From an uncultured Actinomycetes bacterium (GTDB lineage: Bacteria; Actinomycetota; Thermoleophilia; RBG-16-64-13): a stretch of 64,000 bases of DNA. The translations under genes were made by a program, and so were the position numbers. This document shows, piece after piece, positions 1-64,000 of the stretch. Below the pieces are notes generated by a model. The model was not told where the DNA came from, made no database searches, and saw nothing but the letters and a program-made list of their open reading frames with translations. How positions within the stretch are numbered: the stretch's first letter is position 1; each line of letters begins with the position of its first letter. The DNA lies in contig CAWHIX010000007.1 of assembly GCA_963829545.1 (NCBI GenBank), positions 101,807 to 165,806 of the forward strand, read 5' to 3'.

Positions 1-2
1 CA

Positions 3-431
3 CGGGCGGTACTCGACGAGGAGGGGAGCCGGGGCTCGCTCAGCCTTGCGCTGGTGGGAGAGGCGGACATGACGGACCTCAATCGGCGCTATCGGGGCGG
101 GGAAGGACCTACGGACGTGCTCTCCTTCCCCGAGAGCGCGGATGAAGACCCGTGGCCTGCGGCCGGGCCGGGGGATTGCAGCGAGGAGGACTTCTCGGCC
201 TGTCCCTTCCTGGGCGAAGTCGTCATCTGTCCCGCCCTGGTCCGGCGGTACGCCGCAGAAGCGGGCACGACGTCCGGTTACCAGCTGGGCTGGACGGTCG
301 TGCACGGCACGCTCCACCTGCTCGGCTACGATCACGAGCAAGACCGAGGAGAGATGCGGACGCGCGAACAGGTGCTGCTGGAGCGCCTGGCCGTCAGACT
401 CCAAGACCTCGCCCTCCTCGACGAGTCCTGA
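3..431 (+). CDS. ybeY: rRNA maturation RNase YbeY (5' end outside window)
   Basis: Open from nt 3; motifs LNRRYRG..PTDVLSFP and HGTLHLLGYDH (H3xH5xH metal site). Confidence 0.93.
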   Translation, partial: RAVLDEEGSRGSLSLALVGEADMTDLNRRYRGGEGPTDVLSFPESADEDPWPAAGPGDCSEEDFSACPFLGEVVICPALVRRYAAEAGTTSGYQLGWTVVHGTLHLLGYDHEQDRGEMRTREQVLLERLAVRLQDLALLDES

Positions 432-453
432 CACCGGGAGCGCAGACTCTCAC

Positions 454-1176
454 ATGACGCCCAAGCGCCGACAGATGACCATGCTCCAGAGCTTCAACCA
501 CGCCTTCCAGGGGCTGGTGTATGCCGTCAGGTACGAGCGCAACATGCGCATTCACCTGGCCGTCGGGTTGCTTGTGCTGGTGGCCTCGGTGTTCCTGAAC
601 GTGTCTCGGCTCGAGCTCGTGGCTGTGGTTCTGGCCATCGTCTTCGTTCTCATCGCCGAGATGATGAACACTGCTGTGGAGGCGGTGGTGGACATCATCA
701 CCGACGAGTTCGATCCTCGTGCGAAGGTCGCCAAGGATCTGGCGGCGGGGGGCGTGCTGCTGGCCGCCATCAACGCGCTGGTGGTCGCCTATCTGGTCTT
801 CGCCGACAACCTGGCCGGCTTCTCGCTCGAGCTGTTGACGATCCTGCGCAGGTCGCCCACCCATCTCACCTTTGTGGCCCTAGCCGCGGTCGTGGTCGCA
901 GTCATCGCCCTCAAGGCGGCGCGCGGCAAGAAGGTCGCGCTCTCGGGGGGACTGCCCTCGGGCCACGCGGCGCTGGCCTTCGCAGGGTGGACAGCGGTGA
1001 CGTTCGTCGTGGGGGGTACGCCTCAGGGGTTGCTGGTGAGCGTCCTCACCCTGGGGATGGCTCTACTGGCGGCGCAAACGCGGGTGGAGGCTGGGATCCA
1101 CTCTCTCCTCGAGGTCGTGCTCGGGGCCATACTGGGGGTGGTGCTGACCACCCTCATATTTCAACTCTGGTTCTAG
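454..1176 (+). CDS. dgkA: Diacylglycerol/undecaprenol kinase fused to a PAP2-like membrane domain
   Basis: SFNHAFQGL..ERNMRIH, EMMNTAVEAVVD, AKDLAAGGV; C-terminal GGLPSGHAAL and QTRVEAGIHS..EV. Start chosen at ATG 454; 475 or 481 also possible. Confidence 0.85.
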   Translation: MTPKRRQMTMLQSFNHAFQGLVYAVRYERNMRIHLAVGLLVLVASVFLNVSRLELVAVVLAIVFVLIAEMMNTAVEAVVDIITDEFDPRAKVAKDLAAGGVLLAAINALVVAYLVFADNLAGFSLELLTILRRSPTHLTFVALAAVVVAVIALKAARGKKVALSGGLPSGHAALAFAGWTAVTFVVGGTPQGLLVSVLTLGMALLAAQTRVEAGIHSLLEVVLGAILGVVLTTLIFQLWF

Positions 1177-1189
1177 GGGAGGGAAGGAC

Positions 1190-1600
1190 ATGGACGACGA
1201 CCGGCTCTCGCCTGAACTGGGGCGCCTCATCGACACGGTTAAGGCCGCCGCCCGCGCGGCCGGGCCGGCGGGCTGGGGAGAAGCCGTCGCGCTGCTGACC
1301 GGCTCCGGGGACATCCACCGAAGTGGGACGACTCAGGGCCCGGCAGGACGAGGTCCTGGGGGAGGATGCTCGGCGGCGCGGGATGCCGTGAGCGCCTGGG
1401 GGGAGGCGGGAGGGGAGGATATCCTGGCTGCCGCTCTGGCCTGGGTCGACGGAACCGCCGAAGATGCGCTCCCGTGCAGTTCCTGCCGGGAGGCTCTGAG
1501 CGCCGTGGACCCCGATCTGCCCCTGGTCATCAAGCGCAAGGGCCGCTGGGTCGTCGTGCCCCTATCCGGCCTGCCCCGAGATTCGTCCGAGGGCGCGTGA
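1190..1600 (+). CDS. Cytidine deaminase-fold protein with degenerate active site
   Basis: PCSSCREAL Zn motif, ALLTGSGDIH strand, cdd position after dgkA; canonical CAER reads CSAAR. Confidence 0.65.
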   Translation: MDDDRLSPELGRLIDTVKAAARAAGPAGWGEAVALLTGSGDIHRSGTTQGPAGRGPGGGCSAARDAVSAWGEAGGEDILAAALAWVDGTAEDALPCSSCREALSAVDPDLPLVIKRKGRWVVVPLSGLPRDSSEGA

Positions 1601-2067
1601 GCCGGCTCAGTCTCAAGCGCGTACGCAGGCCCGAGCCCGGCCTGCTGGAGCTGCTGGCCCAGCACGACCTGGATGCTTTCGGGCCCACCGGTCTGCGCAC
1701 CTACGACCTCGCCGTGATGGCGGAGGCGGGAGCGGTTTTCATCGCCCGCGCGGAAGAGGCTCTGGTGGGCGGTTGTCAGCTTCTGCGCGTACTCGACGAG
1801 CCTTCCTTCATGTACGTGGTGGGTTTCTACGTGCTTCCCGAATATCGGGGAACAGGTGTGGGCCGGGAGTTCCTCGAGTTGCTCAGCGAGGAGTGCCGGC
1901 GGCTGGGTGCCGAGGGACTGCTGCTGACCGTCTCGCCGGCGAACGAGGAGGCGAATCGCCTCTACAGGAGCGCGGGTTTCGTGCAGGAAGCCTTCGTGGA
2001 CGGTTTCTACGGAGAGGGTGAGGACCGCTTCATACTGCGCAGGCGGTTCGGGGAGCCCGGCTTGTAA
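1597..2067 (+). CDS. GNAT (RimI-like) acetyltransferase
   Basis: GTGA overlap with upstream stop; VLPEYRGTGVGRE acetyl-CoA motif, N..A..LYRSAGF. Confidence 0.8.
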   Translation: MSRLSLKRVRRPEPGLLELLAQHDLDAFGPTGLRTYDLAVMAEAGAVFIARAEEALVGGCQLLRVLDEPSFMYVVGFYVLPEYRGTGVGREFLELLSEECRRLGAEGLLLTVSPANEEANRLYRSAGFVQEAFVDGFYGEGEDRFILRRRFGEPGL

Positions 2068-2109
2068 GGCGGTGTATCATAGAAGACCCAGCCGAGGAGA
2101 CGAGGAACC

Positions 2110-2805
2110 TTGAGAATCGAGGAATTAGCCAAGACCATCGATAGCGTACTCCTTGACGCGACCAGCACCACCACCGCGGTGGAGGGCCTATGTCGCGACG
2201 CCATCTCATACCACTTCGCTTCTATCTGCGTGCTGCCCTACTGCGTGCCCACCGCTCGTCAGCTTCTCCAAGGCTACGACGTGAAGGTGGGGACGGTGGT
2301 CTCCTTCCCCTACGGCGCCGATTCCCAGCGGACGAAGATCACGGGTGCTGAGCAGGCCGTGGCTCTGGGTGCGGACGAACTCGACGTGGTCCTGAACATC
2401 CCCGCCATGCTCTCCGGCGATTTCCGCTACGTCCGCGACGAGTTGCGCAGCGTGGTGAGGTCCGTGCGCATGACCAGCGTCAACACAGGTCGCGGCCTCG
2501 TCCTCGTCAAGGCCAACGTGGAGGCCTACTACCTGGACGAGAAGCTCAAACGCCTCGTGTGCAAGATCGTGGAGGATTCGGGGGCCGACTTCATCAAGAC
2601 CTCCACCGGCAAGGCTGCGGGCGGAGCCACGGCCAAGGATGTGGAGCTCTTCCGCGACCTCCTCCCGGAGAGCGTGGGGGTCGACGCCTCCGGAGGCATC
2701 CGCACGGCTGAAGACGCCGAGCTCATGATCAACGCCGGCGCGGCCCGTATCGGCACGTCCCACGCGGTGGACATAATCAAGGAGTTCTCCGCCGAGCGGG
2801 ACTAG
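2110..2805 (+). CDS. deoC: Deoxyribose-phosphate aldolase-like protein (second active-site Lys replaced)
   Basis: GADELDVVLN, ADFIKTSTG, ASGGIRT, ARIGTS; VKASGG reads VDASGG. Confidence 0.8.
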   Translation: MRIEELAKTIDSVLLDATSTTTAVEGLCRDAISYHFASICVLPYCVPTARQLLQGYDVKVGTVVSFPYGADSQRTKITGAEQAVALGADELDVVLNIPAMLSGDFRYVRDELRSVVRSVRMTSVNTGRGLVLVKANVEAYYLDEKLKRLVCKIVEDSGADFIKTSTGKAAGGATAKDVELFRDLLPESVGVDASGGIRTAEDAELMINAGAARIGTSHAVDIIKEFSAERD

Positions 2806-2877
2806 GGTCGTGACCGAGGTCCGGCGTCCGGGCCGAGGAACTCCGAAGGCCGCTGGCTAGGGCCCGGGGGGCAATGG

Positions 2878-3594
2878 ATGGACTCGCGTTTCTTCACCAC
2901 CGACGCCCTGGTGATCGGGTCGATGCGCTACCGCGAGGCCGACCGCATCGTCACGCTCTACACCCGCGATCGCGGGAGGTTGGGCGCGATCGCGAAGGGG
3001 GTGCGGCGCACCAAGTCCAAGGTGGGGGGCCGTCTCGAGCCCTACACCCTGGTTCAGGCGAGCCTGCACTCCGGACGTGGTCTCTACACCATCTGCGGCG
3101 TGGAGACGCTGCGTACCTTCCAGGGCGTGCGCGACGAGCTTTTCCGCATGGAGGAGGGCGCCCGGCTGCTGGGTGCGGTCCGGCACCTCTTTCCTGCCGA
3201 GGAGGGCAGTCTACCGGCCTTCAATCTCCTGGTCCGGGGGGTAGCACGATTGGCCGAGGCTCCCGATGCCGCCACCGCCGCGGCCGTGGTATTGGCCGTG
3301 CGCCTGAAGCTCCTCGCCCTTCTGGGATACGCGCCCGATACGGGCCACTGCGCCGTTTGTGGAGCGGACCATCCGGCGTACGGCTTCTCCCCACCACTGG
3401 GGGGAGTGGTGTGCGAGGCGTGTGCCCTGGATGGCGCCGCGTCCTGCTTCATGATCAGTCGGGGTGCACTGGCTACCCTGCGCACCTTGTTGGAGGGGCC
3501 TCTGGCCCAGGTGCAGAGCTTGGACCTCGACGATCGCGCGACCGCCGAGGTGCAGCAGGTGTTGTCGCAGACCCTCGCATACCACGGCCACTGA
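2878..3594 (+). CDS. recO: DNA repair protein RecO
   Basis: Y.EADRIVTLYT...G...AIAKGVRR.KS; C-terminal CAVC...CEAC Zn finger. Confidence 0.92.
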   Translation: MDSRFFTTDALVIGSMRYREADRIVTLYTRDRGRLGAIAKGVRRTKSKVGGRLEPYTLVQASLHSGRGLYTICGVETLRTFQGVRDELFRMEEGARLLGAVRHLFPAEEGSLPAFNLLVRGVARLAEAPDAATAAAVVLAVRLKLLALLGYAPDTGHCAVCGADHPAYGFSPPLGGVVCEACALDGAASCFMISRGALATLRTLLEGPLAQVQSLDLDDRATAEVQQVLSQTLAYHGH

Positions 3595-3600
3595 GTGGGG

Positions 3601-3666
3601 GCCCGCGCGGGGGCTATCGTTCGAGCTGCGAAGTCACGATTCTTCCACGATAGCCCCCGCGCGGGC
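3601..3666 (+). repeat. Conserved-loop palindrome, copy 1
   Basis: Perfect 20-bp arms GCCCGCGCGGGGGCTATCGT (3601-3620) / ACGATAGCCCCCGCGCGGGC (3647-3666); loop TCGAGCTGCGAAGTCACGATTCTTCC. Confidence 0.92.
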
Positions 3667-3924
3667 TGGCAAGAATTCCGGTTTCGGCTGTGGCGTCCTG
3701 TGCCGCGTGGATGCGTCTGCCTGTCGAGTTGTCCCGCTGAATGGAACACGGTGCCAAAATATGCCCCGACCACTGGCGGCGTTGGCTTCAATCATGGATA
3801 ATCGCCACGATGGGATTAGCAGTACCGTATCTCTTCCCCTCTTGCAGACCCGCGTGCGACAGGCGTGTCTGGCGCCCTCCCAGGGCCGGATGTTGTCATG
3901 ATGATCTGACCAGAAAGGTGTTTG

Positions 3925-6900
3925 ATGGCTAACACCACCGCAATGATGGACGGCAATGAGGCCGTCGCCAACGTCGCGTACAAAGTCAACGGTGTCATCG
4001 CCATCTACCCCATCACTCCCTCGAGCCCCATGGCCGAGCACTGCGACGCCTGGAGTGCGCTCGGCAAGAAGAACCTCTGGGGGGTCGTCCCCAACATCGC
4101 CGAGATGCAGTCCGAGGCCGGCGCCGCTGCAGCCGTGCATGGCGCTCTGCAGGCCGGGTCGCTCTCGACCACCTTCACTGCCAGCCAGGGGCTCATGCTC
4201 ATGATCCCCAACATGTACAAGATCGCGGGCGAACTCAGCCCGACCTGCTGGCACGTGACGGCCCGCTCGCTCGCCGCCCAGGCGCTCAGCATCTATGGGG
4301 ACCATCAGGACGTCATGGCCGTGAGGCAGATCGGCTTCGCCCTCCTTGCCTCCAACTCCGTACAGGAGGCCCACGACCTGGCCCTGGTGGGCAGCGCCGC
4401 CACCCTCAAGGCGCGGGTGCCCTTCATCCACTTCTTCGATGGTTTTCGGACGTCGCACGAGGTGCAGAAGCTGGAACTCATCGGCGACGAGACCATCCGG
4501 GACATGATCGACGACAAGCTGGTGATCGCCCACCGCCTGCGGGCCATGAGCCCCGACCGCCCCACCATCCGCGGTACCAGCCAGAACCCGGACGTCTACT
4601 TCCAGGGTCGGGAGGCCGTCAACCAGTACTATCTGGCCATCCCGGGCATCGTCCAGGAATACATGGACCAGTTCGCCGCCCACACGGGCCGGCAGTATCA
4701 CCTCTTCGACTACGTGGGCGCTCCCGATGCCGAGCGGGTGATCGTCCTCATGGGCTCAGGTGCGGAGGCCGCGCACGAGACCGTCGAGCATCTGGTGGCC
4801 CGGGGCGAGAAGGTGGGGGTCGTCAAGGTGCGCCTCTACCGGCCCTTCTCCATCGAACACTTCCTGGCGGCGTTGCCTCCGACGGTCAAGCGCGTCGCCG
4901 TGCTCGACCGCACGAAGGAACCGGGTGCGGGGGGCGAGCCCCTCTACCTGGACGTGGTCGACGCCCTCTCCGACTCGGAGTTCGAGGCCAAGGTCATCGG
5001 GGGCCGGTACGGTCTCTCCAGCAAGGAGTTCACCCCGGCCATGGTCAAGGCCGTCTTCGACGAACTGGCCAAGGACAAACGCAAGAAGCACTTCACCGTG
5101 GGCATCAACGACGACGTCACCCACATGAGCCTGGAGTACGACGAGAACTTCAGCACCGAGCCGGACTCCGTGATCCGGGCCCTCTTCTACGGCCTGGGCT
5201 CCGATGGCACCGTGGGCGCCAACAAGAACTCCATCAAGATCATCGGCGAGGACACCGAGAACTACGCCCAGGGCTACTTCGTCTACGACGCCAAGAAGGC
5301 CGGGGTCATGACCGTCAGCCACTTGCGCTTCGGCCCCGAACCCATCCGCTCGTCCTACCTGGTCAACAAGGCCGACTTCATCGCCTGTCACTTCTGGGCG
5401 TTCATGGAGCGTTTCGACCTGCTCGCGGCGGCCGTGCCCGGGGCAACCTTCTTGATCAACGCTCCCTATCCCACCGACGAGGTTTGGGACAAGCTGCCCA
5501 GGGACATGCAGCAACGCATCATCGACATGAAGCTCAAGCTGTACGCCATCAACGCCTTCGAGGTGGCCAAAGAGACGGGCATGGGCGGACGAACCAACAC
5601 CATCATGCAGACCTGCTTCTTCTACCTCTCGAACATCCTCCCCCAGGACGAGGCTATCGCGGCCATCAAGAAGGCCATCGAGAAGACCTACGGCAAGCGG
5701 GGCGAGAAGGTCGTGCAGATGAACTTCAACGCCGTGGACAAGGCCATCGCCGCGCTCCATGCTATCTCCGTCCCGGCGGCGGCTACCAGCCAAATCACGA
5801 GGCCGCCGGTGGTTCCGGGCGAGGCGCCCGAGTTCGTGCGCACGATCACCGCCGCCATCATGGCCGGCCGGGGCGAGGAGCTGGCCGTCAGCGAGATCCC
5901 GGCCGACGGTGTCTGGCCCACCGACACCACCCAGTGGGAGAAGCGCAACATCGCCCTCGAGATCCCCGTGTGGGAGCCCGACCTCTGCATCCAGTGCGGC
6001 AAGTGCTCCTTCCACTGCCCGCACGCCACCATCCGCACCAAGGTCTACGGTCCGGCGCTCCTGGCCGGCGCGCCGGCGACCTTCAAGTCGGCACCGGCCA
6101 AAGGCAAGGACTACGCCGGCATGAACTGGACGGTGCAGGTGGCCCCCGAGGACTGCACCGGCTGCGGACTGTGCATCGAGGTCTGCCCAGGCAAAGACAA
6201 GAGCGACCCGAGCCGCAAGGCCATCAACATGGCCTTCCAGCCCCCGCTGCGCGAGAGCGAGCGCGACAACTTCGAGTTCTTCGAGACCATCCCCTACATC
6301 GACAGATCCCTGGTGCGGGTGAACGGCGTCAAGGGCAGCCAGCTTCTCGAACCCCTGTTCGAGTATTCGGGAGCCTGCGCCGGTTGCGGGGAGACTCCCT
6401 ACGTCAAGCTCCTCACTCAGCTCTTCGGCGACCGACTGCTCATCGGCAACGCCACGGGTTGCTCCAGCATCTACGGGGGCAACCTGCCCACCACGCCCTA
6501 CGCCAAGAATGCCGACGGACGGGGTCCCACCTGGAACAACTCCCTTTTCGAGGACGCGGCGGAGTTCAGCTATGGCCTGAGGCTCTCAGTCGACAGGCAG
6601 ACGGAGCTCGCCCAGGGGCTTGTGAACACTTTCCGAGATATCGCCGGCGATGGGCTGGTCGACGAGCTTCTTGCGGCCACGCAGATCAACGAAGCCGAGA
6701 TCGCGGCCCAGCGTGCCCGCGTCGCCGAACTCAAGAAGCGCGTAATGGCCGCCAAGGAGGCCGATCCCAGACTCACGGCGCAAGTACGACGAGATGTACG
6801 TAGCCGCCGATTTCTTGGTCAAGAAGAGCGTCTGGGGCGTCGGGGGCGACGGCTGGGCCTACGACATCGGATACGGCGGATTGGACCACGTCCTGGCATC

Positions 6901-7582
6901 CAACCGAAACATCAACCTGCTGGTCTTGAACACCCAGGTCTACTCCAACACCGGCGGCCAATGCTCCAAGGCCACCCCCATGGGAGCGGTGGCGCTCTTT
7001 GCCGCCGGCGGAAAGCTCATCGGCAAGAAAGACTTGGGCAGCATGGCCTGCACCTACGGCAACATCTACGTGGCTCAGGTGGCCATGGGCTACAACGACG
7101 CCCAGACCGTGCGCGCCTTCGTGGAGGCCGAATCCTTCGACGGACCGAGTCTGATCATCGCCTACAGCCACTGCATCAACCAGGGCATCGACATGACCAA
7201 GGGGTACGATCAGCAGAAGGCGGCCGTGGAGACAGGTTCATGGTTCTTGTGGCGCTTCGATCCGCGCCTTGCCGCGCCGGGCAAGAACCCCTGGCAGATA
7301 GACATGAAAGAGCCTTCGCGTCCGGTGACCGACTACGCCTACAGCGAGAACCGCTTCAACATTCTCAAGAAGTCCCACCCGCAGACGGCCGATATCATCA
7401 TGGCTCGGGCGCAGAACCACGTTTGGACGCGTTGGGAGATCCTCAAGCAGCGGGCGGCCATCACCTATTCTTCGGATCTGCCGTTCGAGACCGGTGTGCT
7501 TCGCGAGGAGACCACGGCCGCGGCCGGCGAGGTCACGGGGATCAAGACCGGCGTGAACATGCCGGCGGGGGGCCCCTGCTAG
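3925..7582 (+). CDS. nifJ: Pyruvate:ferredoxin (flavodoxin) oxidoreductase, copy 1; frameshift near 6780-6795
   Basis: MDGNEA, YPITPSS, two 4Fe-4S motifs (CIQCGKC..CP, CTGCGLCIEVCP), GACAGCGE, GGDGWAYDIG; C-terminus continues in ORF 6794..7582. Confidence 0.93.
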
Positions 7583-7586
7583 GAAG

Positions 7587-7652
7587 GCCCGCGATAGGGC
7601 TTCCGCTCCAGCTGCGAAGTCACGATTCTTACGCGGAAGCCCTATCGCGGGC
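7587..7652 (+). repeat. Conserved-loop palindrome, copy 2
   Basis: Perfect 20-bp arms GCCCGCGATAGGGCTTCCGC (7587-7606) / GCGGAAGCCCTATCGCGGGC (7633-7652); loop TCCAGCTGCGAAGTCACGATTCTTAC. Confidence 0.92.
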
Positions 7653-7812
7653 TGGTATGTGGGGGGCGGCGCGCTAGCGCCGCCGCGGACCTGCCTCCGT
7701 GGGGGCGTTGCCGGTGATCGCACCCTCACTACCGCGAGAAGGCGGGTGAGTGCCCGCGGAAGCATCGCGCAGGCTTTTGCGCGCAGCTGGAGCGGGTATT
7801 CACCCGCCTCTC

Positions 7813-9318
<1,506 letters not shown>

Positions 9319-9491
9319 CTAGCAAAGCGCGGGAGTGCGGTCAGGACTGCCTTCTGAGGCCGTCCCTTTTCAGCTTCCATGTTTGAATGGAGCGAGCAGC
9401 ATGAAAATACTCGGTACGGCGCGTCACGGCCGGCCGGGGTACGATGGGGCAGGTGCGTTGGCTCTGGGCCGTATCTGATCTGGGGAGGAGC

Positions 9492-10166
9492 ATGGGTATC
9501 CAGGCTGTGGTCTTCGACATGGACGGGGTCATCATCGACTCCGAGATGGTGTGGCATGAGGTCCGCCGCGATTTCGTCGTGGACCATGGAGGCACGTGGA
9601 CCGAGCAAGATCAGAAGGCGGTCATGGGCGCCAACTCGCGCCAATGGGCCGAGCATATCCGCGACGCCTGCGGGGTGGCGCTTTCCCCCGACCAAATCTA
9701 CTCAGAAGTCGTGAGCGGTCTGCGTGAGGCCTATCGGGAGCATTTGCCCCTGTACGAAGGGGCCCGAGAGGCGGTGCAGGCTCTCGCAGGCGAGTACCGA
9801 CTTGCCGTCGCTTCCTCTTCACCCCTGGAACTGTTGGAGTATGTTCTGGGAGTGGCGGGTTTGCGTGACAGCTTCGAGATCTTGGTCTCCTCGGACGAAG
9901 TGGCACGGGCGAAGCCGGAGCCGGATGTGTACCTGGAGGCCTGCCGTCGACTGGGCTGCCGTCCGGAATGCTCCGCGGCCGTCGAGGACTCCGCCAATGG
10001 CATCCGCGCTGCTGTGGCGGCCGGTCTGGTGGTGATAGTCATCCCTAATCAGGCCTTTCCGCCGCCGACCGCGGTGGTGGAATCGGCCCGCATGACCCTG
10101 GACTCGATAGCGGAACTGACCCCCGGCCTGATGGAGGCGCTGGGACTGGAGGTGTGCGATGGCTGA
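9492..10166 (+). CDS. HAD-family phosphatase
   Basis: VVFDMDGVIIDSE, KPEPDVY, EDSANG; GGAGG before ATG 9492. Confidence 0.88.
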   Translation: MGIQAVVFDMDGVIIDSEMVWHEVRRDFVVDHGGTWTEQDQKAVMGANSRQWAEHIRDACGVALSPDQIYSEVVSGLREAYREHLPLYEGAREAVQALAGEYRLAVASSSPLELLEYVLGVAGLRDSFEILVSSDEVARAKPEPDVYLEACRRLGCRPECSAAVEDSANGIRAAVAAGLVVIVIPNQAFPPPTAVVESARMTLDSIAELTPGLMEALGLEVCDG

Positions 10167-10575
10167 TGAGCAGCGGATGGACGATTTCTTCGAAGGCGGA
10201 CGCTGGGCCGTGGTGGGTGTCTCGCGGGATCCCTACAAGTACGGCTACATAGTCCACCAGAAGCTGAGGAGTCACGGCGAGGAGGTCTTTGCCGTCAACC
10301 CCAACGTCGACGAGGTGGACGGGGAACCCTGCTACGCGAGCCTGGCGGATCTTCCCGAGCCGGTGGATCAGATCGTGATCGTACTTCCGCCGGGCGCTAC
10401 AGAGCAGGTGGTGGAGGAGGCGGCAGGGCAGGGGGTGACGAGGGTGTGGATGCAGCCCGGCGCCGAGTCGAGCGCGGCCGTCGACTTCTGTAAGGGACGG
10501 GGCATCAACGTAGTGGCCGGACGCTGCATCCTGCGCTACATCGATCACCTCGATGCGCGGGGCGCGGATCGCTGA
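10159..10575 (+). CDS. CoA-binding (YccU-like) protein
   Basis: WAVVGVSRDP.KYG, VNP, VWMQPGA, CIL. Confidence 0.85.
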   Translation: MADEQRMDDFFEGGRWAVVGVSRDPYKYGYIVHQKLRSHGEEVFAVNPNVDEVDGEPCYASLADLPEPVDQIVIVLPPGATEQVVEEAAGQGVTRVWMQPGAESSAAVDFCKGRGINVVAGRCILRYIDHLDARGADR

Positions 10576-10592
10576 CCACGGCGGAGCGCACG

Positions 10593-11018
10593 GTGGTCAG
10601 ACTCACGGACACGCTCGAGATTCCCGACAGCGAGATCACCTTCAACACGTCGCGAAGCAGCGGGCCGGGTGGGCAGAACGTCAACAAGGTCGACACGCGG
10701 GTGACTCTGCTGTTCGACATGGAGGGTTCACCCAGCCTGTCCCAGAAGCAGAAAGACCTGCTGCGCGCCCGCCTCGCCGGGCGCATCAACAAGGAAGGAG
10801 TGCTGCGCGTGGTCTCGCAGCGACATCGAACCCAGTCGGCCAACCGCGAAGCCGTCGTCGATCGTTTCGCACGGCTGCTCAGGGAGGCATTGACCCCGGA
10901 CAAGGAGCGCATACCCGTACGTGTGCCCTTCGGGGAGAAGGAGAGACGGCTGGAGGAGAAGCGGCACCGCAAGCGCGTGAAGCGGGACCGGACTATCGAC
11001 CTGGCCGACGAAGACTGA
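10593..11018 (+). CDS. arfB: Alternative ribosome-rescue peptidyl-tRNA hydrolase ArfB
   Basis: SRSSGPGGQNVNKV (GGQ), RTQSANR, basic C-terminal tail. Confidence 0.92.
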   Translation: MVRLTDTLEIPDSEITFNTSRSSGPGGQNVNKVDTRVTLLFDMEGSPSLSQKQKDLLRARLAGRINKEGVLRVVSQRHRTQSANREAVVDRFARLLREALTPDKERIPVRVPFGEKERRLEEKRHRKRVKRDRTIDLADED

Positions 11019-11043
11019 CGGCTTTCAGCTTGAGCCTGCGGGG

Positions 11044-11628
11044 TCAGGGGGCAGTGGCGCGCCTGCCGCGTGCGACCAACGCGAACATGAAGCTCCCCAG
11101 GTCCTCGATCGTCACCGTTTCGAAGTAAGGCTCGAAGATAGCCAGCGCAGACTGGTTGCTCACGCGGCGCTCGGCCGGTGGCCCGCTTTCCCATGACGCC
11201 GGTTCCATACGCCAGTCGACCACCACGACTCTTCCGGGAGCACGCAGGCTGTCCAGGAGGCGGCCCATCTCCATATCGCCCGCCATCTCGTGGAGCGCGA
11301 CGATGGAGTAAGCCGCGTCGATGCTGCCGGGTGTCAGGGGCAGTTCGCGCACGTCGGCCTCGACCAGGCGCACGTTTGCGGGGACGCCCCTCTTCCTGTA
11401 GGCCTCGGTCATCTCAGGTGAGATCTCAACAGCATAGACCGCCCCGCTGGTATGGCGGGCGACGATGTCGGTGTAGAAACCGGTGCCACTGCCCAGGTCG
11501 GCTACGTCTTCGTCTCCACGGAGGTCCAGGAGACGGACGAGATCCTCTTCGCTGAGCTGGTTGTCCAGTCTACGGGGATCGCTGAGGCGCTCGGCGTGCA
11601 TGGGATGGAAGCGGTGGTCATCGTGCAT
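11044..11628 (-). CDS. Class I SAM-dependent methyltransferase
   Basis: VADLGSGTGFY, VYAVEIS, LHEM, VVVDW. Confidence 0.8.
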   Translation of the reverse strand: MHDDHRFHPMHAERLSDPRRLDNQLSEEDLVRLLDLRGDEDVADLGSGTGFYTDIVARHTSGAVYAVEISPEMTEAYRKRGVPANVRLVEADVRELPLTPGSIDAAYSIVALHEMAGDMEMGRLLDSLRAPGRVVVVDWRMEPASWESGPPAERRVSNQSALAIFEPYFETVTIEDLGSFMFALVARGRRATAP

Positions 11629-11659
11629 GGGGTTTCCGGCCTCTCGTGATTGCTGTCAC

Positions 11660-12901
11660 TCAGAACATCGTCGTGCAGTAGGGCGCTCTCGGGGTGGCGA
11701 ACAGGCTGTCGGCGTGCTCCACGGCCTCCGGATCGACGGGGTGCACCCTGGTTGCGGCCGCAAGCGTGGCGAAGGATACCCCACCGAGGAACGCGGCGCT
11801 CAACGCGGCGACGTCAAGCCGCAACTGCGGCGGGCGGTCGGTAGGGGCGCATCGCGCCGGTCCGCCGGGCTCGCCGACGGAAAGAAGAAGGCGGGACCTT
11901 CTGATGAGCGGAAAGCTCTCCTCTATTTCGAACACCAGGTCGCCGCGCGCGCCGTAGGCGCGCGCGGCCAGGGCCCGCGGCAGGTCGAGGAGCCGCAGCC
12001 AGAGGTAGTCGCCCAGGGCCTGCACCCGCACGGCCCGCGCGTCGCTGAGCAGCCAGCGCAGAGGCTCGTCCACCCGTGCGGTCTCGAACACGACCCCGCT
12101 GGTGAGGTCCAGGGTCAGCAGGTACTCCCACAGTCTGGCGTACGCCTCCGCGTTCGGCGCCATCATCTCCACCACCCGTACCTCGTTCGCCGCCAGCCAG
12201 CCCGTCCATTGCTCCTTGACACGGTAGCTGACGTACCCGTCGCAGTCGCCGTCGGCGGTGGCGTGGCTCACGTGCAGCATGGGTCCGGCGTCTTCGCGCT
12301 CGGCGTCGCGTAGATGCTCTTGCCACGCTTCCGCGGAGCGGCTCACCTCGCCGGGCTGCGTCCGGCGGATCCGGTCATAGATGAGCGGGAGCAGGTCGGC
12401 CGCCTGCGCGGCGCTCAGCAGATCCAGACGTCCCTCGCGGTTCACCGGCCGGCGGAAGGCGCCGTGTACGCGGTCGACGGAGAGCGTCTGGAAGCCTGTC
12501 GCCGCGCCAAAGCCGAAGCGCCCGTAGATGCTCCCCTCCGACGCTATCAGGACGGCCCCCGCTTCCCTCCGGCGAACCGCATCCTCGAGCTGGAACCTCA
12601 TCAGCCGGGTCAGGATCCCGCGCCGGCGATGGGTGGGGAGCACGGCCGCCCACGTCAATCCCGACACGGGGAGGGGCTGGCCGCCGGGAAGCGTCAACTC
12701 CAGTGTGAGGGCGGACATGACGCCCACCAGACGCCCCTCGTCAAAAGCACAGTAGGACCTTCCGAAGTCGAAGGCCTTCTTGAACGCAGGCACGTCCTCC
12801 GGCTGGTGTTGCTCGGCAAAAGCGATGGAGTCGAGCTCGACCGCTTCCGCGAATTCCTCTTCGCGCAGGGGGCGGAATTCCAAGTCTGTCATGCCCGTCA
12901 T
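11660..12901 (-). CDS. Eis-like GNAT acetyltransferase with C-terminal SCP2-like domain
   Basis: VLPTHRRRGILTRLM, ASEGSIYGRFGFG, LWLRLLD, C-terminal CTTMF. Confidence 0.85.
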   Translation of the reverse strand: MTGMTDLEFRPLREEEFAEAVELDSIAFAEQHQPEDVPAFKKAFDFGRSYCAFDEGRLVGVMSALTLELTLPGGQPLPVSGLTWAAVLPTHRRRGILTRLMRFQLEDAVRRREAGAVLIASEGSIYGRFGFGAATGFQTLSVDRVHGAFRRPVNREGRLDLLSAAQAADLLPLIYDRIRRTQPGEVSRSAEAWQEHLRDAEREDAGPMLHVSHATADGDCDGYVSYRVKEQWTGWLAANEVRVVEMMAPNAEAYARLWEYLLTLDLTSGVVFETARVDEPLRWLLSDARAVRVQALGDYLWLRLLDLPRALAARAYGARGDLVFEIEESFPLIRRSRLLLSVGEPGGPARCAPTDRPPQLRLDVAALSAAFLGGVSFATLAAATRVHPVDPEAVEHADSLFATPRAPYCTTMF

Positions 12902-12974
12902 GATGGCACACTTTATGCCCAGTTTACGCGGAGGTTGTCACCCGCCTCCCCGGCCTGTATCCTCCCCTGGGCGC

Positions 12975-12992
12975 TGAATGAACGTTCATTCA
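12975..12992. promoter_or_regulatory. Putative TetR operator (perfect 18-bp palindrome TGAATGAACGTTCATTCA)
   Basis: AT-rich perfect palindrome 40 nt upstream of the TetR start, between divergent genes. Confidence 0.7.
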
Positions 12993-13032
12993 CAGGAATT
13001 ACGCAGGCGTGGAGTCGAGCCCGGGAGAGAGA

Positions 13033-13737
13033 GTGACCAAGATCAGCGAGGAACAGGTGCGGTGCCGCAAGGGGGCCATCCTGGCCGCGGCGAAGCGCGT
13101 GTTCGCGCGCAAGGGCTGCGCCCAGGCCACCATGCATGATGTCGCCCACGAGGCCGGTCTGAGCGTGGGGGCCATCTACCTCTACTATCCCGGCAAAGAC
13201 GAGCTCATGCGCGCCGTCTTCGAGAACATCGGCGAAAGCACGCGGGGTCTCTTCAACAAGGCGGCCGAGGGGGCCACCACACCCGGCGAGATCCTGCGGG
13301 CCACGGGGCGTGTGCTCGAGGAGCGCTTCCAGGATCCTGCCACCCGCGACGAGACCGTCCTCGTGCTGGAGGCCATCCTGGCCGACGCCCGCGAGGCTCG
13401 GTCGACAGGGACCGGGAGGGAGAGTGGACCGGGGAGTGGGCGGCAGCTTCGCGGGGCGTATCTGCTCTTGACGGAGTGGCTGTTCGGGCGTGCACAAGAG
13501 ACGGGAGCGCTCGACCCGCGTATAGATACGGAAGCGCTGGCGCAGTTCTTCGTGTCTCTGATGGTGGGCATCCACGTGCTCAGCCTGGAGTTCGAAAGCG
13601 GTCTTGATGTCAAGCCGGTCTTGAAGGTGGTCGACGAGATGTTGCTGCGCCTGGGTCCCGGGGCCCCTGAGGACGGCGAAGAAGGCGGAGACGTGGCGCC
13701 CTGGGCGCTGGTCGCATCCGTGGAAGGTGATGGATGA
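13033..13737 (+). CDS. TetR/AcrR family regulator
   Basis: ILAAAKRVFARKG...TMHDVAHEAGLSVGAIYLYYPGKDEL helix-turn-helix; GTG start. Confidence 0.9.
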   Translation: MTKISEEQVRCRKGAILAAAKRVFARKGCAQATMHDVAHEAGLSVGAIYLYYPGKDELMRAVFENIGESTRGLFNKAAEGATTPGEILRATGRVLEERFQDPATRDETVLVLEAILADAREARSTGTGRESGPGSGRQLRGAYLLLTEWLFGRAQETGALDPRIDTEALAQFFVSLMVGIHVLSLEFESGLDVKPVLKVVDEMLLRLGPGAPEDGEEGGDVAPWALVASVEGDG

Positions 13738-15983
13738 AGCTTCGAGTGTCAACGGGTGGCATGGCTGCCATCAGCGCCCGCCATCCCTGGTGGGTGATCG
13801 GGATCTGGGTCCTCTTCCTGGTGCTGGCCGCCGTGGCGCTCCCTGGGCTGAAGGGGGCCCTGTCGGGGGACGAGATGAAGTTCCTCAGCAACCCCGACTC
13901 CGTGCAGGGCCAGACGTTGCTCAGCGAGCGTATGCCCGGTCTGTCGACGTCCTCGGGCGCCATGGAGACCATCCTCGTCCACTCTGACGAACTCACCGTT
14001 GACGACCCGGCCTTCCAGCAGGTGGTCACGCGGACGGCCGCCGCTGTGGCCGCCGAGAAGGAGCTGGTCGCACAGGCCTACGACTACTACCAGATCCTTC
14101 AGTTCCAGCCGGAGACGGCTGAGAGCCTGGTCTCGGCAGACAGGCACACCACGCTCATCCCGGTGAGCCTGGCCGGTTCGGCCGCCGACACCGGCGACGG
14201 CATCGAGGAGTACATCTCGCTGGTGGAAGCGCAAAGCACTCCGGGCTTCGTCGTCACTACGGTCGGTGGTACCAGCATCCAGAACGAGTTCACCACCACG
14301 GCCGAGGAAGACCTCACCAGGGCCGAGATGATCGGCCTTCCCATAACCCTGCTGGTGCTGGTGGTCGTCTTCGGCGCCCTCACGGCTGCAGGGGTCTCGA
14401 TGATCCTGGCCCTGGTGGCCATCTTCGTCAGCATCGGGGTCATCTCCGTCGTGGGGATCTTCGTGCCCCAGTCTTTCTTCATCGTCAACGTGATCATGAT
14501 GATCGGCCTGGCCGTCGGCATCGACTACGCGCTGTTCATAATCGAGCGCTACCGGGAGGAGAGGCGCCAGGGGCTCAACCGCTTCGACGCCATCGTGGCG
14601 ACGGGGGAGACCGCCAGCCGGGCGGTGCTTTTCTCGGGCGGCACCGTGATGCTGGCCCTACTCGGCTTGTTCATCGTACCCATCACCACGTTCCGTAGCC
14701 TGGGCGCGGGGGCACTGCTGGTGGTCGGCATCGCCGTACTGGCCATGCTCACCCTGGTGCCCGCCCTTCTCAGCCTCCTCGGCGACCGTGTCAACTGGCC
14801 GCTCGCCCGGCGCCACAAGCGTGGTCACACCGGCGAACGTGTGCACAGCGGCCTTACCGTGTACAAGGGCTTCTGGGGCGGCGTCACCAAGCGCATCATG
14901 GCCCGTCCCATCGTGGGGGTGGTGCTCACGGTGGTGATCCTCCTGGCCATCACCGCCCCGGCCTTCATGCTCGAGACCGGTGCGGCCGGGCAGCCGGAGA
15001 CCCTTCCCCCCGGCGAGCGTCAGGACGCGTATCAGTTGCTGGTGGACAACTTCCCCGCAGGGATGCTCTCCCCCGTGGAGATCGTCGTCGACGCGCCACG
15101 AAGCGCGGAGATAGACGGAGCCATCGAACGGCTCAGTGCGGCCATGGAGGCCTCAGGGGATTTCGCAGCCGGATCGACGCTCACCTGGAACGCCGTCGGC
15201 GACCTGGCGCTCATCAGCGCCCCCTTGGCGGCGGGCACCGATTCCGAGAGCGGCTACGAAGCTGTGCGCGAGCTGCGCAGCGACCTCATCCCGGCCGCCT
15301 TCGCCAATCTCGACACCACCGTGCACGTCACCGGGCAGACGGCCCTCGACGGCGACTCCGTACATCTCGTCAATACCCTCACGCCCGCCGTGATCGCCTT
15401 CGTCCTGGGCCTGACCTTCATCCTGCTGATGCTGGTCTTCCGCTCCCTCGTGGTCCCCATCACGGCAATCGTGATGAACCTGCTGTCGGTCGGGGCAGCC
15501 TACGGGATGCTGGTGCTGGTCTTCCAGATGGGGATAGGGCATCAGCTGTTCGGGTTCCAGCAGGCGCCCATCGAGTCCTGGGTGCCCCTGTTCCTCTTCT
15601 GCATCCTTTTCGGCCTGAGTATGGACTACCACGTGTTCCTGCTCAGCCGCATCCGGGAGCACTTCGATCGCACCGACAAGAGCCGGGAAGCGGTGGCCGT
15701 TGGGCTGAAGGCGACCAGCCGCATCATCACCGGTGCCGCGTTGATCATGGTGGTGGTCTTCGCGACCTTCGCGGCCGGCGATCTGGCCATGCTCCAGCAG
15801 GTGGGTTTCGGCCTGGCCGTGGCCGTCCTTCTCGACGCGACGCTCATCCGCTCGGTCCTGGTACCGGCGACGATGGCGCTACTCGGGCGCATCAGCTGGT
15901 ACCTACCCCGCGTGCTCCGCCGCGCCCTCCCCCGCATCAGGCTCGAGGGAGGTCCCACCAAGCCCGTGCGGCCGCCCGTTTGA
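13734..15983 (+). CDS. MMPL/RND family transporter
   Basis: Two hydrophobic repeats with GLAVGIDYALF and GLSMDYHVF; ATGA overlap with TetR. Confidence 0.92.
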   Translation: MKLRVSTGGMAAISARHPWWVIGIWVLFLVLAAVALPGLKGALSGDEMKFLSNPDSVQGQTLLSERMPGLSTSSGAMETILVHSDELTVDDPAFQQVVTRTAAAVAAEKELVAQAYDYYQILQFQPETAESLVSADRHTTLIPVSLAGSAADTGDGIEEYISLVEAQSTPGFVVTTVGGTSIQNEFTTTAEEDLTRAEMIGLPITLLVLVVVFGALTAAGVSMILALVAIFVSIGVISVVGIFVPQSFFIVNVIMMIGLAVGIDYALFIIERYREERRQGLNRFDAIVATGETASRAVLFSGGTVMLALLGLFIVPITTFRSLGAGALLVVGIAVLAMLTLVPALLSLLGDRVNWPLARRHKRGHTGERVHSGLTVYKGFWGGVTKRIMARPIVGVVLTVVILLAITAPAFMLETGAAGQPETLPPGERQDAYQLLVDNFPAGMLSPVEIVVDAPRSAEIDGAIERLSAAMEASGDFAAGSTLTWNAVGDLALISAPLAAGTDSESGYEAVRELRSDLIPAAFANLDTTVHVTGQTALDGDSVHLVNTLTPAVIAFVLGLTFILLMLVFRSLVVPITAIVMNLLSVGAAYGMLVLVFQMGIGHQLFGFQQAPIESWVPLFLFCILFGLSMDYHVFLLSRIREHFDRTDKSREAVAVGLKATSRIITGAALIMVVVFATFAAGDLAMLQQVGFGLAVAVLLDATLIRSVLVPATMALLGRISWYLPRVLRRALPRIRLEGGPTKPVRPPV

Positions 15984-16010
15984 CGCTCCGGCCGCCCGTT
16001 TGACGCTCCG
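15971..16010 (+). repeat. 20-bp tandem duplication GCCGCCCGTTTGACGCTCCG x2 spanning the MMPL stop
   Basis: Read directly from sequence. Confidence 0.85.
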
Positions 16011-16095
16011 GCTGGCCCGCCTGGCGTTCAGGCCGCGTGCCATCCGAGCCCATCGGGTGGTTTAGTATCCGTCGATTCTCTCGATATGAGACTGA

Positions 16096-19879
<3,784 letters not shown>

Positions 19880-19936
19880 CAGCCCGGCGATGCGCACCGG
19901 TCCAGGCGGCGCGGCACAACCCCACAAAGACATGGT

Positions 19937-20008
19937 CAGTCGGGGGTAGGGGGCCTCTCGGAAGAATCGTGACCTCGCAGCTGGAGAGAGGCCCGCTACC
20001 CCCGACTG
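19937..20008 (-). repeat. Conserved-loop palindrome, copy 3 (inverted)
   Basis: 23-bp arms CAGTCGGGGGTAGGGGGCCTCTC / GAGAGGCCCGCTACCCCCGACTG (1 mismatch); loop 19960-19985 reverse-complements to TCCAGCTGCGAGGTCACGATTCTTCC. Confidence 0.9.
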
Positions 20009-20024
20009 CTATACTTACCGCCTT

Positions 20025-20108
20025 GCTAGGGGAGCGTTCAGCTGAGAGTGTGGTCTAGGCCACAGACCCTGCGAACCTGATCTGGGTAATGCCAGCGAAG
20101 GGAAGTAA
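20025..20108 (+). ncRNA. TPP riboswitch
   Basis: GGGG..GCTGAGA...ACCC..GAACCTGATCTGGGTAATGCCAGCGAAGGGAAG; upstream of thiamine genes; TATACT -10 at 20010-20015. Confidence 0.95.
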
Positions 20109-20201
20109 CGGTTTCAACTGCATCCTCGACGAGTCCGCCCGAGTGATCACTCGACTCCGGCTCGTGCGCTCCCAGCTCCCAACCTGATCGGAGGGACACG
20201 G

Positions 20202-20840
20202 GTGCGCGCTGTGCTGGTCGCGGGATCGGATCTGAGGGGAGCACTTGATGTCTCTCTGCTGGCGACGGCCGATCTCCTGGTGGCCGTCGACGGAGGTGCC
20301 GACGCCCTGGCGGCCGTCGGCACCGTACCTCACCTCCTGGTAGGCGACCTCGACTCCATCTCGCTTGGCGCTCGCGCCCGTCTGGAGGCCCAGGGCGTGG
20401 AGGTGCTCGTCCTCCCCGTGGCCAAAGACGTCACCGACACCGAGGCTGCCCTCCGCCTGGCCGTGGAACGAGGCGCCGACGATATCGTCGTGTTCGGCGC
20501 CTTGGGAGGACCCCGTCTGGACCATCTAGTAGGCAACCTGCTCCTCCTGGCGTCGGACTGGCTGGCCGGACACCCCGTTCGCCTCATCGACGAGCGGCAC
20601 GAAGCGTTTCTGGCTGGCGGTGACGCTGGACTCACGGGACAGCGCGGGGATACCGTCTCCTTGTTGCCCCTCACCGACGAGGTCGCCGACGTGCGCACCG
20701 AGGGCCTTCTCTATCCCCTGGAGGGCGAGACTCTCTACCGATCAGCTACCAGGGGCCTCAGCAACGCCATGACCGGGAGCGAGGCCCGGGTGACACACGG
20801 CAAGGGCCAACTCCTTGTTATCCACTACCGAGGAAGGTGA
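20202..20840 (+). CDS. thiN: Thiamine pyrophosphokinase
   Basis: VAVDGGAD, GDLDSI, KDVTDTEAAL, GALGGPRLDH, GLLYPL, GLSN. Confidence 0.9.
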   Translation: MRAVLVAGSDLRGALDVSLLATADLLVAVDGGADALAAVGTVPHLLVGDLDSISLGARARLEAQGVEVLVLPVAKDVTDTEAALRLAVERGADDIVVFGALGGPRLDHLVGNLLLLASDWLAGHPVRLIDERHEAFLAGGDAGLTGQRGDTVSLLPLTDEVADVRTEGLLYPLEGETLYRSATRGLSNAMTGSEARVTHGKGQLLVIHYRGR

Positions 20841-20846
20841 CCTCTC

Positions 20847-21182
20847 ATGTCCACTGAAAGACACGGATATATGAGCGCCGAGATAGTCGGCTGCCAGTTC
20901 TCTATCTACCCACTGCGCCAGGCGGATATCGACGCTCCTGTGCAGGGCGCCATCAAAGCGGCTGCGGCCGAGGGCTGTGCTGCGCGCGTAGGGAACCTGA
21001 GCACCCTGCTCTCGGGAAGCGAGGAAGAGGTCTTCCGGGGGCTCAGGGCGGCCTTTGCGGCCGCCCGGGAGTGGGGACCGGCCGTCATGACGGCCACCTT
21101 CGCCGCCGGGATGCCCACTGACGAGCTGGTGGCCGACATCCAGACCGACGTAGACGAGGAACGCTCCGGAAGGGGTCGCTAG
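20847..21182 (+). CDS. ykoF: YkoF-like thiamine/HMP-binding protein
   Basis: CQFSIYPL...T.L.GSEEEVF..L pattern; operon context. ATG 20871 is an alternative start. Confidence 0.75.
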   Translation: MSTERHGYMSAEIVGCQFSIYPLRQADIDAPVQGAIKAAAAEGCAARVGNLSTLLSGSEEEVFRGLRAAFAAAREWGPAVMTATFAAGMPTDELVADIQTDVDEERSGRGR

Positions 21183-21183
21183 G

Positions 21184-21765
21184 ATGTCGTTCAAGGATTG
21201 GACCACGCGGGAACTGGTCGTGGGGGCGGTGCTGGCCGTGGCTGTCGGCGTCCTCTTCTGGGCCTGGGGATTGTTGTGGTCGAGCGTCTTTCAGGTGATA
21301 CCGTTCCCGTTCTCGTACGCCCTGGTGGGTGTGTGGATGGTAGGGGGGTTGCTGGTGCCTTACGTCATCAGGCGTCCGGGCGCAGCCTTGTTGGGCGAGT
21401 TGGTGGCCGCCTTCGTCAGCATGGCCATGGGCAACCAGTGGGGCATCCTCACCCTGGCCAGTGGTCTCGTGCAGGGCGCCGGGGCCGAGGCGGTGTTCGC
21501 GGCCGGCCGGTGGAAGCGCTTCGACGGCGTGTGGCTGTATGGGGCAGCGGCGCTGGCCGGGGTGTTCAGCATCCTCCTCGACACCTTCGTCTACAGCTAC
21601 TACGCCACCTACACCTGGGGTAGCATCCTCGTAGCCGGGATCCTGACCGTTCTCAGCTCCCTGGTGCTGGGCGGGGGTCTTTCACAGGCTCTGGGCCAGG
21701 CCCTCCTGCGAACGGGCGTCCTCTCGGGGCTGGGAGTCGCGCAAAAGCAGCCACGGAGGATCTGA
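21184..21765 (+). CDS. ykoE: ECF transporter S component (YkoE-like)
   Basis: WTTRELVV.AVLAV, IRRPGAALLGE..AA.V, GLVQG.GAE.VF. Confidence 0.85.
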   Translation: MSFKDWTTRELVVGAVLAVAVGVLFWAWGLLWSSVFQVIPFPFSYALVGVWMVGGLLVPYVIRRPGAALLGELVAAFVSMAMGNQWGILTLASGLVQGAGAEAVFAAGRWKRFDGVWLYGAAALAGVFSILLDTFVYSYYATYTWGSILVAGILTVLSSLVLGGGLSQALGQALLRTGVLSGLGVAQKQPRRI

Positions 21766-23588
21766 TCACGGCAACGCCTTCGCCTGCCGTACTGGCTGCC
21801 GGGCTTTCCTTCACCTATGCGACGCGGAAAGACCCGGCGCTCGTCGACCTGAACTTCTCGTTCCGGCCGGGGGAGACCGTGCTGGTACTCGGTCCCAGTG
21901 GCTCGGGCAAGAGCACCCTCACGCTGTGCCTGGATGGACTCATCCCTCATCTCGTCGAGGGCGACTACGCAGGCGAGGTCGTGGTGGCGGGGCTGGTGGT
22001 AGGGGACACCCCGGTGCATCTGCTGGCCCAGGAGACCGGCCTGGTCTTTCAGGATCCCGACTCCCAGTTCTGCACGCTCACCGTTGAGGATGAGATCGCC
22101 TTCGGCCTGGAGAACCTTCGCCGGCCTCCGCTCGAGATGGAGACGGCCATCGACGCTGCGCTGGAAGCCGTTGGTCTGGCCGGCTTCAGGCAGCGGCTCC
22201 TGGGCTCCCTGTCGGGGGGCGAAAAGCAGAGGGTCGCCATCGCTTCGGTGCTGGCCATGGGCCCGCGGGTGCTGGTGCTCGACGAGCCCTCCGCCAATCT
22301 CGATCCCCACGCCACCGTGGAACTCTTCGCTCTGCTGCGCCGGCTGGCCGCCGACCGGCGACACACTCTCGTCATCATCGAGCACAAGCTCGATCAGATC
22401 ATCGAATGGATAGACACGGTCTTGGTGCTCGCGCCGGGAGGCAGACTCCTCTATGAGGGCGACCCTCGCCCGGCCTTCTACGAGCGGGCACGTGATCTGG
22501 AAGCCGTGGGCGTGTGGCGGCCGCAGACCTCGGAACTGGTGCAGGCCTTGCGCATCGCCGGCTGGGAGGTGGCCGGGAGCCCCCTGGGCGTGCGGGAGAC
22601 GGCCACTGCGCTGGCGGCCACTCCGGGGCTGCTCGCCCGCCTGCGGACGGGGCAGCCCGCGCGTCTGGCGCCCGAGCGCGGCGCGCGAAGCGGCCCTCCC
22701 CTGCTGAGGGTCGAGCACCTCAGCTACCGCTATCCCGACGGTCACCCGGCGCTGACCGACGTATCGCTGTCCATCGAGCAGGACGACTTCCTGGCCATCG
22801 TGGGCGAGAACGGAGCCGGCAAGACCACGTTGGCTTCGCTTCTGAGCGGCGTCGTGGTTGCTCCTCCTCGGTCTGTGTTCCTGGAGGGGGAGGACGTGGC
22901 CGGCATGCCCGGCTGGGCCGTAAGCGACCGGGTGGGATACGTATTCCAGAATCCCGAGCACCAGTTCGTGACCGACTCAGTGTTCGACGAGCTGGCTTTC
23001 AGCGTCTCCCCCGAGGGCGGCCGACGTAGGGCGGAGCGCCTGAGCGCAGCTCAGCGCGCTCTCGTGGAGGGCTGGCTGGAGCGACTGGGTCTTCTGCCGC
23101 TGGCGGAAGCCAACCCCTTCTCCCTCAGCCAGGGCCAGAAGCGTCGCCTGAGCGTGGCCGCGATGCTCATCCGTGGCCAGTCGGCGCTCATCCTCGACGA
23201 GCCCACTCTCGGCCAAGACGAGTTGCAGTCCGACCGTCTGATGGCCATGATGCATGAACTGCGCTCGGAGGGGCGAGCTATCGCCATGGTGACCCACGAC
23301 ATGCGTCTGGTGACCGAGCACGCCGACCGGCTGCTGGTTCTGAGCAAGGGTCGGTTGGTCTTCCAGGGGTCGCCGAGCGAGTTCTTCGCCCGACCCGACG
23401 AGGTCGAGGCTGCCGGGCTGGAGATGCCCTCACCCGGCAAGGTCAGCGCCGTGCTGACCGAAGAGGAAGGCATCGCCAACGGCCTGCATACCATCGCGGC
23501 CTTTGTAGCGGCGGCCGGCCCAGGGCCTTCCCTGCGGTCCGGCCCCCGCACCGACGAAGCCGCCAGCCAGGGTCGGGCCGAGGTATGA
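21762..23588 (+). CDS. ykoD: ECF transporter double ATPase (YkoD-like); start uncertain
   Basis: Two Walker A (GPSGSGKST, GENGAGKTT), FQDPDSQ/FQNPEHQ; homology extends upstream of GTG 21879 to an in-frame CTG at 21762. Confidence 0.85.
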   Translation: MITATPSPAVLAAGLSFTYATRKDPALVDLNFSFRPGETVLVLGPSGSGKSTLTLCLDGLIPHLVEGDYAGEVVVAGLVVGDTPVHLLAQETGLVFQDPDSQFCTLTVEDEIAFGLENLRRPPLEMETAIDAALEAVGLAGFRQRLLGSLSGGEKQRVAIASVLAMGPRVLVLDEPSANLDPHATVELFALLRRLAADRRHTLVIIEHKLDQIIEWIDTVLVLAPGGRLLYEGDPRPAFYERARDLEAVGVWRPQTSELVQALRIAGWEVAGSPLGVRETATALAATPGLLARLRTGQPARLAPERGARSGPPLLRVEHLSYRYPDGHPALTDVSLSIEQDDFLAIVGENGAGKTTLASLLSGVVVAPPRSVFLEGEDVAGMPGWAVSDRVGYVFQNPEHQFVTDSVFDELAFSVSPEGGRRRAERLSAAQRALVEGWLERLGLLPLAEANPFSLSQGQKRRLSVAAMLIRGQSALILDEPTLGQDELQSDRLMAMMHELRSEGRAIAMVTHDMRLVTEHADRLLVLSKGRLVFQGSPSEFFARPDEVEAAGLEMPSPGKVSAVLTEEEGIANGLHTIAAFVAAAGPGPSLRSGPRTDEAASQGRAEV

Positions 23589-24466
23589 CCACCGCGTTGC
23601 CAGACGCCGCTCGGCCGACGGTCTCCGCGCAGGATGCCGCCCGACCGCCGGTCGCTCCCGCCGCTCCGTCAGCCGCCGCCCGAGGCGACAGCTGGCTGGA
23701 GCGCCGCAACCCGGTCATCAAGCTGCTGGCCGTCGTCCTCGTCGCCCTCACGCTCACCTTTGTCTTCGATCCGGTGACCCCGGCCGTCATCTTCGTCATC
23801 ACCCTGCTGGCCGGGCGTCTGTTCGGACGCCTCTCCTTCGGCAGCCAGTTGAGGCCCCTTGCCATCTTCCTCGTGGCCGGGGTGGCCATCCTCTTGGCCA
23901 ACATCCTCTTCAACAAGGAGAACGCCACCGCTGCGGCGCTCTTCTATCTGGGGCCTGTCAAGGTGACCGTCCCCGCGCTGTGGGCGGCCGCCACCCTATG
24001 GCTGAGGCTGCTCTGCTTCGCGCTCCTCTCGCTGGTGTTCGTCAAGACCACCCCGCCCCAGCGTCTCCTTCTCAGTCTCGTCCACCAACTCCATCTCAAC
24101 TACCGGGTCGCCTACGGGACCATGGTGGGATATCGGATGCTGCCCATCTTCCAGCAGGACTACCGCACCATCAGGGCCGCTCAGCGTGTTCGCGGCGTGA
24201 GGGAGCGGCGGGGTTGGACGCGGGGCTGGTCGCGGCTCCGCCGCTCGGCCATCCCCCTGCTGGCGGGGGCCGTGCGCAAGGCGGGGCGGGTGGCTGTGGC
24301 CATGGATGCGCGGGCTTTCGGCGCCTTTCCCGAGCGCAGCTATCGCGAGCGCATCGTGGTGAGACCGACCGACTGGCTCATGCTGGCCGCGGTGGTGGTG
24401 GTGACGGCCGCGGTGGTGGTGGGTCTGTGGTGGGCCGGGGTGGCCCGTTTCGCCATCGTCGCCTAG
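23585..24466 (+). CDS. ykoC: ECF transporter T component (YkoC-like)
   Basis: NPVIKL, IRAAQRVRG, AMDARAF. Confidence 0.85.
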   Translation: MTTALPDAARPTVSAQDAARPPVAPAAPSAAARGDSWLERRNPVIKLLAVVLVALTLTFVFDPVTPAVIFVITLLAGRLFGRLSFGSQLRPLAIFLVAGVAILLANILFNKENATAAALFYLGPVKVTVPALWAAATLWLRLLCFALLSLVFVKTTPPQRLLLSLVHQLHLNYRVAYGTMVGYRMLPIFQQDYRTIRAAQRVRGVRERRGWTRGWSRLRRSAIPLLAGAVRKAGRVAVAMDARAFGAFPERSYRERIVVRPTDWLMLAAVVVVTAAVVVGLWWAGVARFAIVA

Positions 24467-24473
24467 GCGGCTG

Positions 24474-26209
24474 CTAGCGGTAGAAGCGGATCTCCGCGAT
24501 GTCCACTCCCCACTGGCCTTCACCCAACTCGGTCAACTCGGTCAGCCAGATGCGGCCGTCGGTGAGCGGTTCGCGCAGGGTGACGATCTGCGAAGTGTTG
24601 CCGTCGAGTGTGGCGAGCCGCGCCGCCGGACCGGACGAAACCTTCTGCAGCAACTCTCCCTTCCAGCCTTCCACCGGGGAGATTATCTCCATCATGTACG
24701 CGTCGCCTTCCAGCGTGAATTCGAGGCCTACCCCTGTCTTGTCGATGCTCCCGAAGGCGGCCGAGCGGTAGTACTCCGTGGTCCAGCCTGAGGTGGTCTC
24801 TCCGTCGGTGAGCTTGGGCAGCAGGTCGGGATTCTCCTCGTTGTCCCCCTCGGGATCGTAGTCGAGATCTGGACGACTCCCACCAACTCGGGCTCTCTGG
24901 CCACAGTCAGGCGCAGGATGTCGTCCTCACTGCTTTGGTCGGGCGCGGGATCCTGTTCCAGCACCGTGCCGGCCTCCTCGTCGAAGGTGGCCACCTGGCT
25001 GCCCACCTCCACCTCCATGCCGGCCTCTTCGGCCAACACTTGGGCCTCGTCCAGGGTCAAGCCCACCACGGCCGGCGCTCCGCCGCCCGTGAAGGCCAGC
25101 AGGAGCAACACGAGAACTACGAGGACGAGGATCGCGGCGGCGACACCCACTATCCAGCGCTGTCTCGTGCGCTTCTTGCGCGCCAGGATACGGGCCTGGC
25201 CCCTGTCGGGATACATCTCGCCGGAGTCATCCGAGAGTCGCGAGCCCGAGTCGTACGAGGCGCCTGCCGGAGAGTGACCGGAGCGCCGGGTTTCCTCGCC
25301 GCCACGCTTGAGCAGGCGGCGATGGCCGGCCGGGGCCTCGGGTACGCCCTGAGTTGTGTGAAGTCCGAGCCCCACGAGCGCACCCAGAAGTTCGTCCATG
25401 GAAGCGAAGCGGTCCTCAGGATCCTTCTCCAGACAGCGCATGACGATCTTCTCGAGACTGGAGGGCAGATCGGACCGTATCTCGGACAGGGGAAGGGGCG
25501 GGGTATTGAGATGTTGGCGCGCTATCTCAGGCATGCTCGTGCCGTCGAACGGCGGGTGACCGGCCAGCATCTCGTAGAGCACAATACCTAGAGAGTAGAT
25601 GTCCGAGCGGGCGTCGACCGGCTTGCTGCGGACCTGCTCAGGCGACATGTAGCGGGCGCTGCCGATTATGGAGCCCGCGCGCGTGACCCTGGTCCAGTCG
25701 GCGCCGGTGGCGATGCCGAAGTCGGTGATCTTGGCGTGACCCTGCCGGTCGATGAGGATGTTCTGGGGTTTGACATCGCGGTGGATTATGCCTGCCAGAT
25801 GCGCCGCCGCCAGTCCCTCGGCCACCTGCCCCGCAATATGGCCCGCTTCGGCCGCCGGCAGCGGGCCGCTGCGAGTCATCTCCTTGAGAGAGCGTCCTTC
25901 CACATACTCGAAGACCAGGTAGTCCTCGCTCTCCGTGGAACCACGATCGATGAGGGTGACCACGTTGGGATGGGAAAGTTGGGCGAGGGCCCGGCCTTCG
26001 CGGTCGAAACGCGCCCTGGTGCGGGGGTCCTCGTTGAGCGGTGGCTCCAGCCGCTTTATGGCTACGTTGCGCTCCAGCCGCGTATCCCAGGCCTGGTAGA
26101 CGATGCACATGCCCCCACGGCCCAGGATCCTTCCCAGCCGGTAGCGGTTCTTCAGGAGCGGGGCCTCGCCGCCTTGGTCATCCTGGTTCTGGTCGGTGGT
26201 GTCAACCAT
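24474..26209 (-). CDS. Hanks-type Ser/Thr kinase with TM, PASTA and C-terminal extracellular beta domain; frameshift near 24870
   Basis: GRGGMCIVY, VAIK, HRDVKPQN, DFG, SPEQ; the other frame after ~24870 gives DYDPEGDNEENPD...W.TEYY and joins ORF 24474..24695. Confidence 0.88.
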
Positions 26210-26298
26210 TCGCCTACCTGCGGATCATGCTGACGCTTTGATATGAGCCGGCCACACACTATGATAATACCTATGGACGCTTTGGAGGTGGCGACGAG

Positions 26299-26514
26299 TT
26301 GATCTACTACGTTATTCCCCGCGAGCTTGCCGACAAGTACTACGAAGAGTTCAAGAAGCGCTTCGAGGGTGTCGAAGGAGTGGAGGTCATCGTCGATCGC
26401 CGCGAGAGCGAGCGCCGCGATGGCTCCCCACCCGATGATCCCGCGGTCGCCGAGCAGCGCATGCTCCGCGACCGGCGGCGCCGCCGGGTGAGCGGCTCGT
26501 TCCCGGACGTGTGA
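26299..26514 (+). CDS. Small hypothetical protein with DRR..ERR motifs
   Basis: GGAGGT RBS, TTG start, stop overlapping next gene (GTGA). Confidence 0.6.
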   Translation: MIYYVIPRELADKYYEEFKKRFEGVEGVEVIVDRRESERRDGSPPDDPAVAEQRMLRDRRRRRVSGSFPDV

Positions 26515-27218
26515 ACATGCCCCCTTCCGGCTTCAGGCTGGATCTCCACAACCACACCTCTTTCTCCTCGGATGGGGTGCTGTCTCCAGCTGCTCTCCTC
26601 TCGGCCGCCCGTGCCCGGAGTATCGACTGCATCGCGGTCACCGATCACAACTCGGTCAAAGGGGGAGTGGAGGCCGCCCGCTTGGCGCGCGCCGACGCCG
26701 GCCTACCCCGAGTCATTCCCGGTATGGAGCTGATGACGGAAGTGGGGGAGGTGATCGGGCTCTACGTGGAGGAGGACATTCCCGCTGGCCTGTCCCTCGT
26801 CGAATCTGTGGCCCGCATCAAGGCGCAGGGTGGGCTGGTCTATCTCCCCCATCCTTTCGATCGCCTGCGCAGAGGCGCCATCTCTCCCAGGGAGCGCCTG
26901 CATGCCGCCGAACTGGCCGACATCGTCGAGGTCGTCAACGGGCGCTCGCTCGGGCCCGGAGTGGCCGCGAAAGCCGCTGCCCTCGCGCGTGAGACGGCGA
27001 AGCCGGCCGGGGCGGGCAGTGACGCGCACAGGGCTCCTGAAGTGGGCATAGCCTACGTGGTCGTCGCCGCGCTTCCCACCCCGGAGACCCTGGTCGAACT
27101 GATCTCCGCCGGACGTCTGGAGCACGGCCTCCGCCGCCGTGAGTACGTACTCAACTGGGGTTTCCAGGGCCTATCACCGGTCACGCGTCTTCGCCGCAGG
27201 CTCCCCTCCCCGTTCTAA
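26511..27218 (+). CDS. PHP-domain phosphoesterase
   Basis: DLHNHT..S.DG, AVTDHN, GMEL, HPF, GSDAH. Confidence 0.88.
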   Translation: MNMPPSGFRLDLHNHTSFSSDGVLSPAALLSAARARSIDCIAVTDHNSVKGGVEAARLARADAGLPRVIPGMELMTEVGEVIGLYVEEDIPAGLSLVESVARIKAQGGLVYLPHPFDRLRRGAISPRERLHAAELADIVEVVNGRSLGPGVAAKAAALARETAKPAGAGSDAHRAPEVGIAYVVVAALPTPETLVELISAGRLEHGLRRREYVLNWGFQGLSPVTRLRRRLPSPF

Positions 27219-27231
27219 GGAGGTCGATGGT

Positions 27232-28293
27232 TTGAGCGGTGCCGGCTCAGTCGAGCCCGTGAGGGCGGTGCTGTGGGAGGAATGGCGCAGGCCCGGCCAA
27301 GTCCACTGCTTTCTGTGCGCGCAACATTGCCGTATCGACCCGGGTGGCTTCGGCCTCTGTGGCGTGAGGCAGAACCGGGAGGGTGTTCTCTACACGCTGG
27401 TCTACGGCTGCCCCATCTCCAGCGCGGTCGATCCCATCGAGAAGAAGCCCCTCTTCCATTTTCTGCCCGGCACTCTGAGCTACTCCATCGCCACGGTGGG
27501 TTGCAACCTGAGTTGCCGCTTCTGCCAGAACGCCGAGATAAGCCAGATGCCCCGCGACGAGGGTCGCATCGTGGGGCGACCCACCACGCCCGAGCAGGTG
27601 GTCTCCGCGGCTCTGCAGGCCGGGTGCCGCAGCATCTCCTACACCTACACCGAGCCGACCATCTTCTACGAATACGCCCGCGATATCGCCCGGCTGGCCA
27701 CCGCCCAGGGTCTCAAGAACGTCTTCGTGACCAACGGCTACATGACCAAGGAGATGCTGGCCGACATCGACGGCGACCTACACGCGGCAAACGTGGACCT
27801 CAAGGCGTTCAGCGACGACTTCTATCGGCGGATGGCCGCTGCCCGCCTCAAGCCGGTCCTCGACTCCATCCGCAGGCTGCACCAGATGGGGGTCTGGCTG
27901 GAAGTGACCACCTTGCTCATCCCGGGTTACAACGACGGCCAGGACGAGCTGCGTGCACTGGCCGCGTTCCTGGTCTCGGTCTCGCCCGACATCCCCTGGC
28001 ACGTGTCGCGCTTCCACCCCACCTATCACTTGCTGGAGGTGCCGCCTACGCCGCGCTCCTCCATCGAAGACGCGCTGCGCATCGGCCGCGAGGAGGGCCT
28101 GCACTACGTCTACGGGGGCAACATCCCCGGTCACTCGTCGGAGTCCACGCACTGCCCGACCTGCGGTGAGATGGTGCTGGGCAGGAGCGGCTTCACGGTC
28201 TGCGAAGATAGGACCAGGGCGGGACGGTGTTCGGCCTGCGGGAGTCCGATATCCGGCGTGCTGGTGGACGAACCTGATACGGAAGAGAGGTAG
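27232..28293 (+). CDS. amrS: AmmeMemoRadiSam system radical SAM enzyme
   Basis: N-terminal CFLCAQHC..CGVR, DPIEKKPLFHF, CNLSCRFCQN, SYTYTEPT, C-terminal CPTC..CSAC; TTG start after AAGGAGGT. Confidence 0.92.
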   Translation: MSGAGSVEPVRAVLWEEWRRPGQVHCFLCAQHCRIDPGGFGLCGVRQNREGVLYTLVYGCPISSAVDPIEKKPLFHFLPGTLSYSIATVGCNLSCRFCQNAEISQMPRDEGRIVGRPTTPEQVVSAALQAGCRSISYTYTEPTIFYEYARDIARLATAQGLKNVFVTNGYMTKEMLADIDGDLHAANVDLKAFSDDFYRRMAAARLKPVLDSIRRLHQMGVWLEVTTLLIPGYNDGQDELRALAAFLVSVSPDIPWHVSRFHPTYHLLEVPPTPRSSIEDALRIGREEGLHYVYGGNIPGHSSESTHCPTCGEMVLGRSGFTVCEDRTRAGRCSACGSPISGVLVDEPDTEER

Positions 28294-28297
28294 AAGG

Positions 28298-29209
28298 ATG
28301 ACTCTTGTCGGCTGTTTCGCGATGCCCCATCCCCCCATCGTCATCCCCGAGGTCGGAGGGGCCGAGGTGGCGCACGTGGACGCGACCCTGCAGTCAATGC
28401 GGGCGCTGGGCGAGAAGGCGGCTCTTCTCGACCCCGAGACCATCGTCCTCCTCTCCCCGCACAGTCCCCTGGCCCGCTACCAGATGGGCGTATCGCAGGC
28501 CGCGACCTTCCGAGGCTCGCTGGCCTACTTCCGCGCGCCCCAGGTTCGGCTTCAGGCGGCCGGCGACCAGCAGTTGGCCCAGGCCCTGATGGAGGAGACG
28601 GCTGCACACGGCATCCCCGTGACCGCGACGGCCTCACCGGGCGAGATCGTCGACCTCGACCATGGGGTCATGGTCCCGCTGCATTTCCTGGCGGCCGGGC
28701 TCAAGAGGCCCTTCAAGCTGGTGTCGCTGTCGTTCTCGTATCTGGACCTTGAGGAGCATGTGCGTTTCGGGGACGCGATCGGCCGGGCGCTGACGACGAG
28801 TCCGACGAGGACGCTGTATGTGGCCAGCAGCGACCTCAGCCATCGTCTGCTGCGCGGCGCGCCCAATGGGTTCGACCCCCGGGGGGCCGAGTTCGACCGG
28901 GCCGTGGCCGAAACCTTCGCGGCGGGAGACTGGGAGGCCCTCCTGACCATTGACCCGGGCATCGTGGAGGCTGCCGGAGAGTGCGGCTATCGCTCGCTGG
29001 CCGTCCTCTCGGGAATCGTGCAGGCCGTCGAGCGGACAGGCATCCGGACCAGGAACCGCCTCCTCTCCTACGAAGGCCCCTTCGGCGTCGGTTATCTGGT
29101 CGGCGAGGTGGAGATGGCCCCGGCGGGCCAGGCGCAGGCTCCGGCTGGCGACGGGTCGGCGGCCGACCCGCTGCCCGCGGCCGGCCGAGGGACGGAGGTG
29201 TCCCCGTGA
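28298..29209 (+). CDS. amrB: AmmeMemoRadiSam system protein B (Memo/LigB-like)
   Basis: MPHPPIVIPEVG, SPH, LDHG.MVPL, ASSDLSHRL, GECG.RS, YEGPFGVGY. Confidence 0.85.
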   Translation: MTLVGCFAMPHPPIVIPEVGGAEVAHVDATLQSMRALGEKAALLDPETIVLLSPHSPLARYQMGVSQAATFRGSLAYFRAPQVRLQAAGDQQLAQALMEETAAHGIPVTATASPGEIVDLDHGVMVPLHFLAAGLKRPFKLVSLSFSYLDLEEHVRFGDAIGRALTTSPTRTLYVASSDLSHRLLRGAPNGFDPRGAEFDRAVAETFAAGDWEALLTIDPGIVEAAGECGYRSLAVLSGIVQAVERTGIRTRNRLLSYEGPFGVGYLVGEVEMAPAGQAQAPAGDGSAADPLPAAGRGTEVSP

Positions 29210-29742
29210 GCGCCGGCAGGTTGCCATCGTCCGATCCTCTGGTCTCCCTGGCCGTTCGGGCCATCGAGGCCTACGTCGCCGACCGGACGGTCATCGAGTC
29301 CGACGAGATTCCCGGCCTGGAGCCGAGACGGGCGGGTGTGTTCGTCTCGCTACACCTCGATGACGGCTCCCTGCGGGGGTGCATAGGCACGTTGCAGCCC
29401 ACCCGCCCCAGCATCGAAGAGGAGATCGTCGGCAACGCCATCAGCGCTGCCACCCGCGACCCCCGGTTCATGCCCCTGTCGGCTGCCGAACTCCCTCGCC
29501 TCGACGTCTCGGTGGATGTTCTCGGTCCTCCTGAGGAGGTTCCCAGCAGTGAGCATCTCGATCCCAAGGAGTACGGTCTTATCGTCCAGACGGCGGACGG
29601 CCGGCAGGCTCTTCTCCTGCCCGACCTGGAGGGCGTAGACACGGCCGAGGAGCAGTTGTGCATCACCTGCCGCAAGGGCGGCATCGACCCCCAGCGCGAC
29701 CGCTACAGGCTTTTTCGCTTCCAGGTAGAAAGACACCATTAA
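29206..29742 (+). CDS. amrA: AmmeMemoRadiSam system protein A (AMMECR1)
   Basis: GVFVSL....LRGCIGT, A..DPRF, SVDVL, LLLPDLEG; GGAGGTG RBS and GTGA overlap. Confidence 0.9.
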   Translation: MSAGRLPSSDPLVSLAVRAIEAYVADRTVIESDEIPGLEPRRAGVFVSLHLDDGSLRGCIGTLQPTRPSIEEEIVGNAISAATRDPRFMPLSAAELPRLDVSVDVLGPPEEVPSSEHLDPKEYGLIVQTADGRQALLLPDLEGVDTAEEQLCITCRKGGIDPQRDRYRLFRFQVERHH

Positions 29743-29759
29743 GGGCGGCGGTCTGCGCT

Positions 29760-29787
29760 TTGCAGAGATACCGTCCTGGGTTATTAT
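29760..29787 (+). promoter_or_regulatory. Candidate sigma70 promoter TTGCAG-N16-TATTAT
   Basis: Near-consensus boxes in an AT-rich intergenic stretch. Confidence 0.45.
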
Positions 29788-30038
29788 GTATGGCACTAGC
29801 AAGCACCATCAGTAGGGGATTAGCCGTGTCGAGCAACGCATCAGGAGCAGTTGTCTTGGGTTCCAGACCGCGCAAGGCAAGATACCGGCGCCACCCACCC
29901 ACCCGTTTCGTCTGGAGCGGCCTGCTGCGTATTCTGCAGAGGATGACGCACCTCAGGCCGAGCAACCTGCTGGAGTACAGGTTGAGCTACAGCGTACGCG
30001 ACGTGGTGACCGACAAGAGCCGGGTGGTCAAGGACCAG

Positions 30039-30251
30039 ATGGAGGCCCTCGCGACGGCCGTCCAGAAGGCGGGTTCCTACCAGGCTCGCGACGAGGCTAC
30101 GCGCGCGTTCCACGCCGTCATGGAAGCACTCAACGATCGCGTGCCCCCGGACGTCCTCATGAAGCTCAGCGAGTCGCTGCCCGTGCGTGAAGCTGCTCGG
30201 TTGCGCCGCGCGGCTGCGCAGCGCGTCCACAAGGGCGAAGACCAGGCCTAG
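30039..30251 (+). CDS. Small helical protein, DUF2267-like; start uncertain (29943 also possible)
   Basis: DEATRAFHAVMEALNDRVP....KLSESLP resembles DUF2267 from memory. Confidence 0.45.
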   Translation: MEALATAVQKAGSYQARDEATRAFHAVMEALNDRVPPDVLMKLSESLPVREAARLRRAAAQRVHKGEDQA

Positions 30252-30325
30252 CGCAAGAGGGGGCGTCTGCTCCGGCCGGCGGAGCCCGGTCGCAGGACCG
30301 GCGTGGGACCGACGGCGCCGGACGT

Positions 30326-31773
30326 CTAGCCTTTCACGACCCCCAGGGGACGGAGGCGGGCCACCTTGGGGGATATCCCTGCTCGGTGCATCACGCCCAC
30401 GACCCTTTCCACGTCCTTGTAGGCCTCCGGCATCTCCTCGGCCAGCGTCTTGCGGACCCTGCGAGCGTACGATGATGCCTTCGGCGGCCAGTTCCCGGTC
30501 GATCGCCCGCCCGCGGGCCCTCTTCAGTGCCTGGCTGCGGCTCATCACCCGGCCGGCGCCGTGGCAGGTGGAGCCGAAGGTCTGCCTCCATGGCCTCGTC
30601 GGTGCCCCGGCAGACGAACGAGGCCGTGCCCATGTCGCCGGGGATGAGGACGGGCTGGCCGACCTCGCGGTAGTCCGCCGGCACCTCCGCGCTGGCCGGG
30701 TCCGAACGCCCGGGTGGCGCCCTTGCGGTGCACGCAGGTCTCGACCGCGACCCCGTCGACCTCGTGGGTCTCCAGCTTGGCGATGTTGTGGGCCACGTCG
30801 TAGACCAGGCGCAGGTTCAGCTCTCGCGGGGAGATGCGCAGAGGCGTGCAAGATGGCCTTCTCGACCAGGTGCATGATCATCTGGCGGTTGGCCCAGGCG
30901 TAGTTGGCGGCGCAGGCCATGGCCGCCAGATAGCGCCGGCCCTCCGGCGAGACGAGCGGAGCGCAGGCCAGCTGCCGGTCGGGCAGGTCGATGCTCGTAG
31001 CGCCTGGCGGCCTCCTGCCATGACGGCCAGGTAGTCGTCGCAGACCTGGTAGCCGAAGCCGCGCGATCCGCAGTGGACCATCAGGGTGACCTGCCCCTCG
31101 AACAGCCCGAAGGCGGCGGCGGCCTCCCGGTCGAAGACGGCGTCGACGGTCTGCATTCCAGGAAGTGGTTGCCGGAGCCCAGGGTGCCCACCTGGTCCTG
31201 GCCGCGCGTGTAGGCGCGCTCGCTGATGGCGTCCGGGTCGGCGCCGGCCAGGGCGCCGCCGTCTTCGGTGTGGTCCAGGTCGGCGCTTGGAGCCGTAGCC
31301 CTGTTCCACCGCCCAGGCGGCGCCGCTGCACCAGCAGCTTCTCCAGATCGCGGCGGGACAGCGGGCGATGGCTCCCTTCGAACCCACCCCCGACGGCACA
31401 TCCCGGAAGAGCTGATCCACCAGCGGCCGCATCCTTGCCCTTGATGTCGCTCGCCTCCAGATCGGTGGCCAGCAGGCGGCACCCACAGTTGATGTCGTAG
31501 CCCACGCCGCCCGGGGAGACGACGCCGTCGTCCACTCTGAAGGCGGCCACCCCGCCGATGGGGAAGCCGTAACCGAAATGGATATCGGGCATGGCCAGCG
31601 AGCAGCGGATGATGCCGGGCAGATGGGCCACGTTGCTCACCTGGGCGAGACTCTGGTCCCCTTCCAGGGCTTGGATCAGCTTGTCGTCGGCGTAGATCCT
31701 TCCTGGCACCCGCATCCCACCGGAAGCGGGCAATTCCCACAGGCACCTCGCTGAGGCGCCGAAGGCCCTCCAT
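30326..31773 (-). CDS. rtcB: RtcB RNA ligase (multiple frameshifts)
   Basis: [57 protein letters not shown] spread across frames. Confidence 0.88.
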
Positions 31774-31785
31774 CCCGCCTCCTCT

Positions 31786-32291
31786 TCACACGTCGAAGAG
31801 GACGGTCGCGCGCCAGCCGCCCTCCGGGGTTCGCGAGGCCGTGAGCTGGTGGTATGTGACCGCCTTCACCTCGGCCAGGAGCGCGTGTCGCGACCTGTCG
31901 GCGCTCTCGCCCCACAGCCGGGCGGTCGCTCTCAGATCCTGCGCAGCGGCCACTCCAGCTCCGGCGTGGTCTCCGCCTCCGCCGGTTCCTCCGTAGCTCG
32001 TCGGCCGGTGACCCGGTCCCGCGCGCTCGCCTGATGTTCACGGCGGCGCCGGCCGCCAGAAAGCCGTCGGTCTCGAAACGGAAGAGGGCCTCGGAGAGGA
32101 GGGCGCGCAGGGCGCTCTCCCCGAATCGCCTGCGGCATCGAGCACCACCTCTCTCCGTGGCGCTTACCGTCTCCAGGTCGACAAGTTGCCGTAGAGGGCG
32201 AAGAGAGCGTTCTCAAAGAGCTGAGGCAGGTCCAGGGCCCTGACCTCCAGCCAGACGTCGGCCGGGTGATCCAGCTCCGCATAGGCGCCGC

Positions 32292-32295
<4 letters not shown>
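31786..32295 (-). CDS. Archease (frameshifted)
   Basis: [14 protein letters not shown] at N-terminus; [10 protein letters not shown]...ATVLFDV at C-terminus; directly upstream of rtcB. Confidence 0.82.
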
Positions 32296-34873
<2,578 letters not shown>

Positions 34874-34877
<4 letters not shown>

Positions 34878-35410
34878 CGCTGCCGCCCCCCTTCTTTGTC
34901 GGGCTGCCCGTCTTCATCGGGGGGTGAGCACTCGTCGGTCATGTTGATGGCGATGCGCTTGCGTCCCGAGCGCCGCCTGAGAGGAAGCACGATCTCCAGA
35001 AACCCGTTGGTGTATTCCGCTGAGGCGCCGCCGACATCCACCTCCGGCGGCAGCGAGACTAGCCTCTCGAAGCGGCCGTAGCTTATTTCCATCTGCTGGT
35101 AGACGGCGTCGGGATGCTTCGTGTCGGCCCGCATGCCACTTACGCGCAGCACCCCCTCGTCGACCTCCAGGTCGATCTGGGCCGGGTCGATGCCGGCCAG
35201 TTCCAGTCTGACGACCACCACTCCGCGGCGACCGTCGAAGTACACATCGGCGTTGGGTCTGAAGCTGAGGCGCCGCCGTAACGGCGTACTCGTTCGCCGC
35301 CCATAAGTTCGAGGAACATCCTGTCCACGTCGCTCTGACGCGGCGAAGTCGGGCGGATCGTTCTTGCGTCTTGGTTCCACCGGGTGACCTCGTCTGGGAG
35401 TAGTTGTCAT
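34874..35410 (-). CDS. Hsp20/alpha-crystallin small heat-shock protein (N-terminal frame probably disrupted)
   Basis: [39 protein letters not shown]. Confidence 0.85.
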
Positions 35411-35513
35411 GGCGGCAGAAAGGCTCTTATTAAGTGTATTGCCTCAATGTCGTCCCGCCAAACCGCGAGCCCCCGCGTTTGCCCTAACAGGGAACGGGGG
35501 GAAGGGGAGAGGC

Positions 35514-36693
35514 ATGAGGTTCTCTTACACGGATATTCCGCGTCTTCGGCATCGACGTCCGCGTGCATCTCAGCTTCCTCTTCATCGTGGCCTACTTCGC
35601 GTATGTCTGGGGCGTGCAGGTGGAGCCGGGCGGGGTCTGGGGAGCGCTCTACGGAGTGCTGCTGGTGGTGCTGCTCTTCGCCCTGGTGGTGATACACGAG
35701 TTGACCCATTCGCGGGTCGCTCAGCACTACGGCATCGCCGTCAGAGGCATCACCCTGCTGCCCATCGGCGGCATGGCGACCATGGACGAGATGCCCGAGG
35801 AACCCCGCAAGGAGCTGGCCATCTCCATCGCCGGTCCGTTGTCGAACCTGGTCATCGCTCTTCTCATGTTCGCAGCCCTTCCGTTCGTGGTCGACTGGAG
35901 CACCCTCAGCCTGGAACGCGTCTCCGAACTCATCCTCGAGCGCAGCTTCGCGGGCGCCTATGTCTACATCTTCTTCACCAACGTGCTCTTGGCCGTGTTC
36001 AACCTGCTGCCCGCCTTCCCCCTGGACGGAGGGCGCGTCTTCCGCGCCATTCTGGCCATGCGCATGGATCGTGCCCGGGCCACGCGCGTGGCGGTGATAG
36101 TCGGCCAGATCCTGGCCGTCCTGCTGGCTCTCTACGGCTTCCTGGGAGGCGGTCTCATCCTCATCCTGGTGGCCATCTTCATCTTCTTCGGCGCCCAGGG
36201 TGAAGGCGGCGTGGTGGAGGTGCACCGGGTGCTGGGCGATCTGCGGGTGAAGCACGTCGTCAACACGGGGGTGCACACGGTGCGGCGCGATCAGACCCTG
36301 GGCGAACTGGCCGCCCGCCTGTTCCACACCTACCAGGAGGACTTTCCCGTGCTCACAGGCCGCGGAGAGGTGGAGGGTATCGTCACGCGCGACCGGCTCA
36401 TCGCCGAACTGGGCCGCAACGGCCCCGACTACCCGGCAGGGAGCATCATGCGCACCGACTTCCCGGTCATAGGCTTGGAGGACACGGTCAACGAGGCCCT
36501 CGACCGTATGCGCATGGGCGGCTTCAAAGCCATCCCCATAGTGGAAGACCGCCGCTTGGCCGGCATGCTGTCGGTGGAGGACATCGGCGAGGTGTACTCA
36601 CTGCTGTCCGCGGGCGGCCACGCCCTCGCTGCTCGGGTGAGGGAGGCTCCACCGGCCTCTCGGCGGGCGAGGCCACGCAGCCCCGGCGAGTGA
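35514..36693 (+). CDS. M50 site-2 protease with tandem CBS domains; frameshift near 35535
   Basis: HELTH, AGPLSN, FNLLPAFPLDGGRV, C-terminal CBS pair. Confidence 0.9.
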
Positions 36694-36735
36694 CGGCGGC
36701 CTAGGTCCCTAAGCTCGGCCGGTGACCGCTGCCGC

Positions 36736-39544
36736 CTACTGCTGAAGGGCTGCCAGCGCCTCCAGCACCTTGCCCAGCTCTTCGAGTTGCCGCCCGTACT
36801 CCGCCCAGTCTCCCCGCTCCTGTGCCTCCACGGCCGCTTCGTAGTACTGGTTGGCCTGCTCGATGAGCGTCTGGGCGTCGCCACTCAGTGTCGTCGTGGG
36901 CCCGGAGGGCACGGTGGTGCTCGAGGTCGTGGTGCTGCCGCCCGGGGCGGTGGTTCCCGGCGTGCTGGTGGTGGTGGAGCCCGACCCGATGGGCTCGCCG
37001 AAGATCACGGTCAGCGCTTCACCCAGGGTCGGCTCCATGGCCACTTTGTCCGCGTAGCTCACGATCACGCGTGTCAACTCGGGCAAGGGGCTCTGCGAAG
37101 CCTGTAGGTACAGGGGCTCGAAGTACATGACCGTGTCCTCGATAGGCACCACCAGCAGATTGCCCCGGATCACCTCGCTGCCGGCCTGGCTCCAGAGCGT
37201 GATCTGGGCCGAGACGGCGGGATCGTTGGTGATGCGGGCCTCCACCTGGGAAGGGCCGAAGACGAGCTTGTCTTTGGGGAAGTCGAGCAGGGCCAGCTTG
37301 CCGTAGTTCTCCCCGTCCTGCCTGGCCACGAGCAGGGAGGCCATGTTCTTCTTGCTCAAGGGGGCGAAGGGCTGCAGGAGCGCGAACTCCGGCTCGGTCT
37401 GAGTGGGCAGGGTCAGCACCTCGTAGTAGGGAGCCACCGGGATCTCTTCTTGGCCGTAGATCTCCGTGGGGATCTCCCAGACGTCCTCTTTGTTGTAGAA
37501 CATCTGAGGATTCGTCATGTGGTAGACGGTGAGCACTTCGGCCTGGACCTTGTACATGTCCTCGGGATAGCGCATGTGCCGGCGCAGGTCCTCGGGCATC
37601 TCGCTCGCCAGGGGTGAAAAGGCCCTCGTACACCCCGCCCCAGGCGTTGGCCACCGGGTCGTCGGGATCGATCTGGTAGAAGGTCACCTTGCCGTCGTAG
37701 GCGTCGACTACCACCTTGACGGGGTTGCGCAGGTAGTTGGTGCCGTCCGCCCGCGGCTGTGAGTAGGGGAAGCGGCTGGAAGAGGTGAAGGCGTCCCACA
37801 TCCATACCAGAGAACCGTCGTCGCGGACCACCATATAGGGGTCGCTGTCGTACCTGAGGAAAGGAGCCAGAGCTCGCACACGCTCGGCGATGGTCCTCCG
37901 GTACATGATGCGGGAATCATCGGTGAAGGAGTCTGAGAACAAGAGCTTGGCCGTCCGGAAGCGGAAGCTGAACGCGACCTGGCGGAGCGTGCTGTCGATG
38001 GAGACGCCGCCGTCACCCGCATAGGTGGCCTCCGCGTTGCCTTCGCCCTTGGGGTAGTCGAACTCGGGGCTTGTGGTCCCCACGACCACGTAGTCGTTGC
38101 CCAGTTCGCCGTAGTAGATCTCGGGCCGGGTGATCTTCAGGTCGGTCTCGGTGCGGGGCGGGATGTCCTTGACCATGAGAATGGGCAGGCCGTCGGCCCC
38201 GGCCTCGTTCACGGGGCTGAGCACGAAGCCGTAGCCGTGTGTATAGGTGAGGTGGAGGTTGACCCAGGTGCGCGACTGCTCCTGCAACTGGCTCTGGTCG
38301 AGCTCGCGGACGCTCAACAGAACCTCCCGGAACTTGCCGTCGATGGTGTAGCGGTCGACGTCCACGTCCTGGAAGGAGTAGTAGAGGCGGATCTCCTGGA
38401 TCTGGGAGTAGGTGGAGAGGGCCGGTCGCGGCTCCCAGAGGCGGATGTTGCCGATGGTGTCCTCATTGGCTCTGATGTCGTCGGCGGTCAGGTCGTCGGT
38501 GGCGCTCGAAGCGACGTTCGCCATCCCGTTCAGGCCGAAGGCCCAGCGCGTGGCTTCGATGTTGTTCTCGATGTAGGGCGTCTCTGCCGCGATCTCGTTC
38601 GGCGACACCCGGTACTGCTGGACGAGGGCCGGGTAGGCTTTGCCGCCGATGCCCCAGGTGAGGGCCATGATGAGTATGGCTATCGCGGGCAGGCGCCAGC
38701 CACGATAGCGGATGTTGGCCAAGAAGATGGCTGCAGCCACCAGGGAGACGATGGCCAGGAAGTGAAGGACCGGCAGGCGGGCGTTGACGTCGGTGTAGCC
38801 CGCCCCGAACACGGCCGCGTTCTGGGTGAGGTTGAGCGACCAGGTCTGGATCATGTAGTCGCCGGCTTTGGCGACCATGGCCGCGGCCAGGATGACCGAC
38901 AGGTGGGCCTTCACGTGGGGAGCGAGGCTCACCCGGTTCTTGGCGTTCAGGACCATGGCCCGATCGACCACATACACGAAGGCCGTGGCGACGAAGGTGA
39001 GCAGGAGCGTGAAGCCCACGAAGTTCACGAGCATCTTCCACAGGGGCAGGGTGAAGACGAAGAAGGAAGCGTCTCTTCCGAAGACCGGGTCGACGTAGCC
39101 GAAATCGCCGCGGTTGAAGAACAGGAACACCTGCTCCCAGCGCGACCCATAGACGATGCCGACCACGATGGCGATGACCACCGAGACGATGAGCATCAAC
39201 CGTCCCGGCCAGCGGCGAGAACTCTTGAGCTCCAGGACCTCGCCCTCCGGCCCTCCCGGCACCGCGAGCAACCGCGGAGAGATCTTGCGGGCCGCATAGA
39301 GGCTGCCGAAGAAGATGACGAAGAAGATGACCGCGAAGGCGAGTCCGACCGCTACGCCGGCCCAGATGGGCGTCCAGAAGACTGTGGTCTGACCGACCTC
39401 CTGATACCAGAGCAGTTCGGTCCATATGCGGGATAGCACACTCCCCACACCGAACACCAGCACCAGGATGATGGCGATGATAACCGCGCGGCGGAGGGGG
39501 CCCGGTTTGAGCCGCAGGATCCGCCCTCTCTTGGCCTGCTTCAC
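36736..39544 (-). CDS. UPF0182 family membrane protein; frameshift near 37610
   Basis: WTELLWY..VG, DPVFGRDASFFVF, YTDVNA.LP, HLTYTHGYG, YPEDMYKVQ, VIRGNLLV.P. Confidence 0.9.
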
Positions 39545-39709
39545 GGGCTTGGCCGATTGTTCCGTCGTGGGGCCGGGTCCGCTATCTGCTGGAATGGCTA
39601 CTTCCCTCCCTGTCGGTCACACCTTCGCACGCGCTCACAGTGGAGACGTGCACCCCAGGCCGGCTTGTTCCGGCCCATCGCGCGGATGGCACACTGTACC
39701 AGAAGGCTC

Positions 39710-39976
39710 TCAGCGCAGTCTCTCGACCACCCCCTGATCCATCCCCACACGGTGGAGTGCCTCGAATCGCGCTTCCTCCCGAGATAAGGCCTCCAGAGCG
39801 GCGGGCACGTCGTCCAAAGCGATCCTCAAGGCGAGGCCGCATCCGGCACTGAGGTCGCGGGGGGGAGGTATCACGTCCAGCGACAGGCCCTCCTCGCGCA
39901 GGACGTCCTCCGCCGCCATGGCCTCGTGGGTGCTGGCGAAGGTGAATACGGCCCTATCGCCGGGCTCAAGCACCAA
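39710..39976 (-). CDS. DUF3343 (putative Se/S carrier-like) protein
   Basis: TF.STH.AM.AE..L, PPPRDLSAGCGLAL. Confidence 0.8.
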   Translation of the reverse strand: MVLEPGDRAVFTFASTHEAMAAEDVLREEGLSLDVIPPPRDLSAGCGLALRIALDDVPAALEALSREEARFEALHRVGMDQGVVERLR

Positions 39977-40063
39977 GCCTCAGATGGTCACGACTTTGGC
40001 CGCCCCGCTCATGAGTTCCTGCAGCCGGGGGGGGGGTTTCCAGTCATCGCGTCACTCGCGCGG

Positions 40064-40720
40064 TCAGCGGGCGGCGCTGAGGACGACGATGCTGCGCTCC
40101 GCCGGCAGGGTCTCGGCCGTCATCTCGATGGTGGACGTTTCTTTCCGCTCCACGCGAGCTTGGGTGGCCAGGAAGGGGTCCACGTTGGCGATGGGGAAGT
40201 CCACCTTGTCGGTCTTGAAGTGCATGGGCACCACGATGCGCGGCTGCAGCGTGTCCACGACTTTGGCTGCCGCGGCATGGTCGATGGTGAAGAAGCCGCC
40301 GACCGGGATGAGCAGTACGTCGACCCGTCCGAGCCGTTCCGCGGTCTCCGTGTCGAGGACGTGGCCCAGGTCGCCGAGGTGCGCCAGACGCACGTCACCG
40401 TCGTCGAGGACGACCATGGTGTTGTCGCCGCGGTCGCCGCCCCCGCTGTCGTCATGGGCCACGTCGACACCGGTGATCGTGAGACCGTCGACCGTCTCCG
40501 CTTTGGGCTGGAGAAGTTTCAGTGGCTCTCCCGGGATCGTGTCGACACCACAGTGGTCGGCGTGAGAATGCGAAGCGATGGCCACGTCGGCCGGTTCATC
40601 GATAGGCCCGTAGCGAAGGGCGCCGTCGTAGCAGCCGGGTACGTAAGGGTCGAGGACCACCCGGATGCCGTCACGGGTCTCGACTAGAAAAGAGGCATGG
40701 CCGAAGTAGGTGAGTCTCAT
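40064..40720 (-). CDS. Metallo-beta-lactamase-fold hydrolase
   Basis: GHASF, DPY, SHSHADH, HLGDLGH, PMHF. Confidence 0.88.
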   Translation of the reverse strand: MRLTYFGHASFLVETRDGIRVVLDPYVPGCYDGALRYGPIDEPADVAIASHSHADHCGVDTIPGEPLKLLQPKAETVDGLTITGVDVAHDDSGGGDRGDNTMVVLDDGDVRLAHLGDLGHVLDTETAERLGRVDVLLIPVGGFFTIDHAAAAKVVDTLQPRIVVPMHFKTDKVDFPIANVDPFLATQARVERKETSTIEMTAETLPAERSIVVLSAAR

Positions 40721-40995
40721 GTGATCGCCTCCATAGCGGCTTTTGGCTCCGCCGATAGGTTAGCCGATTGCGGTTGGGGGTAACAATAGCCAGGCGGCCG
40801 GTTGGCCGGAGGGGTACCTCACCGTTTGAGGTGACGACTTCAACGCCGGCTGCTAGAATACCCTACCTGGTATAGAGACGGGCGGGCCGATCCGAGAAAC
40901 AGCGGAGGTTTCGGCGAAGGGCTCAACCCGTCTGCGTACCGGCTAGAATGGAAACATGTAGGTGGGCCGGGCCATCCGAGACAAGGAGAACAGAG

Positions 40996-41319
40996 ATGAG
41001 CGGGGCAGTGCAGGAAGTAGACACTAAGGGTTTCGACCAGATCGTTTCGACGTCCACCGTCCCCGTGGTAGCCGATTTTTGGGCTCCTTGGTGCGGCCCG
41101 TGCCGTATGGTGGCCCCCGTACTGGAGAAACTGGCCGAGGACCATGGCGACAAGGTCAGCGTCGTCAAGGTGAACGTCGATGAGAACCAGGAACTGGCCG
41201 CGCGCTTCGGGATCATGAGCATTCCCACCGTGATGATGTTCCAGGGCGGAGAACAGAAGGCGCAACTCATAGGCGCCCGCAGCCAGAAGGACTACGAAGC
41301 GGAGTTCGGGCTCGTCTAG
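40996..41319 (+). CDS. trxA: Thioredoxin
   Basis: DFWAPWCGPCRMVAP, SIPT. Confidence 0.95.
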   Translation: MSGAVQEVDTKGFDQIVSTSTVPVVADFWAPWCGPCRMVAPVLEKLAEDHGDKVSVVKVNVDENQELAARFGIMSIPTVMMFQGGEQKAQLIGARSQKDYEAEFGLV

Positions 41320-41346
41320 CCCGATACACGCAAGGGAGAGATGTAG

Positions 41347-41700
41347 ATGGAGAAGACCGCTACCCAGTTGGTGCTGGTCGGTTCGCGACGCGCGGATGCG
41401 CGCAGGGGCGGCGGCTGACGACCCTCTCTATCTCTGGAGGAGATAGTGGGGTATCTGAACCAGGATCTGCGCAGGCGCATGGACGGGGTCGAGCCGCTGC
41501 ACTATGTCGACATCGACGACCACGAACTCGGCGAGTACCCGCAGTTGGCCGAGGCCGTGACCCGTGGCGACCGCGTTCCGATGGTCCTCGTGGGGGACGA
41601 GATCAAGACCCCCGCGTCGATAAGTGTGTACTGGGTCGAGGAGCAGCTTGCCGCTCTGGGCGTGGCTCCTTTCGCCGACAAGGTCAAGGGGCAGGGCTGA
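41347..41700 (+). CDS. Candidate selenoprotein, thioredoxin-like (DUF1462/YuzD-like); Sec at TGA 41416-41418
   Basis: ATG 41347 after GGGAGA is in frame with ORF 41446..41700 across one TGA (RRGGG-U-RPSLS); hairpin follows the TGA. Confidence 0.7.
41421..41452 (+). promoter_or_regulatory. Bacterial SECIS-like hairpin
   Basis: CTATCTC-TGGAG-GAGATAG upper stem with G-containing loop 16 nt after TGA; lower ACCC/GGGT. Confidence 0.55.
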
Positions 41701-41927
41701 TGGCATCGTACGACCTGCGCTGTTCCTCCTGTGGCAATGATTTCGAGGTCTTCTGCCTTGGTTTCCTGAAGGAAGAGGCCAAGCTGTGCCCCGACTGCGG
41801 CAGCCGCGAGGTGGAGCAGCGGTTCACGGGCTTCGGCGGAGTGACCGGGTTGGTCTCGGGCGCCTGCCTGGACACCGGCTCCTGCAGACCGAGCAGTTCA
41901 TGCAACCCGCGCTCGGGTTTCAGCTGA
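41700..41927 (+). CDS. FmdB-family zinc-ribbon protein
   Basis: YDLRCSSCG..FEV...CPDCGS; extra C-terminal Cys residues. Confidence 0.82.
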   Translation: MASYDLRCSSCGNDFEVFCLGFLKEEAKLCPDCGSREVEQRFTGFGGVTGLVSGACLDTGSCRPSSSCNPRSGFS

Positions 41928-41978
41928 GCGAGCTGACGAGGCCCGTGCGGTCTCTCGCCCGCTCGACAGAGCATTGCG

Positions 41979-42013
41979 GCCCACGGACGCCCGGCGTCCG
42001 TGGGTCTTTCTCT
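41979..42013 (+). terminator. Intrinsic terminator
   Basis: GCCCACGGACGC-CCG-GCGTCCGTGGGT followed by CTTTCTCT. Confidence 0.65.
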
Positions 42014-42166
42014 CGGCCATCTTTTTCTGCGCGGGAACCCGGCCTGAACGCGCGCCGTCGCTCTACCGGTAAGGTGTGCGGACGCGTGAGATAATCCTCC
42101 GGCACAAGCGACCCCCGCTTGCGACAGTATTCCGGCGGGGAAGCGGCGCCGGCGCAAAGGAGTGGA

Positions 42167-42967
42167 ATGTACCCTGAGCTGTTCAGTATCGGCGGCTTCA
42201 CCATGAACTCGTTCGGCGTGATGATGGCGCTGGCTTTCATCTCTGCCGGCTTCGTCGCTCATTGGCAGTTCAAGCAGCGGGGCGTGCGGCCGGACTTCAT
42301 CTACGGTCTCCTCATAGCGGCCGTCATCGGCGGGCTCCTGGGGGCCAAGATCCACTACCTCATCATCCACCCCGACGCATGGCCGGGTAACCTCCTCAGC
42401 GGCGGAGGCTTGGTGTGGTTCGGAGGTCTGTTCGGCGCCATCGTGGCGGTGGTCATCGTCACCTCGCTCTCCAAGGAGAGACTGGCCGCGGTCATGGATT
42501 CGGGCGCGCCGGCCGTCGCCGTCGGGTACGCGGTCGGGAGGATGGGCTGCTTCTTGCGCGGGGACGACTACGGGGTCCCTACCGACCTGCCCTGGGGGAT
42601 AGCGTTCCCGGAGGGGCTGCCGCCCACCACCGTCCCCGTGCATCCCACACAGTTGTATGAGATAGGGGCTTCGCTGGTGATCTTCGCGCTCCTGGTGTGG
42701 GTGATCAGCCCTCGGTTCAAACGCGAGGGCCCGCTGATCTTCGCCTACCTCCTGCTGGCCGGCGTCGAGCGTTTCCTCGTGGAGTACGTGCGCACCAACG
42801 AAGCAGTGGCTCTGGGCCTGACCCAGCAGCAGTGGATCAGCGTGGCTCTAGTGTTCATCGGTATCGGTGGCATGTGGTACTTCGAGAAACACGGTCGGCT
42901 GCGCCCCGTGATCCCTGCGAAGCCGGCTGCCACAGTGACGGTGGCCGGGAGCAGGGCGGGCAAATGA
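42167..42967 (+). CDS. lgt: Prolipoprotein diacylglyceryl transferase
   Basis: MYPELFSIG, GGLVWFGG, GRMGCF..G..YG.PT, HPTQLYE, ERFLVE..R. Confidence 0.88.
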   Translation: MYPELFSIGGFTMNSFGVMMALAFISAGFVAHWQFKQRGVRPDFIYGLLIAAVIGGLLGAKIHYLIIHPDAWPGNLLSGGGLVWFGGLFGAIVAVVIVTSLSKERLAAVMDSGAPAVAVGYAVGRMGCFLRGDDYGVPTDLPWGIAFPEGLPPTTVPVHPTQLYEIGASLVIFALLVWVISPRFKREGPLIFAYLLLAGVERFLVEYVRTNEAVALGLTQQQWISVALVFIGIGGMWYFEKHGRLRPVIPAKPAATVTVAGSRAGK

Positions 42968-43551
42968 AGAACTCGCACGTGCGTGGGCGCGCCACCGCCC
43001 TTAGGCCCGTGGCCGGCCCACTGATGCGCTCCGCAGGAATCGCGCTGCTCCTCCTGGTACTCCTTCTGGCCGCGGTGGCCTGTGGGTCCTCCGCTTCGGA
43101 AGGTACGACCGAGACCACGCAGACCACACAGACGACCGACGCGGGGGGAGCGCAGGCTCCCGATTTCAACGGAGTCACACTCGCCGGCGAGGAGGTCTCG
43201 CTGAGTGAGTACCGCGGCAAGCCGTTGGTCCTGGCCTTCATGGCCAGTTGGTGAAGTTCCTGCCGGGCCGAGGGGTCCGAACTCGATAGGTTCTATCGAG
43301 AGAACAGCGAAGAAGCAGGACTGCTGAGCCTGGCGGTGAGCGACACCGACGAGGCCATGCGGGCCTTCATGGATGCCGGCGGTTTCACGTTCCCCGTCAT
43401 GCTCGACGTCGATGAGGTCTATCAGGAGTACGGGATCAGCGCGATCCCGGCGATGGTCATCATCGATGCCGAGGGTCAGATCGTGGACACGATGGTCGGT
43501 GCCGCTACCGCCGACGAGCTGTCCGCCGCGATCGCCGGCCTCTCCGACTGA
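42964..43551 (+). CDS. Candidate selenoprotein TlpA/ResA-like lipoprotein (UxxC); Sec at TGA 43252-43254
   Basis: Lipobox AVAC; FMASW-U-SSC-RAE at the position of WCxxC; in frame with ORF 43336..43551 (YGISAIP). Confidence 0.85.
43255..43283 (+). promoter_or_regulatory. Bacterial SECIS-like hairpin
   Basis: AGTTC/GAACT lower stem; GGGCC-GAGG-GGTCC upper stem directly after TGA. Confidence 0.55.
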
Positions 43552-43682
43552 CGTCCCGCACGACCCGGCCGACCGGTCGGCACTGCGCCGTCCGGAACCG
43601 TGCCGTTCGCCTGCCCACAAACGGAACGCCGCTGCGCACCCTCGCGTCTGACGGGCCACAGGGCTTCGGACAGAGGGGGTGC

Positions 43683-44825
43683 ATGATGAGGGGCATCGGC
43701 ACAGGTATACGGATTCACAAAGCCTTCGCCATCGGAGTGGTAGTCGCCGGGATCCTGGTTCTGGCGGCAGTGCTGGGGGTCGCGGGGTGCGCGGACCGGA
43801 ACGCGGAGTCAGTCACCACTACCTATGCGGCCGCCACCGAGACGACGGCCGCAGCCGCTCTGAGTTCCGGGCAGGACAGTCCGCCGGTAGCTGATGGAGA
43901 GGTCGCATGGGACGAGGGCAGCGGAGACACGCAGGGAGGTGGCTCGCAGGTCACCGGCAGTCTGATCGCGCTGGAGGGGACCGCGGGCCAGAAGGTCATC
44001 AGCGACGCGCAGATGGAGATCGAGGTCGAGAGCGGCAGGTTTGAAGCGGTGTTCGATCAGGCGCTGATGCTGGCCGACCGCTACGGAGGCTACATCGTCA
44101 GCTCGGGAGCCCACGCCAGTGGCGAGGACGGAGGGATGAAGAGTGGCAGCATGGCCATCCGCGTCCCCGCAGCCTCCTTTTCCAGAGCTCTGGCGGACGC
44201 CGGCAAGCTTGGTGAGGTAAAGGTCCAGCAGATCCAGACCCAGGACGTCACCGAAGAATACGTGGATCTTGAGGCGCGCATCGCCAACTCCGAAGCTCAT
44301 GTCCAGGCCCTGTTGGCCCTGCTGGCCAAGGCCAAGACGGTGGACGAGGTCCTACAGGTGCAACAGGTGCTGACTGGAGCCCAGCAGCAACTGGAGGAAC
44401 TGAAGGGGCGGCTGCGCTATCTCGACGAGCACACCAGTTACTCGACTCTGGCCCTGACGATCTACGAGACCGGAGCCGTGATCACCACCTCCACCGAGTG
44501 GGGCTTCACAGGCGCCCTGAAGGACGCCGTCCGCAACCTGGTGCGCGCGGTCAACGCGATCGTGAGAGGGCTGGGCGTGCTGGTGCCGGTGCTCATCGTG
44601 CTGGGGATCATCGCTTATGTGATCTACAGGATCTGGCTTTCCGTGACGCGGCGAAGGCGCAAGCAGGACGCCGGCAGGTATCAGCCATATCCACAGGGTG
44701 GGCGAGGCCCGGGAGCAGCTCAGGCTTCGGCGGGCGAGGCGGCTGCTCAAGCGGCGCCTGCTCAAGCGCAGCCTGCCCCGGCGTCGAGTGAGGCAGGCTC
44801 GGACCTGCCGCCGGCGGAGGGCTGA
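43683..44825 (+). CDS. DUF4349-family lipoprotein
   Basis: Lipobox VAGC; IRVPA..F, QDVTEEYVDLEAR, YSTL.LTI, C-terminal TM. Confidence 0.85.
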   Translation: MMRGIGTGIRIHKAFAIGVVVAGILVLAAVLGVAGCADRNAESVTTTYAAATETTAAAALSSGQDSPPVADGEVAWDEGSGDTQGGGSQVTGSLIALEGTAGQKVISDAQMEIEVESGRFEAVFDQALMLADRYGGYIVSSGAHASGEDGGMKSGSMAIRVPAASFSRALADAGKLGEVKVQQIQTQDVTEEYVDLEARIANSEAHVQALLALLAKAKTVDEVLQVQQVLTGAQQQLEELKGRLRYLDEHTSYSTLALTIYETGAVITTSTEWGFTGALKDAVRNLVRAVNAIVRGLGVLVPVLIVLGIIAYVIYRIWLSVTRRRRKQDAGRYQPYPQGGRGPGAAQASAGEAAAQAAPAQAQPAPASSEAGSDLPPAEG

Positions 44826-44858
44826 GCCTGCGCAACGGGGAGTGGCGGGGGAGTGGCG

Positions 44859-44892
44859 GGGCGGCGCCGGGAGAGAACTCCCGGCGCCGCCC
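44859..44892. terminator. Perfect 15-bp GC hairpin downstream of DUF4349 gene
   Basis: GGGCGGCGCCGGGAG-AGAA-CTCCCGGCGCCGCCC; no U-tract. Confidence 0.55.
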
Positions 44893-44974
44893 TCATGGTG
44901 TATACTCGCTCCTTCGTGGCGCCACCAACAGGTCGCTGATCGAAAGATCCGTCCGGCGGCACGAGTACAATTCC

Positions 44975-45030
44975 ATACCACACCCCTGCTCCGGCAGTAA
45001 GGCCGGGGCCGCTCAGACCGTAGGAGGTGA
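44975..45030 (+). ncRNA. Probable S6:S18 ribosomal protein autoregulatory leader
   Basis: CCCCTGCTCC...hairpin...AGACCGTAGGAGGTGA immediately upstream of rpsF; resemblance recalled, not searched. Confidence 0.45.
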
Positions 45031-45036
45031 CCCAAA

Positions 45037-45495
45037 CTGAACAGCTACGAGCTGGTTCTTATCCTGCGTACAGACGTTGAGGATGAAGAACGAAACGCGG
45101 TGCTCGATCGCACCAAAAGCATCATCACGGGTGACAACGGCACCATCGTGAAGATCGACGAGTGGGGCAAGAAACGCCTCGCCTATGAGATCAAGGATTC
45201 CTTCGACGGCGTCTACTACATCCTCTACTTCGAGGCTGAGTCCAAGACGCTCGACGAGGTGACCCGCGTACTGGGCATCACCGACAGCGTCCTCCGCTAC
45301 ATGCCTCTCAAGCATGAGAGGCCGTTCAGCTTCCAGCAGCCCGCCGCAACAGCGGCTCCCGCCGCAGCTCCGGCAGCGGCAGCTCCAGTCGCGGCTCCGG
45401 CGGCGGCTCCCGTGGCGCCCCCCGAAGTGGCTCCCGAGTTGGCTCCGGAGTTGGCTCCCGAAGCCCCAGCAGCCGACGCCCCTGAAGAAGCCTAG
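45037..45495 (+). CDS. rpsF: 30S ribosomal protein S6 with Ala/Pro-rich tail; apparent CTG start
   Basis: CTG-AAC-AGC-TAC-GAG-CTG = (M)NSYELVLIL after TAGGAGGTGA; WGKKRLAYEI. Confidence 0.92.
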   Translation: MNSYELVLILRTDVEDEERNAVLDRTKSIITGDNGTIVKIDEWGKKRLAYEIKDSFDGVYYILYFEAESKTLDEVTRVLGITDSVLRYMPLKHERPFSFQQPAATAAPAAAPAAAAPVAAPAAAPVAPPEVAPELAPELAPEAPAADAPEEA

Positions 45496-45510
45496 GCTAA
45501 GGAGCGCAAC

Positions 45511-45957
45511 ATGGCTCGCGGTATCGCACACGTGACGCTGGTGGGTAACCTTACCCGCGACCCCGAGCTCCGGCAGACTCCCAGCGGCACGTCCGTCTGT
45601 CAACTGGGAGTGGCTGTGAATTCCTCGTACAAGGACTCATCGGGGCAGTGGGTCGAGAAGCCCAATTTCTTCGATGTGGTGGTATGGGGTACGCAAGGTG
45701 AGAACTGCGCCAAGTATCTGGCCAAGGGCCGCCAGGTAGCCGTCGACGGCCGTCTCGATCAGCGCAGCTGGGACGCGCAGGACGGTACGAAGCGCAGCAA
45801 GGTCGAAATCATCGCCGACACGGTGATGTTCATCGGCGGGCAGGGCGGCGAAGCGCGCGAACCGGCTTTCCGGGGTGGCGCGCAGAACGCTCCTGGTCCG
45901 GCCGCTCAAGACGATTTTCGTGACATCGATTTCGGGGGCGACGACATCCCCTTCTAG
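45511..45957 (+). CDS. ssb: Single-stranded DNA-binding protein
   Basis: LVGNLTRDPELR, C-terminal DDIPF. Confidence 0.97.
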   Translation: MARGIAHVTLVGNLTRDPELRQTPSGTSVCQLGVAVNSSYKDSSGQWVEKPNFFDVVVWGTQGENCAKYLAKGRQVAVDGRLDQRSWDAQDGTKRSKVEIIADTVMFIGGQGGEAREPAFRGGAQNAPGPAAQDDFRDIDFGGDDIPF

Positions 45958-45982
45958 TCGTTCTCCAAGGAGGTAGAACAAA

Positions 45983-46240
45983 GTGGCGAATCTCAAGAAG
46001 CCGACGCGTCGAGTCCGGCCGACGACCGGCAACCGGCGGCGCAAGTACTGCTTCTTCTGCAAAGAAGGCGTGGAGATGGTCGATTACAAGGACTTCGGCA
46101 CGCTGCGCAGGTTCATGTCCGAGCGTGGGAAGATCCGGTCTCGGCGGACCACAGGTGCCTGTCGGCGCCACCAGCGGCAGGTCGCCGTGGCGATCAAGCG
46201 GGCGCGCGAGGTCGCGCTGCTGCCCTATAGCAGCCGCTGA
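45983..46240 (+). CDS. rpsR: 30S ribosomal protein S18 (Zn-binding C+ type)
   Basis: RKYCFFC, VDYKD, SERGKI..RR.TG.C..HQR, ALLPY. Confidence 0.96.
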
Positions 46241-46254
46241 CAGTAGCCCTGGTC

Positions 46255-47232
46255 ATGGATCGGCCTTCCCCGGTCGCATTCGTTCAGTTCAGCAAGGCGA
46301 TGGCGATCACCGTCGTCCTTGGCGTATGTATCTCGTTCCTGCCTCTGGGCCTGCCGGTGTTCGCGCCTTTGCTGGCGCTTCCCCTGGCTTATCTGGTGGT
46401 GCGCGGGGGACTGGGGCAGGGATTGGCCCTGGCGGTCGTGGTCGGGATACTCGTGTGGTTCGCAGCCGGACTGGGGACGGCCGCAATGATCGTCCTCCTG
46501 TTGCTCGGGCTGGGCGTGACGCTGGGAGAAGCGCTGCGTCGGCGCTGGTCGTTCGGGAGGACGTTGGCCGTTGTAGCGTCGGGTGCGCTCGTAGCTCTGG
46601 TGCTCTGGGGAGTGCTGCTGTGGCAGCTGGGCTTGAGCCTGAGCGATCTTCGGGAAAGCGCCTTCAGCTCCCTCGACCGGGCGGAAGAGATGTACGCGGG
46701 CATGGGTGTGCAGGCGGCTACCACGGATCTGGCATCTGAACAGTTGCGGCGGCTGATAGACATGATGCCGTACCTGGTCCCCGGGCTGCTGGGGATGGGC
46801 GTCATCCTGTTGGCGGCCAGTTGCATCGGACTCGCCTACGCCTTCTTCCCCCGTCTTCGCGACAAGGTCGAGGTGCAGATGGCGTTATCCGGGTTCCGGA
46901 TGCATTGGTCCATGGCCTACGTTTCCATCGCCGGGTTGGCCATGCTCGTGCTTTCGCGTGGCGAGGCCGTGTGGCACTCGGTCATGCTCTACGCGGGAAT
47001 CGACCTGCTGCTCGTCTCGCAGACGCTGTTCTTCCTGCAGGGTCTGGCGATCGTGCGCTGGTACGCGAGGACCCGGCAGGTGCAGCCCGGGGCGAGTACG
47101 GCACTCTACTTGGCTGCCGTCTTTGGCCAGGCGTTCCTCCAGCTGACGGGGTTGCTGGGGTTGTTCGATACGTGGTTGGATTGTCGCAGAAGGTTCGCTC
47201 TCAAGAGCCCCCGCCCGGGCCCTTCGAGGTGA
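46255..47232 (+). CDS. DUF2232 (YybS-like) membrane protein
   Basis: Multi-TM protein with FLQGLAIV and GLFDTWLDCRRR; typical position between rpsR and rplI. Confidence 0.8.
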   Translation: MDRPSPVAFVQFSKAMAITVVLGVCISFLPLGLPVFAPLLALPLAYLVVRGGLGQGLALAVVVGILVWFAAGLGTAAMIVLLLLGLGVTLGEALRRRWSFGRTLAVVASGALVALVLWGVLLWQLGLSLSDLRESAFSSLDRAEEMYAGMGVQAATTDLASEQLRRLIDMMPYLVPGLLGMGVILLAASCIGLAYAFFPRLRDKVEVQMALSGFRMHWSMAYVSIAGLAMLVLSRGEAVWHSVMLYAGIDLLLVSQTLFFLQGLAIVRWYARTRQVQPGASTALYLAAVFGQAFLQLTGLLGLFDTWLDCRRRFALKSPRPGPSR

Positions 47233-47251
47233 CATAGCTAAGGAGTGAGAT

Positions 47252-47713
47252 ATGGAAGTGATACTGCTTCAGGACGTCGAAAAGCTAGGCAACAAGGGCG
47301 AGGTCGCGAACGTGTCCGACGGATACGCCCGCAACTACCTCTTCCCCCGCAAGTTGGCCGAAATGGCCACTCCCGCGCGCGTAGCCTCCGTGCGCAAGAT
47401 CATGGACGAGAAGCTGGCGGCCGAACGTCGCGAGGCCGAGCGGGCCGACGAGACGCGCGACCTCCTCTCGAAGACCGTGCTCACCATCCCTGCCTCGGTG
47501 GGATCGGCCGATAGGCTCTTCGGCTCGGTCACCAGCCAGGACATCGCCGATGCCATCTACGCCGCCCGCAAGATCCGCGTGGACAAGCGTAATGTGGCGT
47601 TGGAGGAACCCATCAAGACCGTGGGGACATTCATGGTCAAAGTGTCCGTGCATCACAGCGTAGAGGCTGCGGATGTGAAGGTCATGGTCGTCCCGGAGGG
47701 GTCCAAAGAGTAA
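47252..47713 (+). CDS. rplI: 50S ribosomal protein L9
   Basis: [14 protein letters not shown]....[16 protein letters not shown]. Confidence 0.97.
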
Positions 47714-47745
47714 GCGCGGCCGTTTCTGCCGGGGGAGAGGCGCTC

Positions 47746-49122
47746 ATGGAATCACCGGCAAGCAGGGGCGGCCCGGCAGGGCCGCTCGGGGGAGAGCAGA
47801 CAGTCCCGCAGAACATCGACGCCGAGATATCGGTGCTCGGCGCCAGCATGCTCACGCCCAACGTGATCCCGGGCGTGAGCGAGATCATCCGGCCCAAGCA
47901 CTTCTATCGCCTGTCTCATCAGCGCATCTTCGAAGTCATCGAGGATCTGTTCTCGCGGGGAGAGCCAGTCGACCCCATCACTGTCAGCGAGGAACTGGCC
48001 AATCGCGCCAGCCTCGACCTGGTCGGCGGACGGGCCTTCATCCATAGCCTGGCCACCGCCGTGCCGGCCGCCACGAACGCCCGCCACTACGCGGAGATCG
48101 TGAGGGAGAACTACCTGCTGCGCTCTCTCATCCGCGTGGGCGGCGAGATCACCGAGATGGGCTACAGGCGCGAGCAGGCGCCCGTGGAACTCATCGACAA
48201 GGCGGAGCAGATGGTGTTCGATATCTCCGAGGACCGCGTCGTCGGGGAGTTCGAGTCCATCAGCGACCTCATCAGCGAGAGCTTCGCCGAGCTCGAGCTG
48301 ACCATGAGCGAGGGGCACCACACCGTCGGTTGTCAGACGGGCTTTCGCGAGCTCGACACGATCATCAGCGGCTTCCAGCCCGCCAACCTGGTCATCCTTG
48401 CCGCTCGGCCCTCCATGGGCAAGACGGCTCTGGCGCTCAATATCGCCCGGAACGTAGGCGTCGACCAGGGCAAGGGCGTGGCCATCTTCAGCCTGGAGAT
48501 GTCGAAGATGGAAGTGGTGCGGCGGATGATGTGCGCCGAGGCCCGCGTTGACAGTTGGCGGGTGCAGAGGGGCATCATGCAGCCCCAGGAGTGGAGCCGG
48601 CTGGCCGCGGCCTGCACGCCTTTGCATTCCGCTCCCATCTTCATCGACGATAGCGCGTCGCTCAATCTCATGGAGATCCGGGCCAAGGCCAGACGCCTCA
48701 AGGCCAAGGAGAAGAACCTCAGCCTGATCCTGGTCGACTACCTTCAGCTCATGATGGGCGACATCGGAGTGGAGAACCGCCAGCAGGAGATCTCCCGCAT
48801 CTCCCGGGGTCTCAAGATCCTGGCCCGCGAACTCGAGGTGCCGGTCATGGCGCTCTCGCAGCTTTCCCGGCAGGTGGAGGCGCGGGCCGGCAACCGGCCG
48901 GTACTGTCGGACCTTCGCGAATCGGGCGCGATCGAGCAGGATGCGGACCTGGTGATGTTCATCTATCGCGACGAGGTCTATAACCGCGACAGCCCCGACA
49001 AGGGCACGGCCGAGATCATCGTGGGCAAGCAGAGGAATGGGCCCATCGGGGACTGCAAGCTGGCCTTCATCCAGAGCTACACGCGTTTCGCCGACCTGGC
49101 CGACAGGCGCGGGGCCCAGTAG
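47746..49122 (+). CDS. dnaB: Replicative DNA helicase (no intein)
   Basis: ARPSMGKT, VDYLQLM, SQLSR, DLRESGAIEQDAD, KQRNGP. Confidence 0.97.
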   Translation: MESPASRGGPAGPLGGEQTVPQNIDAEISVLGASMLTPNVIPGVSEIIRPKHFYRLSHQRIFEVIEDLFSRGEPVDPITVSEELANRASLDLVGGRAFIHSLATAVPAATNARHYAEIVRENYLLRSLIRVGGEITEMGYRREQAPVELIDKAEQMVFDISEDRVVGEFESISDLISESFAELELTMSEGHHTVGCQTGFRELDTIISGFQPANLVILAARPSMGKTALALNIARNVGVDQGKGVAIFSLEMSKMEVVRRMMCAEARVDSWRVQRGIMQPQEWSRLAAACTPLHSAPIFIDDSASLNLMEIRAKARRLKAKEKNLSLILVDYLQLMMGDIGVENRQQEISRISRGLKILARELEVPVMALSQLSRQVEARAGNRPVLSDLRESGAIEQDADLVMFIYRDEVYNRDSPDKGTAEIIVGKQRNGPIGDCKLAFIQSYTRFADLADRRGAQ

Positions 49123-49167
49123 GTCCGCCAGGGCCGGCCGGGCGAAAGCCGAGAGGACGGGGGAAAG

Positions 49168-53500
<4,333 letters not shown>

Positions 53501-53504
<4 letters not shown>

Positions 53505-54013
53505 GCGAGACGACCGGGCAGCCCCTGATAGGCATCCTTATGGGCTCGGATTCCGACGCCGAGGTGATGGACGCGGCGGTGAAGGAGCTGGAGGCTCGGG
53601 GCATCGCCCATGAGGTCAACGTCCTTTCGGCCCACCGTGATCCGGAGGCGGTGCGCGGGTATTCGCTGGGAGCCGAGGCGCGGGGACTGAAGGTGATCAT
53701 CGCCGGAGCCGGGAAGGCTGCGGCCCTGCCGGGAGTGGTGGCCTCCATGACCGACCTGCCCGTCATTGGCGTGCCCATCCGCACCTCCGATCTGGGTGGC
53801 CTCGACTCCCTGCTCTCCATGGTGCAGATGCCTCCGGGCGTGCCGGTGGCGACCGTGGCCATCAACGGTGCCCGCAATGCCGCCATCCTGGCTGCGAAGA
53901 TCCTGCGCGTGGGCGGTCTGTGGAGCGCCTCGGAGACCGGTTCGATGGCCGCAGGGGCCGGTTCGGTGGCGTCCGCCGCCGGCGAAGGCGACGAGGAGGG
54001 GGGTCGGCGATGA
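53501..54013 (+). CDS. purE: N5-CAIR mutase / AIR carboxylase PurE
   Basis: [37 protein letters not shown]. Confidence 0.95.
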
Positions 54014-55310
54014 TCCTCCGCTATTCCACTCCCGAGATGTCGGCCATCTGGACCGACGACGCCCGCATGCAGGCCTGGCTGCAGGTAGAGATGGCCGTGT
54101 GCGAGGCTTGGACGAAGCTGGGCCGCATCCCTCAGGACGCCATGCTGGAGATCAAGCAGAAGGCCGGTTTCGACGTCGACCGCGTGAACGAGATCGAGGA
54201 GGTGACGCAGCACGACGTCATCGCCTTCGTCAGTTGCGTGGCCGAGAAGGTGGGGGACGCTTCCAAGTACATCCACTACGGCCTGACGTCGTCGGACGTC
54301 CTCGATACCGGCCTGGCCCTGCAGTTGAAGGAGGCCGGCGGGCTGCTGGTCCAGGAGACGAAGGCGCTGGGCCGCATCCTGCAGCGGCGGGCGCTGGAGC
54401 ACCGCGACACGGTGATGATCGGCCGCACGCACGGCGTGCACGCCGAGCCCATCACCTTCGGCATGGTCCTGGGCCTGTGGGCCTTCGAGGTGCACCGGGG
54501 GCTCGAACGGCTGGAGCGGGCCGTCGAGCAGGTGTCGGTGGGCAAGATCTCCGGGGCCGTGGGCAGCTACGCCAACGTCGACCCAGAGGTCGAGCGCGTC
54601 GCCTTGTCCATCCTCGAACTGGACGTCGCCCCCATCTCCACCCAGATCGTGCAACGCGACCGGCACGCGGAGTTCATGGCCGCCCTCGCCCTGCTGGCCA
54701 GCACGCTGGAGAAGATCGCCGTGCAGGTGCGCCACTACCAGCGCACGGAGGTCCTGGAGGCGGAGGAATACTTCGCGCCCGGGCAGAAGGGCTCTTCGGC
54801 CATGCCCCACAAGCGCAACCCCATCATCTCGGAGCGGCTCTGCGGCCAGGCGCGCATCATCCGCGGCAACATGCTGGTCGCCTTCGAGAACATCGCCCTG
54901 TGGCACGAACGCGACATCAGCCATTCCAGCGCCGAGCGCATCATCTTCCCCGACAGCACCATCCTCCTGCACTACATGTTGAGGAAGGCCTGCTGGCTGA
55001 TCGACAAGCTCAACGTCTACCCGGAGAACATGGCCGCCAACCTGGAGAAGAGCTACGGCCTCATCCACAGCCAGCGAGTGCTCCTCGCCCTCGTAGAGGC
55101 CGGGATGCTTCGCGACGACGCCTACCGGCTCGTACAGAAGAGCGCCATGAGGGCCTGGGAGGAGAAGACCCCCTTCCTCGACCTGCTCAAAGCCGACCCC
55201 GAGGTGACCGGCCACCTGTCGGCCGACCAGATCGACGCGCTCTTCGACCCCGGGACCAACTCCGGAACGTGGGCGTGATCTTCGACCGCGTGGCCGCCCT
55301 CGACTGGTAG
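54010..55310 (+). CDS. purB: Adenylosuccinate lyase; frameshift near 55255
   Basis: [33 protein letters not shown]; true C-terminus in the other frame ([14 protein letters not shown]). Confidence 0.95.
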
Positions 55311-55437
55311 TTGCGGCCCCGAGCGTCCGGGAGGCGATGAGAGGCGGCCGTCTGGGGTATCCTTCAATCGACGAACGATCGAACGCCGGAGGAAAGCCGT
55401 CGATGAAGTCGGGGCCCGAGCCGGGGAGGAAGCAAGC

Positions 55438-55683
55438 ATGACCGGCCAGACCGTGTGCCCGCGCTGTGGGGCGCTTGACTCGTTCATGAAGGGATACCTG
55501 CCCGAGACCTGCGCCTGCCTTCGCTGTCAGAGCCAGCTCGACTGGCGGGAGATACCGGGGTGTGGACCCGACTGCAAGGCGGCCGAGCCCGAGGCGACAG
55601 AACCCGGGTCCGAGGCCACCCAGACCGAGTCTGGGACCACCCCGCCCGGCGGGGACTTGTCCGGTTGGGTCACCGACCGATGA
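55438..55683 (+). CDS. Small Cys-rich (Zn-ribbon-like) hypothetical protein
   Basis: GGAGGA RBS; CPRC, CACLRC, CGPDC; ATGA overlap with purF. Confidence 0.6.
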   Translation: MTGQTVCPRCGALDSFMKGYLPETCACLRCQSQLDWREIPGCGPDCKAAEPEATEPGSEATQTESGTTPPGGDLSGWVTDR

Positions 55684-57129
55684 TGTTGGATCCCTGGCTG
55701 GACGACTCCCCCCACGACGAGTGTGGGGTGTTCGGCATCTACGCTCCCGAGATGGATGTGGCCAGGCTCACCTTCTTCGCCCTCTTCGCGTTGCAGCACC
55801 GCGGCCAGGAATCGGCCGGCATCGCCGTCACGGACGGGTCGCGCCTGATCGTCCACAAGGACATGGGTCTCGTCTCGCAGGTCTTCTCCGAGCAGACCCT
55901 CCAGACCCTACCCGGGAAACTGGCCATCGGGCACGTGCGCTATTCGACCACGGGCGCCAACGAGATCCGCAATGCCCAGCCCTTCGCCCGCACGCGCAAC
56001 GGCTCCTTCATCGCGCTGGCCCACAACGGCAACCTGGTGAACACCGACGAACTGCGCGAGGACCTGCTGCGTAGCGGCCATATTTTCGAGAGCACGTCCG
56101 ACACGGAGGTCATTGCGGCTCTGCTTGCCGAGCACCCCTCCCGCGACATGAAAGAGGCCCTCCGGGACATCATCCCCCGCCTGCGCGGCGCGTTCAGCGC
56201 TGTTCTTCTCACCAAGGACGAGATCATCGGCTTTCGCGATCCCTACGGCGTGCGTCCTCTGGTGCTGGGGGAACTCGACGGCCGCTACTGCCTCTCCAGC
56301 GAGTCTTCGGGACTCGACATCATCGGCGCCAAGCTCCTCCGCGAGATCGAACCGGGGGAGATCTGCTGCATCGACGAGGACGGCTATCACATCGAGCAGG
56401 TGATCAATCGGGAGCGGGAATCGCTCTGCATCTTCGAGTTCATCTACTTCGCACGGCCGGACTCGCTCATGAAGGGCCAGACCCTCTACACCGCCCGCAG
56501 CCGCATGGGAGAAGAGTTGGCCATCGAGTCCCCTGTGCACGCCGATCTGGTCATCCCCGTCCCCGACACCGGGCAATTCGGCCGCCATCGGCTACGCGGC
56601 CGCCAGCGGGATCACCTACGGCGAGGCCCTCATCAAGAACCGATACATCGGCCGGACGTTCATCGACCCCGACGACCGGGTCCGCAAGCTGGGCATCCGC
56701 ATGAAGTTCAATCCCCTGGCGACGGCCATCCGCGGGAAGCGTCTGGTAGTGGTGGACGACTCCATCGTGCGGGGCAACACCACCCGTGCTCTGGTGCGCG
56801 TGCTGTTCGAAGCCGGGGCGCGTGAGGTCCACCTGCGCATCAGCTCGCCGCCTATCGTCTTCCCGTGCTTCTACGGCATCGACATGGCCGATCAGGACGA
56901 GTTCATCGCCTTCGGCAAGAGCGTGGACGAGATCACCCGGGAGCTGGGGGCGACCTCGGTGGCCTATCTCTCCCTGGAGGGCCTGCTGCGGGCCACACAT
57001 GCCGGTACGGCCGACGACTGCTTCTGCACCGCCTGCTTCAGCGGGGATTATCCCTGTGAGGTGCCGGAAAGCCTGCGCCTCTCCAAGTTCCGCTACGAGA
57101 AGGACGCCTGCGCCGCGCTGGATAGGTGA
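55680..57129 (+). CDS. purF: Amidophosphoribosyltransferase; frameshift near 56575
   Basis: Propeptide then ECGVFG, LQHRGQE, GHVRYST, HNGNL, VVDDSIVRG.T, CTACFSG.YP. Confidence 0.95.
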
Positions 57130-57186
57130 GTTTCGCGCCGGCGGGAGGCCGTCGGCGGGCCGGGTGCCGTGGCCGGGCGCGATAGG

Positions 57187-58531
57187 CTACGCGGACAGGC
57201 GCGACAGTTCGGCGACCACCTCCGCGGTGGTGGCGACTCGGATGGCTCCCGCGGCCAGCAACTCCTCCGTGATCCGTTCCGCTTCCCCGCCCGTGAGGTC
57301 GCGCTGGGAGATGGGCGGTTGGTCCATGATCACCACGGGTTTGCCCGAGCGGCGGGCCTCGAGCGTCATCCGCAGCGGCTCCAGATTGCCGGGACCGAAG
57401 AAGATGGGCGCCACGGCCAGCATGTCCGCCTCGCGGATGTGAGTGTGGAGTTGCTGCAGCGCGTCCGCCGGGAAGGGCTGGAAGGGTGGGGCGGACACCA
57501 CCTCGAGCTCGTAGCGCTGGGCTGTGCTGTAGTCGGTGTCGAACACGCTCACGATGCCCACGCTGGGAGTCAATCCACGCAGGACCAGCTCCTCGATGAG
57601 TTCGGAGGCCGCGCCTCCGCCGGCGATCACATGCACGCCGCCCAGCGGCTCCTCGCAGATCTCTCCGCGGGACTTGGTCCACAGGGGCGTGACGTACGGT
57701 CTTTGCCCCTGGCGGTGGACCGCCACGCGGACGCGGAAGACGTCGAGGATGACTCGAGGATCGAGCACCGCGCTCGGCTCGCCTCGCGCCGCCTGCAGCC
57801 CATGATTCAGCAGGAGCAGCTCTTCGCAGTACTGAGCGGCCATGTTGAGGTCGTGGAGGACCACGGCGATGGTTCGGCCTTCAGCGTGGAGTCCCGCCAG
57901 CAACTGCATGATCTCCAATTGATGGTTCAGGTCGAGGTTGTTGAGGGGCTCGTCCAGAAGCAGGGTGGGTGTCTGCTGGGCGAGGGTCTGGGCGATGAGG
58001 GCGCGCTGGCGCTCGCCGCCCGAGAGCCCGGTCACCAGCCGGCCCGCCAGATCGGTGAGACCGGTCTGAGCGAGAGCGTTTTCCACGGCCACCGCGGCAT
58101 CGTCGCCTGCGGAGGCGGCCTTGCCCCGGTGCTCTTCGTGCCGCGGATGGGCATAGCGGCCCATGCTCACCATCTCTCTAACCGTAAAGCTGAAGTCGAG
58201 GTAGAACTGCTGGGGCACGACCCCGACCCTGCGGGCGAGCTCGGTCGCGCGGTAGTCGCCCAGGGGGCGGCCTTCCAGCAGGGTCGTGCCGGCCGTCGGC
58301 TTGACTGTCCCGGTGAGGGACCGCAACAGGGTGGTCTTGCCCGATCCGTTGGGTCCCAGGATGCCGACGAAGCTGCCCTGTCGTATCTCGAGGTCGAGGG
58401 GGCCCAGCAACGCGCTGTCCCCCGAGGACGACCTCCAGCCCGCGTACGTCGAAGACGGCCCGAGCGGGGGCCGCGCTATCTGTCGGCGCCGCGCGCCGGG
58501 CGTCGCGATCACTACGCGCGTCGTGAGCCAC
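57187..58531 (-). CDS. Cobalamin/iron ABC transporter ATPase with C-terminal extension; frameshift near 58420
   Basis: GPNGSGKTT, LSGGERQR, LLDEP, HDLN; about 150 extra C-terminal residues. Confidence 0.85.
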
Positions 58532-58533
58532 TC

Positions 58534-59573
58534 TCACGCCCCCTTGCGCATGCGGAGCAGATACAGGAAGAACGGGCCCCCGACGGCCGCGGTGATGATC
58601 CCCACCGGTATCTCGGCCGGCGCGAGGACGGTGCGCGCGACGGTGTCGGCGAGCAGGAGGAGGAGGGCGCCGAAGAGGGCCGAGGCGGGAAGGAGGTGCC
58701 TGTGGTCGGGACCGACCACCAGGCGCATGATGTGCGGCACCATCAGCCCCACGAAGCCGATCAGCCCCGTGAAGGCCACCGCCGCCGCGGTGGTGAGCGA
58801 GGCCACGATCATCAGGTTGCGGCGCGTGCGCTGGCTGTCGACGCCCAACTCGCGGGCGCGCTCCTCGCCCATGAGGAGGAGGTTCATGCGCCGCGACATG
58901 AGCATCATGTAGACGAAGCCGGCGCCGACCACCGGCAGGGTGATGGAGACCTTCGTCCAGGTGGCCGTGGTCAACCCGCCCATCAGCCAGACGATGACCG
59001 TGTGCAGGTCTCGCTCCGTGGCCACCATCATGAAGGACATGATGGCCGTGAGGGTGGAGCCCACGGCCACGCCGGAAAGCAGCAGCGAGGCGCTTCCTGT
59101 CCGGCCGGAGAAGGTGGCCACGCGGTAGACGAGGAAGGCCGTCGAGCGCTCCGCCCACGAAGGCGAGCACCGGGATCCCGTAGATGCCGAGCGCCCAGCG
59201 GCTTCCACACGATGGCGATGGTGGCCCCGAGGGCGGCGCCGGCCGACACACCCAGCAGGTAGGGCTCGGCCAGGGGGTTGCGGAAGACGCCCTGGAACGA
59301 GGCGCCGGCGGTGGAGAGAGCGGCTCCGGCGATCAGGGCCAGGGCGATGCGGGGCAGCCGCAGGCTCCAGAGCAGACGCGGAGCCCAGTCGGGGAAGTCG
59401 CCCTGCGCGTCGGCGCCGGAGCCGAAGAGGGCGAAGAGGGCGCGGAGAGCTTCGCCCATGGAGAGGCCGGCCGCTCCCACCACCGCCGCAGTCACCACCG
59501 CGGCGACGAGCGCCGCTGCCAGGATGAGCATCACCAGGCGGTAGCTTCTGCGGCGGTCGGTGGCGTCGGTCAT
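58534..59573 (-). CDS. FecCD/BtuC-family permease; frameshift(s) near 59160-59190
   Basis: LRLPR, QGVFRNPLAEPY.LGVSAGA, IGFVGL..PH, EIPVGI. Confidence 0.88.
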
Positions 59574-59605
59574 GCCGTGCTCCTAGGACGACCGGGGTCG
59601 GGGAC

Positions 59606-60689
59606 TCAGAAGGCCTCCGGGTGGACGGCCTCGGCCAGGGCCTTCAGCCCCTGCCCGATGCGCGGTCCCGGCCGGGTGACGACCACGTCGTCTATGAGGA
59701 TGACGCTGCCCTTCTTTCACGGCCCTCAGATCGGCGAAACGGGGGTCGGCGACGAACTCGTCGATACTCGTGTAAGCCGTGTTGGGCAGCAGGATAACGT
59801 CCGGGTCGGCGGCTACCAGTTGCTCCGGAGCGAACTGGTAGTAGGGCTGGACGGCGGCACTGTCGGTGCCCTCCATCGAGCCCACGTTGGTGGCGTTGAC
59901 CAGCTTCAGCAGTTCGTCGACGAAGGAGCCGGGACCGGCGGTCCACAGCGTGTTGTCGAGGGCGTAGAAGACCTTGGGCGACTCGGTGGTCGCCGCAGTC
60001 GCGTCGGTGACCATCTTGATCTCCGCTTTCAGCGCTTCGACAAGTTCGGCCGCTTCCGCCTGGGCGCCCGTCGCCGTGCCCACAGTGTCGATGTTGGCGT
60101 AGATGCCCGCCAGGTTCGTCGGGTCGAGGATCAGCACGGGCGCGCCCGCCGAGGTCACCGGGGCCAGGGCTTCCTCGTTCCCGGCGTAGCCCACCACCAG
60201 GTCGGGGCTCAGTGCCATCACGGCCTCGGTGTTGACCTGGAAGTCGCCCACTTTGGCGACGGCCGCCGCCTCGGGCGGGTAGTCGTCGAGAGAGGTCACG
60301 CCCACGATACGGTCGGCCAGGCCCAGGGCGAAAAGAGTCTCGGTGTTGGCCGGGGCGGTGGAGACGATCCTCATGGGCTTGGCGGAGATGGTGACGCTGG
60401 CGCCCTGGTCGTCGGTGACGGTCACCGGGAAGGTGCCTTCCTCCGCCTGAGCCGCGGTGGTCTCCGTGGGGGCCGAGGTCGTCGGTCGCCCGCCGCCGAC
60501 GGGCCGGCCGTCCGGCCGGTCGGTCTCGTCGCCGGCTTCTTCAGACCCGCACCCGGTCATGAAGAGCGCTGCCGCGAGGAGCACGGCGAGCATAGCTACA
60601 AGTAGGAGGGGCAACAGGGCGGAGTGTCGTCTCGAGGACGACGATTCGGGCCCCACCTGTCGGCGATGGGGCAGTGGGTGTCCGTTCAT
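59606..60689 (-). CDS. BtuF-like cobalamin-binding lipoprotein; frameshift near 59715
   Basis: Lipobox MTGC; RIVSTAP..TE.LFALG, SPDLV; corrected C-terminus RPGPRI...LAEAVHPEAF. Confidence 0.85.
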
Positions 60690-60848
60690 GCGGACTCCTT
60701 TCGGTTCAACCTATGGTCACGACCGGCAAGATGGTGGAGAGCAGGTTGGCTACTCCCCGGCCGGACCAATGCGTGGTCGAACCGAGTCGGCGCCCCGCGA
60801 CAGCGGGACGGAGTGCGCTCTCTCCACGGAGAGCGTCTGCTCCTCCTC

Positions 60849-61000
60849 TACAGCAGGTATCTGGCTCCCGTGGTCTCCGTCCGAAGGGGTGCGACCGCCC
60901 GGCGGAGCCTCGGTTACAGTGGCGGGACCGTGCCGGCTTCTCACCGGCTTCCCTCTCGGCTCCGATTTCCGGAGCCTGACTGCAGAGGCACCATGCTTGC
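60849..61000 (-). ncRNA. Cobalamin riboswitch
   Basis: Minus strand GGTGC...GAGGGAAGCCGGTGAGAAGCCGGCACGGTCCCGCCACTGT...GGGAGCCAGATACCTGC upstream of the ABC importer. Confidence 0.93.
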
Positions 61001-61123
61001 TGCACGGACTCTAACATCACACGGCTGACTCGTCCAACCCACGGCGGAGACGCTCGACGTCTTCCCCAGGTGGGCGTGCTCATCGGGTAGAGCCGCGTGG
61101 CCGCGTCTGGTACGCTGGGGAAC

Positions 61124-61366
61124 GTGAAAATCTCCATCAGTATCGTCCTCTTCTTCTTGCTGAGCGCGTTCTTTCTCAGCGTTCTACTCGGCGCCTTGGA
61201 GCACAGCCGCCGCCTTCTCGGCGTAGCCGCCGCCTGTTTGGTGGCGGTCGTGTGTGTGATCGTGTTCCTGACCCCCGTACATCTGCCCAGTCTCGATGCC
61301 GTGTTCGGCGTCTTCGACGGCGATCCATCTCCCACCGCTACCACGGAGGTGCCCGGTGTCCAATAG
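61124..61366 (+). CDS. Small two-TM hypothetical protein
   Basis: GTG start, two hydrophobic segments, overlaps purM start. Confidence 0.5.
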   Translation: MKISISIVLFFLLSAFFLSVLLGALEHSRRLLGVAAACLVAVVCVIVFLTPVHLPSLDAVFGVFDGDPSPTATTEVPGVQ

Positions 61367-62447
61367 CAGAGACTCGGGTGACCTTGCCTACAGCGCGGCC
61401 GCTCTCACCTATAACGCGGCTGGGGTCGACATCGAGGCCGGAGACGAGGCCGTCCAACTGATCAAGAAGGACGTCGAGAGCACGTACATCCCTGGGGTAC
61501 TGGGGTCGCTGGGTGGCTTCGCGGGTCTCTACGAGCTGCCCAAGGGCCTCGAGGACCCGGTCCTGGTGACGGCCACCGACGGGGTGGGCACCAAGTTGCT
61601 GCTGGCTCAGGAGACCGGCCGTTTGGACACGGTGGGCATCGACCTGGTGGCCATGTCGGTGAACGACGTGCTCACCATCGGCGCCCGGCCCGTCCTGTTC
61701 CTCGACTACGTAGCCGTCGGTCGCCTGACGCCGGTGGAGATGGCACAGATAGTGAGCGGGGTGGCCGAAGGCTGCCGGCAGGCCGGCTGCGCCCTCATCG
61801 GGGGCGAGATGGCGGAGATGCCCGGTCTCTACGATCCGGGCGAGTTCGATCTGGCGGGCTTCTGCGTGGGCTTGGGGGAGAGACGCAAGTTGATCGACGG
61901 GTCGGCGGTCGCCGAGGGCGACGTCGTCATCGGATTGGGGTCGAGCGGCCTGCACTCCAACGGCTTCTCTTTGGTGCGCAAGGTGCTGGAGGTGAGCGGC
62001 ATTTCTTTGGGTGACACGTTCCCTGAGTCGGCCGAGACCGTGGCGGCCGTCCTGCTGGAGCCCACGCGCATCTACGTGCGCAGCGTGCTGGGCCTGCTGG
62101 ATGCGGGCGTTCCCGTGCGGGCGATGAGCCACATCACGGGCGGCGGGATGGCGGGCAACCTCTCGCGGGTCATCCCGGAGGGGCTCACGGCGCGGCTGGA
62201 CTTCCGGGAGTGGCAGATCCCGCTCGTCTTCCGAGTTCTCCAGGACCTCGGGGGCATCGCCGACCTGGAGATGTTCCGCACGTTCAACATGGGCGCCGGC
62301 TACGTGCTGGTGTTGCCGCCCGAATCCGTCGACGAGGCGACCGCCCGGTTGACGGACGCCGGCGAGCAGGTGATCAAACTGGGGGAGATAACGACGCGAG
62401 CCACCGGGCCGGGGTCGGCCAAGGTGACGTTGGAGGGTGTGCAATGA
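61356..62447 (+). CDS. purM: AIR synthase
   Basis: Y..AGVDIEAG, TDGVGTK, GIDLVAMSVND, GGE.AEMP, SSGLHSNG, HITGGG, TFNMG. Confidence 0.96.
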   Translation: MSNSRDSGDLAYSAAALTYNAAGVDIEAGDEAVQLIKKDVESTYIPGVLGSLGGFAGLYELPKGLEDPVLVTATDGVGTKLLLAQETGRLDTVGIDLVAMSVNDVLTIGARPVLFLDYVAVGRLTPVEMAQIVSGVAEGCRQAGCALIGGEMAEMPGLYDPGEFDLAGFCVGLGERRKLIDGSAVAEGDVVIGLGSSGLHSNGFSLVRKVLEVSGISLGDTFPESAETVAAVLLEPTRIYVRSVLGLLDAGVPVRAMSHITGGGMAGNLSRVIPEGLTARLDFREWQIPLVFRVLQDLGGIADLEMFRTFNMGAGYVLVLPPESVDEATARLTDAGEQVIKLGEITTRATGPGSAKVTLEGVQ

Positions 62448-63178
62448 GCTTCACGAGCAACGAAGAGTGGTCTCCCGGAGATCCCTGTACCTTCTTCAAG
62501 ATAGTGGTGCTGGCCTCGGGCACCGGCTCCAACTTCCAGGCTCTGGTGGAGCAGCTGCAGAGGCGCATCCTTGCCGACCCTGAGGGCAACCCCGTCCTGG
62601 CGCCCGTGTGCTGCACGGGGAATCCGCCCCTCATGGGCGCGGTCGTCTTCGACATCACCCTCCTCATCACCGACGTCCCCGGGGCACCCGTTCTGGAGAA
62701 GGCTTGGACTCGGGGCGTGCCCACGGCCGTACTGTCCTATGAGGCCTACGCCACGGCGGAGGAGCACGACAAGCACCTCATCGACGCCGTGCGGGAGAGT
62801 GAGGCCGACCTCATCGTGCTGGCCGGCTACATGCGCGTCCTGTCGCCGGCTTTCGTGCAGGCGTTCGCGGGCAAGATCATCAACCTTCATCCCGCGCTCC
62901 TGCCGGCGTTCCCCGGTACGACCTCCATCGCCGACGCTCTCGAATACGGGGCCAAGGTGACCGGAGTAACGGTCCACTACGCCGACGAGGGTGTCGACAC
63001 CGGGCCCATCATCGCCCAGGAGCCGGTACGCGTGGAGGAGGGTGACACGGTGGAATCGCTTGCTGGGCGCATCCACGCTGTGGAGCATGAGCTTCTCTCC
63101 GACGTCGTGCGGAAGATCGCCGCCGGGAAGGTCATGGCGCCTCAGTCGGGGTCGCGGAAGGTCCGAGTAGACAAGTAA
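62444..63178 (+). CDS. purN: Phosphoribosylglycinamide formyltransferase with insertion
   Basis: VLASGTGSNFQA, LAGYMRVL, INLHPALLPAFPG, TVHY..EGVDTGPII. Confidence 0.93.
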   Translation: MSFTSNEEWSPGDPCTFFKIVVLASGTGSNFQALVEQLQRRILADPEGNPVLAPVCCTGNPPLMGAVVFDITLLITDVPGAPVLEKAWTRGVPTAVLSYEAYATAEEHDKHLIDAVRESEADLIVLAGYMRVLSPAFVQAFAGKIINLHPALLPAFPGTTSIADALEYGAKVTGVTVHYADEGVDTGPIIAQEPVRVEEGDTVESLAGRIHAVEHELLSDVVRKIAAGKVMAPQSGSRKVRVDK

Positions 63179-63234
63179 TAAAGCGGGATAGTCGGGCGGG
63201 CCGGAGTGGGACCGGCTCCCAGGAGGAGGAAAGA

Positions 63235-64000
63235 GTGAAGGTCAAGCGCGCGCTGGTCTCGGTGTCGGACAAACGGGATCTCGAACCGTTCGTCCGGGGC
63301 CTGGTGGAGCTAGGGGTGGAGGTCATCTCCACCGGAGGGACGGCCCGTTCGTTGCGGGAGAGCGGTCTGCCCATCGTCGGCATCTCGGAAGTCACCGGCT
63401 TCCCCGAGATCATGGACGGGCGCGTGAAGACCCTCCATCCGGCCATCCACGGCGGCATCCTTGCCGACCGCAGCCGGGCCACCCATATGAAAGCCATAGC
63501 CGAACTGGGTATCAAGCCCATCGATCTGGTGGTGGTCAACCTCTATCCCTTCGAGGAAGTCACCTCCGAGCGGGGCGTCAAGGAAGCCGACGCCGTCGAG
63601 AACATCGACATCGGCGGTCCCTGCATGGTGCGGGCCGCGGCCAAGAACTTCGGCGGGGTGGGCATCGTCGTCGACCCAGCCGACTACGTGGCCGTGCTGG
63701 CCGAGCTTACGGCCCACCAGGGCGAGCTGTCCCTCGAGACGCGCAGGGGCCTGGCCGTGAAGGCCTTCCATCACACCGCCCACTACGACTCGGTCATCGC
63801 CGCCTGGTTCGGGGAGCAGGAGAACGACTTCCCCAACAACCTCATGGTCGACCTGGTCAAGGTCAAAGACCTGCGCTACGGCGAGAACCCCCACCAGCGG
63901 GCCGCTTGGTATGCGGAGGCGAACGCCGTCGGCAGAGCCGAGGACATGCTGGAGCAGTTGCATGGCGGGGCGCTTTCCTTCAACAACCTGCTCGACCTCG
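63235..64000 (+). CDS. purH: Bifunctional AICAR transformylase/IMP cyclohydrolase (3' end outside window)
   Basis: GTG start; KVKRALVSVSDK, ISTGGT, DGRVKTLHP, ENIDIGGP, LRYGENPHQ. Confidence 0.95.
   Translation, partial: MKVKRALVSVSDKRDLEPFVRGLVELGVEVISTGGTARSLRESGLPIVGISEVTGFPEIMDGRVKTLHPAIHGGILADRSRATHMKAIAELGIKPIDLVVVNLYPFEEVTSERGVKEADAVENIDIGGPCMVRAAAKNFGGVGIVVDPADYVAVLAELTAHQGELSLETRRGLAVKAFHHTAHYDSVIAAWFGEQENDFPNNLMVDLVKVKDLRYGENPHQRAAWYAEANAVGRAEDMLEQLHGGALSFNNLLDL

Follow-up and report, generated by a model that had tools for sequence, protein, structure and literature searches.

A lineage-restricted family of hairpins with a conserved loop and freely diverging stems at gene ends and promoter boundaries of uncultured Thermoleophilia-like actinobacteria

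The inverted repeat located directly upstream of the thiamine promoter in the 64,000-nucleotide stretch of actinobacterial DNA analysed here (the window) belongs to a previously undescribed family of hairpins, which is restricted to a lineage of uncultured Thermoleophilia-like actinobacteria. The family is represented by about nine independent loci in three to four genomes, and copies 1 to 4 are located in the window (Table 1). We tentatively propose, at a probability of roughly 45%, that its members are boundary hairpins of transcription units, whose apical module would be read in single-stranded form by a putative lineage-specific factor. The inverted repeat at the thiamine promoter, copy 3, departs from the common arrangement of the family and is treated in most detail.

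Copy 3 consists of two 23-nt arms that are 96% complementary and enclose 26 nt. Membership of the family was taken to require arms with at least 19 complementary base pairs, and in copy 3 22 of the 23 base pairs are formed. Both the single mismatch and the location of the hairpin, which starts 58 nt after the PFOR-2 stop codon and leaves a spacer of 57 nt, agree with the original prediction. The loop had been read as the reverse complement of the family consensus, GGAAGAATCGTGACTTCGCAGCTGGA, with one mismatch, and this is correct; 25 of the 26 positions are identical and C19974, at loop position 15, is the sole difference. When reverse-complemented, the loop matches 3621-3646(-) and 7607-7632(-) with two mismatches each, a recurrence for which the expectation by chance was 0.00 (no match in any of 100 dinucleotide-preserving shuffles). 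The arms, on the other hand, were found on comparison to be unlike those of copies 1 and 2, as had been observed before, and their outer ends read CAGTCGG and CCGACTG. The right arm resembles the last 19 nt of PFOR-2 at 15 of 19 positions, a similarity that is not distinguishable from chance in GC-rich sequence and was disregarded.

In the near-identical strain L153, the arms of copy 3 are perfect over all 23 bp and the loop is the exact consensus, so that the deviating bases G19995 and C19974 are private to the window assembly. They may be recent mutations or long-read errors. Sequencing errors are conceivable because both PFOR genes of the window carry frameshifts and PFOR-2 is broken differently in strain L153.

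Table 1. Positions of the hairpin copies and of the features surrounding copy 3 in the window
Feature	Position	Strand	Remarks
Copy 1	3601..3666	-	20-bp perfect arms and loop; 6 nt past the RecO stop; UCGAG.../UCCAG polarity in the recO transcript
Copy 2	7587..7652	-	20-bp perfect arms and loop; 4 nt past the true PFOR-1 stop (TAG 7580-7582)
Copy 4 (type B)	7740..7809	+	18-bp arms (16/18 paired); 34-nt loop GGAAGCATCGCGCAGGCTTTTGCGCGCAGCTGGA; E 7e-5
PFOR-2 stop codon TAA	19877..19879	+	Correct frame, giving a proper PFOR C-terminus
Possible relic of a stop-proximal type B element	19901..19914	+	TCCAGGCGGCGCGG; weak, by eye against L133 6763-6730
Copy 3, left arm	19937..19959	+	CAGTCGGGGGTAGGGGGCCTCTC; pairs with 19986-20008, one G.G mismatch (19950 vs 19995)
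Copy 3, conserved 26-nt loop	19960..19985	+	GGAAGAATCGTGACCTCGCAGCTGGA; GGAAG... polarity on the + strand; covariance model 85.9 bits, E 4e-16
Copy 3, right arm	19986..20008	+	Final two bases are the TG of the extended -10
Extended -10 of the thiamine operon	20007..20015	+	TGCTATACT; TATACT at 20010-20015, 2 nt past the right arm
TPP riboswitch aptamer	20018..20120	+	RF00059, 67.9 bits (gathering score 54.3)
Thiamine pyrophosphokinase (thiN), first gene of the operon	20202..20840	+	Pfam TPK_catalytic, TPK_B1_binding

Copies 1 and 2 are located in direct orientation on either side of PFOR-1, a gene that is inserted between recO and the IMP dehydrogenase gene relative to L122, L123, L125, L126, L128 and L129, and their arms are identical at 14 of 20 positions. 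Copy 4 sits 3 nt past the stop codon of the IMP dehydrogenase gene, which is encoded on the minus strand (7813-9294). This diverged copy had been overlooked in the original prediction. No fifth copy was found when the covariance model was run over the whole window with filters off. Over copy 2, the Rfam sbcD RNA gave a weak match of 24.8 bits against 40, which was put down to noise.

The covariance model, R1, was built from six full copies and describes a 20-bp stem with a 26-nt loop. It recovers all known copies at 81-90 bits and revealed additional ones. Seven elements, partial and weak ones included, were detected in the MAG CAWFJE01 ("uncultured Actinomycetes", MFD04716.bin.1.373), together with one tandem array on the soil metagenome contig L018 and a decaying copy in L146/L149. 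The hosts of the family are the window, strain L153, CAWFJE01 and the one metagenome contig, in addition to those carrying decayed copies. Strain L153 falls into the same TPK cluster as the window (at least 90%) and shares with it an identical sequence that runs from the -10 box across the riboswitch leader and extends into the beginning of TPK. Protein similarity places the host with the uncultured Thermoleophilia-like MAGs AnMBR.bin488 and RBG_16_64_13.

Exact-pattern scans covering 185,579 species genomes, 241 million metagenome records and 2.9 million viral contigs did not find the family outside these hosts. The genome scan, using a 21-mer and a relaxed 21-mer, returned CAWFJE01 as the only real case along with seven other stretches that have no arms. 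Of the 36 stretches returned by the metagenome scan with a 19-mer, L018 was the one real case and the other 35, all lacking arms, were coding or fortuitous matches; the viral contigs gave no pattern match at all. A blastn search with the 72-nt element gave no match to plasmids or phages. Among the 4227 Rfam models only the TPP and cobalamin riboswitches reached the gathering threshold, and permissive Rfam scans of the hairpins gave merely generic noise resembling microRNA precursors. A degenerate-pattern search for further type-B or bipartite-loop variants revealed nothing beyond the known loci, and an exact look-up of the TPK and RecO proteins of the window returned no record.

What is conserved in the stems is the pairing. 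In nine full copies, 98.9% of the 180 cells are paired (Watson-Crick or wobble) and 19 of the 20 pairs change on both sides, which was reached in 0 of 500 shuffles. The arms of these copies share no sequence except for a pyrimidine-rich inner 5' side. Three G.T pairs were seen, all on the GGAAG strand, which would become A.C mismatches in the sense RNA. The stem below the loop module measures 19-23 bp, and the stability predicted for the RNA hairpins is about -48 to -57 kcal/mol, with z-scores of -5.5 to -7.6.

The loop hardly varies (0-2 changes in each copy, 0-1 private changes per loop). Constancy is greatest at its ends, CAGCUGCG and CGAUNCUUC, between which lies a small helix that can be exchanged. 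This is exemplified by the type-B loops (copy 4 of the window, L133, L150-L152 and, in decayed form, L147/L148) and by the 42-nt loop of L130, in which the end modules CAGCTGCG and CGATNCTTC, common to all, enclose a middle that has been swapped for a small helix. Furthermore, a G-C pair of the type-B inner helix in the window is replaced by A-U in L150, suggesting that the loop itself folds as a single strand.

Copy 3 is present at the same site, in the same polarity and with the same junction between arm and -10 box in CAWFJE01 (L133, 6606-6535) and in L153 (9657-9728). Read along the minus strand, the L133 locus consists of the PFOR-2 stop codon, an armless type-B loop, a spacer of about 120 nt and a perfect 23-bp hairpin with the arms CAGCTGGGGGGTGGCAGCCTCCC and GGGAGGCTGCCACCCCCCAGCTG and the loop GGAAGAGTCGTGACTTCGCAGCTGGA. 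The hairpin is followed by a C, TATAAT, the TPP riboswitch and the TPK gene (junction ..CTG-C-TATAAT). Judged from these alignments, copy 3 is ancestral and long-standing. Orthologues have also been retained of copy 2 (L120, L146/L149) and of copy 4 (L120, L150, L147), and copies 2, 3 and 4 are thus fixed in position across genomes whose proteins are just 82-95% identical. Orientation is equally constant, being the same in three genomes for copy 3 (the window, L153 and CAWFJE01), in three for copy 2 and in four for copy 4.

The substitutions separating the orthologues were counted by reading the alignments. Between the window and L133, copy 3 shows seven compensated pair changes and one uncompensated change (G19995) in its 23 pairs, and changes at 2 of the 26 loop positions. 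Copy 2 differs from its CAWFJE01 orthologue, L120, at 4 of 20 pairs, all compensated, and likewise at 2 of 26 loop positions. For the two copies together this amounts to 11 compensated and one uncompensated change in 43 stem pairs, against 4 of 52 nt in the loops, and the neighbouring spacer cannot be aligned at all over the same divergence of window and CAWFJE01. From these counts the arms appear to diverge at roughly the neutral rate while staying perfectly paired. The proposal that arm sequence is replaceable is borne out, since every change is mirrored on the other arm, with the exception of the window's private G19995.

Loop and stem seem to decay together. The relic of copy 1 in L120 has lost its right arm and has a degraded loop, and in L146 an imperfect stem is combined with a loop matching at 22 of 26 positions. 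Loss of an arm leads to decay of the loop, and in genomes that retain the element, loop sequence and stem perfection are retained with each other. Copy 3 is missing in L039 and L144, relatives at a similar protein distance in which the synteny of PFOR-2 and the thi genes has been kept, and the element is therefore dispensable there. L039, L144 and L141 were compared as candidate empty sites that might show whether one arm derives from native flank, as the proposal that arms arise by copying a flank would have it, but were rejected; the sequences are too diverged for their alignments to be interpreted, and not even the -10 boxes were brought into register.

At seven independent loci the element is found 1-8 nt past a stop codon, and at each of them the strand reading UCCAGCUG...CUUCC (UCCAG...CUUCC) is the sense strand of the gene. 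The genes concerned are recO (copy 1, plus a variant in L130), PFOR-1 (copy 2, orthologues in L120 and L146), the IMP dehydrogenase gene (copy 4, orthologues in L120, L150 and L147), PFOR-2 in CAWFJE01 (type B), a 634-aa ORF and the CorA gene, both in L002, and rplL in L018. Two convergent gene pairs have one opposed copy for each gene, 87-154 nt apart: copies 2 and 4 of the window, and 6257-6322 with 6477-6542 in L002. Agreement at 7 of 7 loci corresponds to a nominal two-sided p of about 0.016 for a rule that was framed after the data had been seen. A counter-case exists in L146, where two convergent genes have a single element, which is consequently reversed for one of them.

The shared polarity and the presence of one element per convergent gene indicate that the element is read in a strand-specific manner. 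It had originally been argued that loop orientation relative to transcription is not fixed and that a function at the DNA level is thereby favoured. The polarity rule and the convergent pairs speak against this argument as a general statement; the loop of copy 3 is nevertheless well conserved in its reversed polarity, and a DNA-level role therefore stays conceivable. A U-tract is missing downstream of every copy. As termination by the mycobacterial RNA polymerase requires a U-tract (PMC3993855), "terminator" is probably the wrong word for these hairpins.

Copy 3 itself departs from the majority class, both in its distance of 57 nt from the PFOR-2 stop codon and in its opposite polarity. Together with the tandem copies of L001 it makes up a second class, located upstream of the promoters of leader-regulated genes and having GGAAG... 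on the coding strand. In L001, the copy L001B is followed by the promoter-like sequence TTGAAG-17-TAGACT, by a T-box leader (RF00230 at E 3.6e-9, which does not reach the gathering score) and by an IleS-like gene; the polarity of L001B is that of copy 3. The right arm of L001B ends about 5 nt before the -35-like hexamer; that of copy 3 abuts the -10 box.

The end of the right arm of copy 3 forms part of the predicted thiamine promoter. Its TG at 20007-20008 turns TATACT into the extended -10 TGCTATACT, and the sequence past the arm reads CTATACTTACCG. Both the position of TATACT and the TPP riboswitch next to it are as had been described. Upstream of the riboswitch, TGnTATAMT is kept in eight related loci (L039-L042, L133, L141, L144, L153), and in none of these eight promoters is a recognisable -35 found; a promoter scan also called no -35/-10 pair at the thi promoter. 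The suggestion that the -35 lies inside the element is thus right as far as position is concerned, but, judging by the eight sequences, this promoter class does not appear to use a -35. The predicted transcription start lies about 7 nt past the -10 box, right at the aptamer (helix P1 begins at about 20023), and the hairpin would therefore be outside the thi transcript. Downstream of thiN, a YkoF-like gene is followed by ECF/ABC transporter genes resembling those of thiamine transporters.

A terminator scan of 19000-21000 gave no terminator-like site, and in the window no hairpin other than copy 3 lies between PFOR-2 and the thi promoter, the stop-proximal type-B partner being a relic at best. 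At the matching PFOR-2 site of CAWFJE01 the type B element is intact; the corresponding spacer of the window, 19880-19936, is the stretch that varies most between the window and L153. The minus-strand ORF at 19367-19933, whose start is 3 nt away from copy 3, gave no match to Pfam and was taken as spurious, and inspection by eye revealed no convincing promoter or -10 box on the minus strand near copy 3. The ORFs scanned around the copies (PFOR, MMPL, TPK, YkoF, ECF/ABC, RecO and IMPDH), a part of the window's ORFs, include no recombinase, transposase, integrase or RAYT-like gene.

Several known elements resemble the family in one respect or another. REP, BIME and REPIN sequences are extragenic palindromes associated with RAYT transposases (HUH Y1), and REPs stabilise the upstream mRNA. 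The present hairpins resemble them in their location at 3' ends and between convergent genes, in the formation of opposed pairs and short arrays, in being lineage-specific and in decaying when the system is lost. However, the identity of a REP resides in its stem (5' GTAG), its loops being short and variable, and here the reverse is seen; stem sequence is not common to the copies, and a RAYT-like gene is absent from the scanned ORFs.

Integron attC sites are similar in having a variable sequence with a conserved structure, in being located just past an ORF in a fixed orientation and in working as a folded single strand. In attC the outer R'' (RYYYAAC) and R' (GTTRRRY) boxes and the extrahelical bases are conserved, the central loop is variable and an integrase is needed. 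The outer ends of the present elements, in contrast, vary (CAGTCGG.../GCCCGCG.../GGGGCAG...), R'' and R' boxes are not found at those of copy 3, core genes are served (recO, guaB-like, rplL) and the scanned ORFs include no integrase. With intrinsic terminators the family has in common a GC-rich hairpin right past the stop codon, but its loops are 26-34 nt long instead of 3-8 nt, its stems 19-23 bp, and the U-tract is missing; copy 3 has neither the short loop nor the U-rich tract. The features of MITEs and IS elements are also lacking, as the termini vary between copies and are not flanked by direct repeats.

Along with REP, BIME and REPIN, the closest analogue is TRIT, the Tuberculosis Rho-independent terminator motif of Mycobacterium, which is a lineage-restricted stem-loop of conserved sequence at gene ends (RNIE paper, PMC3152330). 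Like the present family, TRIT recurs in a very narrow range of distances from the stop codon; its sequence is palindromic for the most part, and its authors suspected that extra binding machinery is involved (PMC3152330). TRIT differs in that its stem is conserved and in that it overlaps the end of the ORF (around -8), whereas here it is the loop that is conserved, with a free stem, and the element begins 1-8 nt past the stop codon. That the present family is part of TRIT is implausible, the host being Thermoleophilia-like, that is, of another class of the Actinomycetota, and the stems not being conserved. Similarity in sequence between the two is not expected.

If the hairpins are boundary elements of transcription units, the stem would serve as a very stable hairpin whose sequence is free and for which pairing alone is required. 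The 26-nt apical module, exposed as a single strand of RNA or of displaced DNA, would be the surface recognised by the lineage-specific factor that we infer. Members next to a stop codon would define or protect the 3' end of the mRNA. The absence of a U-tract suggests that they are not canonical intrinsic terminators, and hairpins that define, protect or process an end are more likely than terminators. A perfect RNA stem of 20-23 bp is a classic substrate of RNase III. Copy 3 probably insulates the PFOR-2 unit from the thi unit, and only a transcript running leftwards from the promoter side, divergent or antisense, would read its loop in the canonical polarity. Divergent transcription is a well-documented property of bacterial promoters (PMC10268837, PMC12825309).

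The perfect arms most likely diverge as they do by arm-to-arm template switching (quasipalindrome correction) combined with selection for pairing. It has been shown that template switching homogenises arms and can invert a spacer in place (PMC8794818, PMC8604942, PMC5941160). The reversed loop polarity of copy 3 could accordingly stem from a single past inversion of the spacer by this route, with no flipping at present. Quasipalindrome template switching (Ripley model; PMC8794818, PMC8604942, PMC5941160, PMC7202029) accounts for compensatory multi-base changes, perfect arms and inversion of a spacer in place, but it is a mutational process and not an element, the documented inversions are mostly of 2-8 nt as compared with 26 nt here, and the conservation of the loop is not explained by it.

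Several points can be raised against the boundary reading. The loop of copy 3 is equally conserved in the "wrong" polarity, an outcome not foreseen for a role in sense RNA alone unless there is leftward transcription. Hairpins that have no U-tract may, moreover, not terminate at all. The single element of L146, reversed for one of its two genes, the A.C mismatches to which the three G.T pairs would give rise in sense RNA, and the small number of loci from which the orientation rule was framed also speak against it.

The same reversed loop, kept at 24-26 of 26 positions in three genomes, is what a role at the DNA level would explain, with the loop acting as a putative protein site, either in the duplex or at the tip of an extruded hairpin or cruciform, and copy 3 modulating the thi promoter. 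The conservation to the base of the junction between copy 3 and the -10 box and the L001 copy just upstream of a promoter-like site fit this explanation too, and in a cruciform the two loop polarities would be displayed simultaneously. We nevertheless regard it as rather unlikely. A symmetric DNA site does not need one polarity at all stop-proximal loci, nor opposed copies in convergent pairs; the distance from loop to promoter is not the same in copy 3 and L001B; and the 26-nt loop has no dyad symmetry. Cruciform extrusion from duplex DNA is strongly disfavoured by a spacer of 26 nt.

Copy 3 could also be accommodated if the family were a new kind of bacterial cis-element whose identity resides in the loop whatever the sequence of the arms, the 26-nt module being read in a polar way by a lineage-specific factor that sets unit boundaries and the stems being continually rewritten by template switching. 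Reverse-polarity copies would then be functional as polar barriers to divergent transcription from the extended -10 promoters of riboswitch and T-box operons, or else as antisense kissing partners. For the latter, the loop of copy 3, with perfect complementarity to those of the many sense copies, would engage them in trans by loop-loop kissing. We consider this explanation unlikely.

The conservation of the loop might alternatively reflect recent copying and not host function, as would be the case for a selfish or mobile loop, or a recombination site, with the 26-mer recognised by a transposase or recombinase. Cassette-like insertions and arrays are predicted by this explanation, and copies 1 and 2, with their related, directly oriented arms on either side of the inserted PFOR-1, as well as the tandem partial arrays of L018 and L001, are in line with it. 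Furthermore, genomes with crisp copies have close relatives in which the family has decayed or is missing, a pattern resembling that of repeats that depend on a cognate enzyme. Against it, copies 2, 3 and 4 are orthologous and fixed in position at 82-95% protein identity, target-site duplications and conserved outer ends are not found, the scanned ORFs include no transposase or integrase, and viral contigs, phages and plasmids gave no match. The 0-1 private changes per loop are as predicted by purifying selection, and a selfish origin of the conservation appears quite unlikely.

That the hairpin is a neutral relic, an ordinary terminator hairpin with an old insertion and a loop without function, would agree with the absence of the element from L039 and L144 despite the synteny of PFOR-2 and thi. 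It is very unlikely in view of a loop changed at 2 of 26 positions when 7-8 of 23 in the arms have changed and the spacer has become unalignable, and of the decay that is seen in copies that have lost an arm.

The active invertible switch raised in the original prediction, with the arms as recombination sites and a core that flips and toggles at the thi promoter, is suggested by the inverted repeats around a short core and by the reversal of copy 3 relative to copies 1 and 2, but is highly improbable, since every orthologue set in the assembled genomes has a single orientation (copy 3 in three, copy 2 in three and copy 4 in four genomes), the core contains no promoter-like hexamers, the scanned flanking ORFs include no recombinase gene and a 26-bp segment is far below the size flipped by known invertases.

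REP and TRIT elements are known by their conserved stems, and the family described here is the reverse, with a conserved loop and free stems. It constitutes an unusually clean natural case of near-neutral stem divergence with perfect pairing, which is the pattern predicted if template switching maintains hairpins. The model R1 can be used for annotation, where it flags gene ends and promoter boundaries in these genomes. Should a dedicated factor recognise the loop, the family would represent a lineage-specific marking of gene ends in uncultured soil actinobacteria that lack U-tract terminators.

The window holds a fourth member of the hairpin family, copy 4, which was missing from the list in the original prediction. 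It is a diverged element of type B, the variant with the longer loop, and it follows the stop codon of the IMP dehydrogenase gene on the minus strand at a distance of 3 nt. Copy 2, the hairpin that follows the first PFOR gene (PFOR-1), and copy 4 are in opposed orientation. An ordinary hairpin elsewhere in the window gives an example of a conventional terminator-like stem-loop in the host genome.

Features in the window and in related loci
Feature	Location	Strand	Description
Copies 1 and 2, PFOR-1 between	window 3601-7652		direct orientation
PFOR frameshifts, one per gene	window about 6794-6830 and 17627-17715
Copy 4	window 7740-7809		family member, diverged, type B; 34-nt loop, inner GCGCGC helix
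Spacer, PFOR-2 stop to copy 3	window 19880-19936		57 nt
Ordinary hairpin	window 44859-44892		perfect; 15-bp stem, 4-nt loop
Cobalamin riboswitch	window 60835-60999	(-)	RF00174, 65.4 bits
Tandem array	L018 120-382		at least 3 units, period about 102 nt; downstream of rplL (L7/L12)
Two tandem copies	L001 4378-4549		one without left arm; divergent intergenic region
Hairpin after recO	L130 6747-6832		perfect 22-bp arms, 42-nt loop ACCGCTCAGCTGCGCGATGGCGCATCGCGATACTTCGCTTGC

Tandem and variant elements were found in related loci. The array on the soil metagenome contig L018 occupies an rplL-rpoB-type intergenic position, and only the unit adjoining the stop codon is a complete hairpin. The tandem copies of L001 are flanked by a 4Fe-4S membrane-protein gene on one side and on the other by an IleS-like gene, ahead of which lies a T-box leader (4592-4785) that scores below threshold. 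The hairpin of L130 is a probable distant variant, judged from its loop, because this has the two end modules, and nothing else, in common with the family.

Three G.T pairs interrupt otherwise perfect stems in alignment A4 (L001B, the tandem copy preceding a promoter-like site, and L002a), all on the GGAAG strand; read on the complementary UCCAG strand, which is mostly the sense strand, they become A.C mismatches. This placement runs against a purely sense-RNA fold, at a count (n=3) too small to interpret.

Between the window and the near-identical strain L153, variation is greatest in the spacer ahead of copy 3, which shows several substitutions and indels; the approximately 250 nt that follow it do not differ. 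This spacer may retain what is left of a stop-proximal type-B element, the intact counterpart of which is found in the related MAG CAWFJE01. In two close relatives represented by short-read contigs (L143 and L145), the contig starts within the TPP riboswitch, a short distance downstream of the expected copy 3 site. Short-read assemblies may be broken at this site by the long hairpin.

The frame of PFOR-1 shifts at the start of the TPP_enzyme_C domain, and PFOR-2 is divided into overlapping ORFs. PFOR-1 is intact (1218 aa) in the relative L146, and the PFOR-2 of strain L153 is broken at other places than in the window. The frameshifts are probably long-read assembly errors and not the mark of pseudogenes.

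The arms of copies 1 and 2 are related (14/20 identical), both ending in ...CGCGGGC TGG. PFOR-1 is absent in six relatives, where recO and the IMP dehydrogenase gene adjoin convergently, and in L150 five other genes occupy the same position. The interval between the two hairpin-marked gene ends appears to be a hot spot where genes are inserted.

Follow-up and report, generated by a model that had tools for sequence, protein, structure and literature searches.

A predicted DUF1462/YuzD-like thioredoxin-fold selenoprotein encoded between trxA and fmdB in Thermoleophilia

Background

Among the closest described systems is the DUF1462/YuzD family (PF07315), represented by structure 1XG8 of S. aureus SA0798. 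Since this family is unstudied, stating that a protein works like YuzD says little. SelW-like/Rdx CxxU selenoproteins (PF10262) have a small thioredoxin-like fold and a motif derived from CxxC, in which selenocysteine (Sec) is the C-terminal member. HUIPC (NF047660) and Thioredoxin-like Sec.1/Sec.2 (PF13192) are small thioredoxin-fold selenoproteins truncated in databases, with UxxC, CxU and UxC motifs, and TlpA-ResA proteins with UxxC are a known selenoprotein family. ArsD (PF06953) has a thioredoxin fold with a Cys12-Cys13-Cys18-type triad and lacks the classical CxxC redox role.

For bacterial Sec insertion elements, the bSECIS model describes a stem of 4-16 bp and a loop of 3-9 nt with G in the first two loop positions, located 16-37 nt from the UGA, with MFE <= -7.5 kcal/mol (PMC13188914, Fig. 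2 legend). Here we examine an 84-codon ORF of the window, i.e. the whole 64-kb stretch of DNA analysed. Almost certainly it is no complete gene but the C-terminal part of a thioredoxin-fold protein of 117 residues, in which an in-frame TGA is read as selenocysteine.

Results

Gene model

The frame opened by ATG 41347 comprises 117 codons, for an expected product of roughly 12.5 kDa, and contains a single in-frame TGA at 41416-41418 (codon 24). Beyond it, 93 more codons lead to a stop at 41698-41700, whose last letter (41700) already begins the ATG of fmdB, the gene that follows. Counterparts of the Shine-Dalgarno-like sequence (AAGGGAGAG/AAGGAGA) are found in orthologues L005 and L002. The mechanical ORF list holds only GTG 41446..41700 (84 aa) for this locus. 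The preliminary description had given the same picture, with a ribosome-binding site at ATG 41347, one TGA at codon 24, 93 further codons and an ORF track that shortens the gene to 84 aa, and all of it is present in the sequence; the stem-loop with a G-rich loop that it placed 9 nt past the TGA corresponds to the 8-bp GGA-loop hairpin at 41428-41446. Cysteines are absent from the window protein, so Sec24 would be its sole redox or ligand residue. Features of the locus are collected in Table 1.

Table 1. Positions of the selenoprotein gene, its signals and neighbouring features in the window
Feature	Position	Strand	Remarks
DUF3343 'putative Se/S carrier' gene	39710..39976	-	PF11823, E 1.1e-21; divergently placed
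Sigma-70-like promoter match GTGACG-17-TAGAAT	40831..40859	+	consensus match only; putative start of trxA-X-fmdB transcript
trxA, thioredoxin with WCGPC	40996..41319	+	PF00085, E 1.5e-29; proposed reductant of the selenoprotein
Shine-Dalgarno-like GGGAGAG	41334..41340	+	6 nt before ATG 41347
Full selenoprotein CDS (X)	41347..41700	+	117 residues, predicted Sec at residue 24; DUF1462/YuzD-like thioredoxin fold; no cysteine
Codon 19 (CGC, Arg)	41401..41403	+	column of the lost first Cys of ancestral C-x(2-4)-[C/U]; hhalign A3 vs A8
TGA predicted to be read as selenocysteine (residue 24)	41416..41418	+	TGA in 21/22 orthologues; Cys here in relatives
Predicted bacterial SECIS hairpin CUAUCUCU-GGA-GGAGAUAG	41428..41446	+	8-bp stem; encodes LSLEEIV
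FmdB-family zinc-ribbon gene (CxxC...CxxC)	41700..41927	+	PF09723, E 3.9e-11; TIGR02605, E 1.1e-9; proposed partner
Intrinsic-terminator-like hairpin, then TTTCTCTC	41978..42006	+	13 bp, 10 G-C; putative operon end
TlpA/ResA-like lipoprotein selenoprotein gene	42964..43551	+	context evidence for Sec decoding; 1.5 kb downstream

Conservation of the TGA and of the surrounding frame

Orthologues (n = 22) were collected from Thermoleophilia/Gaiellales MAGs and metagenome contigs. The column of codon 24 reads TGA in 21 of them and never TAA or TAG; the exception, L019, has TGG and has also lost four otherwise conserved residues. The alignment runs continuously across the TGA. In the 16 codons that precede it, mean pairwise differences are 0.27, 0.18 and 0.58 at codon positions 1, 2 and 3, respectively, third positions vary in all 16 codons, and an invariant G-S-R is written with several synonymous codons. 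One-codon indels in this part preserve the frame every time. It is this comparison with other genomes, together with that of the hairpin given below, that places the gene far beyond chance; judged from the window alone it would not be.

In the 106 close database relatives, starts were called at many differing downstream codons, yielding products of 59-95 aa. None of these relatives has a full-length model or Cys at the Sec site, and no Cys form was found among database relatives inside the Thermoleophilia clade.

A SECIS-like hairpin

The hairpin begins 9 nt past the TGA, equivalent to a UGA spacing of 17 nt in bSECIS model terms. With its 8-bp stem, GGA loop and MFE of -7.6 kcal/mol (-17.3 with the lower stem), it satisfies all four constraints quoted in PMC13188914; a 7-bp stem with UGGAG loop is an alternative reading. 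The 22 orthologue hairpins have 99.4% of their cells paired. At pair 15-29, 13 sequences have AU, five GU and four GC, and pairs 16-28 and 20-24 alternate between UA and UG; independent covariation events are few, the four G-C sequences representing one clade. Third-position (synonymous) variation is 0.20 in hairpin codons versus 0.58 in the flanks.

The same hairpin is found 11 nt past the TGA in the distant Sec forms L026 (GC 40%) and L028, both retrieved by protein similarity, the latter having C-G in place of the U-A pair of the window. After the Cys codon such a hairpin is absent in all four Cys relatives examined (L027, L140, L141 and L025). Recurring at the same spacing in very distant TGA relatives and missing in these Cys relatives, the hairpin thus appears to go with Sec.

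For the 66-nt region the fold z-score was 0.02, which is uninformative in sequence of 66% GC. An Rfam scan at gathering thresholds returned TPP and cobalamin riboswitches only and no SECIS family. Metagenome DNA was also searched with the pattern AUCUCY-GGA-RGAGAU placed 11 nt after UGA. Of 111 matches, about 15 are further family members and about 95, without a family ORF, are chance matches (rough expectation about 100).

Family relationship and predicted fold

Scanned against Pfam and NCBIfam with U entered as C or X, the window protein gave nothing at E<=1. Relationship to DUF1462 is seen through relatives. On PF07315, for which Pfam sets a gathering threshold of 25 bits, the Sec-containing L026/P0143 reaches 42.5 bits, P0120 and P0133 score about 35 bits, and L028 (24.0) and P0142 (24.9) are borderline. 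Profile comparison by hhalign joins the window family (A3) to a wider C-x(2-4)-[U/C] family (A8) with a probability of 99.7% and E 7e-27, and the window U falls on the invariant [U/C] column. This wider-family profile in turn aligns with 1XG8 (E 3e-7; E 1.9e-6 for profile A5), where the [U/C] column is the second Cys of CASC. Only profiles of distant relatives reach 1XG8; a PDB search with the window-family profile returned nothing except chance KRas matches. Cys stands in the U column of L027, P0137, P0142, P0145, P0168 and 1XG8. The 89-aa proteins of P0147 type, considered as further Sec forms, proved to be mis-started Cys forms with TGC.

The CxxC pair after beta1 is not present in the window protein, which has R19...U24, i.e. 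the second position only, as Sec. The first Cys is kept as C-x4-U in 6 of 21 orthologues and as C-x(2-4)-U in 10 of 11 distant Sec forms examined, which argues that the Cys-less state is a derived feature of part of the window clade.

These results bear out the preliminary description on several counts. Its assignment of the protein to the DUF1462/YuzD type is sound by way of the intermediates (PF07315 score of L026, hhalign and 1XG8), the window protein itself being without a Pfam match. Its placing of U at the second Cys, with the first Cys absent, is confirmed by the CASC alignment and by Arg19 in the first-Cys column. Its central proposal of a selenoprotein is upheld: the in-frame TGA is conserved, the sequence on either side of it is conserved as coding, the conserved hairpin fits the SECIS model, and homologues have Cys at the U column.

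An AlphaFold model computed from truncated close relatives together with full-length distant ones has pLDDT 84 and pTM 0.76, and its predicted elements follow the order beta-alpha-alpha-beta-alpha-beta-beta-alpha. The Sec loop is its least confident part (mean pLDDT 66 for residues 21-30); the single-sequence model is poor (pLDDT 58). Pro78 is expected to be the cis-proline of the fold. Top PDB matches of the model in Foldseek are nearly all thioredoxin-fold proteins (thioredoxins, glutaredoxins, N-domains of GST/CLIC), and all are weak (E >=0.036, TM 0.43-0.49), including 1XG8 at rank 11.

Genomic neighbourhood and use of Sec

The gene, here termed X, lies 27 nt downstream of trxA, whose 107-aa start agrees with that of orthologues. 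In every orthologous locus that reaches far enough, trxA precedes X, and an FmdB gene adjoins X in all Thermoleophilia-type loci examined. In the window the fmdB ATG overlaps the stop of X as TGATG. A related Cys family is found beside a Zn_ribbon_8 gene in L025 and fused to one in P0210. No FmdB neighbour was found beside the other Sec subfamilies, so the FmdB link would be confined to the window clade together with the P0141-like family. The DUF3343 gene is syntenic in related genomes.

The TlpA/ResA-like gene carries a TGA at 43252-43254 within W-U-S-S-C, followed by the hairpin CUCGAUAG-GUU-CUAUCGAG at 43282-43300, an 8-bp stem with a triloop similar to the window SECIS. Both W-U-S-S-C and the hairpin are conserved in 14 related loci. 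Pfam searches of long ORFs and tRNA scans detected no selA, selB, selD or tRNA-Sec within the 64-kb window and the flanking sequence retrieved. An AIRS-domain gene at 61296-62447, considered as SelD, has purine-biosynthesis genes around it, and PurM is the likelier identity.

Discussion

Proposed role

We propose that 41347-41700 is one gene for a cytoplasmic DUF1462/YuzD-like thioredoxin-fold selenoprotein. Sequence comparison indicates that UGA 41416-18 is decoded as selenocysteine under direction of the hairpin 41428-46. Sec24 is predicted to lie in the loop that precedes helix alpha1, where the C-x(2-4)-C motif of the family has its second Cys. In a trxA-X-fmdB operon, X would be the second of three cistrons. 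For the selenol, the likeliest chemistry is an intermolecular selenenyl-sulfide with a partner or, again with a partner, the binding of a thiol or metal ligand. Gene order points to the translationally coupled FmdB zinc-ribbon protein as the best partner candidate, and to thioredoxin from the upstream trxA as the protein that probably restores the selenol state. Taken as a whole, this explanation, from the 117-residue selenoprotein to FmdB as partner of the selenol and recycling by thioredoxin, is in our judgement likely. The label 'mono-selenol redoxin', put forward earlier for the window protein, would be a reasonable reading.

A stricter version is possible, if doubtful. The protein would then be a Sec-obligate, cysteine-free '1-Sec' protein whose selenol acts intermolecularly only, in a dedicated relay from TrxA through the Sec protein to FmdB, and Sec would be ancestral in this DUF1462-like branch. 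SECIS elements are near-identical across subfamilies with only about 25-30% protein identity, and this would make Sec, not Cys, the ancestral state.

Alternative readings

It might be argued that the real gene is the 84-aa ORF itself, starting at GTG 41446 with GGAGGAG at 41436-42 as its ribosome-binding site, and that 41347-41445 is a leader or untranslated. This motif does lie 3-5 nt upstream of the GTG, the loop and 3' arm of the hairpin resemble a Shine-Dalgarno sequence, and gene callers yield such products (P0001, P0002, P0006). The preliminary description had named homologues beginning at GTG 41446 as an observation that would refute a selenoprotein, and the orthologues do not show it: only two of the 22 have GTG at this codon, most have GTC, and database starts are spread over 25 codons. 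Moreover, the 16 codons ahead of the TGA show the variation of coding sequence in this frame, full-length Cys homologues and 1XG8 can be aligned with the N-terminal strand and the Cys/Sec loop, and an 84-aa product would be left without beta1 and the active-site loop. We regard this reading as very improbable. There is equally little to be said for the TGA as true stop of a conserved 23-codon uORF, with the downstream domain translated by re-initiation and the hairpin masking an internal ribosome-binding site. A GGAGG motif is indeed sequestered by the hairpin, and no Sec machinery is seen in the window. The stop, however, is TGA in every case and never TAA or TAG, and homologues with a continuous protein have Cys at exactly this column. 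In most orthologues the first 10 or so codons past the hairpin include no start codon, the arrangement recurs in distant lineages despite different downstream sequence, and a nearby gene of a known selenoprotein family has the same hairpin style. That the TGA is a nonsense mutation, pseudogene lesion or sequencing error is scarcely credible. The assembly is error-prone, and many genes of the window (PFOR, UPF0182, RtcB, Lon, PurA) are split by frameshifts; these errors are indels, though, and not substitutions, the TGA is common to 21 independent genomes and further metagenome contigs, and the sole orthologue without it is also the one with the four lost residues.

A different question is whether a genuine selenoprotein at this locus must act in redox chemistry. 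Its lone selenol could instead bind a metal, a metalloid or a selenium or sulfur species, and the protein would act as a carrier of Se/S or as a chaperone in the manner of ArsD, passing its ligand to the zinc-ribbon protein or to products of neighbouring genes. Cys-rich relatives (P0142 with DACSSGCCSSCGP, P0145 and P0168) resemble metal-binding loops, the related P0141 family occurs in an arsR-arsD-arsA cluster, weak ArsD matches are found among relatives, and the proposed partner is a zinc-binding module. A DUF3343 'Se/S carrier' is encoded nearby, as are DsrE-like genes in some genomes; the DUF3343 gene, on the other hand, is on the opposite strand and forms a separate unit. None of the ArsD matches is significant (E >= 0.13), the window clade offers just a single ligand residue, and the upstream gene is a classical thioredoxin, which better fits a redox cycle. 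We consider such a carrier rather unlikely and prefer the thioredoxin-recycled selenoprotein.

Novelty and significance

The window family is missing from the inventory of May 2026, which lists 119 families of prokaryotic selenoproteins, and from NCBIfam release 20, and a search of literature on DUF1462 or YuzD together with selenoprotein found nothing relevant. We class it as a new family within a familiar type of selenoprotein, with an inferred function. More than 100 database clusters exist only as 59-95-aa fragments without the active site, and a correct gene model would mend annotation across Thermoleophilia/Gaiellales and several other lineages; the conserved hairpin can serve as a search pattern for further members. 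A clade with Sec and without the partner Cys offers a natural system for the role of a lone selenol on a thioredoxin fold. Conserved coupling to FmdB, together with the fusion in the related family, is a lead that can be tested for FmdB itself, which is widespread and of unknown function. If true, the TrxA/Sec protein/FmdB relay would provide a first biochemical partner for the FmdB zinc-ribbon proteins, a family long uncharacterised.

Comparison with known systems

Compared with ArsD, the window protein shares a thioredoxin fold (in its case predicted) without the classical CxxC redox role, and a related Cys family resides in an ars cluster; unlike ArsD, it has no Cys triad. It does not match the ArsD models (PF06953/NF033727), which distant relatives match only non-significantly (E 0.13-0.27). 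NCBIfam selenoprotein families (e.g. NF047660, NF041054 WAxxUGC, SaoT) gave no match at E<=1 with either the window protein or an L020-type orthologue. It resembles NF047660 and Sec.1/Sec.2 in being a small, predicted thioredoxin-fold selenoprotein that is truncated in databases, and its distant relatives have weak NF047660 scores (24 and 21 bits; cut-off 105) and weak PF13192 matches. The motifs of those families, in contrast, put Sec elsewhere, and the window protein matches none of them. The TlpA/ResA-like selenoprotein belongs to the same genome and neighbourhood and has the same SECIS style (8-bp stem, G-first triloop); unlike the window protein, it is exported and has a complete UxxC with N-terminal Sec.

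With SelW-like/Rdx proteins the window protein has in common, by prediction, the small thioredoxin-like fold and the C-terminal placement of Sec in a CxxC-derived motif, and outgroup members of its family (L028, L060, L086) are literally C-x-x-U. There is no sequence match to PF10262, however, and the window clade lacks the partner Cys. DUF1462/YuzD proteins differ in having CxxC where the window protein has R-x4-U (the first Cys gone, the second replaced by Sec), in a spacer of two residues versus four, and in belonging to a Pfam family that the window protein does not match. At the same time, they are of the same size and, by prediction, of the same beta-alpha-beta-alpha-beta-beta-alpha order, carry the conserved proline before beta3 (xPLVLVGDE), and have their active-site loop equally placed after beta1.

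Reading frame of gene X

The layout that the preliminary description had proposed for gene X from sequence alone (ATG 41347 with a ribosome-binding site, in-frame TGA at codon 24, 93 further codons, and a hairpin nine nt past TGA) is present in the sequence (see table). The final base of its stop codon is the first base of the ATG of the downstream gene. The mechanical ORF list gives only an 84-aa frame here (GTG 41446 to 41700). That homologues begin at this GTG is at odds with the orthologues, in which the codon is GTG in just 2 of 22 sequences and mostly GTC. An ATG-TAG start-stop mini-ORF abuts the ATG of X; at its position, orthologous locus L005 has ATG-TAT, which makes the ORF there two codons longer.

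Features of the window
Feature	Position	Strand	Remarks
TPP riboswitch	20018-20120	+	upstream of the thiamin pyrophosphokinase gene and of ECF-type transporter genes
DUF3343 "putative Se/S carrier" gene	39710-39976	-	divergent from trxA operon
MBL-fold hydrolase gene	40064-40720	-	divergent from trxA operon
Promoter-like site	40831-59	+	5' bracket of trxA, X, FmdB
trxA (thioredoxin)	40996-41319	+	WCGPC; ends 27 nt before X
Shine-Dalgarno-like GGGAGAG	41334-40	+	upstream of X ATG 41347
Mini-ORF	41341-41346		ATG-TAG
X coding frame	41347-41700	+	23 codons, TGA 41416-18, 93 further codons, TGA 41698-700
X hairpin, CUAUCUCU-GGA-GGAGAUAG	41428-46	+	begins nine nt past TGA; 8 bp
FmdB-family zinc-ribbon gene	41700-41927	+	start overlapped by X
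Terminator-like hairpin	41978-42006	+	13 bp; 3' bracket of trxA, X, FmdB
TlpA/ResA-like lipoprotein selenoprotein gene	42964-43551	+	downstream, after lgt; ATG overlaps lgt stop
TGA of TlpA/ResA-like gene	43252-54		motif W-U-S-S-C
Its hairpin, CUCGAUAG-GUU-CUAUCGAG	43282-43300		8 bp; 27 nt past TGA
Cobalamin riboswitch	60835-60999	-	ahead of periplasmic-binding-protein/FecCD/ABC transporter set

Conservation across the TGA

Protein searches with X retrieved 16, later 106, close relatives. These are 59-95 aa long except for two longer chimeric products (P0076, P0102); their predicted starts are spread across about 25 codons, and the N-terminus of X is covered by none, the chimeric ones included. 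Orthologous DNA was compared from 21 species-level genomes (Thermoleophilia, Gaiellales and unclassified Actinomycetota MAGs) and other contigs. Orthologues share the in-frame upstream peptide M..QLV.VGSRR.DA.RGGG, and their stop codon falls in a single alignment column. In the Sec column, TGA is found in 21 of 22 sequences and TAA or TAG in none. Mean pairwise differences in the 16 codons before TGA are 0.27, 0.18 and 0.58 at codon positions 1, 2 and 3. All third positions vary, the invariant Gly-Ser-Arg uses several synonymous codons, and one-codon indels in this upstream part preserve the frame. By these measures, the part upstream of TGA evolves in the manner of coding sequence.

The sole orthologue with TGG at the Sec column (L019:6001-6357, MAG CAWDXC01) also departs from the other sequences at four conserved residues (Y53C, P65R, P78R, K87E), while the neighbouring TlpA-like gene retains its TGA. 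This orthologue has the look of a copy in decay after Sec loss, in a genome still decoding Sec.

The window contains two paralogous pyruvate:ferredoxin oxidoreductase (PFOR) genes within 12 kb (3922-7677 and 16153-19879), the second apparently frame-shifted. Broken conserved genes with overlapping reading frames (the second PFOR copy, RtcB, Lon, UPF0182 and PurA) lie at 16153-19879, 29841-31773, 32635-34877, 36736-39544 and 51385-52173, which suggests an indel-rich, probably long-read, assembly. This bears on how far single-base features can be relied on, although other genomes confirm the TGA of X. Judged from the window alone, the arrangement at X is unremarkable; the case rests on these other genomes, by which X is very probably a genuine selenoprotein gene.

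The hairpin as SECIS element

Folding energy of the X hairpin is -7.6 kcal/mol (-17.3 including the lower stem), and the fold z-score of its region is 0.02 in this 66% GC DNA. The hairpin satisfies all four constraints that a published model sets for bacterial SECIS elements (PMC13188914, Fig. 2 legend). Its apical loop is 3 nt (GGA), or 5 nt (UGGAG) with U·G closing (model 3-9 nt), its 8-bp stem compares with 4-16 bp and its spacing of 17 nt with 16-37 nt from UGA; the energy is below the limit (MFE <= -7.5 kcal/mol), and the G required within the first two loop positions is present.

Across 22 orthologues, 99.4% of hairpin cells are paired. Pair 15-29 occurs as A-U (n=13), G-U (n=5) or G-C (n=4), and pairs 16-28 and 20-24 as U-A or U-G; since the four G-C sequences are one clade, covariation is modest. 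Synonymous variation is 0.20 in the hairpin codons (LSLEEIV) versus 0.58 on either side, and codon use is fixed: TCT never varies, and most orthologues use CTA or ATA.

Two loci found via protein similarity, L026 (GC 40%) and L028, carry AUCUCC-GGA-GGAGAU exactly 11 nt past an in-frame TGA; L028 has C-G at the U-A pair of X. No such hairpin occurs 3' of the Cys codon in Cys relatives L027 (TGT), L140, L141 and L025 (TGC). SECIS elements are near-identical among subfamilies with about 25-30% protein identity. As judged from sequence comparison, the hairpin tracks TGA across deep divergence and behaves as a SECIS element.

Protein family and fold

X protein matches nothing in Pfam or NCBIfam, and no model of NCBIfam release 20 exceeds 24 bits for it or its Sec relatives. 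Searching 1.84 billion representative proteins exhaustively with an HMM turned up distant relatives. P0120 and P0133 score 34.9 and 34.6 bits on DUF1462 (PF07315), above its cut-off of 25 bits. P0143, 94% identical to P0120, reaches 42.5 bits at full length (locus L026, upstream TGA restored) and reads ...VIGSRFLAKC-FSGG-U-APMPSPEEI. A metagenome DNA-pattern scan added further Sec subfamilies (C-x-x-U, C-x3-U, C-x4-U; L033/L099, L060/L078/L088/L109, L086, L123, L129). Together with L026:3992 and L028:1985, these are very distant small thioredoxin-fold C-x(2-4)-U ORFs with AUCUCY-GGA-RGAGAU 11 nt past TGA, coding S-[LP]-E-E-[IM]; this pattern itself selected the metagenome matches, but not L026 and L028.

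Alignment of these Sec forms with Cys forms (archaeal L027, C-TDEG-C; P0137, C-RS-C; P0142; P0145; P0168) reveals a single invariant [U/C] column and a nearly invariant Cys before it. Matched to this wider set by hhalign (99.7% probability, E 7e-27, 106 columns), the X family places U24 in the [U/C] column; the first-Cys column is taken by Arg19. This first-Cys column has Cys in 6 of 21 orthologues of the window clade and otherwise W, F, L, M, R or Q; X protein contains no cysteine. The wider-set profile matches PDB 1XG8 (S. aureus SA0798, DUF1462; E 3e-7) with 'kkCssgC' opposite 'VICA-SC', an alignment that pairs U with the second of the two CASC cysteines.

The AlphaFold model of X (69 sequences; pLDDT 84, pTM 0.76) has thioredoxin-like element order, with Sec24 in the loop preceding helix 30-44. 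Thioredoxin-fold proteins (thioredoxins, glutaredoxins, GST/CLIC N-domains) make up nearly all of its top Foldseek matches in PDB, 1XG8 ranking 11, at weak scores (E >= 0.036, TM 0.43-0.49).

The preliminary description had called X a DUF1462/YuzD-type selenoprotein with U at the second Cys and the first Cys absent. The profile link through distant relatives to 1XG8 and the placement of U24 and Arg19 agree with this, as do TGA conservation, the upstream coding pattern, the SECIS-compliant hairpin and Cys homologues.

Genomic context and Sec decoding

The order trxA-X-FmdB, a presumed operon, is retained in related genomes; an FmdB neighbour is specific to the window clade. A related Cys family (P0141-like, 'APDASCG.GMTW', about 112 aa) adjoins a Zn_ribbon_8 gene within an arsR-arsD-arsA cluster (L025:1047-4270); in P0210, a Zn_ribbon_8 domain is fused to it. 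The 89-aa database entries of this Cys-only family are mis-started. The DUF3343 and MBL-fold genes are syntenic in related genomes, in some with a DsrE-like gene between them.

No selA/B/C/D genes lie within the 64-kb window. The best evidence at hand for Sec decoding in this lineage is the TlpA/ResA-like gene, a member of an established selenoprotein type, which the ORF track divides into 185-aa and 71-aa pieces. Its TGA and hairpin are both kept in 14 related loci.

Possible function

At the ancestral C-x(2-4)-U site, cycling would run through an intramolecular selenenyl-sulfide; the lone Sec24 of X would have to react with an external thiol, oxidant or ligand. Its obvious reductant would be the thioredoxin encoded next door, and its most likely partner or substrate the co-translated zinc-ribbon protein. 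A specific Trx/FmdB relay is plausible, at somewhat below even odds. The main functional rival, a role of X in metal, metalloid or Se/S-carrier chemistry, seems rather unlikely.

Comparison with known selenoproteins

Comparison of genomes establishes X as a predicted selenoprotein gene, together with its SECIS position, its family and the location of U at the second Cys. Among the 119 prokaryotic selenoprotein families inventoried in May 2026, none is of DUF1462/YuzD type or has a matching motif, and full-text literature yielded nothing for DUF1462 or YuzD together with selenoprotein. On this basis, together with the NCBIfam release 20 result, X represents a new family among thioredoxin-fold bacterial selenoproteins. 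Its less common features are a large Thermoleophilia clade free of Cys-form orthologues and mostly missing the partner Cys, and SECIS near-identity across divergent subfamilies.
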